32,485 nt of DNA, taken from the IMG/VR virus record IMGVR_UViG_3300017753_000047, positions 1-32,485 of that record; one strand, written 5' to 3'. Shown here in pieces: positions 1-32,485 of the stretch. Made by a program: the position numbers and the translations under genes. This DNA is from a virus (taxonomy: Duplodnaviria > Caudoviricetes). The notes beneath the pieces are model-generated. The model was given only the letters and a program-made list of their open reading frames with translations, ran no database searches and was not told the origin of the DNA. Position 1 is the stretch's first letter. The number at the start of each line of letters is the position of its first letter.

Positions 1-125
1 AAAAGTTGCTCTTTAGCTGCAATTTGGCGAGACATCTGCATAGCTGTGCCGACTGATGCGAAGAAACCGGTAACCGCTTTAAGCGGGTTCGGCAGACTTA
101 AGTTTTTTAGTGCGAGAGTGGTCAT
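1..125 (-). CDS. Small hypothetical protein, truncated by window edge (MTTLALKNLSLPNPLKAVTGFFASVGTAMQMSRQIAAKEQL...)
   Basis: Not in the ORF track. Minus strand reads GAGGA-ATTAACAA-ATG (strong Shine-Dalgarno, ATG at 125) and the frame stays open to base 1. Overlaps the last 47 nt of hsp20. Confidence 0.7.
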   Translation of the reverse strand, partial: MTTLALKNLSLPNPLKAVTGFFASVGTAMQMSRQIAAKEQL

Positions 126-552
126 TTGTTAATTCCTCGTGTTTCGTGATTGAAATTTTACGAGGCCGCTTTTCTTCCGGAAGGACAACTTCAAGTCCGA
201 CAGTTAAGATTCCATCCGTTAGATCAGCTCCAGTGACTTCTGTATATTCAGACAGTCTAAATGACTTATTCCAGTTTCGAGCACTAATACCTTTATGAAC
301 ATATTTGCTTTGTTCTCTACGTGCAGGTCTATCACCCTTAATAGTAAGGATATGGTCCTTCACTTCTATATCAATATGTTCTTTTGTGAATCCGGCCACA
401 GCCATTTCAAGAGTATATTTCATCTCTCCTTCTTTGACTACATTATGTGGTGGATAGGTATCCTTCGCATGTAGATGGATGTTATCCAACTGATCGAAGA
501 TGTGGTCGAAACCAAGAAATGCGTTTCGCGGAAATGCGAATGTTCCAGTCAT
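79..552 (-). CDS. hsp20: Small heat-shock protein (Hsp20/IbpA-like, alpha-crystallin domain)
   Basis: Motifs YPPHNV, LEMAVAGF, HKGISARNWNKSFRL, GADLTDGILTV, PEEKRPRKISI. SD AGGAGG. Follows regA as in marine T4-like phages. Confidence 0.95.
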   Translation of the reverse strand: MTGTFAFPRNAFLGFDHIFDQLDNIHLHAKDTYPPHNVVKEGEMKYTLEMAVAGFTKEHIDIEVKDHILTIKGDRPARREQSKYVHKGISARNWNKSFRLSEYTEVTGADLTDGILTVGLEVVLPEEKRPRKISITKHEELTNDHSRTKKLKSAEPA

Positions 553-604
553 ATTTTCCTCCTATTGACTAGCAAGGTTTAATGAGACCCGTAAACGGCG
601 TCTC
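553..604 (-). promoter_or_regulatory. ROSE-like RNA thermometer in the hsp20 5' UTR
   Basis: Minus strand: hairpin GAGACGCCG-TTTA-CGGGTCTC, then CCTTGCTA-GTCAA-TAGGAGG, where the U(U/C)GCU motif pairs with the SD leaving a bulged G. Confidence 0.7.
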
Positions 605-624
605 TATACTATATATAATATTTT

Positions 625-1035
625 CTACTTATTTCCAATATTATATTTTGGACACAACTCCCATTGTGTCTTTTCCTTAAAAGGAATTATTTTAATCTGT
701 CTCATTGGTGCTAGCGGCTCTACCTTAGCATTATCTTCGATTGAGATAAGACCCCAATCAGACATAAGTTGAGCTATTGTGTTTCGCCTAGCAATATCAT
801 TTTCTTCTAAGTTTGATTTTTTACCATCAAGTAAAAAGAGCTCTTTGAAATGTACAATAAAATATCTACCTTGCTTATGCAATATATGGCAAGATTGAAA
901 GAGCTTACGATCTTTACGAGATGCTACACCAATACGTGTTAATGTTTCACGAACCTTCAAAAAATCATCTGGTTCATTAAGAGTTACCTCTAACATAGAG
1001 GTTGGGGTCCATTCAACTAAGTTATTTTCGTCCAC
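625..1035 (-). CDS. regA: Translational repressor RegA
   Basis: Motifs PDDFLKVRETLTRIG, LFQSCHILHKQGRYFIVHFKELF, RRNTIAQL, W.LCPKYNIG. Synteny after gp62. Confidence 0.97.
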   Translation of the reverse strand: MDENNLVEWTPTSMLEVTLNEPDDFLKVRETLTRIGVASRKDRKLFQSCHILHKQGRYFIVHFKELFLLDGKKSNLEENDIARRNTIAQLMSDWGLISIEDNAKVEPLAPMRQIKIIPFKEKTQWELCPKYNIGNK

Positions 1036-1399
1036 CTTTTGTCACCTTCTTTTCGAGTGCATTTATCTGTTCAGGTGTGAGAAGGGACAAGGCTTGGCGT
1101 GCTTTTTCATTGCTGTAACCATAATATTCCTTGACTACTTCCACATCACTTGCGGTCTGTGGCTTGAGCCATTTAGAGAACCGCTTTTTCTTTCTAACTA
1201 TATTTATATAAAAGTCGAATTGTAAGCGGTGATCAAGGTGGGCATGCTGATTCATTTCATTTGCCATGAGTACAGTATCTTGAAAGTATGATAGACCACG
1301 GTTAACCATAAACGGGTTGTAACCTTTCTCTGCAATGTCATCTACCATAATGTCATTCTTAGTATCATTAATAGCAGTAAGATATTCAAATGGATTCAT
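1022..1399 (-). CDS. 62: Clamp loader small subunit (gp62)
   Basis: Motifs YNPFMVNRGLSYF.DTVLMANEMN, QFDFYIN, VKEYYGYSNEKA. Position between gp44 and regA. Confidence 0.93.
   Translation of the reverse strand: MNPFEYLTAINDTKNDIMVDDIAEKGYNPFMVNRGLSYFQDTVLMANEMNQHAHLDHRLQFDFYINIVRKKKRFSKWLKPQTASDVEVVKEYYGYSNEKARQALSLLTPEQINALEKKVTKGGRK
1201..1208 (-). promoter_or_regulatory. Possible T4-type late promoter TATAAATA inside gp62, upstream of regA
   Basis: Exact TATAAATA on the minus strand about 165 nt upstream of regA. It lies in coding sequence (FYINI), so it may be chance. Confidence 0.35.
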
Positions 1400-1599
1400 T
1401 AGTAACCACCACGTTGTAGGAATCTTAGACCAGCATAAACACTTACACCAATGATAATTATACCGGCAGCGTCAAGAAAAAAGCTTGCACCAGCAGCACA
1501 CATCATAGCTAGAATAAAACTAGTCATATCTGATCTTCTTTGTGTAGGTGATTGATCTACACCTTCATCACTAAATAATAATTTACTTATGTTCCCCAT
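1399..1599 (-). CDS. Small hypothetical membrane protein (66 aa)
   Basis: Hydrophobic stretch FILAMMCAAGASFFLDAAGIIIIGVSVYAGLRFL. TAATG stop/start coupling to gp62. Confidence 0.7.
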   Translation of the reverse strand: MGNISKLLFSDEGVDQSPTQRRSDMTSFILAMMCAAGASFFLDAAGIIIIGVSVYAGLRFLQRGGY

Positions 1600-1877
1600 A
1601 GTTCTACACCTCCACCATAACTATCTAAGTCTAATTGTTCTTCTAACATTTCACGTGTAAAGTCAAGTGTTTGAACTTTATTTAGATGTGTTTTATTCCA
1701 GTATAATTGTGGTACTGTTTTGTGGTTATTCAATCGAAGAAACGCCAGTGCTTGTACGTTTTCTTTGATGTTTACCACATCATACTGATAACCCCAACCC
1801 GAAAGTTTCATTTTCATAACATCACAATATTCACAATTATGCTGTGTGTAAAGTGTTAATTTAGGTGAACTGGACAT
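1587..1877 (-). CDS. Glutaredoxin / NrdH-like redoxin
   Basis: CEYC redox motif after LTLYTQ, and TVPQ cis-Pro motif. Start re-called to ATG 1877 (MSSSPK), which has GGAGGT 8 nt upstream and overlaps the gp44 stop. The track start at 1958 lies deeper inside gp44. Confidence 0.88.
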   Translation of the reverse strand: MSSSPKLTLYTQHNCEYCDVMKMKLSGWGYQYDVVNIKENVQALAFLRLNNHKTVPQLYWNKTHLNKVQTLDFTREMLEEQLDLDSYGGGVELWGT

Positions 1878-2802
1878 TAGCCATAACCTCCGTAAGACAT
1901 GCAACAACATTAAGTTCGTGGTCTGCAACAAAAGCATTCTTGTATTGGTAGTCAGCAAGAATAAGAACTATTTGAGGAATCGATTGCGGTGATACTTTAT
2001 CATTCATTCGATCGTATATAGCTCGAAAGATTGCAGATGCATCTGTATCTATATTATTGACAACCCAGGCACGCATTTTCTTGAAGTCTTTATTTTTCAA
2101 ATGAGTAAAAAGATCATCGAAGTTTTTATCGTTGAGGTTAACCAATATAGACGAATCAATACGTACACCACCGGATGAATGCCTTTGCAATTCACCAAGT
2201 ACTCTGCGCCAATCAGGTGCAAATTTCATAATCAGTTCGGCGAGAACTTTACTATCAAAAGATACTTCTTCTTTGTATAGGATATTCGCTGCGCGGTCCA
2301 TGAACTCACCGCACAGTTGTACCATATCTTTTTTGGAAGTATTGAATTCATACACACCACATCTTGAGTGGAGTGGTTCAATGATTCGATTCTTAAAATT
2401 ACATGTAAGAATAAATCGACAATTGTTTGAGAACTCTTCGATAAAACCACGGAGAGCTGGCTGAAACGATTGTGGATTGAGATAATCTGCCTCATCAAGT
2501 ATGACAACCTTGTAGCCACCTTGTAATGAAACAGTAGAAGCGAACTGCTTGATTTTAGTTCGCAGTGTATCAATATTGCCTTCTTCGGAACCGTTAATGA
2601 CAATGTAGTCGAGGTCTAGTGATTTACACAGAGCTCGAGCTACAGTTGTCTTACCGAGTCCGGCGGTACCGGTGAAAAGCATGTTTTGCAACTCACCGGT
2701 GTCCACCATCTTCTGGAAGGTATTCTTAAGTGACACTGGTAAGATAGTGTCAGCAATAGTTTGCGGGCGATATTTTTCAACCCATAGAAATTCAACAGAC
2801 AT
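1861..2802 (-). CDS. 44: Clamp loader AAA+ ATPase subunit (gp44)
   Basis: WVEKYRP, Walker A GTAGLGKTT, Walker B ILDEAD, SRC motif (LHSRC). Confidence 0.97.
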   Translation of the reverse strand: MSVEFLWVEKYRPQTIADTILPVSLKNTFQKMVDTGELQNMLFTGTAGLGKTTVARALCKSLDLDYIVINGSEEGNIDTLRTKIKQFASTVSLQGGYKVVILDEADYLNPQSFQPALRGFIEEFSNNCRFILTCNFKNRIIEPLHSRCGVYEFNTSKKDMVQLCGEFMDRAANILYKEEVSFDSKVLAELIMKFAPDWRRVLGELQRHSSGGVRIDSSILVNLNDKNFDDLFTHLKNKDFKKMRAWVVNNIDTDASAIFRAIYDRMNDKVSPQSIPQIVLILADYQYKNAFVADHELNVVACLTEVMANVQFT

Positions 2803-2827
2803 TTACAAATCCTCATAACAAAAAATA

Positions 2828-2856
2828 ATTATACCACATATTCACGGACTTGTAAA
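2828..2856 (-). promoter_or_regulatory. Early/sigma70-type promoter for gp44
   Basis: TTTACA-N17-TATAAT with TGTGG immediately before the -10. Confidence 0.75.
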
Positions 2857-2859
2857 GGC

Positions 2860-3075
2860 TTATTCATCATCCTCCATTGCTTTTTCTTGTTGGATAGTTT
2901 CAACCAACTGAATGACTTGTACAGCGTCATCCCTTAGCTTACCAATGGTTGATAGTTCTTCGCCTTTAAACGCGCCACGTTGAGTCATGGCATCTACGAT
3001 GGCAACCGAAGAACGAGACACCTGATTAGCAAGTGTCATAAGGTGGTCCATCTTATCTGGTTCATTATCTGACAT
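2860..3075 (-). CDS. Hypothetical protein (71 aa)
   Basis: SD GGAG. Helical, with an RGAFKGEEL motif I recall from small marine-phage proteins. Function unknown. Confidence 0.8.
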   Translation of the reverse strand: MSDNEPDKMDHLMTLANQVSRSSVAIVDAMTQRGAFKGEELSTIGKLRDDAVQVIQLVETIQQEKAMEDDE

Positions 3076-3076
3076 A

Positions 3077-3754
3077 TTATACTCCGTACGTTGATGTCTT
3101 TTCTAGTGCAATCCAATATTGAACGTTCATTTCTTTATGAGCAAAACGTGTAATTAACTTTGAGGATATTTCCACATCGTAATCACCGGGTAGGATCTTA
3201 AGATTAGCAATACTCAAAATAAAATTAAACTTTGCTTCGTTATTATACTCACCATCTACATCGATCGAATACACATTAGATGTTGAGTTCTGGTTATCAA
3301 CCACAGAAAGACTTAGTACACCACCTTCACCAGTGATTGACACTTCACTATGACCAAGAGTGGATGCTGCTCTCTTAATCTTGTTCAGTGTATCGTTAGT
3401 CAGTGTAAACTTAACATCCGGTGTCGGCATGTTAATATCTTTTTGCGGAGCAGTCAATGTTTCTTCTGGTGAGAAGAAGTACTTGACTTTAGATCTACCA
3501 GTCGAATCACCAATAACTACATGCTCTTCAGCAAACTTAAGTCGTGGTTCATCAACTAGAGATAAGACACCAATGAATTCATTAAGATCATAGATGCCAA
3601 AGCTTTGTGGAAACTCTGCTTCGACTACAGCGGTAGCCAAAACATTACGAGCTTCAGAGATAGTCTTAATTGTGTTACCTTCTTTGATCAACATGTTTTG
3701 GTTGATGCCAGAGAAGTTTTTTAATACAGACAACGTGTTTTCATTCAATTCCAT
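3077..3754 (-). CDS. 45: Sliding clamp (gp45)
   Basis: TLSVLKNFSGIN, FGIYDLNEF, NLKILPGDY.V, YWIALE. Start re-called to ATG 3754 (MELNE) with an AAGGT SD. The track start is 3772. Confidence 0.96.
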   Translation of the reverse strand: MELNENTLSVLKNFSGINQNMLIKEGNTIKTISEARNVLATAVVEAEFPQSFGIYDLNEFIGVLSLVDEPRLKFAEEHVVIGDSTGRSKVKYFFSPEETLTAPQKDINMPTPDVKFTLTNDTLNKIKRAASTLGHSEVSITGEGGVLSLSVVDNQNSTSNVYSIDVDGEYNNEAKFNFILSIANLKILPGDYDVEISSKLITRFAHKEMNVQYWIALEKTSTYGV

Positions 3755-3782
3755 AATAACCTTCCATTCCAATTATCAGTAT

Positions 3783-3811
3783 ATTATACCACAGATAGCA
3801 CTGGTTGTACA
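3783..3811 (-). promoter_or_regulatory. Early/sigma70-type promoter for gp45
   Basis: GTGTACA-N17-TATAAT with TGTGG before the -10. Overlaps the gp46 3' end. Confidence 0.75.
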
Positions 3812-5526
3812 CTACTTTTTACCATCTTACTAAAGTTTTTATCTTTGACAAATTCAATCTTGTTATTGAACCTGCCGTCGAGTATTTCGCCTTTGTGAGA
3901 TATGACAAAAACATTTGTATCATCGCCAAGAGTATATAGAATCTTAATAAGATTTTCTACACCTTCGTGGTCAAGTGATGAATCAAACGTTTCATCGAGC
4001 AATAACAAATTAGTGGCAACCGAGTTCTTCATCTTAGCAATCTGTCTCCAAGTAAACAGAAGTGCCAAATCAATTCTTTGTTTTTCACCTTCACTAAATG
4101 AGTCATATGTAAACTCATCTCTATGTCTTGACCGAATCGTTTCTTGGAATGATTCGTCAAGGTTGAAATGCACGAAAAAATCGAGCACTTGTAGATACTG
4201 GTTAACGAGCTTATTTATCACAGGCAAATATTGCTTAATAATTTTTGTCTTGATGCCAGTGTCTTTCAACATTTCGTGGATAACATTATTATAACTAAAC
4301 TGGTCTGACAGTTTTAGTTTATGTTCCATCATATTATTCTTGTCTGTATTATACACAGACAAATCTTCTCTGGCTTTATCTAGATCTACAGAGACTTCTT
4401 TATCCAAAAACTTTTGGAATTCTGCGATATCTCGTTGGAGTTTCGAAATCTCTTGCGAGTTGGCAGTGAGTTGATGTACCCGATCTCGAAGCGTTGAAAG
4501 TATGCGAGTCTGCTCATCAATCTCCGATTCCACGCCCTGGCCTTCAACTCCGATTTGCTTGAGCGCTGCCTTCCCCCTATCCTGAGATTCCTTGGTTGTG
4601 CGTAAAATCTCATGTTTATGGCCGTCTGAAATGGCTTGGTCGCATACGGGACACGCCTCATTCTCTTCGAAAAAGGTGATCCGCTTACCGATGTCGCCGA
4701 GACGCGTTTGCCTATCTTGACTTCGGAGGAGTAGGTCCTGCTTCCTATCCTGTAGCAATCGCAACCTTTGTTCGGTTTCTGATACAGATTCATCGAGTCC
4801 GACGCTAAGCTCACTATTCTTAGCCTGTAGTTCATCGATGAGATTCTGCGATGCTTGAATCTTAAGTTCATATTGGTTCCTACTTTCATTTGTAAGAGCT
4901 GTAATATCTGTAATGTATTTTGTTTGTGTTTCGATTTTGTTTTTTATAATATCAATTTGGTAGTTAACGTCTTTTATATTTTCTTTGAGTTGTGCGTTTC
5001 TTTCTCGTAAAATAATATTCATCTTAGAGAAAACATTAATGTCCAGAAGATCCTCGATCACTTCTCTCCTGATACCAGCTGGCAGTTGCATGAATGGGAT
5101 AAATGAGGAGCTACCCAATACTACAACCTGATGAAAGCTTTTGTGGTTCAGTTTTAAGATATTCTGTTCAAGGATCTTCTGGTACTCTTTTGCATGTGAT
5201 GACTGGTTTATCATCACATCATTCTTCCAAATCTCAAATACGTTTGGCTTTATGCCTCTACATATCTTAAACTTGTTTCCACCAACATTAAACTCAACTT
5301 CAACTAAACAACCTTTATTGTTAATTGAGTTAATAAGTTGGTCTTTCTTAATATTACGGTGTGCTTTACCAAATAGACTAAATGATAACGCGTCAAGCAT
5401 TGTAGATTTGCCAGCGCCATTGTGACCAACTACAAGCGTTGTTTTATCGTTATCCAAATCTATTTCAGTAAATGTATTTCCGGATGATAGAAAGTTTTTA
5501 TAACGTATAGTCTTAAAATTAATCAT
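3784..5526 (-). CDS. 46: Recombination endonuclease ATPase subunit (gp46, Rad50/SbcC-like)
   Basis: Walker A GHNGAGKST, zinc hook CPVC in the coiled coil, signature FSEGEKQR, Walker B/D-loop LLLDETFDSSLD, H-loop ISH. Confidence 0.97.
   Translation of the reverse strand: MINFKTIRYKNFLSSGNTFTEIDLDNDKTTLVVGHNGAGKSTMLDALSFSLFGKAHRNIKKDQLINSINNKGCLVEVEFNVGGNKFKICRGIKPNVFEIWKNDVMINQSSHAKEYQKILEQNILKLNHKSFHQVVVLGSSSFIPFMQLPAGIRREVIEDLLDINVFSKMNIILRERNAQLKENIKDVNYQIDIIKNKIETQTKYITDITALTNESRNQYELKIQASQNLIDELQAKNSELSVGLDESVSETEQRLRLLQDRKQDLLLRSQDRQTRLGDIGKRITFFEENEACPVCDQAISDGHKHEILRTTKESQDRGKAALKQIGVEGQGVESEIDEQTRILSTLRDRVHQLTANSQEISKLQRDIAEFQKFLDKEVSVDLDKAREDLSVYNTDKNNMMEHKLKLSDQFSYNNVIHEMLKDTGIKTKIIKQYLPVINKLVNQYLQVLDFFVHFNLDESFQETIRSRHRDEFTYDSFSEGEKQRIDLALLFTWRQIAKMKNSVATNLLLLDETFDSSLDHEGVENLIKILYTLGDDTNVFVISHKGEILDGRFNNKIEFVKDKNFSKMVKSSVQPVLSVV
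4386..4871 (-). CDS. Candidate overprinted gene in the +1 frame of gp46 (161 aa, Arg/Ser/Lys-rich)
   Basis: Stop-free +1 frame. AGGA 6 nt upstream of ATG 4871. GC about 52-58% in two sampled 60-nt lines inside versus about 22-30% in two flanking lines. Confidence 0.45.
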   Translation of the reverse strand: MNLRFKHRRISSMNYRLRIVSLASDSMNLYQKPNKGCDCYRIGSRTYSSEVKIGKRVSATSVSGSPFSKRMRRVPYATKPFQTAINMRFYAQPRNLRIGGRQRSSKSELKARAWNRRLMSRLAYFQRFEIGYINSLPTRKRFRNSNEISQNSKSFWIKKSL

Positions 5527-6587
5527 GCAATCTCTAAAGCCTGTGCTTCTGTCATAAGTTCACGCATCTGGATCTTGATTCGATCTTTATCTAAGTCAGT
5601 ATCCACAGCATCTATATATGTATCAACAATTTCTTGTGTATCATCAAAGTTTATGTTATCATCTATTCCAACATTTTCGCCAACAAACTCGTTGAAGTTC
5701 TCAGCAATCTTGAGTTCATGTATATCCTGATTCTGTATACGATCTATAAACCTATCGAATATAAAAGAATCTGTCTTGTTCACTACTACGACCTTGACAA
5801 ACTTACCATCAAGGTTTGTTACGTTATAGTTATTATAATCCATTTCGTTGTCATTGTAAAGGATTTTATGAAATAAAGTGTAAGGATTAAGCACTTTTTC
5901 TATTTCACGGCTTTCAGTATCGATAACATGAAAATATTTTGGATCGTGAGCATCCGACCAGAAGAATTCCATTTGGCTGCCAAGATACCAGATATTATCT
6001 CTACGAGAAGCAACATGGTAGTGGCCTGTCAAAACCATTTCAAAACGAGAAAAAGTCTTGTGATCCATGCCATGTGTATTCTTAATGCCTCTCATTACTT
6101 CAAACCCATTAAGTTCCAAGTGACTACCGAGCCAGTCTGCTTCACAGGTAGAAATAAACTTCATAGACTCTTCGTAGTTCTCGTTATTAATCCAAGGCAG
6201 CATTGCTATCTTTAACGAGCCGTATTCCAATACGGTAGGTTCCATGACAATGTGTATCTCATTCATATAATGACCAAGACATTCTTTTAGAGAATTCAAA
6301 TCATTTGTATTCTTGAAATACGTATCATGATTCCCGGGTATAATATCCATCTTCATACCATACTTGCGTAGAGGATCTAGAAAATGTTTACGATTATGAT
6401 TTAGCGCTTTGAAGTTTACAAATTTCCTGTGGTCATAATAGTCGCCCAGGTGTATGATTTGTTCGATTCCGTTTTCTCGACAGTAAGGAAAAAAGATTTC
6501 TGAGTAAAAATCTGCTGCATTTTTGAGAAATATTTCGGAAGAGTTACGTATACCGCAATGTGTGTCATTTAATACTGCTACTTTCAA
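5523..6587 (-). CDS. 47: Recombination endonuclease nuclease subunit (gp47, Mre11/SbcD-like)
   Basis: Metallophosphoesterase motifs DTH, GDYYD, GNHD, GHYH, YLGS. Confidence 0.97.
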   Translation of the reverse strand: MKVAVLNDTHCGIRNSSEIFLKNAADFYSEIFFPYCRENGIEQIIHLGDYYDHRKFVNFKALNHNRKHFLDPLRKYGMKMDIIPGNHDTYFKNTNDLNSLKECLGHYMNEIHIVMEPTVLEYGSLKIAMLPWINNENYEESMKFISTCEADWLGSHLELNGFEVMRGIKNTHGMDHKTFSRFEMVLTGHYHVASRRDNIWYLGSQMEFFWSDAHDPKYFHVIDTESREIEKVLNPYTLFHKILYNDNEMDYNNYNVTNLDGKFVKVVVVNKTDSFIFDRFIDRIQNQDIHELKIAENFNEFVGENVGIDDNINFDDTQEIVDTYIDAVDTDLDKDRIKIQMRELMTEAQALEIA

Positions 6588-7177
6588 ACTAAGAACTCCG
6601 ATAAATTCGAATCAGCTAGGCCGGCTTTTCTTTTCTTTTTTTCTTGCATAACTAAATCTTTAACTTCTGCATCATGGTGTCTTACCTTTTCGATACGTGA
6701 TCTGAGTGTATCTACAAAGGCATCCATAACCTGTGCTGACATTTCATCACCATGCTCGTTTGAAATAAAGTTTTCTATTCCAGACTTGGTGAGATATTTT
6801 AGTTTAATGTCTTGCTGTTTCTTTTCTTTCGCAATCCTTCGAAGGAAAGCGTACCAAACTATCTGTGTAAAATACGCAAATGCATTTGGCTTACCTGTTC
6901 TTGTAGCTGCTTCAATATTGTAATTTTCAATTGCCTTCAAACAATTCTCGACTCCGTCCATCACCATTTCTTCGCGATATGTGTAGCGAATAAAATTAGC
7001 TTTGTGAGACAAACCTTCAGCGATTCGTAAGAAGCACTGAGCAATATAATCTGGTACGACCGGTAAGACGTTCATGTTTTCTTTGGCTTCTCTTACAGTC
7101 ATAACATAATCCACGACTGCTTGAGAAAACTCTGCATTATTTACATAGTGAATGCTAGCCCGTTTTTGTCTGGCCAT
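6584..7177 (-). CDS. 55: Late-transcription sigma factor (gp55)
   Basis: HYVNN.EF, IAEGLSHKANF..YTYREEMVMDG.ENC, NAFAYFTQI...AFLRRI.KEKKQ. Start likely ATG 7177 with AAGGA SD. The track start is 7192. Confidence 0.96.
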   Translation of the reverse strand: MARQKRASIHYVNNAEFSQAVVDYVMTVREAKENMNVLPVVPDYIAQCFLRIAEGLSHKANFIRYTYREEMVMDGVENCLKAIENYNIEAATRTGKPNAFAYFTQIVWYAFLRRIAKEKKQQDIKLKYLTKSGIENFISNEHGDEMSAQVMDAFVDTLRSRIEKVRHHDAEVKDLVMQEKKKRKAGLADSNLSEFLV

Positions 7178-7203
7178 TTTACATCCTTTCATTTTATAGT
7201 AGT

Positions 7204-7232
7204 ATTATATCATATTTTCACTAGAATGTACA
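7204..7232 (-). promoter_or_regulatory. Early/sigma70-type promoter for gp55
   Basis: TGTACA-N17-TATAAT with an extended -10 (TGA). Confidence 0.7.
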
Positions 7233-7266
7233 TATCTAATATTTGCATTGAAATTAAAATTTAATG

Positions 7267-7296
7267 GTGTACAACATGCACTTTTTATGGTATAAT
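7267..7296 (+). promoter_or_regulatory. Divergent (antisense-oriented) promoter of the same consensus
   Basis: GTGTACA-N17-TATAAT with TGG before the -10, on the plus strand. No credible plus-strand gene downstream. GGGGGGCGG follows at 7311-7319. Confidence 0.6.
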
Positions 7297-7323
7297 ATAT
7301 TATCTATTAAGGGGGGCGGATAT

Positions 7324-7809
7324 CTAGTGCATGGTGCCTTTATCGTTTTTAGGTCTAAACTGTATAATTTTAGGATCACTTGAATCTACGACGTCGTCAT
7401 TAGCAGCCCCAAACTTTTTCTCTAAAAACTCATCCATTTCTTGTTCTGTCATGTCTTTAATTATATCAGCAATCTCATTCATATCCATGCCAGCTCGTTT
7501 CAACTTATTATATTTGTCTACCTCATCCAAGGATTTAACATAATGCATCATAACTGTTTTAGAAGGAGTAGCCTCACCAACAACATGTACAGAATTTAAT
7601 GAACTTAATTCGTCAACATCATCTTGAAACGAAAGCCAAGGTTTAAATGTGTAGTACCTGACGTTTTGTTCGAAGTCATCTACTACAATAATTTTCATGA
7701 CTTTACGCACAATTATATCCGGCGTATCGTCGTCACCGTGATCAACAACTTCGGCAATGATTTCATCGCGATTGGTTAGCTTGAATTGTCTAAATTCTCC
7801 GGCCATCAC
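7324..7809 (-). CDS. Conserved hypothetical protein between uvsW and gp55 (possibly Sm-like beta fold)
   Basis: N-terminal FKL.N.DEIIAEV and FKPW resemble the small gene at this position in marine T4-like phages. Acidic C-terminus. Confidence 0.8.
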   Translation of the reverse strand: MMAGEFRQFKLTNRDEIIAEVVDHGDDDTPDIIVRKVMKIIVVDDFEQNVRYYTFKPWLSFQDDVDELSSLNSVHVVGEATPSKTVMMHYVKSLDEVDKYNKLKRAGMDMNEIADIIKDMTEQEMDEFLEKKFGAANDDVVDSSDPKIIQFRPKNDKGTMH

Positions 7810-9284
7810 TTAATCTCCACCTTAATTGTTTGATACTGAAACTCTTCTTTTTGGTACATCTTCAACCTTTCAAAGGAATGTAATAATGAAAAATTCTTTT
7901 TAGTCTTCCAGCTTAAATCGTCTGATATATCGTAGAGCTCCGTAACTCTACCGTCGTCACTTTTTCTTAAACCTCTACCTATACTCTGCAACACTCTTAT
8001 CTGCGATTTACTTGGTGATGCAAATATTATATTGTGTAGGTTCCTAATATTTATCCCTGTTGAAAAGGTACCGAGTGAAGCAACTGTAATAGAATCTTTT
8101 TGTTTTTCCACTATGCCACGTATTGCTTCTCTATCTGTGGTATCTGTTTCTCCTGCAACAAAGAATACTTTCCTTCCTTCTTCTACCTTTCTATCTATTA
8201 AATCAAAAAGGACCTTACCGTGCTGTTCTACTCTTTGAAACAATACCAGTGTATTACCATTAAGGCTCGTGGCTAGGTTTCGTATGAATCGATTCCTGGC
8301 TTCATGGCGGACAATGTACTCGATCTCATCCTGATATGTTCGTTTACCAAACTCCTTACGTACTTCTTCTGCATAATCAAGTACGACTCTTTTAATTTTG
8401 AGCTTGGCGAGAGTATCGTTATCCTGTAAGGACTTGGTTGAGGTAACGCGGTATATTGCTCCGAAGAGACCTTGAAGTGCCAACTCATGTGTTTGACTTC
8501 CATCGAGTGTTCCTGTGGTTCCATATCTATACTCCGCTTCTGTTGCTTTGTTCATAATAGACATTAAAGACTTTGACTTAAATCCATGGCACTCATCACC
8601 GAATATTACGCCAAACTTTGCAAACCATTGCCTAGGCAGTTTATATATCGATTGCCACGTGCTAATTATAATTCTTTTATTCGTTACTTTATCCTTACCA
8701 GAATATATCCTATGGACCATGTTATCCGAGTCCATACCGTATTCCTTAAAGTCATTCGTTAATTGTTCAACCAATGAGGTAGTCGGTACAATAATCAATG
8801 CACTCTTATCGTGGTTGTGGAGGTACCATCTCATAAGTGCGTATATGATAAGTGATTTACCCGATCCAGTAGGTGACAATAAAATCGCGCGTTTTCGATG
8901 TACGCCTGTTGACACAGCATCGAACTGGTAGTCACGTATTTCATAAGGTAGATTAAGTCTTTTGATAAATGAGTAGAGTTCTTCTACATCTACTTTGTTG
9001 TATTGTTCTACTTCACCATACTTGTCATCGTCATAACAAGCGAGCTCGTATCCACGTTGTTCTACAAATTTAAGTAAGTGTAAATATAAGCCGGCTGGTA
9101 GTTCGCCGGTGGATATATTATACAGACGAATCTTTCCATCCCACATTCTATTGCGGAATGCCGGCATGAATTTGTAACCGGGTACATAGAACGAGAAAAA
9201 CTCGTTGAGTTCTTGTGCTACACCTGATTCACAATCAACATGCATATTAGCATGATTTAAAAGCCTGACTCGAATTGTTTCCAC
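7806..9284 (-). CDS. uvsW: SF2 DNA helicase UvsW
   Basis: RDYQ, SPTGSGKS, DECH, TGT, STGINI.NLHNIIFASP, QSIGRGLR. GTG start. Confidence 0.97.
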   Translation of the reverse strand: METIRVRLLNHANMHVDCESGVAQELNEFFSFYVPGYKFMPAFRNRMWDGKIRLYNISTGELPAGLYLHLLKFVEQRGYELACYDDDKYGEVEQYNKVDVEELYSFIKRLNLPYEIRDYQFDAVSTGVHRKRAILLSPTGSGKSLIIYALMRWYLHNHDKSALIIVPTTSLVEQLTNDFKEYGMDSDNMVHRIYSGKDKVTNKRIIISTWQSIYKLPRQWFAKFGVIFGDECHGFKSKSLMSIMNKATEAEYRYGTTGTLDGSQTHELALQGLFGAIYRVTSTKSLQDNDTLAKLKIKRVVLDYAEEVRKEFGKRTYQDEIEYIVRHEARNRFIRNLATSLNGNTLVLFQRVEQHGKVLFDLIDRKVEEGRKVFFVAGETDTTDREAIRGIVEKQKDSITVASLGTFSTGINIRNLHNIIFASPSKSQIRVLQSIGRGLRKSDDGRVTELYDISDDLSWKTKKNFSLLHSFERLKMYQKEEFQYQTIKVEIK

Positions 9285-9706
9285 TTAATCATATTTCCAA
9301 TAGTTTGATGTCGCCAATTGACATTTGAAATTATTTCTGTTAATGTATCTATTACATTCTTATAGTATTGTATTTTCAATTCTGATTCTTGTATTTCAGG
9401 ATCGGTATCATAGTAATGATCCATCTCACCTTTTAGAATCTTCAATCCGTTGAACGGATCTGGATCCCAGCCTTTCTCTTCCATTTCTTCTTGAGACATC
9501 TTACCGTTATACCAAAGCCACTTATCTTTCAACAGCTTTTTCTGCTCAAACTCAGTCTTCTTGAGTTGAAGCTTGTATGTCGATATAAGTTCTAGATATT
9601 TTGCATGCAAGAGAGGAGCTTGCCGCGATGCTTCGTCTAGTTTATTCGCATCAATATTACAATCTTTAGCCCACATTTCGTGGATGCTTTTCAAATCAAT
9701 CATCAT
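9257..9706 (-). CDS. uvsY: Recombination mediator UvsY
   Basis: W.KD..ID, PLLHAKYL, WYNGK, I.NMI.W..F..G. Immediately upstream of uvsW. Confidence 0.92.
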   Translation of the reverse strand: MMIDLKSIHEMWAKDCNIDANKLDEASRQAPLLHAKYLELISTYKLQLKKTEFEQKKLLKDKWLWYNGKMSQEEMEEKGWDPDPFNGLKILKGEMDHYYDTDPEIQESELKIQYYKNVIDTLTEIISNVNWRHQTIGNMIKWKQFESGF

Positions 9707-9730
9707 CTACTCCGTACAGTATTATATATT

Positions 9731-9759
9731 ATTATACCACAGAATGGAGTAAAAGTACA
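9731..9759 (-). promoter_or_regulatory. Early/sigma70-type promoter for uvsY
   Basis: TGTACT-N17-TATAAT with TGTGG before the -10. Marks the boundary between the structural and replication modules. Confidence 0.75.
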
Positions 9760-11505
9760 CTATTCGAATACATAAGCTCTTGGGTAATAAGTTGGATCCC
9801 ATGTAGCATTTCCTTGAGAGGCTAATAAGCTATTACCTTCCAAACATAAGCCAACACCAAAGTTTCCGTTTTGAACGCTTGTAAAGTCATCGGCTGATTT
9901 ACCTAATGTGAATTCTAATGATCCGTCAGATATTTTATAAACGTATATAACACCTGATACGCCACCACCGGCCAAACCACCACCGCCACCGTTATCTTCT
10001 TTAAAGTTCGATACATAATAATGTGTGTCACTTATTTCGACATAGAGACCAAAATTACCATTAGTAATAGCAACAGGTGCTGCATGTGATCTTACTTGAG
10101 TTACATTAGCCCAATTATCTGATGTAGTGTAAAGAAAGACTTTACCAGCACCACCTGCTCCAGTATCTTCACCTGGTGCACCTATAATAGCATAGTTACC
10201 TTTTAGTGCTACACCGCCACCAAACTGATCGTAATTAGATCCAGAAGCTTGTTCTGGGTTGGCAATTGTTTTTACTAATGATCCATTTGTTGTATTATAA
10301 ATGTATGCTTCTCCTCTTTGAGTAGTGCCTCCATCTTTTTCTGCAGTAATAAATCTACTAATAGATTCGTCCACACTAATATCGACTCCAAAATATCCAC
10401 CTGATCCTGGAGTAGTTATTACGTAATTTTGATTGCCATTTGAAAGAGCAAAACTTCTAATATATCCGCCGTTGTGGCCTATGTATATATTCGAATCAGT
10501 CATTTGTATATCTGACCAAGTCCCCGGCCAAGCTTGAGTAGTAGAACCCCCGCTTAGTTCACTATATTGGTGATCCCATGCCAATGAACCATCACTAATA
10601 TTAAATACCCTCAATTGGCCCTGTGAAGTACCTCCATTACCTTGTTCACCTATAGCATATTTACCGGCAGTTGTGTTAACAGCAACTTGTTGTCCGAGAA
10701 AAGAATAATGTGTTTGAACATGAGTTCTTATTGCTGTTGAGCCAGAACCTGTGTAACTGTAAAGATATGCTTTACCTTTATTACTATCATGGGCTGGTGC
10801 GCCAATAATTATATGTCCGGAACTAATATCAAGACTAGAAAAGACACTAGTACCACCACCTTGGCTGGTGTTTCCCCATTTAATCAGCCCACTTTCACCC
10901 TCAATATAAAATAATGGATTGCCACCAGATGGACCAAAAGATAAAGTAAATGTATTTTGAACTGATGCTACACTGATTCCATCGCTTGCTTTAAATGTTA
11001 ACGTAGCTGATCCGTCAGATCCTAAGGTAGCGGCTGAATCTGCAGTTCGTGGAGTAATAGTTACTACACTTGAATCTCTCGAAACAGTGGCAAACTTAAA
11101 TAGATCTCCACCCGATTCAAGACTTAGTTCTGGTGTAGTGCCATCAGAGTCGGCAGCTGTCATTGTAACAGTAGTTGCTGACCCCGGCGTAAGGGCAATT
11201 GTTCCTGTACTACTTAATGACAAGGTTGGAGTTGCGTTGATAGATGCAACATTATACCAGCCTGAACCATTGGAAATGTATAGTCTTTTATTTGAAGTAA
11301 GATAAGCTTGCTGGCCTGCTGATAAGCCAGTCATGGGCAATGTACCAAGAGAATCATAGACCGTCACGCCTACAGTACCTATAATATTGCTAATGTTCGC
11401 AGAATCAGTAACAGTAACGGCGTCGCCATCGAGCAATGATACACGGTCAGGATTTAATGCTTCTGATCTTCCGACCATCATTGCAAAATCTCTAGCTTTA
11501 GTCAT
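9760..11505 (-). CDS. Virion-associated beta-propeller protein, paralog 1 (shared N-terminal module, divergent propeller)
   Basis: Module NGSGWYN...ESGGDLFKFAT...ATLTFKASDG, then repeats IIGAP...G..YLY and FG..V. Confidence 0.8.
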   Translation of the reverse strand: MTKARDFAMMVGRSEALNPDRVSLLDGDAVTVTDSANISNIIGTVGVTVYDSLGTLPMTGLSAGQQAYLTSNKRLYISNGSGWYNVASINATPTLSLSSTGTIALTPGSATTVTMTAADSDGTTPELSLESGGDLFKFATVSRDSSVVTITPRTADSAATLGSDGSATLTFKASDGISVASVQNTFTLSFGPSGGNPLFYIEGESGLIKWGNTSQGGGTSVFSSLDISSGHIIIGAPAHDSNKGKAYLYSYTGSGSTAIRTHVQTHYSFLGQQVAVNTTAGKYAIGEQGNGGTSQGQLRVFNISDGSLAWDHQYSELSGGSTTQAWPGTWSDIQMTDSNIYIGHNGGYIRSFALSNGNQNYVITTPGSGGYFGVDISVDESISRFITAEKDGGTTQRGEAYIYNTTNGSLVKTIANPEQASGSNYDQFGGGVALKGNYAIIGAPGEDTGAGGAGKVFLYTTSDNWANVTQVRSHAAPVAITNGNFGLYVEISDTHYYVSNFKEDNGGGGGLAGGGVSGVIYVYKISDGSLEFTLGKSADDFTSVQNGNFGVGLCLEGNSLLASQGNATWDPTYYPRAYVFE

Positions 11506-11516
11506 CTACAAATTCC

Positions 11517-13316
11517 TTACGATAAATAGTTCACGTAAACTGCACCAGCATTTGAATTGGTTGCAGTTTCTGTATATGCACCTGCGATTATAATCTTTCC
11601 ATCATTACTAATTGAAACACCATCACCGAAACGTCCTACTTGCTGTGAAGCTTGTCTTAACTTTACCTGTTGAGCCCATGTACTACCACTAGTATTTTTG
11701 AATACGTATACTGCACCTGATGTACCAGAACCACCGCCGTCAACACCGAAAGCTGTAATGGCAACATGTGATCCATCTGCACTAATATCAACACGCCATC
11801 CAAACTGATCGTTTACTGCAGGATCACTGGCAACAATTTTTGCGTCTTGTGACCAAGATGTACCTGTTCTTTTGAAAATATAAGCTGCACCTGAGTTTGA
11901 ACCACCGGTGTCTTCTTGATATGCTCCTACAATAGCTACTGTTCCATCTGTACTATTAATAGCTACATCATTGCCAAACTCATCATCTAATCCTATATCA
12001 CTCGAAACTATTCTAGCTTCTTGAGCCCAGCTAGTGCCTGTTCTTTTGAATATGTATGCAGCACCATAATCTTCACTGTTTGACGAATTGTCCTCTTTCC
12101 AAGCTCCAAAAATAGCTCGAGTTCCATCAACATCTATGTCGCATGAATTAGCAAATTGTTCAGAGGTTGTACCTCCAGTTGCAGTTAGCTTTGCTTGTTG
12201 AGCCCACGTATGAGTACTACCTTGGTAATATATATATGCCGCTCCTGTATTCGAACCATCCATTGGTGAACAACCTATGATATAATTTCCGTCACCACTG
12301 ATACCTACAGATCTTCCATGTCTATCGTAGTTTGCTTTGTCTGATGCAGTCAAAGTCGGACTACCAGATGCATTACTCCATGTAGATCCTGATCTTGTTC
12401 TTACAACTAGTTCACCACGAGTATCGCCTCCTTGAGCCGCAGAAGGTTTACCAGCAACTATAATTGATCCATCATCACTTATCGCGCAATCACCGGGATT
12501 GCCAGCATCTCCCATGCTGCCTTCTGTATTTTTATATTCTCGTGTCCAACTATTAGTTGCACCTTGATAAACTTCAAGTTCGCCACCGGTTGCAGACATG
12601 ACTACAAACCTAGTGCCGTCTGAGTTAATGTCATTACGAATACCGAAGTAATCGTATGCTGTACCATCAGGATTCGGGATTCTGTGTTGAGCTGTAGTGC
12701 CGGTCCAGTCGGGACCAAAAGATAGTGTAAAAGTATTTTGAACTGAAGCAACGCTGATACCATCACTTGCTTTAAATGTCAATGTGGCTGAACCGTCTGA
12801 ACCTAATGTAGTAGCAGAATCTTCAGATCGAGGAGTAATAGTAACTACTGATGAATCTTGTGATATTGTGGCAAACTTGAATAGATCACCACCAGATTCA
12901 AGTGTTAACGATAAGTTTGCATTTGAGTTATCAGAATCCGTAGCAGTCATTGTGATAGTAGTAGCTGATCCTGGAGTCAATGCAATAGTACCAGAAGAAC
13001 TAAGAGATAAAACCGGAGTAGCATTAATTAACGCTATGTTGTACCAACCACTGCTTGTTGCATCACCACTTACAGTGTATAATCTGTTCGTGCCTGTTAC
13101 AAAAGCTTGTGTTCCTGCTGGCAAACTTGCTGCAGAAATAGGACTAACGGGTAAAGAATCAATAGTAGAATAGATATTCATAGCCGTTGTGTTTAATATG
13201 CCACTGACTATTGATGAATCTGCAACAGCATCACCTAAATCTACACCGGGACTATTATCTATGTTAGCTGCTTCGGTTCTACCGAGAATCGCAGCTATGT
13301 TTCTCATTTTGGTCAT
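11517..13316 (-). CDS. Virion-associated FG-GAP-type beta-propeller protein, paralog 2
   Basis: Shared module, then repeats FG..V.IS.DG....GA...GAAYIF.R.G..W.Q. Confidence 0.85.
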   Translation of the reverse strand: MTKMRNIAAILGRTEAANIDNSPGVDLGDAVADSSIVSGILNTTAMNIYSTIDSLPVSPISAASLPAGTQAFVTGTNRLYTVSGDATSSGWYNIALINATPVLSLSSSGTIALTPGSATTITMTATDSDNSNANLSLTLESGGDLFKFATISQDSSVVTITPRSEDSATTLGSDGSATLTFKASDGISVASVQNTFTLSFGPDWTGTTAQHRIPNPDGTAYDYFGIRNDINSDGTRFVVMSATGGELEVYQGATNSWTREYKNTEGSMGDAGNPGDCAISDDGSIIVAGKPSAAQGGDTRGELVVRTRSGSTWSNASGSPTLTASDKANYDRHGRSVGISGDGNYIIGCSPMDGSNTGAAYIYYQGSTHTWAQQAKLTATGGTTSEQFANSCDIDVDGTRAIFGAWKEDNSSNSEDYGAAYIFKRTGTSWAQEARIVSSDIGLDDEFGNDVAINSTDGTVAIVGAYQEDTGGSNSGAAYIFKRTGTSWSQDAKIVASDPAVNDQFGWRVDISADGSHVAITAFGVDGGGSGTSGAVYVFKNTSGSTWAQQVKLRQASQQVGRFGDGVSISNDGKIIIAGAYTETATNSNAGAVYVNYLS

Positions 13317-13621
13317 CCGATACCCTTTTCAGCATAATAGTCTCGAAAGCGTTTTAGCAAAAGAGGCGTACCTTTTTTCTTACGTCGATCATGTACAGTT
13401 CTTGTTTTGAATCTTGGACCCATTGCGGTGTCAGCTGGATTAGGTATAGCACCTGTATTCACTGTTGGCGCATCTTCTTTTACATCGTCTTTTTTATCAA
13501 GATACGCGGCAATCGCCATCTGCCTACGTTTGGCTTTTGACTTACCTTTGAACTGTGGAGCTTTTGATTTGTAAAAATCTTTTACGTAATCTCCAGCGTC
13601 TGCATTTTTACCTAGTGGCAT
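13313..13621 (-). CDS. Small basic hypothetical protein (102 aa)
   Basis: Lys/Arg-rich, with motifs APQFKGKSK.KRRQMAIAA and VKEDAPT. Overlaps the next start (ATGA). Confidence 0.8.
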   Translation of the reverse strand: MPLGKNADAGDYVKDFYKSKAPQFKGKSKAKRRQMAIAAYLDKKDDVKEDAPTVNTGAIPNPADTAMGPRFKTRTVHDRRKKKGTPLLLKRFRDYYAEKGIG

Positions 13622-13632
13622 TCTAATTATCC

Positions 13633-15408
13633 TTAACCTGCTTCGAAGATATATGCGGCACCTTGAGCGGAATTAGGTGAAGTTGTTTCATACTGTGATC
13701 CACAAATTGCAAAAGAAGCATCGGTACTAAGATACACGCTATTGCCAAAATAATCACTGGTAGCCTTATCAGCTGCTTGTAATTTTCTAACTTGAGACCA
13801 AGTGGTACCGTCTCTATTAAAAATATATGCGGCACCAGCCTCGCCACCACCAGTACCTTCATAATGAGCACCAACAATAACATAATTACCGTCATTGCTT
13901 ATATTCGAGCTCCATCCAAAGTGATCGTTTGCGCCTATATCTGTTGATTGAATTTTTTGTTGTTGAGACCAAGTAGTACCTGATCTTGAAAAAATGTAAG
14001 CTGCACCAGCATTACTTCCACCAGTTTCCGAACCCCATGCGCCGGCAATAACATAATCTCCAGCACCACTTATTGATACACTAACACCTAAATGATCACT
14101 TACGCCTTGATCACTTGCTACAATTTTTTGTTGTTCTGACCAAGTAGTACCAGATCTACTAAATACATGAACTGCACCGTAATCCATATTGTTATCGCCG
14201 TATGCTCCAATAGCAATATAAGTCCCATCTGAATTAATTGAAGCACTATAGCCAAAATAACCATTTACAATTGCACCGGACCCATTTATCTTTTGTTGCT
14301 CTGACCAACTGGTACCTGATCTTATAAAGACATAAGCCGAACCGGAGCTACTTGCAGTGCTATCCTCATCCTTTGCACCAACAATAATATAAGTACCATC
14401 ATTGCTTATATCTACACTCCATCCAAAAGCATCACCTGTTCCTGCGTTGCTTGCAGTTAATTTGGCTTGTTGTGTCCAACTTGTACCAGATCTTATGTAA
14501 ACATATGCTGCTCCATTAGCATTTTGGTATCTTGCACCAACTACAGCATAAGTACCATCAGAACTCATTGCGACACTATATCCAAAAATACCATTAGCCA
14601 TTGCATCAGATGCTTTAAGCATCTGTTGTTGAGACCATGATGAACCAGATCTTACGTAAACATATGCTGCACCTGCACCGGATCCGCTAGTGTCTTCACT
14701 AATAGAACCAACAATTGCGTATGCACCATCATTGCTTATAGCCACAGAAGTTCCGAAATAATCATTACTGCTTGGATTATCTGCTAACACTTTACTTTCA
14801 GTATAACTAGCAGACCAATCAGGACCAAATGTTAGTGTAAAAGTATTTACTACTGATCCAAATGATATACCATCGCTTGCTTTAAATGTCAGTGTAGCTG
14901 ATCCATCATATCCTAAAGTAGTGGCAGAATCTTCTGATCGTGGAGTAATAGTAACTACTGATGAATCTCGAGATACCGTAGCAAACTTAAATAGATCACC
15001 GCCAGACTCTATTGATAGTGTTAAATTAGCACTTGCATGATCAGAATCTAAAGCAGTCATAGTAATAGTGGTAGCCGTACCATCAGAAGACAATGCAATT
15101 GTACCTTCACTACTTAGTGTTAATCTAGGAGTTGCGTTTATAAGAGCTACATTATACCAGCCGCTTCCGTTTGAAATGTACAACCTACTTTGCCCAGCTG
15201 CACCAGCTGATTCTACAAATGCTTGATCGCCTGAAATTAAACCAGTAACTGGCAATGCACCTACAGAATCATAAGCAGTAACTCCTATTGCGCTTACTTG
15301 TGCAGAATCTAGACCAACACTAGAATTGGTATTTAACAAAGCAACATTATTAGTATTACTCGCTTCAGTTGCACTGAGTATTGCAGCTATGTCTCTTGTT
15401 CTACTCAT
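13633..15408 (-). CDS. Virion-associated FG-GAP-type beta-propeller protein, paralog 3
   Basis: Shared module, then seven regular blades (F/L)G.S..(I/M/L)(S/N)..G.Y.IVGA...GAAY(V/I)(F/Y).RSG..W.QQ.K. Confidence 0.88.
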   Translation of the reverse strand: MSRTRDIAAILSATEASNTNNVALLNTNSSVGLDSAQVSAIGVTAYDSVGALPVTGLISGDQAFVESAGAAGQSRLYISNGSGWYNVALINATPRLTLSSEGTIALSSDGTATTITMTALDSDHASANLTLSIESGGDLFKFATVSRDSSVVTITPRSEDSATTLGYDGSATLTFKASDGISFGSVVNTFTLTFGPDWSASYTESKVLADNPSSNDYFGTSVAISNDGAYAIVGSISEDTSGSGAGAAYVYVRSGSSWSQQQMLKASDAMANGIFGYSVAMSSDGTYAVVGARYQNANGAAYVYIRSGTSWTQQAKLTASNAGTGDAFGWSVDISNDGTYIIVGAKDEDSTASSSGSAYVFIRSGTSWSEQQKINGSGAIVNGYFGYSASINSDGTYIAIGAYGDNNMDYGAVHVFSRSGTTWSEQQKIVASDQGVSDHLGVSVSISGAGDYVIAGAWGSETGGSNAGAAYIFSRSGTTWSQQQKIQSTDIGANDHFGWSSNISNDGNYVIVGAHYEGTGGGEAGAAYIFNRDGTTWSQVRKLQAADKATSDYFGNSVYLSTDASFAICGSQYETTSPNSAQGAAYIFEAG

Positions 15409-15418
15409 TTATTTTTCC

Positions 15419-17161
15419 TTAAGGTGTATAGTAAACTAAGAACCGGCCTTCGTGATTTGACGAATTACCATAATCATTTCCTACTAGTAGGTATTTGCCG
15501 TTACCACTAAATCTTATACTTCTATAGCTAAAATGCCTTGGGTATCCACCTGAAGAACTACTTGCATCAGATGGTTGAAGAGTTTTAACTAGTGACCAGC
15601 TCGTACCTGATCTTTGATAAATAAACACTTTACCAGAAACTGAGTTACTGCCGTTTTCAGCACCATAAGCACCAACTGCCATTAAGGTTCCTTCATCGTT
15701 TATTGTACAACACTCACCTACGGCAGAGTATGAGCTATAGCCACTAGTTGGATATGCCAAAAGTTGTGATGACCAGCTTGTTCCTGATCTAAAATACACG
15801 TTCACTGATCCGGATTGGTTAACAGTTCGATCATCAGCCGCTGCACCAATTACTAGATATTCTCCAGTAGAATTCATAGCTATTGAAGATCCAAAATAAG
15901 ATTTTGTAGAGTTTGATGCTGGTGGTTCAATTATTGTTTGATAAGACCATGTGCTTCCACTTCTAGTCCAAACCTCTACAGCACCATCGAACTCTCCTCC
16001 AGCATAACCTTTCTGAACAGTTGCTGCTACATAAGTAGCGTCAGAATTCAATGCAATCTTTTGTAGATGGGCACCTCCCATTTGGGCCCAATCTTGTGCA
16101 AGGTTAGGTAGTATCTTTGCTTGTTGTGTCCATGAAGTACCAGATCTAGTGAATACATATAGTGCACCTCTAGAAGTGTTTGAAGTATCATCACCCGGTG
16201 CGGCCATAACCGCATAAGTTCCGTCACTATTCAACAAAGCGCCGATACCAAATTGATCATTATCTGCTGCATCACTTGCAGCTAGAGTTGCTTCATGTGA
16301 CCATGTAGTACTTGATCTTGAATATACGTATGCTTTACCACGGTTGCTACCACCTTCATCGTTATAATTGGAGCAAATGATAAGCCGGTTAGCGTCATCA
16401 TCTAAATCTATTCCCATTCGCCCAGCTTGCGCATCCGAGGCGTTATGTGCACTAGTCATAGTTACAACTTGTTGAGATGCCCAAGTATTTGTAGAACTTC
16501 TCAAATAAACATGAACTTTGTTTTGCCCAAATTCCGGCACAGCTAAGTGTGTTCCAGTTTGGCTAATTGTTTGCTGTTCACCGCCAAAATAACCATTAGT
16601 GTTAGTACCTGTCACTATAGTTTCATTAAGTGTTGCAGTCCAATCAGGTGTAAATGATAATGTGAATGTATTTACTACTGATCCAATACTTATTCCATCG
16701 GTTGCTTTGAAAGTAAGTGTCGCTGATCCGTCAAATCCTAATGTTGTCGCTGAATCTTCAGATCGTGGAGTAATTGTTACAACGGATGAATCCTGAGATA
16801 CTGTGGCAAACTTAAATAGATCTCCACCAGATTCTACTGATAGTGTTAAATTGCCACTGGCGTTATCAGAGTCTAAGGCAGTCATAGTAATAGTGGTAGC
16901 CGAACCATCAGTTGCCAAAGCAATTGTACCTTCACTACTTAATGTTAATCTAGGTGTGGCATTAATTAATGCTACGTTATACCAGCCAGATCCATTTGAA
17001 ATGTATAATCTACTTTGCCCGGAAGCACCGGCTGATTCTACAAATGCTTGATCGCCTGAACTTAAACCAGTACTTGGTAATGCACTTACAGAATTATATA
17101 CTGTTGTACCTATACCTGCTGCACTTGCACCACTACTTCTTATGTCTGTTAAATTTGTCAT
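15419..17161 (-). CDS. Virion-associated FG-GAP-type beta-propeller protein, paralog 4
   Basis: Shared module, then blades with RSG(T/S)(S/T)W repeats. Confidence 0.85.
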   Translation of the reverse strand: MTNLTDIRSSGASAAGIGTTVYNSVSALPSTGLSSGDQAFVESAGASGQSRLYISNGSGWYNVALINATPRLTLSSEGTIALATDGSATTITMTALDSDNASGNLTLSVESGGDLFKFATVSQDSSVVTITPRSEDSATTLGFDGSATLTFKATDGISIGSVVNTFTLSFTPDWTATLNETIVTGTNTNGYFGGEQQTISQTGTHLAVPEFGQNKVHVYLRSSTNTWASQQVVTMTSAHNASDAQAGRMGIDLDDDANRLIICSNYNDEGGSNRGKAYVYSRSSTTWSHEATLAASDAADNDQFGIGALLNSDGTYAVMAAPGDDTSNTSRGALYVFTRSGTSWTQQAKILPNLAQDWAQMGGAHLQKIALNSDATYVAATVQKGYAGGEFDGAVEVWTRSGSTWSYQTIIEPPASNSTKSYFGSSIAMNSTGEYLVIGAAADDRTVNQSGSVNVYFRSGTSWSSQLLAYPTSGYSSYSAVGECCTINDEGTLMAVGAYGAENGSNSVSGKVFIYQRSGTSWSLVKTLQPSDASSSSGGYPRHFSYRSIRFSGNGKYLLVGNDYGNSSNHEGRFLVYYTP

Positions 17162-17162
17162 A

Positions 17163-20100
17163 TTAGTTCTCTATTAACACCCATCCTTGAGTTGCATTGT
17201 AATATGCCAAACCAGTACCTGCTCTTGCTATATTTATAACTAAGTCTGAAGCAGCACCTTGTATATTATGGCCATTTCTAGAAACTGTAATGTTATTTGT
17301 TCCAGCATTTCCTGTTACATCAATAATTCTTATTTCATCGCCCATAGTTGCAGATGATGGTAAGGTTATGGTCCTTGCACCACCAGAAGTATCGATGAAT
17401 AGTTTATCCCCGGCCGCTGCAGATACTGTACCACTTGGCGCTGACCAAGTATTACTTCGAGTTATTTCTGATGTAGTTTCAAATGATGCAACTTTCAATT
17501 CATCGTTAATCGCCGCTCCAGTAAGTAACCTAATAGCCTTAGTATTTGATGCAGTATAGTCATCTGAATCGTTAAGCAATAATCCATTCAGGAATACTTG
17601 TATGTTGCCCGGCTCATAACTCATAAACCGGCCGGCCACATCATTACCACTAAATACTGTTTGACCTGAGTCTGCAGTAAATTTATATAATTCTAGTTTT
17701 GAACCCGGAGCAGAGAATGCTGATACTGATACATCATCCGCAGAATCTGTTGCGGTTGTTAGTACAATGCTATTACCGGTTGAAGCTGTAAAGTCTGAAG
17801 CTTCCTGTAATAGTATACCGTTTAAGTGTACTTGCAATGATCCCGGAACATATGCCAGTGTATTACCACTTAAATCAGAACCGCTAATAGTTGTAGCAGG
17901 AGTTGCAGTAGTATATTCAAACCTTTTGACTTGAGGTGTTACGATTACACCTTTGCTATTTTTAATTGTTACAATATCAGATGAATCTGTGGCAGAGACC
18001 AATGTAAGTGTAGTTCCGGCACCATTAATTGAGTAATCATCAGAATCTCTTAGAAGTATACCGTTAAGGAATACGTCCGCATATCCTTCTGAAACATCTA
18101 AGGTTGCACCTTTATCATCAGTACCTGTTATCGAAGTAGCAGGTGCTGCTGTAGTAAATGCAAAGATATTTTCAACTAATCCACGTTGTGTTATTACTTT
18201 ACCAGCTCTTTCAAGCACTGTTACTTGATGATTGGCAGCCACACCTGATGTAAATGTTACCGCACTTGAATCAATTGTATAGTCTGTTCCACTGACCTGT
18301 AAGATACCATTAAGGAAAACATCTGTATTTCCGGATACAAGAGATAACGTATTGTTAGTATCAAATACTCTTCTTCCAGAATCTGCTCCGCCGACTGTAA
18401 ACTCTGTCCGGTCATTATTAAATTCACCCGGCTGAGTGTTAGTTACACGAGCTAATATGTAATCTGAGTCTATAAGAAGAAGTGTTCTTTCAGAATCAAG
18501 AGAGTTAGCTTCAACATAGGCTGAATCAATTGTTCCGCCAGTTGTTTGTCTTAGTTGTATATACGAAGAATCAATTAACTGAGATGTAAGAGAGGAATCA
18601 AGTGCTTCACTCTTATTGGCTAATCTTATCCAGTTACCACCATGAGCAAAGTAACCTGCGCCAGTGGCATGAACATGGGCAAACATTCCATGATATGTTG
18701 AAGCTGATGGAAGATCTGCTTCAGCACTATACACATTGGCATATTTAATTTTATTTGCACCAAAGTCGATATCGCTATCGCCGATACGAGTTTGAAGTCT
18801 TACATATGCTGAATCGATAAGCTGTATCGTAAGAGCAGAATCTACTCCACCCGCCGCGTTTGCGGTTGCAACAATAAATGCTGAATCAGCGTAGTCAACT
18901 CCGACTTTTGGTATTTGGCTAATGATCCAAGATGAATCGGCAAAATCAGTACCTGTTACCGGTATTTGACTAATGATCCAAGCAGAATCCGCAAAGTCAG
19001 TACCTGTTACAGGAATACTTGGAAGATTCGTAAGTCTATTATAACTAAGGCCAACTGCATGTAATTGGACATGAGCTGAGTCAATTAAATTAATTGTTTC
19101 AGCAGAGTCTAGTAGTAGTTGTATCGCAATACTTGAATCGATTGCGTTTGCAGTAATAAGTTTTATCGCTTCCGCGGAATCAATAAAGTGAGTGCTTAAA
19201 CCTGGGATTGTTGGAGTATTAGTCAGTCTTGTATAACTTAATCCAACTGCGTGTAAATTCACATGAGCACTATCGATTAAGTTTAGTACCGTAGCCGAGT
19301 CTGTTCCTGCTCCAGCTCTTGCAGCTACATAGGCAGAATCAACAAGATTAATTACTTCAGCAGAATCAAGACTTATATTAGAACCTCGGAAGACGTTAAT
19401 ATCAAGAACATCGCCGGAATCAGCAGCATCTGTTAGAGTTAAAGTGGTTCCATTAGTTGCAGTAAAATCACTATCAGCTAGAAGTAAGATACCGTTAAGA
19501 TATACATTTGTTCTATCAGTACTTGAATATCTGAGTACTTCTCCATTCCTGTCTGCTCCGGTAAATGCTGTTTGACCAGAATCTGCGTTATATACAAAGT
19601 GTTTTGATTGGAAGTTAGATGTTGTATTATTGCCATCCATCTTCACAATTGTAAGAATATCAGCAGAATCAGCAGCAATCGTAAGATCTACCTTCGATGC
19701 GTTATGACTGAAGTCAGCATCACTCAATAATATACCATTAAGGAATACTTGTAGCTTACCAGAATCAATTGCCAATGTTCTGCTGTTATCGTCTGCTCCT
19801 GTAAACGTTACTTGACCAGAATCCGCAGTGTAAATGAAGTTTGTTAATTCGAATGGTGCAACACCAGTACCTCTTGCTTGGACATATGCTGAATCAATTA
19901 GCTGAGAAGTTAGTGATGAATCCAATCCACCGGCATCAGCAGATAAGATAAACTTGGAAGTACCAGCATCGTATTTAAGAATTTGACCTGCTGTAGGTAC
20001 ACCATAAGTTACGTTACTTAATGATCCAACACTATCAACATCTGATTTAGCATTAATAAGAGCCAGTAATGTATCCATAGCGGAATCATCATCATTTAAG

Positions 20101-23100
20101 GCTGCAGCTATTTCATTAAGAGTGTTGAGAGTACCAGGCGCACCATCAATTAGGTTATTAATTTGAAGTGTAATCCAAGCCGAGTCAGCAAAATCTGTAC
20201 CTGTTACTGGAATGGTAGGCGTATTAGCAAGAATATTATAATCCATGCCTTTTGCTTTAAGAGCAACATGAGCGCTATCGATCAGCTGTAGTACTGCGGC
20301 CGAGTCCGTACCCGCACCGGCTCGCGCGGTGACATATGCAGAGTCAATTAGATTAATTGCACTTGCTGAATCCAATCCAATATTACTACCTATGAAAGTA
20401 TTGACATCAAGCACATCACCTGAATCTGCACCATCTACAAGAGTAACTGTCGATCCATTTGTAGCTGTGAAGTCTGTGCCACTGATAAGCATGATACCAT
20501 TGAGGTATACGTTTGTTCTATTGAAGTTGCTATAAGAAAGAACGTTACCACTAGCATCTGCACCAGTAAATACTGTTTGTCCTGAATCAGCATTGTAGAT
20601 AAAGTGTTTCTGTTGGAATCCACTAACTCCAGAGTTACCACCTATCTTTACAACTGTTAGAATGTCTGCAGAGTCAGCGCCTATAGTTAGATCTACCTTA
20701 GTAGAATTATGGCTAAAGTCACTATCACTGAGTAATATACCGTTGAGGAATACTTGTAGCTTACCCGAGTCAACTGCTAGTACTGCACCATTTCTATCTG
20801 CACCAGTAAATGATGTTTGTCCAGAATCTGCAGCGTATATAAAGTTAGTAAGTATAAGAGGAGATACAGCTGTTACACTTTGCCTTGCTTGAACATGAGC
20901 AGAATCAATTAATGATATGGTAGCCGCAGAGTCAACACCACTGGCGCCACCGCCACCACCGGTAATATCGGTAAGTAATGCTATCGTACCACTTGAATCC
21001 GGTAAGCTAATTGTGTTATCTTTTGTAGGATTAACTGCCTGAACTTTTGTTTCATGAGCATTTGCCGAATCACCTTCGAACGCAACACTCGTAATACTGT
21101 TGATGTTTTGATCTAACGCTAATGTTACATTATTGGCGGCTATACCAGCATTGATTTGACCGGTAGTTCCTAAGAACGTTAATGTTTCGGAAGCAGTATT
21201 AAACGTATGTGAACCGGTATTAGCAGCAAGTGCAAATGTTCCACCACCAGTTGCTTGTCGTAATTGAATATATGCTGAATCTACTAACTGCGAGGTTAAA
21301 GCAGAATCTAATCCACTGGCGGATTGTCTTAACTGAACATATGAAGAATCGATTAACTGAGTGGTTAAAGCGGAGTCAAGGAAGTTAGCTACAATCCAAG
21401 CAGAATCGGCAAAGTCGGTACCAGTCTTTGGCATAAGAGAAGTGATCACTGCCGAGTCAATAAGCTGACCTCGTGCTTGAGTATTGACAGCGTTACCCAT
21501 ATATCCATGAGCAGAACACTGATAATGTAATACCGGAGGAGTTGCATCAGTGATAGTGATTTCAGTGTATGTTGCTGTAGAAGTTACGTTGGTTGTATAA
21601 GCAGTCAACTTTGCCGCATCTAGATAAAATCTAAATGGGTGACTAGTCATACTGCTAGAACTTAAAGTAAACCTATATGTGTTACCCGGTGATAGTAATA
21701 AGAAAGGAGATTCTTTACCATCAATCCAATAAGCTAAGCTAGATCCTGTGCTAGTATATCTATGTTGATCTGTTTTTGAATCAACAATAACTGATAGATT
21801 TACTGTACCAGAAGATGTGAATCCAATATAATCAACACTATCTAAATGAGCAATATTAAATTCATTTGCACTTAAAGTTGTGAAAGCACCTGTAGACTTT
21901 GAGTTTACACCAATTGCTGTGCTATCAATGGTGCCGCCATTAATATCTACTGTAGCGAATGTGCTTGTTCCTGTTGATACTACGTTACCACTTAAGTTAG
22001 CAGTAATAGTACCTGCATTAAGATTTGCTAGAGCCCAATCTGTTCCACCAACTTGGATAGTGTTATCAGTTGAATCGAGACCGTCTTGTACTAAATCATT
22101 AAATAAGTAATATTGAGAATTAGTTGCGTCTCTTACGAGACCGGTGTGCCTACTCGGTCCATTAGCACTCTCTGCATAATGACCAACAAAACCTATATCA
22201 AATATGTCACTAACACTTTGACTATCTGCAAGGTGAATAAGTGGATCTTTGATTCTTAAGTTATCTGAGTGAACTGTGGTTGTTGTTCCTGTTACAGTAA
22301 GACCTGCGAATGTTACAGAATCTGTAGTACGTAGTCCTTGATTCGATACACGTAATTGAGTATAAGCAGAATCAACTAGTTGTGTGATAAGACTCGAGTC
22401 AAGACCAACATCAGTTTGTCTTAGTTGAATATAGGAGGAATCGATTAACTGTGTTGTTAAAGCAGAATCCAATCCACCAGAACCAACACTAGATTGTCTT
22501 AACTGAATGTATGCAGAATCAATTAGTTGACTCGCTAAGGCAGAATCTAGACCAGTAGCATCTGTATTATCTAAGATGACAATATTGCCAACCATGCCAG
22601 AATGACTAGTGCATTGGTAAACTAACGAAGTTGGAGCATTCATGTCTGGAGTAAAGAGAATACTTCCAGTTTGAGCACCGTTATTAGTTACACCTGTGCT
22701 ATATGCTGAACCACCATCTGAAACTCTAATTTGGAATGGATGACCAGATACAGCCATGGCAAACTTATATGTTTTACCACGTGTAAGATATAAGGTAGGA
22801 TTATTACTACTTGATGAAAAGCCATCACCATTGAATGTATAAGCAGAAGAACCACTGTGTGTAACGTTAAAAACAGATTCAGGTGGCCTTCTTAATTCTA
22901 TATAGTCAGAATCAATTAACTGAGTAGTCAGTGCAGAATCAAGTCCACCAGTGCCGCCACTGGATTGTCTCAATTGAACATAAGATGAATCAACGAGTTG
23001 AGAGATTAGACTCGAGTCTAGAATATTTGGTGTGTTTGTAAAATTATTATAATCTAAATAATAGGAACCAGCTTGGCTTTGTAATTGAGTGGCGTTTATA

Positions 23101-23357
23101 CCTAATGCATCAACAAATGCTTTATCTACTGTGGCTGTAACGATACTTACTACTTCAGCTGAGTCAGTACTTAGTTGTTGTAATGCAGAAGTTAGAATAT
23201 CAGAATCAATAAAGTTCTTGATTTCATTGCTGCTATTTTTATAATAGATACGACCGTCGGCAAAGTTAATTGCCAATTCACCGTATTCTAAATCACTCAC
23301 GCCAGGTGCATTTGCAGATACGGAAGATCTTTTAAGTAGTACTTTTGGTGTAGCCAT
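17163..23357 (-). CDS. Giant repeat-rich tail fibre / virion structural protein (2064 aa)
   Basis: N-terminal LKRS....P....L.YGELAIN.ADG fibre-anchor motif. Two HPF...YQC..H..M cupredoxin-like domains. APGTLNTLNEIAAAL fibre motif. Eight V(F/Y/H)LNG(I/L) repeats. C-terminal DTSGG..TITLP...GD.I.IID...NNITV.RNG..I.G domain. Late promoter upstream. Confidence 0.88.
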   Translation of the reverse strand: MATPKVLLKRSSVSANAPGVSDLEYGELAINFADGRIYYKNSSNEIKNFIDSDILTSALQQLSTDSAEVVSIVTATVDKAFVDALGINATQLQSQAGSYYLDYNNFTNTPNILDSSLISQLVDSSYVQLRQSSGGTGGLDSALTTQLIDSDYIELRRPPESVFNVTHSGSSAYTFNGDGFSSSSNNPTLYLTRGKTYKFAMAVSGHPFQIRVSDGGSAYSTGVTNNGAQTGSILFTPDMNAPTSLVYQCTSHSGMVGNIVILDNTDATGLDSALASQLIDSAYIQLRQSSVGSGGLDSALTTQLIDSSYIQLRQTDVGLDSSLITQLVDSAYTQLRVSNQGLRTTDSVTFAGLTVTGTTTTVHSDNLRIKDPLIHLADSQSVSDIFDIGFVGHYAESANGPSRHTGLVRDATNSQYYLFNDLVQDGLDSTDNTIQVGGTDWALANLNAGTITANLSGNVVSTGTSTFATVDINGGTIDSTAIGVNSKSTGAFTTLSANEFNIAHLDSVDYIGFTSSGTVNLSVIVDSKTDQHRYTSTGSSLAYWIDGKESPFLLLSPGNTYRFTLSSSSMTSHPFRFYLDAAKLTAYTTNVTSTATYTEITITDATPPVLHYQCSAHGYMGNAVNTQARGQLIDSAVITSLMPKTGTDFADSAWIVANFLDSALTTQLIDSSYVQLRQSASGLDSALTSQLVDSAYIQLRQATGGGTFALAANTGSHTFNTASETLTFLGTTGQINAGIAANNVTLALDQNINSITSVAFEGDSANAHETKVQAVNPTKDNTISLPDSSGTIALLTDITGGGGGASGVDSAATISLIDSAHVQARQSVTAVSPLILTNFIYAADSGQTSFTGADRNGAVLAVDSGKLQVFLNGILLSDSDFSHNSTKVDLTIGADSADILTVVKIGGNSGVSGFQQKHFIYNADSGQTVFTGADASGNVLSYSNFNRTNVYLNGIMLISGTDFTATNGSTVTLVDGADSGDVLDVNTFIGSNIGLDSASAINLIDSAYVTARAGAGTDSAAVLQLIDSAHVALKAKGMDYNILANTPTIPVTGTDFADSAWITLQINNLIDGAPGTLNTLNEIAAALNDDDSAMDTLLALINAKSDVDSVGSLSNVTYGVPTAGQILKYDAGTSKFILSADAGGLDSSLTSQLIDSAYVQARGTGVAPFELTNFIYTADSGQVTFTGADDNSRTLAIDSGKLQVFLNGILLSDADFSHNASKVDLTIAADSADILTIVKMDGNNTTSNFQSKHFVYNADSGQTAFTGADRNGEVLRYSSTDRTNVYLNGILLLADSDFTATNGTTLTLTDAADSGDVLDINVFRGSNISLDSAEVINLVDSAYVAARAGAGTDSATVLNLIDSAHVNLHAVGLSYTRLTNTPTIPGLSTHFIDSAEAIKLITANAIDSSIAIQLLLDSAETINLIDSAHVQLHAVGLSYNRLTNLPSIPVTGTDFADSAWIISQIPVTGTDFADSSWIISQIPKVGVDYADSAFIVATANAAGGVDSALTIQLIDSAYVRLQTRIGDSDIDFGANKIKYANVYSAEADLPSASTYHGMFAHVHATGAGYFAHGGNWIRLANKSEALDSSLTSQLIDSSYIQLRQTTGGTIDSAYVEANSLDSERTLLLIDSDYILARVTNTQPGEFNNDRTEFTVGGADSGRRVFDTNNTLSLVSGNTDVFLNGILQVSGTDYTIDSSAVTFTSGVAANHQVTVLERAGKVITQRGLVENIFAFTTAAPATSITGTDDKGATLDVSEGYADVFLNGILLRDSDDYSINGAGTTLTLVSATDSSDIVTIKNSKGVIVTPQVKRFEYTTATPATTISGSDLSGNTLAYVPGSLQVHLNGILLQEASDFTASTGNSIVLTTATDSADDVSVSAFSAPGSKLELYKFTADSGQTVFSGNDVAGRFMSYEPGNIQVFLNGLLLNDSDDYTASNTKAIRLLTGAAINDELKVASFETTSEITRSNTWSAPSGTVSAAAGDKLFIDTSGGARTITLPSSATMGDEIRIIDVTGNAGTNNITVSRNGHNIQGAASDLVINIARAGTGLAYYNATQGWVLIEN
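17231..17238 (-). promoter_or_regulatory. T4-type late promoter for the propeller gene cluster
   Basis: TATAAATA about 70 nt upstream of the ATG at 17161. Confidence 0.55.
18864..19016 (-). repeat. Three tandem 51-nt (17-aa) repeats, IPVTGTDFADS(A/S)WIISQ, the third degenerate
   Basis: Visible in DNA and protein. Two further dispersed copies near 20190 and 21410. Confidence 0.85.
19200..20850 (-). repeat. Internal ~650-nt duplication in the giant fibre (approx. 20205-20850 and 19200-19857)
   Basis: LTNFIY.ADSGQ...DSGKLQVFLNGILLSD.DFSHN..KVDLTI.ADSADILT...KHF.YNADSGQ...RAGAGTDSA...NTPTIP occurs twice. Confidence 0.88.
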
Positions 23358-23377
23358 GTTTATTTCCTAATAAGGAC

Positions 23378-23385
23378 TATTTATA
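23378..23385 (-). promoter_or_regulatory. T4-type late promoter (gp55-dependent)
   Basis: Exact TATAAATA in the intergenic gap, 20 nt upstream of the giant fibre ATG. Confidence 0.85.
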
Positions 23386-23387
23386 AG

Positions 23388-24992
23388 TTAATACGTTCCG
23401 CAATCAATAGTACGGATTTCGACTTGACCCGATGTTACCACGAAGTCAACTGAGTCGAATGCAGCTACTCCTTTGTTTGTTTGAGTTGCGATTTCAGCGG
23501 AAAGTGTAAGAACACCGGTTCCGTCATTATATGCAGCATCTAAGCCTTCAGCTGCAGATAACAATGCCGCAACTCGATCGTCAACTCTTTCGTTTGTAAA
23601 GTAAAGATTAGAACCTTCTGGTAATTGACCAGTATTTGCTAGTCCTAAATCTGAATCAAAGTTTGCTTTTGTATAAAGTGTTTCTACGTCAACACTAAAT
23701 TGTCCACTGCTTGCATCATATGTAAGATCTCCGCCAGCACTAAAGTGTGCTCTGGTTTCTGCTGCACTTGGACCTGTGTATGATAAGACTCCGGTAGAGT
23801 TATTATATGCTACGCTTCCGTCACCACTTACATTATTTGCACTGATTGCTGCTCTTGCCCGAGCATCTGTGAAATATAGATTTGTTGACCCTTCTGATAA
23901 ACTATCAGTAGAAGCTGCAGCAAATGATGCATCAAAATCTGAATCTGCTCTTGCAGTCGTATAGTATAGGTTTGTACCTTCACTTAAATCGCTTGTACTT
24001 TTAGCAGAAAAGTCAGAATCAAATCCGCTATAAACACCGGTAAGTGTTACGGCAACTAAAGCACCATCAATACTTAAATTAGGTGCAACGATCTTTTTAT
24101 TAAAGTCAAATGTATCAGTCGACTGAGTGTAGACCATCGTGGCATTGGCACCATCGATTGTAATACCTGCACCGTCAGCTGCCGCAGCGTTTTCAGCCCC
24201 GGAGGCTAATACAATATTCTTATCATCAATCGTAAGTGTAGTACTGTTTAAGGTTGTAGTAGTACCGTCAACCTGTAAGTTACCAGCAACAACAACTGTA
24301 CCACTATTATCACCAATCGTGGCAGGATCAAGTATTAGATTGCCTGAAGTAGTTCCAACAGTCTGACCATCGAGTTTAATATTATCAACAGTTAGTTCTG
24401 TAAAATTATTATTCTGAGCTGAGTCGAGTGAAACAGTAATTTGTGGACCACCAGCAAGATCAACTCTCTGAGTGTTTATACCTTGGCCACCTTTAATAAA
24501 TATATTTTCACCAGTTACAATTTGTCCTGTGCCCGACGGATTTGTATCACCACTAGCAGTGGCTATTACTTTTGTGTCAATGTAATTTTTAGTAGCAGCG
24601 TCTTGTGCGGAAGCAGGATCGGTGACATTAGTTATCTTATTACTGTTTACGGATAAATTACCGGCCGGACTAATAGTAATATCACCGGATGTATTCGACA
24701 TTTGAGATGCATCAAGTGTTAGATCATCAACTTTAAGTATATCGATCTTACTATTTGCATCTGTAATAATAACACTTGAAGGTTTAACCGTACCTCCCGG
24801 ATGATCCAACATGTCGGTAAAATATTTACCACCGATTATATCTACACCACCGGCAGCATTACCTATACCGAGTCGATCACCGCCATCACTATCACCAGTT
24901 ACTAACGAATACGCGAGTTCACCTTGTTTAACTGCGCTATCTGGTATAACCTTAGTAGTAGTACTATGCTTAATTTGAAAATTTACTGCCAC
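23388..24992 (-). CDS. Tail fibre-like structural protein (534 aa)
   Basis: N-terminal QIK.S...P.....GELAY and IGGKYFT. KITNV.DP...QDAATKNY motif. GNLQVDGTTTT.NST...IDDKNI.L. Three L(S/P)EG.NLY(Y/F)T..R repeats. C-terminal IDCGTY. Confidence 0.85.
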   Translation of the reverse strand: MAVNFQIKHSTTTKVIPDSAVKQGELAYSLVTGDSDGGDRLGIGNAAGGVDIIGGKYFTDMLDHPGGTVKPSSVIITDANSKIDILKVDDLTLDASQMSNTSGDITISPAGNLSVNSNKITNVTDPASAQDAATKNYIDTKVIATASGDTNPSGTGQIVTGENIFIKGGQGINTQRVDLAGGPQITVSLDSAQNNNFTELTVDNIKLDGQTVGTTSGNLILDPATIGDNSGTVVVAGNLQVDGTTTTLNSTTLTIDDKNIVLASGAENAAAADGAGITIDGANATMVYTQSTDTFDFNKKIVAPNLSIDGALVAVTLTGVYSGFDSDFSAKSTSDLSEGTNLYYTTARADSDFDASFAAASTDSLSEGSTNLYFTDARARAAISANNVSGDGSVAYNNSTGVLSYTGPSAAETRAHFSAGGDLTYDASSGQFSVDVETLYTKANFDSDLGLANTGQLPEGSNLYFTNERVDDRVAALLSAAEGLDAAYNDGTGVLTLSAEIATQTNKGVAAFDSVDFVVTSGQVEIRTIDCGTY

Positions 24993-25189
24993 TAGAATGT
25001 ACCTCCACTAACGAGAGCAACATTCTTCCACTTTCCAGATGCTGCATCATATTGCAGCAAGTCACCATCTGCTAGACCAGTGAAATTAACGTCTGTTAAA
25101 TCATTCAGAGTTTGCGCTTGTGCACCGACAACTTTAGCAATCGGTACACCGACTGTAATTTTTTTAACGATTGTTTGTTGTGATGCCAT
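24992..25189 (-). CDS. Small structural/fibre-associated protein (65 aa)
   Basis: L.DLTDV......GDLLQYD...GKW.N fibre repeat and C-terminal SGGTF. Confidence 0.75.
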   Translation of the reverse strand: MASQQTIVKKITVGVPIAKVVGAQAQTLNDLTDVNFTGLADGDLLQYDAASGKWKNVALVSGGTF

Positions 25190-25197
25190 GTTTCTGC

Positions 25198-25545
25198 CTA
25201 TGTAACGTTAGGATGTACTCTTATTTTTCCTTCGAGAACTCTTTCAATAATAGTATTACTCGCACTATCTTGGAAAGATATTTCAACATCATATACGTAT
25301 GTACCAACTTTTAAAGCTGATGTTTGAGCATTAGTAAGCGACAACGTAAGAGTGCCATCAGTTGCATCTGTTATCGCTGCGGAGAATGTGGTGGTGTCTG
25401 AGGAGTCTGAATTGAAAGTGCGCTTCATTTTAGCAGCTGCACTGAAATTAGTGAGGTCTTTTTTGTTATTATTCTGATCAACTAGATCTAGTTGAATCGC
25501 AATATCCGACCCTTGGTCGATATCGAACTTTTCGTACTCTGCCAT
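25198..25545 (-). CDS. BppU-N-like baseplate/fibre adaptor protein
   Basis: IDQGSD, DLT..SAAAKM, G.LTLSLT..QT..LK.G.YVYDVEI, RVLEG.I.V.P.VT. Family call from motif recall. Confidence 0.75.
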   Translation of the reverse strand: MAEYEKFDIDQGSDIAIQLDLVDQNNNKKDLTNFSAAAKMKRTFNSDSSDTTTFSAAITDATDGTLTLSLTNAQTSALKVGTYVYDVEISFQDSASNTIIERVLEGKIRVHPNVT

Positions 25546-25587
25546 TTTACCACTCGATACTAAGTAACTCGAACATATTCTTAATTG

Positions 25588-25595
25588 TATTTATA
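25588..25595 (-). promoter_or_regulatory. T4-type late promoter
   Basis: Exact TATAAATA in the intergenic gap upstream of 25545. Confidence 0.8.
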
Positions 25596-25611
25596 AAAAA
25601 AGTGGTTTATA

Positions 25612-26286
25612 CTAGCTGTTATGCGGTGGTTTATTATGTGCTTTAGTGAAATGAATTAGTTTTATGTCAGGATGCCAGTCACCTAGCCATACGTATTTAT
25701 TGCCAGAAGCCTCTTGATACTTTTTTGTAATAGCATATTGCCACTCTGTGTAGGTTCTATCGGTATCTTCGTATTTAGATTTCCACCGAGTAAACCAGCT
25801 TTTAGGCATGAGTTTTATATCCAGTTTTTTCTTTACTTGGTCAAAAACAAAATATTGTTCACCATTAACAGGACCAGTGGTAAAACCATTTTTTATATAA
25901 TACTCCTGCCAGTAATCTACATTTGACATAAACTCATCGTATATGTACCTGCATTCTTTAGGGTAATACTTAAAAAATCCTCCGTTGATTGTATATTCAG
26001 TATCGCTAACTCTCCACCACTCAGGCATTGCAATGAACTGGCCCGGCTCAATAGGGTACTCAAATATTTGTTTATAATCGTTTGTGAGAAGTACGTCGAT
26101 GTCCATTACACATATTGGTTCATCAACATCGAGAGACATGCCATACATTTTATTCCACTGTAAAGCTACGTCTTCACGTATTGGTTTTCTTATCCAAATA
26201 ATTTCATAGTCGTGTAATTTAGATTTAATATAATCTTCGTATTCAGGACCGTACCTATCGCCGATCCTAACCGCAACCACGATCAT
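25612..26286 (-). CDS. GT-A fold (GT8-like) nucleotide-sugar glycosyltransferase
   Basis: G.RYGPEY, WNKM, DxD motif after a hydrophobic strand (ICVMDIDVLL), INGGFF, GEQ, IHFT...KP. Confidence 0.78.
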   Translation of the reverse strand: MIVVAVRIGDRYGPEYEDYIKSKLHDYEIIWIRKPIREDVALQWNKMYGMSLDVDEPICVMDIDVLLTNDYKQIFEYPIEPGQFIAMPEWWRVSDTEYTINGGFFKYYPKECRYIYDEFMSNVDYWQEYYIKNGFTTGPVNGEQYFVFDQVKKKLDIKLMPKSWFTRWKSKYEDTDRTYTEWQYAITKKYQEASGNKYVWLGDWHPDIKLIHFTKAHNKPPHNS

Positions 26287-26301
26287 AATATAAAAACCTG
26301 T

Positions 26302-26784
26302 TTATGTTTTGAATTTTGTAAATGCTATTATGGCATCATTGAAAGTAGTTGCTGCTCTTAGTGCTGCTTTTTTCGTATCGTCACTGGAATTTTTTACAAG
26401 ATCTTTTTCAAATAACTTCAGCTGTAGTTTAGATAAAGATGTATCATCCGTTTCTGCAGAATCCAATAACATCAATTCTGCGAGCTCACAAAGTTTTTCT
26501 TCATCATATTTTCCACCGGTGGTTATATCATCCCATAGACCATCACGCTTTGCAATATCAATAACAGTTTTTTCAAAATCAGATCGTAGTTCTCTGTTCC
26601 TATTTACAGTTCTTTCATCTATCCAATCAAGAGTTACGTTAGACTGACTAAGAAGATTTTCCCAATCGGATTGTCCGGACTGAGCTATTATTACTTCCTC
26701 TTTTACTTTTTTATTGTCATCTTCCCATAAGGCAATAACAACTTTCCTTGATCGGTCAGTGTAATAAGCGTCTATAACTTTCAT
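26302..26784 (-). CDS. Hypothetical protein (160 aa, charged, helical)
   Basis: SD AGGAG, in-operon ORF. No recognised motif. Confidence 0.8.
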   Translation of the reverse strand: MKVIDAYYTDRSRKVVIALWEDDNKKVKEEVIIAQSGQSDWENLLSQSNVTLDWIDERTVNRNRELRSDFEKTVIDIAKRDGLWDDITTGGKYDEEKLCELAELMLLDSAETDDTSLSKLQLKLFEKDLVKNSSDDTKKAALRAATTFNDAIIAFTKFKT

Positions 26785-26795
26785 AATCTTAACTC

Positions 26796-28202
26796 CTAAT
26801 TCCTATGGATATTTAGTGAATGTGTCTGGCTAATACTATCTGCTCCATTAGGGAACTCTTGTGATCGATAATCATCAACGCTTGCTAAATACTGCTGGTA
26901 GTTACCTGTTCCATTCAAAATAGTATCAGTCATTGATCCACGGTTATTGCCACTATCATTAAAATTATATCTGATACGGTACCCGGGCACATTGATAGTG
27001 TAATACTGCATGTAATATAAAAATAGTGTGTTCATACTATAAGTTCCAAATTGTGGTATCTCTTGTACACCGTTTGGATCAGATCCGTTATAGTAAAGTC
27101 GAACTGGTCTAATGCTTAGCGGTTCTGGATTTGTGATAGTTGAATTTCTTAAATGTAAATAATAATTCTGTACTGTTTGCGGTTGATCGAGAGATTCCGG
27201 AATTCCGGCTGCAGAATATAATGATGTATCAGCTCTAGTATCTTGAAACACTATTCCTTGTGGTGTGCAATCAATTTCCGCAGAATCTGTTGATACAAAA
27301 TAAGTGCCGGCCGTATTCTGATTAACTGTAGATGATGTAAGAATATCAATAGCTGGAGAAATGAATGTATCTACCATGTCTGCAGCTGTCATTTCAGTTA
27401 TACCAGTAATAGGATCATAATAGCATGGATTAAGAAAAGTTGCCGATGTAGGATCTGTTGTACTGACAAAACTTTGTAGAACTTTATTAAACTGTGTTGT
27501 AACTACCTGAGGTTCTTGAGTTGTCGCTTCAGATGGATATGACTGAGGTGCAATTGTAGTAACTGTATTAGTACCTGCACCTCCTCTAATATAAGTGTAA
27601 TGTCCGGACCAACCACTGGATGGAAAACTAGTCAGTATAGTAATTGTATCACCAGAAGAAGCATTGAAAGTTGCTTGTGGTGCAGATACTGTAACGTTAT
27701 ATGAAGTTAGAGTTTGATAGTATATTTGAGTTCCATTTAATTTAACAGTAAGAGGTGCTGTCAAGCTGTATGAGTACCATGCAAAATCGATTGTATAAGT
27801 TCCAGTGGCGTTAATTTGAAAAGACATGTCTACTGTACCGACACTACCATTATCAGCCCAGAGTTGATGAGTGTATATACCTGCTGGTGTAGAAGAATTT
27901 ATTCGTGGGTCATAACCACCGAATGTGCCATGTGCTCTTCGGTTTGTAGAATGTGTACCTGTAAGATTAGATGCAGTAACAGTGGTAGTTGTAGTAGTGG
28001 CAGAATCGATTGACGCTGCACCGGCAGATAAGCGTGTATCTGAAATGTTACCTAAGTTACCTGTAGCGGCTACGGCTAGTGTTACTGCAGGAGATTGACC
28101 ATACTTAAAAACTGCGTAGTTAATTAAAGTCTGTACATCAGCGGCGGACATTTCTATGAGTCCGTTTGTTCCATTAACTTTAAGGGGACGTCTTACAGCC
28201 AT
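26796..28202 (-). CDS. Virion structural protein with a probable inserted beta-sandwich domain
   Basis: MAVRRPL start, DTFI.PAI, F.DTRAD...Y....IPE..DQP, DDYRSQEFPNG. Thr-rich linkers flank a central aromatic-rich domain. Confidence 0.75.
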   Translation of the reverse strand: MAVRRPLKVNGTNGLIEMSAADVQTLINYAVFKYGQSPAVTLAVAATGNLGNISDTRLSAGAASIDSATTTTTTVTASNLTGTHSTNRRAHGTFGGYDPRINSSTPAGIYTHQLWADNGSVGTVDMSFQINATGTYTIDFAWYSYSLTAPLTVKLNGTQIYYQTLTSYNVTVSAPQATFNASSGDTITILTSFPSSGWSGHYTYIRGGAGTNTVTTIAPQSYPSEATTQEPQVVTTQFNKVLQSFVSTTDPTSATFLNPCYYDPITGITEMTAADMVDTFISPAIDILTSSTVNQNTAGTYFVSTDSAEIDCTPQGIVFQDTRADTSLYSAAGIPESLDQPQTVQNYYLHLRNSTITNPEPLSIRPVRLYYNGSDPNGVQEIPQFGTYSMNTLFLYYMQYYTINVPGYRIRYNFNDSGNNRGSMTDTILNGTGNYQQYLASVDDYRSQEFPNGADSISQTHSLNIHRN

Positions 28203-28211
28203 TATATATCC

Positions 28212-28952
28212 TTATGCTACACTAAACGCAGAATCTGTTGACATCAAATAGCCAGCCAATAAGTTAACACCTAGTGAATCTTTAATTGTAAATTGTTTTG
28301 CTTCTCGTAAACCTACTCCATCAATAGAAAGAGTATCGCTGATATTTGCAGTGTTTGCAGTAAAGGTATTTACTTGCGCATTTGTAATACTTGCGCTATC
28401 TGCAGATAAGTTAGTAATATGTCCATTCGCAAAATTAAAATTACCTGTACCAGAAAGATTTGTTATATGAGCAGAGTCTCCAAAAATAGCAACTGCTTTT
28501 AGAACTGAAAAGTCTGCTGAATCATAATTTATATTGATACCAGATATGTTATTAATGATTGCAGAATCGATAGACGCGTTGACGTATCTTAGACTATTAC
28601 CTCTTAATAACGTAACCGTAGATGAATCAACAGTAGCACTATCAACAATAAGTGTACCTACTGTTAATCGAGTAAATCTTGCACTATCACCAATAATACC
28701 ACCAACACGGATAGTAGCAGTACCACTTGTCAGATAGTCATTAATACTATCAACCTGATAGTGTATGTGATTCAAAGCTTTTACAAAACTTGAATCGTCA
28801 AATTTACCAATGTCTGGGCTATCTGCAAACTGATTTATCTTAAAACTTGAGTCTAGATCATCGAGGTCACCAAGATAATTGGACATAGTATTGAGCTTTG
28901 AAACCATTGTTCCAATGGCGTCGGTTGAGTTTAATTGTATTTTACGTGCCAT
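28212..28952 (-). CDS. DS-rich fibre-like structural protein, paralog A
   Basis: Starts MARKI..N.TD......K.N..S...GDLDDL and ends LAG.LMSTD, like its neighbour. 13 DS in 246 aa. Confidence 0.8.
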   Translation of the reverse strand: MARKIQLNSTDAIGTMVSKLNTMSNYLGDLDDLDSSFKINQFADSPDIGKFDDSSFVKALNHIHYQVDSINDYLTSGTATIRVGGIIGDSARFTRLTVGTLIVDSATVDSSTVTLLRGNSLRYVNASIDSAIINNISGININYDSADFSVLKAVAIFGDSAHITNLSGTGNFNFANGHITNLSADSASITNAQVNTFTANTANISDTLSIDGVGLREAKQFTIKDSLGVNLLAGYLMSTDSAFSVA

Positions 28953-28968
28953 AGTTTACCTCTAAACC

Positions 28969-28976
28969 TATTTATA
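28969..28976 (-). promoter_or_regulatory. T4-type late promoter
   Basis: Exact TATAAATA overlapping the upstream stop, 16 nt before ATG 28952. Confidence 0.75.
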
Positions 28977-29889
28977 ATATTGCAGAGTCATTATCAGTAG
29001 ACATTAGATGTCCAGCTAAAACAATAGAACCTAAAGCTGGTACATCGACTGCAGAATCAAATGCGTTAACGGCGCCAGAAGAATCAAGTGTTGACCTATT
29101 AGTGAATACCAATTTTTTCACGTTGTCAAGGCCTACGCTATCAAAATTAATTAAATCAATATTAGCACTGTCAAAAAGTACTACATCAAATATAGCATTG
29201 TTTGGTAGATTAGAACTGTCAACGGTAAATTTACCAAGTGTTGCACTATCGTAGTTCATGTCTTTACCTGATAAATTAGTAAAGGCACCACTGTCAGCAG
29301 TCAAACCACTATCAAATCTTAATATATCAAAATCACCACGTCCTGGCCAAGCTAAAGGAAAGCCAGTGTTTATGCCTGCGGCAGTAGGACCGGCATTGAT
29401 TAATCCAAAACCACTGTCATAATTCAGGAATTCACCGGAAATAAAATCAATCCTTGCGCTATCAATAGTAGCGCTATCAAAAGATAAAGTTACTCCTACT
29501 ACTTTCGTAAATGTAGCACTATCAAGAATTAGAAAATCGCTATCAACAGTTAAATTTCCTGTGACTACTAAATTAAATTGTGCAGAGTCAGCATCTAGAT
29601 GTCCAATTTTCATTAGACCAGTAGAATCACTTACTGCTCTATGCATAAAGTTGTAGCCACTCTCAACCATATTAACTGCATTGAGTAATGACATAGATCT
29701 TGAAGAAAGCTGGTGCGCAAATCCACCTTGTGCAGAATCTTGTATACCAGTAGGTGTATAGTAAGATGAACCAAACCTAAGCTTAGCATTAAGATCATCA
29801 AGATCACCGATTTGATCTGAAACCTGATTTACTTTTGTTTGAAAAGCAGATAGAGTATCGGTAGTATTAAAAGTGATTTTACGCGCCAT
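28972..29889 (-). CDS. DS-rich fibre-like structural protein, paralog B
   Basis: Same N- and C-terminal motifs as paralog A. 17 DS in 305 aa. Confidence 0.8.
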   Translation of the reverse strand: MARKITFNTTDTLSAFQTKVNQVSDQIGDLDDLNAKLRFGSSYYTPTGIQDSAQGGFAHQLSSRSMSLLNAVNMVESGYNFMHRAVSDSTGLMKIGHLDADSAQFNLVVTGNLTVDSDFLILDSATFTKVVGVTLSFDSATIDSARIDFISGEFLNYDSGFGLINAGPTAAGINTGFPLAWPGRGDFDILRFDSGLTADSGAFTNLSGKDMNYDSATLGKFTVDSSNLPNNAIFDVVLFDSANIDLINFDSVGLDNVKKLVFTNRSTLDSSGAVNAFDSAVDVPALGSIVLAGHLMSTDNDSAIL

Positions 29890-30094
29890 CTATCTTTTCC
29901 AATATCTTTGAAAGCATAATTTTCATATCACCGACATCTTTTTTTAAGTTATCTAATTCATGCTTTTCTTGTGCCCTAGCTTTTTTTCTAGCTCTTGCTT
30001 GCTGAATTTCACTTCTATTAGTATTTAGTATCGCTCCGGTTTCTTTGTCTTTAGCAAAGTCTGGATCACCATCAACTCGAATTAAATCATTCAT
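29879..30094 (-). CDS. Small coiled-coil protein typically following the VrlC-like gene
   Basis: V.G.....KD..TGAILN followed by a heptad helix. TAATG coupling with the upstream gene. Confidence 0.8.
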   Translation of the reverse strand: MNDLIRVDGDPDFAKDKETGAILNTNRSEIQQARARKKARAQEKHELDNLKKDVGDMKIMLSKILEKIDGA

Positions 30095-31665
30095 TAGACA
30101 CTCAGTGCAATAGTTCTTAAATCTTTTATTCTTGTTACCTTAGATCTGTCAGTAGAATTCAAAACAATTTTTATTTGGAACTGATCAAATTCTGGTAATG
30201 TACCTTGTGTTCCTCCTATTAAATACTCGTATTCTCTAAATATAAATCTGTCTGGTTCATCTGGGTTATTACTAGAAGTTGTTGCCAGTGTGTAATTAAC
30301 TTTTCTTAAATCTTCATCAGCTTTACAAGCTCTAAAATATAAATCAAAAAATGCACCTTTTGGTTTATTGGCTGCAAGTAAAATTTTCAATCCTACAGCA
30401 GGCTCGACTAATTTAATTACTCGAGTTATATGCTTCGATGCTGAAGATCCTCCAATAGGATTAGTTTCTGCTACAAACTCGATAGGTACGTTAAAGTTAG
30501 TAGTTGATGCGCTATCTTGACGATCTACTTGATAATCAATTAGTGTTGCCGAAGCCCTTTGCAAATCTAATAATGGACTAACTTTATTATTTCTAGTTAC
30601 AAAACTTGTGTATACTTCTAATGATTTAATATTTGACCCAAGTTCTGATGTTTCAATATCTGTATTGGCTACAACATAAGCTTTAGGCTTATATTGAGTT
30701 TTATTACTAGAAATATTTACAAAATCAACTTCTTTTTGATATGCAGTTTCTGTACCGGCAAATGATTTACCGGTAGTTCCTTTCATTTGAGTATATATGT
30801 GAGTGTTCATGGGTGTTAATGTCTGCTCATTTAAGTACATGACTGAATAAGGGATATTCTTCGAAGTTTTAACACTAATTCCACCACCTATATCGTCTGA
30901 GTCTGCTACAGCTCCAGCTGTAACAGTATATCCAGTCCAGTCGACTGCACTAATTACTTTTGATCCCATAATCTGTGTAGTCGCAAGTCCACCAATTGTA
31001 GCAGATGAATCCATACCAAGGATAGTGACTGGATCATTAACTAGAAAGCCATGACCTTTATGAGCAATTCTTACTGTATTACTACCACCAGTTGTTTGTA
31101 CTGGATCTTGTTTCAATAATTTCATAGGTACTGGAGCATTCTTTGTACAAACTACTCCTTCAGTTGCAGTGAATTCTGCTATATAAATTTCAAAGGTTAA
31201 ATCTTGGTTTTGCGCTGGACTAAATGTTCCACCATTCTGAGAATAGAATAAAGAACCTAGTGCTGGATTACGGTTAACTCGGCTTGCTGTGGTTCCTACT
31301 TCGTATTCTTCAATTTGTGCAATATAAATTTTATAGTTTGGATCAGTTGTTGTACACACTAAAGCGTAGTCTGTTAACCCTTTAAGGTAAACTGGCTCTT
31401 CAAATTCAAATGTAGTTGCTAAAGAAACATCTGCCGAAGTATTAACATTAGCTGTATTAACATATATTGTTGATGATGGTATGATCTCAGAAGTAGAAGG
31501 AAAGCCATTTACCATTGGCCTAAGTTGCAGCATAACCGGAGCAGTTGATCCTTTTGCACTAAAATAAAGATCAATTTTAGTTACATAGCATCCGGATGGC
31601 TGATCAACATAAAATGATTGAGCTATAGGATTCCTACTAATATTATATCCAAGTGAAGTTGTCAT
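30094..31665 (-). CDS. Structural protein equivalent to the C-terminal part of the VrlC/DUF4815-like giant virion protein
   Basis: PIAQSF.V....G..VTKIDLYF..K....PV.LQLR...NG.P, TTF.F..PVYL, GSLF.SQNG.T....Q..DL.F, F.EYEY, F..FQIKIV, IKDLR.IAL. Confidence 0.82.
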   Translation of the reverse strand: MTTSLGYNISRNPIAQSFYVDQPSGCYVTKIDLYFSAKGSTAPVMLQLRPMVNGFPSTSEIIPSSTIYVNTANVNTSADVSLATTFEFEEPVYLKGLTDYALVCTTTDPNYKIYIAQIEEYEVGTTASRVNRNPALGSLFYSQNGGTFSPAQNQDLTFEIYIAEFTATEGVVCTKNAPVPMKLLKQDPVQTTGGSNTVRIAHKGHGFLVNDPVTILGMDSSATIGGLATTQIMGSKVISAVDWTGYTVTAGAVADSDDIGGGISVKTSKNIPYSVMYLNEQTLTPMNTHIYTQMKGTTGKSFAGTETAYQKEVDFVNISSNKTQYKPKAYVVANTDIETSELGSNIKSLEVYTSFVTRNNKVSPLLDLQRASATLIDYQVDRQDSASTTNFNVPIEFVAETNPIGGSSASKHITRVIKLVEPAVGLKILLAANKPKGAFFDLYFRACKADEDLRKVNYTLATTSSNNPDEPDRFIFREYEYLIGGTQGTLPEFDQFQIKIVLNSTDRSKVTRIKDLRTIALSV

Positions 31666-31685
31666 TTAATTAACCTTCTTTTTAA

Positions 31686-32485
31686 TTATGCAGCCTTAAC
31701 TAATTTATTTTTATATTGTCCATGGACTGTGTATGTTTGACCTTGTGTGTATACATCGTAACGATCATCTGCTGTACCGATATAGACAGTAGGCGTTAGT
31801 TGTTCTACATACTCAATTGATTTAACTTCTACGTCATTAATATAGTCACCTAACACTAAGTCTTCTGTACGTTTCCATGAACCATTGACAAGCACAGGGT
31901 GATCATTAGTAATCTTCAACTCATCATTAATTTTATAGTATCCATCGCGCATATGTTTATGTATTACTTCTGTAACAATAGTATTATCTAACATGTCTCC
32001 GACCTTAACGTTTGTTACAAAATCAATTGTACCGTTAAGCAATACTTTCATGTCCTCTGTTAGACACCAATCCATATCAGGCTCACCACCGTAACCCCCA
32101 TCATCATTCCCGTCATCATCATCTCCAGCATCATCATTATTCATACTATGAGAAAAGTCACCATCAGCTTCGACTGATCCTTGATATTCACCATTCCATT
32201 CATTACTTCCACCGCCGTGATCATGGTTATCGCCTCCACCACCATGATGAATTTGAGGTATGTTTTCAATTGATTGAGAATGCTCAACGTTTAAAATACG
32301 GGTTGACAAAATATCTTGATCAATAGCATTTAAGTAACCTGTAGATGCGTATAGTGCTCGAGCAACTGTACCGGATCTTTTCTCAACATTTGCAGTAATA
32401 TCCAATATCTTAAATTCTAAAGTACCAGTTCTAAATCTAAGTGTGGGAGAGTTAGGAATAAAGAATGATCCTTCAACTGCACCAT
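31686..32485 (-). CDS. 3' end of a large VrlC/DUF4815-like structural protein ending in a Hint domain (5'-truncated by window)
   Basis: Frame is open to the window edge (GAVEGSFFIPNSPTLRFRTGTLEFKILD...), so the track start at 32405 is internal. Gly/Asp/His linker, then a Hint domain. Confidence 0.85.
   Translation of the reverse strand, partial: GAVEGSFFIPNSPTLRFRTGTLEFKILDITANVEKRSGTVARALYASTGYLNAIDQDILSTRILNVEHSQSIENIPQIHHGGGGDNHDHGGGSNEWNGEYQGSVEADGDFSHSMNNDDAGDDDDGNDDGGYGGEPDMDWCLTEDMKVLLNGTIDFVTNVKVGDMLDNTIVTEVIHKHMRDGYYKINDELKITNDHPVLVNGSWKRTEDLVLGDYINDVEVKSIEYVEQLTPTVYIGTADDRYDVYTQGQTYTVHGQYKNKLVKAA
31719..32066 (-). other. Hint (intein-like) domain without homing endonuclease
   Basis: Block A CLTEDMKV (Cys codon 32066-32064), V.VGD, block B ITNDHP, W.R.EDL..GD, block F-like TVYI, terminal VHG instead of HN. 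Confidence 0.85.

Follow-up and report, generated by a model that had tools for sequence, protein, structure and literature searches.

A probable overprinted gene in the +1 frame of gp46, spanning the arms and zinc hook of a T4-like phage recombination ATPase

The arms and zinc hook of the recombination gene gp46 in a T4-like phage fragment carry a second, selected reading frame that very likely encodes a new accessory protein of about 142-161 aa. The openness of this +1 frame exceeds chance, selection acts on its amino acids in relatives, and the frame is very likely a real protein-coding gene, with the function of its product being the weakest step of the explanation. A preliminary description of this DNA, made from the sequence alone, had inferred a dual-coding region with a new basic protein, and this main inference has stood up, the openness of the +1 frame and its ATG at position 4871 being conserved and the silent sites of gp46 being suppressed.

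gp46 and Its Genomic Setting

The window, that is the whole 32,485-nt stretch that was analysed, is a fragment of a T4-like phage with its main genes all on the minus strand, these including structural and tail genes, uvsY, uvsW, a late sigma factor, gp47, gp46, gp45, the clamp loader, regA and hsp20. In its Walker A motif, its zinc hook and its gp47 and gp45 neighbours, gp46 (Table 1) resembles the T4 gp46/gp47 recombination nuclease (PMC2993671, available in part). The Rad50_zn_hook Pfam match in gp46 at 287-311 is sub-threshold, with C292 and C295 invariant in all 45 aligned gp46 sequences. The nearest gp46 proteins from cultured phages are those of phage C48C1 (52.5% identity) and Methylophilales phage Melnitz (46.9%), followed by those of cyanophages, and no psbA-type gene was found in five related records, four of which are incomplete. 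An in-frame stop lies inside the extracted span in 18 of 103 gp46 sequences (L029, L037, L040-L044, L073, L076 and others), representing either natural ends with read-on alignment or breaks.

Table 1. Coordinates of gp46, the nested +1 frame and associated features.
Feature	Position	Strand	Basis
gp46, Rad50/SbcC-like recombination ATPase, 580 aa	3784..5526	-	phrog_77, E 4.9e-162; Pfam SMC_N, E 3.9e-16
CxxC of the gp46 zinc hook (codons 292-295), lying under the central part of the +1 gene	4642..4653	-	Sequence and Pfam
+1 ORF of the preliminary description, 167 aa, gp46 codons 213-380	4386..4889	-	Open frame
Probable overprinted +1-frame gene, 161 aa, ATG 4871 to stop 4388-4386	4386..4871	-	Conserved ATG, selection on the +1 protein
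Constrained core, residues 1-142 (gp46 codons 219-360), coinciding with the GC rise	4446..4871	-	Diversity and rates
Likely start codon, ATG from gp46 Tyr219 TAT and the G of Glu220	4869..4871	-	TAT invariant
AGGA, Shine-Dalgarno-like, 6 nt 5' of ATG 4871, variable among relatives	4878..4881	-	Sequence, -4.7 kcal/mol
Upstream in-frame ATG 4889 and six extra codons, not a conserved start	4872..4889	-	ATG in 18/41
Sigma70-type promoter-like site in gp47, ~300 nt before gp46	5832..5860	-	Consensus match only
Second sigma70-type promoter-like site	7232-7204	-	Consensus match only
Other long +1 ORFs in the arm of distant gp46 types	L034:3638-4150, L020:3626-4144, L076:3620-4249, L043:3601-4086		No Pfam match

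Openness and Distribution of the +1 Frame

The 167-codon stop-free +1 frame reported in the preliminary description was borne out, the real run being longer at 185 codons (195-380). With the gp46 amino acids fixed and the codon usage of the replication genes, 7.9 stops are expected over codons 219-379 and the probability of finding none is 4e-5; the same openness has P = 1.3e-5 under a GC3-matched null and P = 7.5e-4 when the region's own synonymous codons are permuted. None of 5000 recoded gp46 genes contained a +1 run of at least 160 codons (maximum 144), and the gp46 run was the longest among the 31 window genes examined, the runner-up being a run of 127 codons in gp44. When all five alternative frames were compared, +1 was the only open one, having no stops in 41 of 41 sequences, where +2 had 15-20 and the antisense frames had 1-13. 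A codon-aligned antisense gene, which would mimic the codon-position pattern described below, was ruled out by the 6-10 stops present there in each of the 41 sequences.

Loci from relatives were collected both with gp46 queries and with ORF queries, the latter favouring open frames. Clade A comprises 130 distinct sequences including the window, all with the same arm type down to 55% nucleotide identity, after removal of duplicates, partial sequences and L132 (the window itself); most of its members were recovered with the ORF protein, which biases the set to open frames. The conservation of +1 openness across relatives, earlier suggested as a check, was seen in this clade, with no +1 stop over codons 240-360 in 129 of 130 members and the exception, L205, having the same +1 translation as L204 save one premature stop. 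A search with full-length gp46 gave 80 loci, four of which did not span the region and one of which was without a representative; in the other 75, all 12 clade A loci were open together with 23 of other types, and 40 were closed. A further search with the gp46-frame arm peptide, using patterns built from ORF-bearing members, gave 177 matches, and among the best 80 of these 78 cover the start, with 74 open and 4 broken. The four broken loci fall inside the open members as two separate losses, a placement with starred support, and gp46 remains intact and conserved after loss of the ORF. Together with the premature stop in L205, these four loci indicate that the gene is dispensable in some lineages.

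A gp46 match was present in all 310 loci tested, so that the range of the ORF (12 of 75 gp46-query loci) is narrower than that of the host frame. We infer that the gp46 frame is ancestral and the older of the two, with the +1 gene having a de novo origin on it. The +1 frame is closed in all eight cultured phages compared (C48C1, Melnitz, T4, P-SSM2, Syn33, Syn1, S-RIM2 and ACG-2014f) and none has the ORF, T4 and the seven others differing from the window in carrying 6-11 +1 stops over codons 210-380 and in having no nested gene in the gp46 annotation.

Selection on the +1 Protein

Among 26 clade A sequences the differences at the three gp46 codon positions were 0.18/0.09/0.49 before the ORF, 0.20/0.08/0.13 over it and 0.15/0.07/0.46 after it, the suppression of synonymous variation in gp46 that had been proposed as a check thus being found exactly over the ORF. 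The pN/pS of the +1 frame in 26 sequences was 0.39 over the ORF compared with 1.26 and 1.31 in the flanks. Third-position diversity was 0.02-0.25 at codons 221-360, with the other 10-codon windows at 0.35-0.59 save the last one at 0.21, and the rate of changes silent in gp46 and non-silent in +1 was 0.07-0.09 within the core as against 0.28 at codons 195-218 and 0.19 at codons 361-380. The onset of constraint is at codon 219 and its end near codon 360.

A site-class test drew on 53 disjoint pairs with 80-95% identity over the overlap, single-base differences being classified where they stood isolated. As the pairs share ancestry and are not fully independent, the rates should not be read as strict probabilities, though the same pairs show a large contrast with their flanks. 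In these pairs the rate of gp46-silent, +1-altering changes was 0.045 (411/9198), this same class reaching 0.209 and 0.222 in the flanks, as against 0.281 (123/438) for changes silent in both frames. Stop-making changes were absent from 762 chances in the overlap, compared with rates of 0.12 and 0.135 in the flanks. Changes altering gp46 occurred at 0.042 if silent in +1 and 0.009 if not, the direction being the same in 53 of 53 pairs over the overlap and in 21 and 30 of 53 in the flanks.

Properties and Possible Role of the Product

The +1 protein read from ATG 4871 has a pI of 11.65 and a charge of about +31, and the earlier statement that the product is very basic is correct as a description. 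The charge is mostly a by-product of the frame, however, with the +1 frames of 24 closed relatives being as basic (+29.9 vs +27.7), and as such net charge says little on function. Net charge was 27.9 observed against 22.5 expected and Arg 20.4 against 11.8, the Arg excess being measured against AT-rich codon usage. The protein also differs from closed +1 frames in its aromatics (16 vs 8) and its Gly+Pro (13 vs 4). Beyond what gp46 forces, 31 residues reach a conservation of at least 90% across 48 representatives; they include 7 Arg, 8 Ser/Thr, 5 Tyr, 3 Pro, 1 Trp and 1 Glu, with no Asp, His or Cys among them.

It is from this preponderance of Arg, Tyr/Trp, Ser/Thr and Pro among the unforced selected residues that nucleic-acid binding is predicted, and the conserved residues would fit a nucleic-acid-binding surface more than a metal enzyme. 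A nucleic-acid-binding accessory role is thus put forward tentatively, in which the product would be a soluble DNA- or RNA-binding accessory factor in phage DNA replication or host takeover. No membrane segment was found in 68 members (best 19-residue hydropathy 0.07-0.89), and a Cys within the first 35 residues, as sought for a lipoprotein, occurred in just 2 of the 68.

Searches of PHROGs and Pfam gave no family for the ORF, with weak matches of unknown function in at most 8 of 68 members in the former and scattered weak matches across the 68 members in the latter. Against solved structures there was one match at E 2 and none in a second search; the ORF protein had no match in cultured phages, none of 178 candidates in GTDB genomes, no usable match in the ESM Atlas and no occurrence inside any of 5924 longer proteins. 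Fifteen homologues among 1400 candidates, together with two cluster representatives, are without a name and resemble the same family. Two predicted folds were of low confidence (pLDDT 51 and 50), and searches with these models at pLDDT ~50 returned nothing at E <1 or Z >=5, a result that shows neither a new fold nor its absence.

Alternatively the product may act as a partner or regulator of its host protein, binding gp46 or the gp46/gp47 complex in the manner of lambda Rz1, which is embedded in the +1 frame of Rz and complexes with Rz (PMC6139136, available in part). In keeping with this the two proteins would have one mRNA and are inherited as one piece, and the arms of gp46 carry a slight negative charge (-4 and -3). 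Such a partnership, suggested by analogy, is nevertheless unlikely given that gp46 stays intact and conserved once the ORF is lost and that the frame is closed in so many of the gp46-query loci and in every cultured phage compared.

Likely Start of Translation and Proposed Expression

ATG 4871 is present in all 130 clade A members, most of which were found by ORF queries, and Tyr219 is encoded by TAT in all 130, with six other conserved Tyr codons mixing TAT and TAC (e.g., 62/67 and 73/51). The first stop downstream of this ATG falls at gp46 codon 363-380 in 129 of the 130. The AGGA that had been pointed out 6 nt before the ATG is in the sequence, and the ATG itself is kept throughout, but the exact AGGA (including AGGAG and AGGAGG) is confined to 48 of 130 members, with AAGG in 25, GAG or GAGG in 35 and none of these words in 22. 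Anti-SD pairing at the ATG of codon 219 averaged -3.95 in 48 representatives compared with -1.79 in recoded sequences; gene starts in the window average -5.3, and just 40% of the 48 reach -3.5 kcal/mol at ATG 4871. The internal ATG at codon 231 is also above the recoded null but weak (-1.24 vs -0.5), while those at codons 289 and 305 are not above it. Upstream, a stop lies two codons before ATG 4889 in 22 of 41 sequences and there is no constraint 5' of codon 219.

Translation of the +1 protein would accordingly begin independently at ATG 4871 of the gp47-gp46 mRNA, with early or middle expression from upstream sigma70-type promoters. The promoter-like sites at 5860 and 7232 match 11/12 and 10/12 of the consensus, 37 such sites having been found against a shuffle mean of 17.2, and judging from the consensus matches these two are the likely source of a shared early/middle mRNA. 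Among the RNA-library contigs, compared for 4 of 17 runs, some overlap 4334-5188 and 4610-4909, with small word shares, such contigs showing neither transcription, strand nor frame.

A ribosomal frameshift into +1, which would fuse the N-terminal half of gp46 to the +1 sequence with no separate protein, would be in keeping with the frame being open 5' of the ATG (from codon 195 in the window), with gp46 codon 285 reading TTT and the next base being T in all 130 clade A and all 9 group B sequences (mid-ORF in clade A) and with the +1 constraint in groups B, C and E lying mainly past codon 286 or 331. In clade A, however, constraint begins exactly at the invariant ATG and is even over codons 219-360, a stop stands at codon 211 in 86 of the 130 members, no shared slippery word was seen between codons 212 and 219 and anti-SD pairing is raised before the ATG, all of which renders a frameshift very unlikely compared with initiation at ATG 4871.

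Apparent Exchange of the Arm and Other gp46 Types

Relative to the window, the sequences L084 and L087 show 92-93% identity over the arm and 69-75% over the flanks. In trees of 96 representatives clade A requires one change on the arm tree, as against five, nine and six on the N-flank, C-flank and joined-flank trees, and an AU test restricted to 39 rows, which were selected once the tree was known, rejects a single clade A group for the flanks (p 8e-17). It appears that the dual-coding arm passes from one gp46 allele to another through recombination within the conserved ATPase flanks, intragenic mosaicism being already known among T4 relatives (PMC2993671, available in part).

Groups B, C, C2, D and E of gp46 have +1 frames open at the same place, the additional members having been recovered by searching with the ORFs of the groups themselves. 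No stop-making changes occur in groups B, C, C2 and E; constraint at the amino-acid level is clear mainly in the second half and is less strong than that of clade A, with rates of 0.09 and 0.06 over codons 286-375 in group C as against 0.20-0.25 and of 0.079 over codons 331-375 in group B. In group C an ATG is found at codon 213 in 17 of 17 sequences, often with a good SD. The +1 profiles of the other groups are no closer to clade A than is the +1 shadow of closed genes (probability 1-29% vs 79%), a comparison that fits separate origins of these ORFs and is no proof of them.

It is an evenly balanced question whether the T4-like Rad50-type arm is a recurrent gene birthplace, in which unrelated +1 proteins would arise independently, be swapped as cassettes via the ATPase flanks and be lost. 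Were this so, an essential core gene would hide a variable accessory locus, plausibly in a host arms race. A further +1 ATG at 4659-4661 (gp46 codon 289, Met71), just before the zinc hook, is present in 130/130 clade A, 9/9 group B, 17/17 group C and 5/5 group C2 sequences and in <70% of 24 closed genes; this ATG, which has no SD excess in clade A, may represent an older start or a second one.

GIY-YIG endonucleases have an invariant Gly after the second strand and a catalytic Glu in a later helix. A selfish GIY-YIG-like nuclease driving its own cassette between gp46 alleles would be consistent with the mobile-cassette pattern of the arm, and by eye the +1 protein bears a likeness to motifs of the family (Tyr-x-Ile, Val-Lys-Ile-Gly and an invariant Arg70). 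Such a nuclease is highly improbable, however, with a profile comparison against seven T4 GIY-YIG domains scoring 12.2 (probability 0.2%), below 9 of 60 column shuffles, with Gly54 in 52 and the candidate Glu108 in 39 of 68 members, and with no Pfam GIY-YIG match in the 68 at E up to 10.

The GC Rise and Loss of the Frame

The GC values quoted in the preliminary description for lines 4261, 4501, 4681 and 4921 are exact at 0.30, 0.517, 0.583 and 0.217. The match that had been drawn between the GC boundaries and the ORF holds in part, the rise coinciding with the core but ending, like the constraint, near 4446 and not 4386. GC is higher in the overlap than in the flanks in all 130 clade A members (0.42-0.50 vs 0.29-0.39), down to 55% identity.

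In the first of the two losses, L362, there are 2 stops and the overlap GC3 is 0.32, open loci having 0.39-0.54. The second, comprising L367, L368 and L372, has 6 stops, a GC3 of 0.09-0.11, differences by codon position of 5/1/17 and an overlap GC of 0.29 against flanks of 0.26-0.28; the lost lineages being AT-richer overall, as these flanks indicate, part of the GC fall is genome-wide, with the local excess gone in the second loss. That the GC excess vanishes with the ORF indicates that the GC rise follows the second gene and that a GC-rich donor is not needed. L362, L367, L368 and L372 are decaying overprinted copies in an intact gp46 and would be useful to time the relaxation of a dual-coding region.

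The recombined patch offered earlier as an alternative survives to the extent that gp46 alleles appear to trade the arm, but the GC excess tracks the ORF and is lost with it. A GC-rich gp46 patch from a donor, with the open frame as its by-product, would draw on the mosaicism of the arm seen in L084 and L087 and on stops being rarer at higher GC; it is barely credible given the result under the GC3-matched null, the persistence of the GC excess throughout clade A and its fall to flank level once the ORF is lost. Moreover, a sweep would depress every site class and doubly silent sites vary as in the flanks, by which the site-class test refutes it.

The other earlier alternative, a conserved RNA structure suppressing silent sites, has a negligible chance of being correct: silent sites in gp46 are indeed suppressed, and folding is stronger in the region than in its AT-rich flanks, but the folding z was 0.04 against 100 shuffles, the consensus fold of 22 sequences reached -6.9 kcal/mol over 453 columns with compensatory change in 1 of 28 pairs, and the constraint is in phase with the +1 codons.

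Comparison with Known Overlapping Genes

Same-strand nested phage genes with their own starts are known in phiX174, namely gene E in D and gene B in A, and the gp46 +1 gene is like these in its same-strand nesting with its own start. The genome of phiX174 is a tiny ssDNA one and its E is a membrane lysis protein, whereas the gp46 +1 product is predicted to be soluble.

The comparison with Rz/Rz1 made in the preliminary description holds for gene layout and for nothing beyond it. In both cases the gene of a coiled-coil protein contains, wholly within its +1 frame, a second gene of the sort that tends to be overlooked by gene callers (PMC6139136, available in part). The host here is a Rad50-like ATPase, an SbcC-like gp46, and not an inner-membrane i-spanin, there is no lysis context, and unlike the Rz1 o-spanin, with its lipobox (PMC6139136, available in part), the nested product is without a lipobox cysteine or hydrophobic segment.

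Overprinted viral frames almost all encode accessory proteins, biased to disorder, according to the part of a review available (PMC8227390). The gp46 case resembles the de novo overprinted genes described there in being a new frame on an older gene, in occurring in a subset of host-gene relatives, in its accessory nature and in having no confident fold; it differs from those genes, which in the available part of that review belong to small eukaryotic viruses <30 kb (PMC8227390), in lying across the zinc hook of a core recombination gene of a large dsDNA phage, in having been lost at least twice and in appearing to travel as a cassette. No published report of a gene nested in gp46 was found in the literature listings and abstracts covered. 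It is very likely that this represents a well-supported case of gene birth by overprinting in a core gene of a large dsDNA phage.

The locus offers natural controls, in losses that relax back and in sister alleles with other or no nested frames, such that the birth, exchange and loss of overlapping genes can be tested on one locus, and it adds a protein family without a named relative. In addition, mosaicism and dual coding can occur in gp46, which is a likely marker gene, and trees and dN/dS built on it are distorted as a result.

Other Features of the Window

A 123-codon +1 ORF in the clamp-loader gene gp44 (2232-2603, minus strand), examined as a control, is open in just 3 of 29 related sequences with normal third-position variation and is attributed to chance. 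Inside uvsW an 83-codon +1 ORF (8273-8524, minus strand), with GGAG before its ATG, is open in 3 of 19 sequences; about 70 of its codons are open in two 90% relatives, and third-position changes are few in the first 20 codons only. Two further ORFs of 90 and 68 codons (13623-13895 and 20435-20641, minus strand) lie inside long late genes and have no Pfam match.

A glutaredoxin gene (1587-1958, minus strand; Pfam E 4.6e-10) has a listed TTG start that overlaps the end of gp44, its true start probably being later. At 9760-17161 on the minus strand, after a late-promoter-like ATAAATA at 17238, lie four genes of 580-599 aa with similar N-termini, a GC3 of 0.18-0.22 and no PHROG match, which are probably a paralogous structural set.
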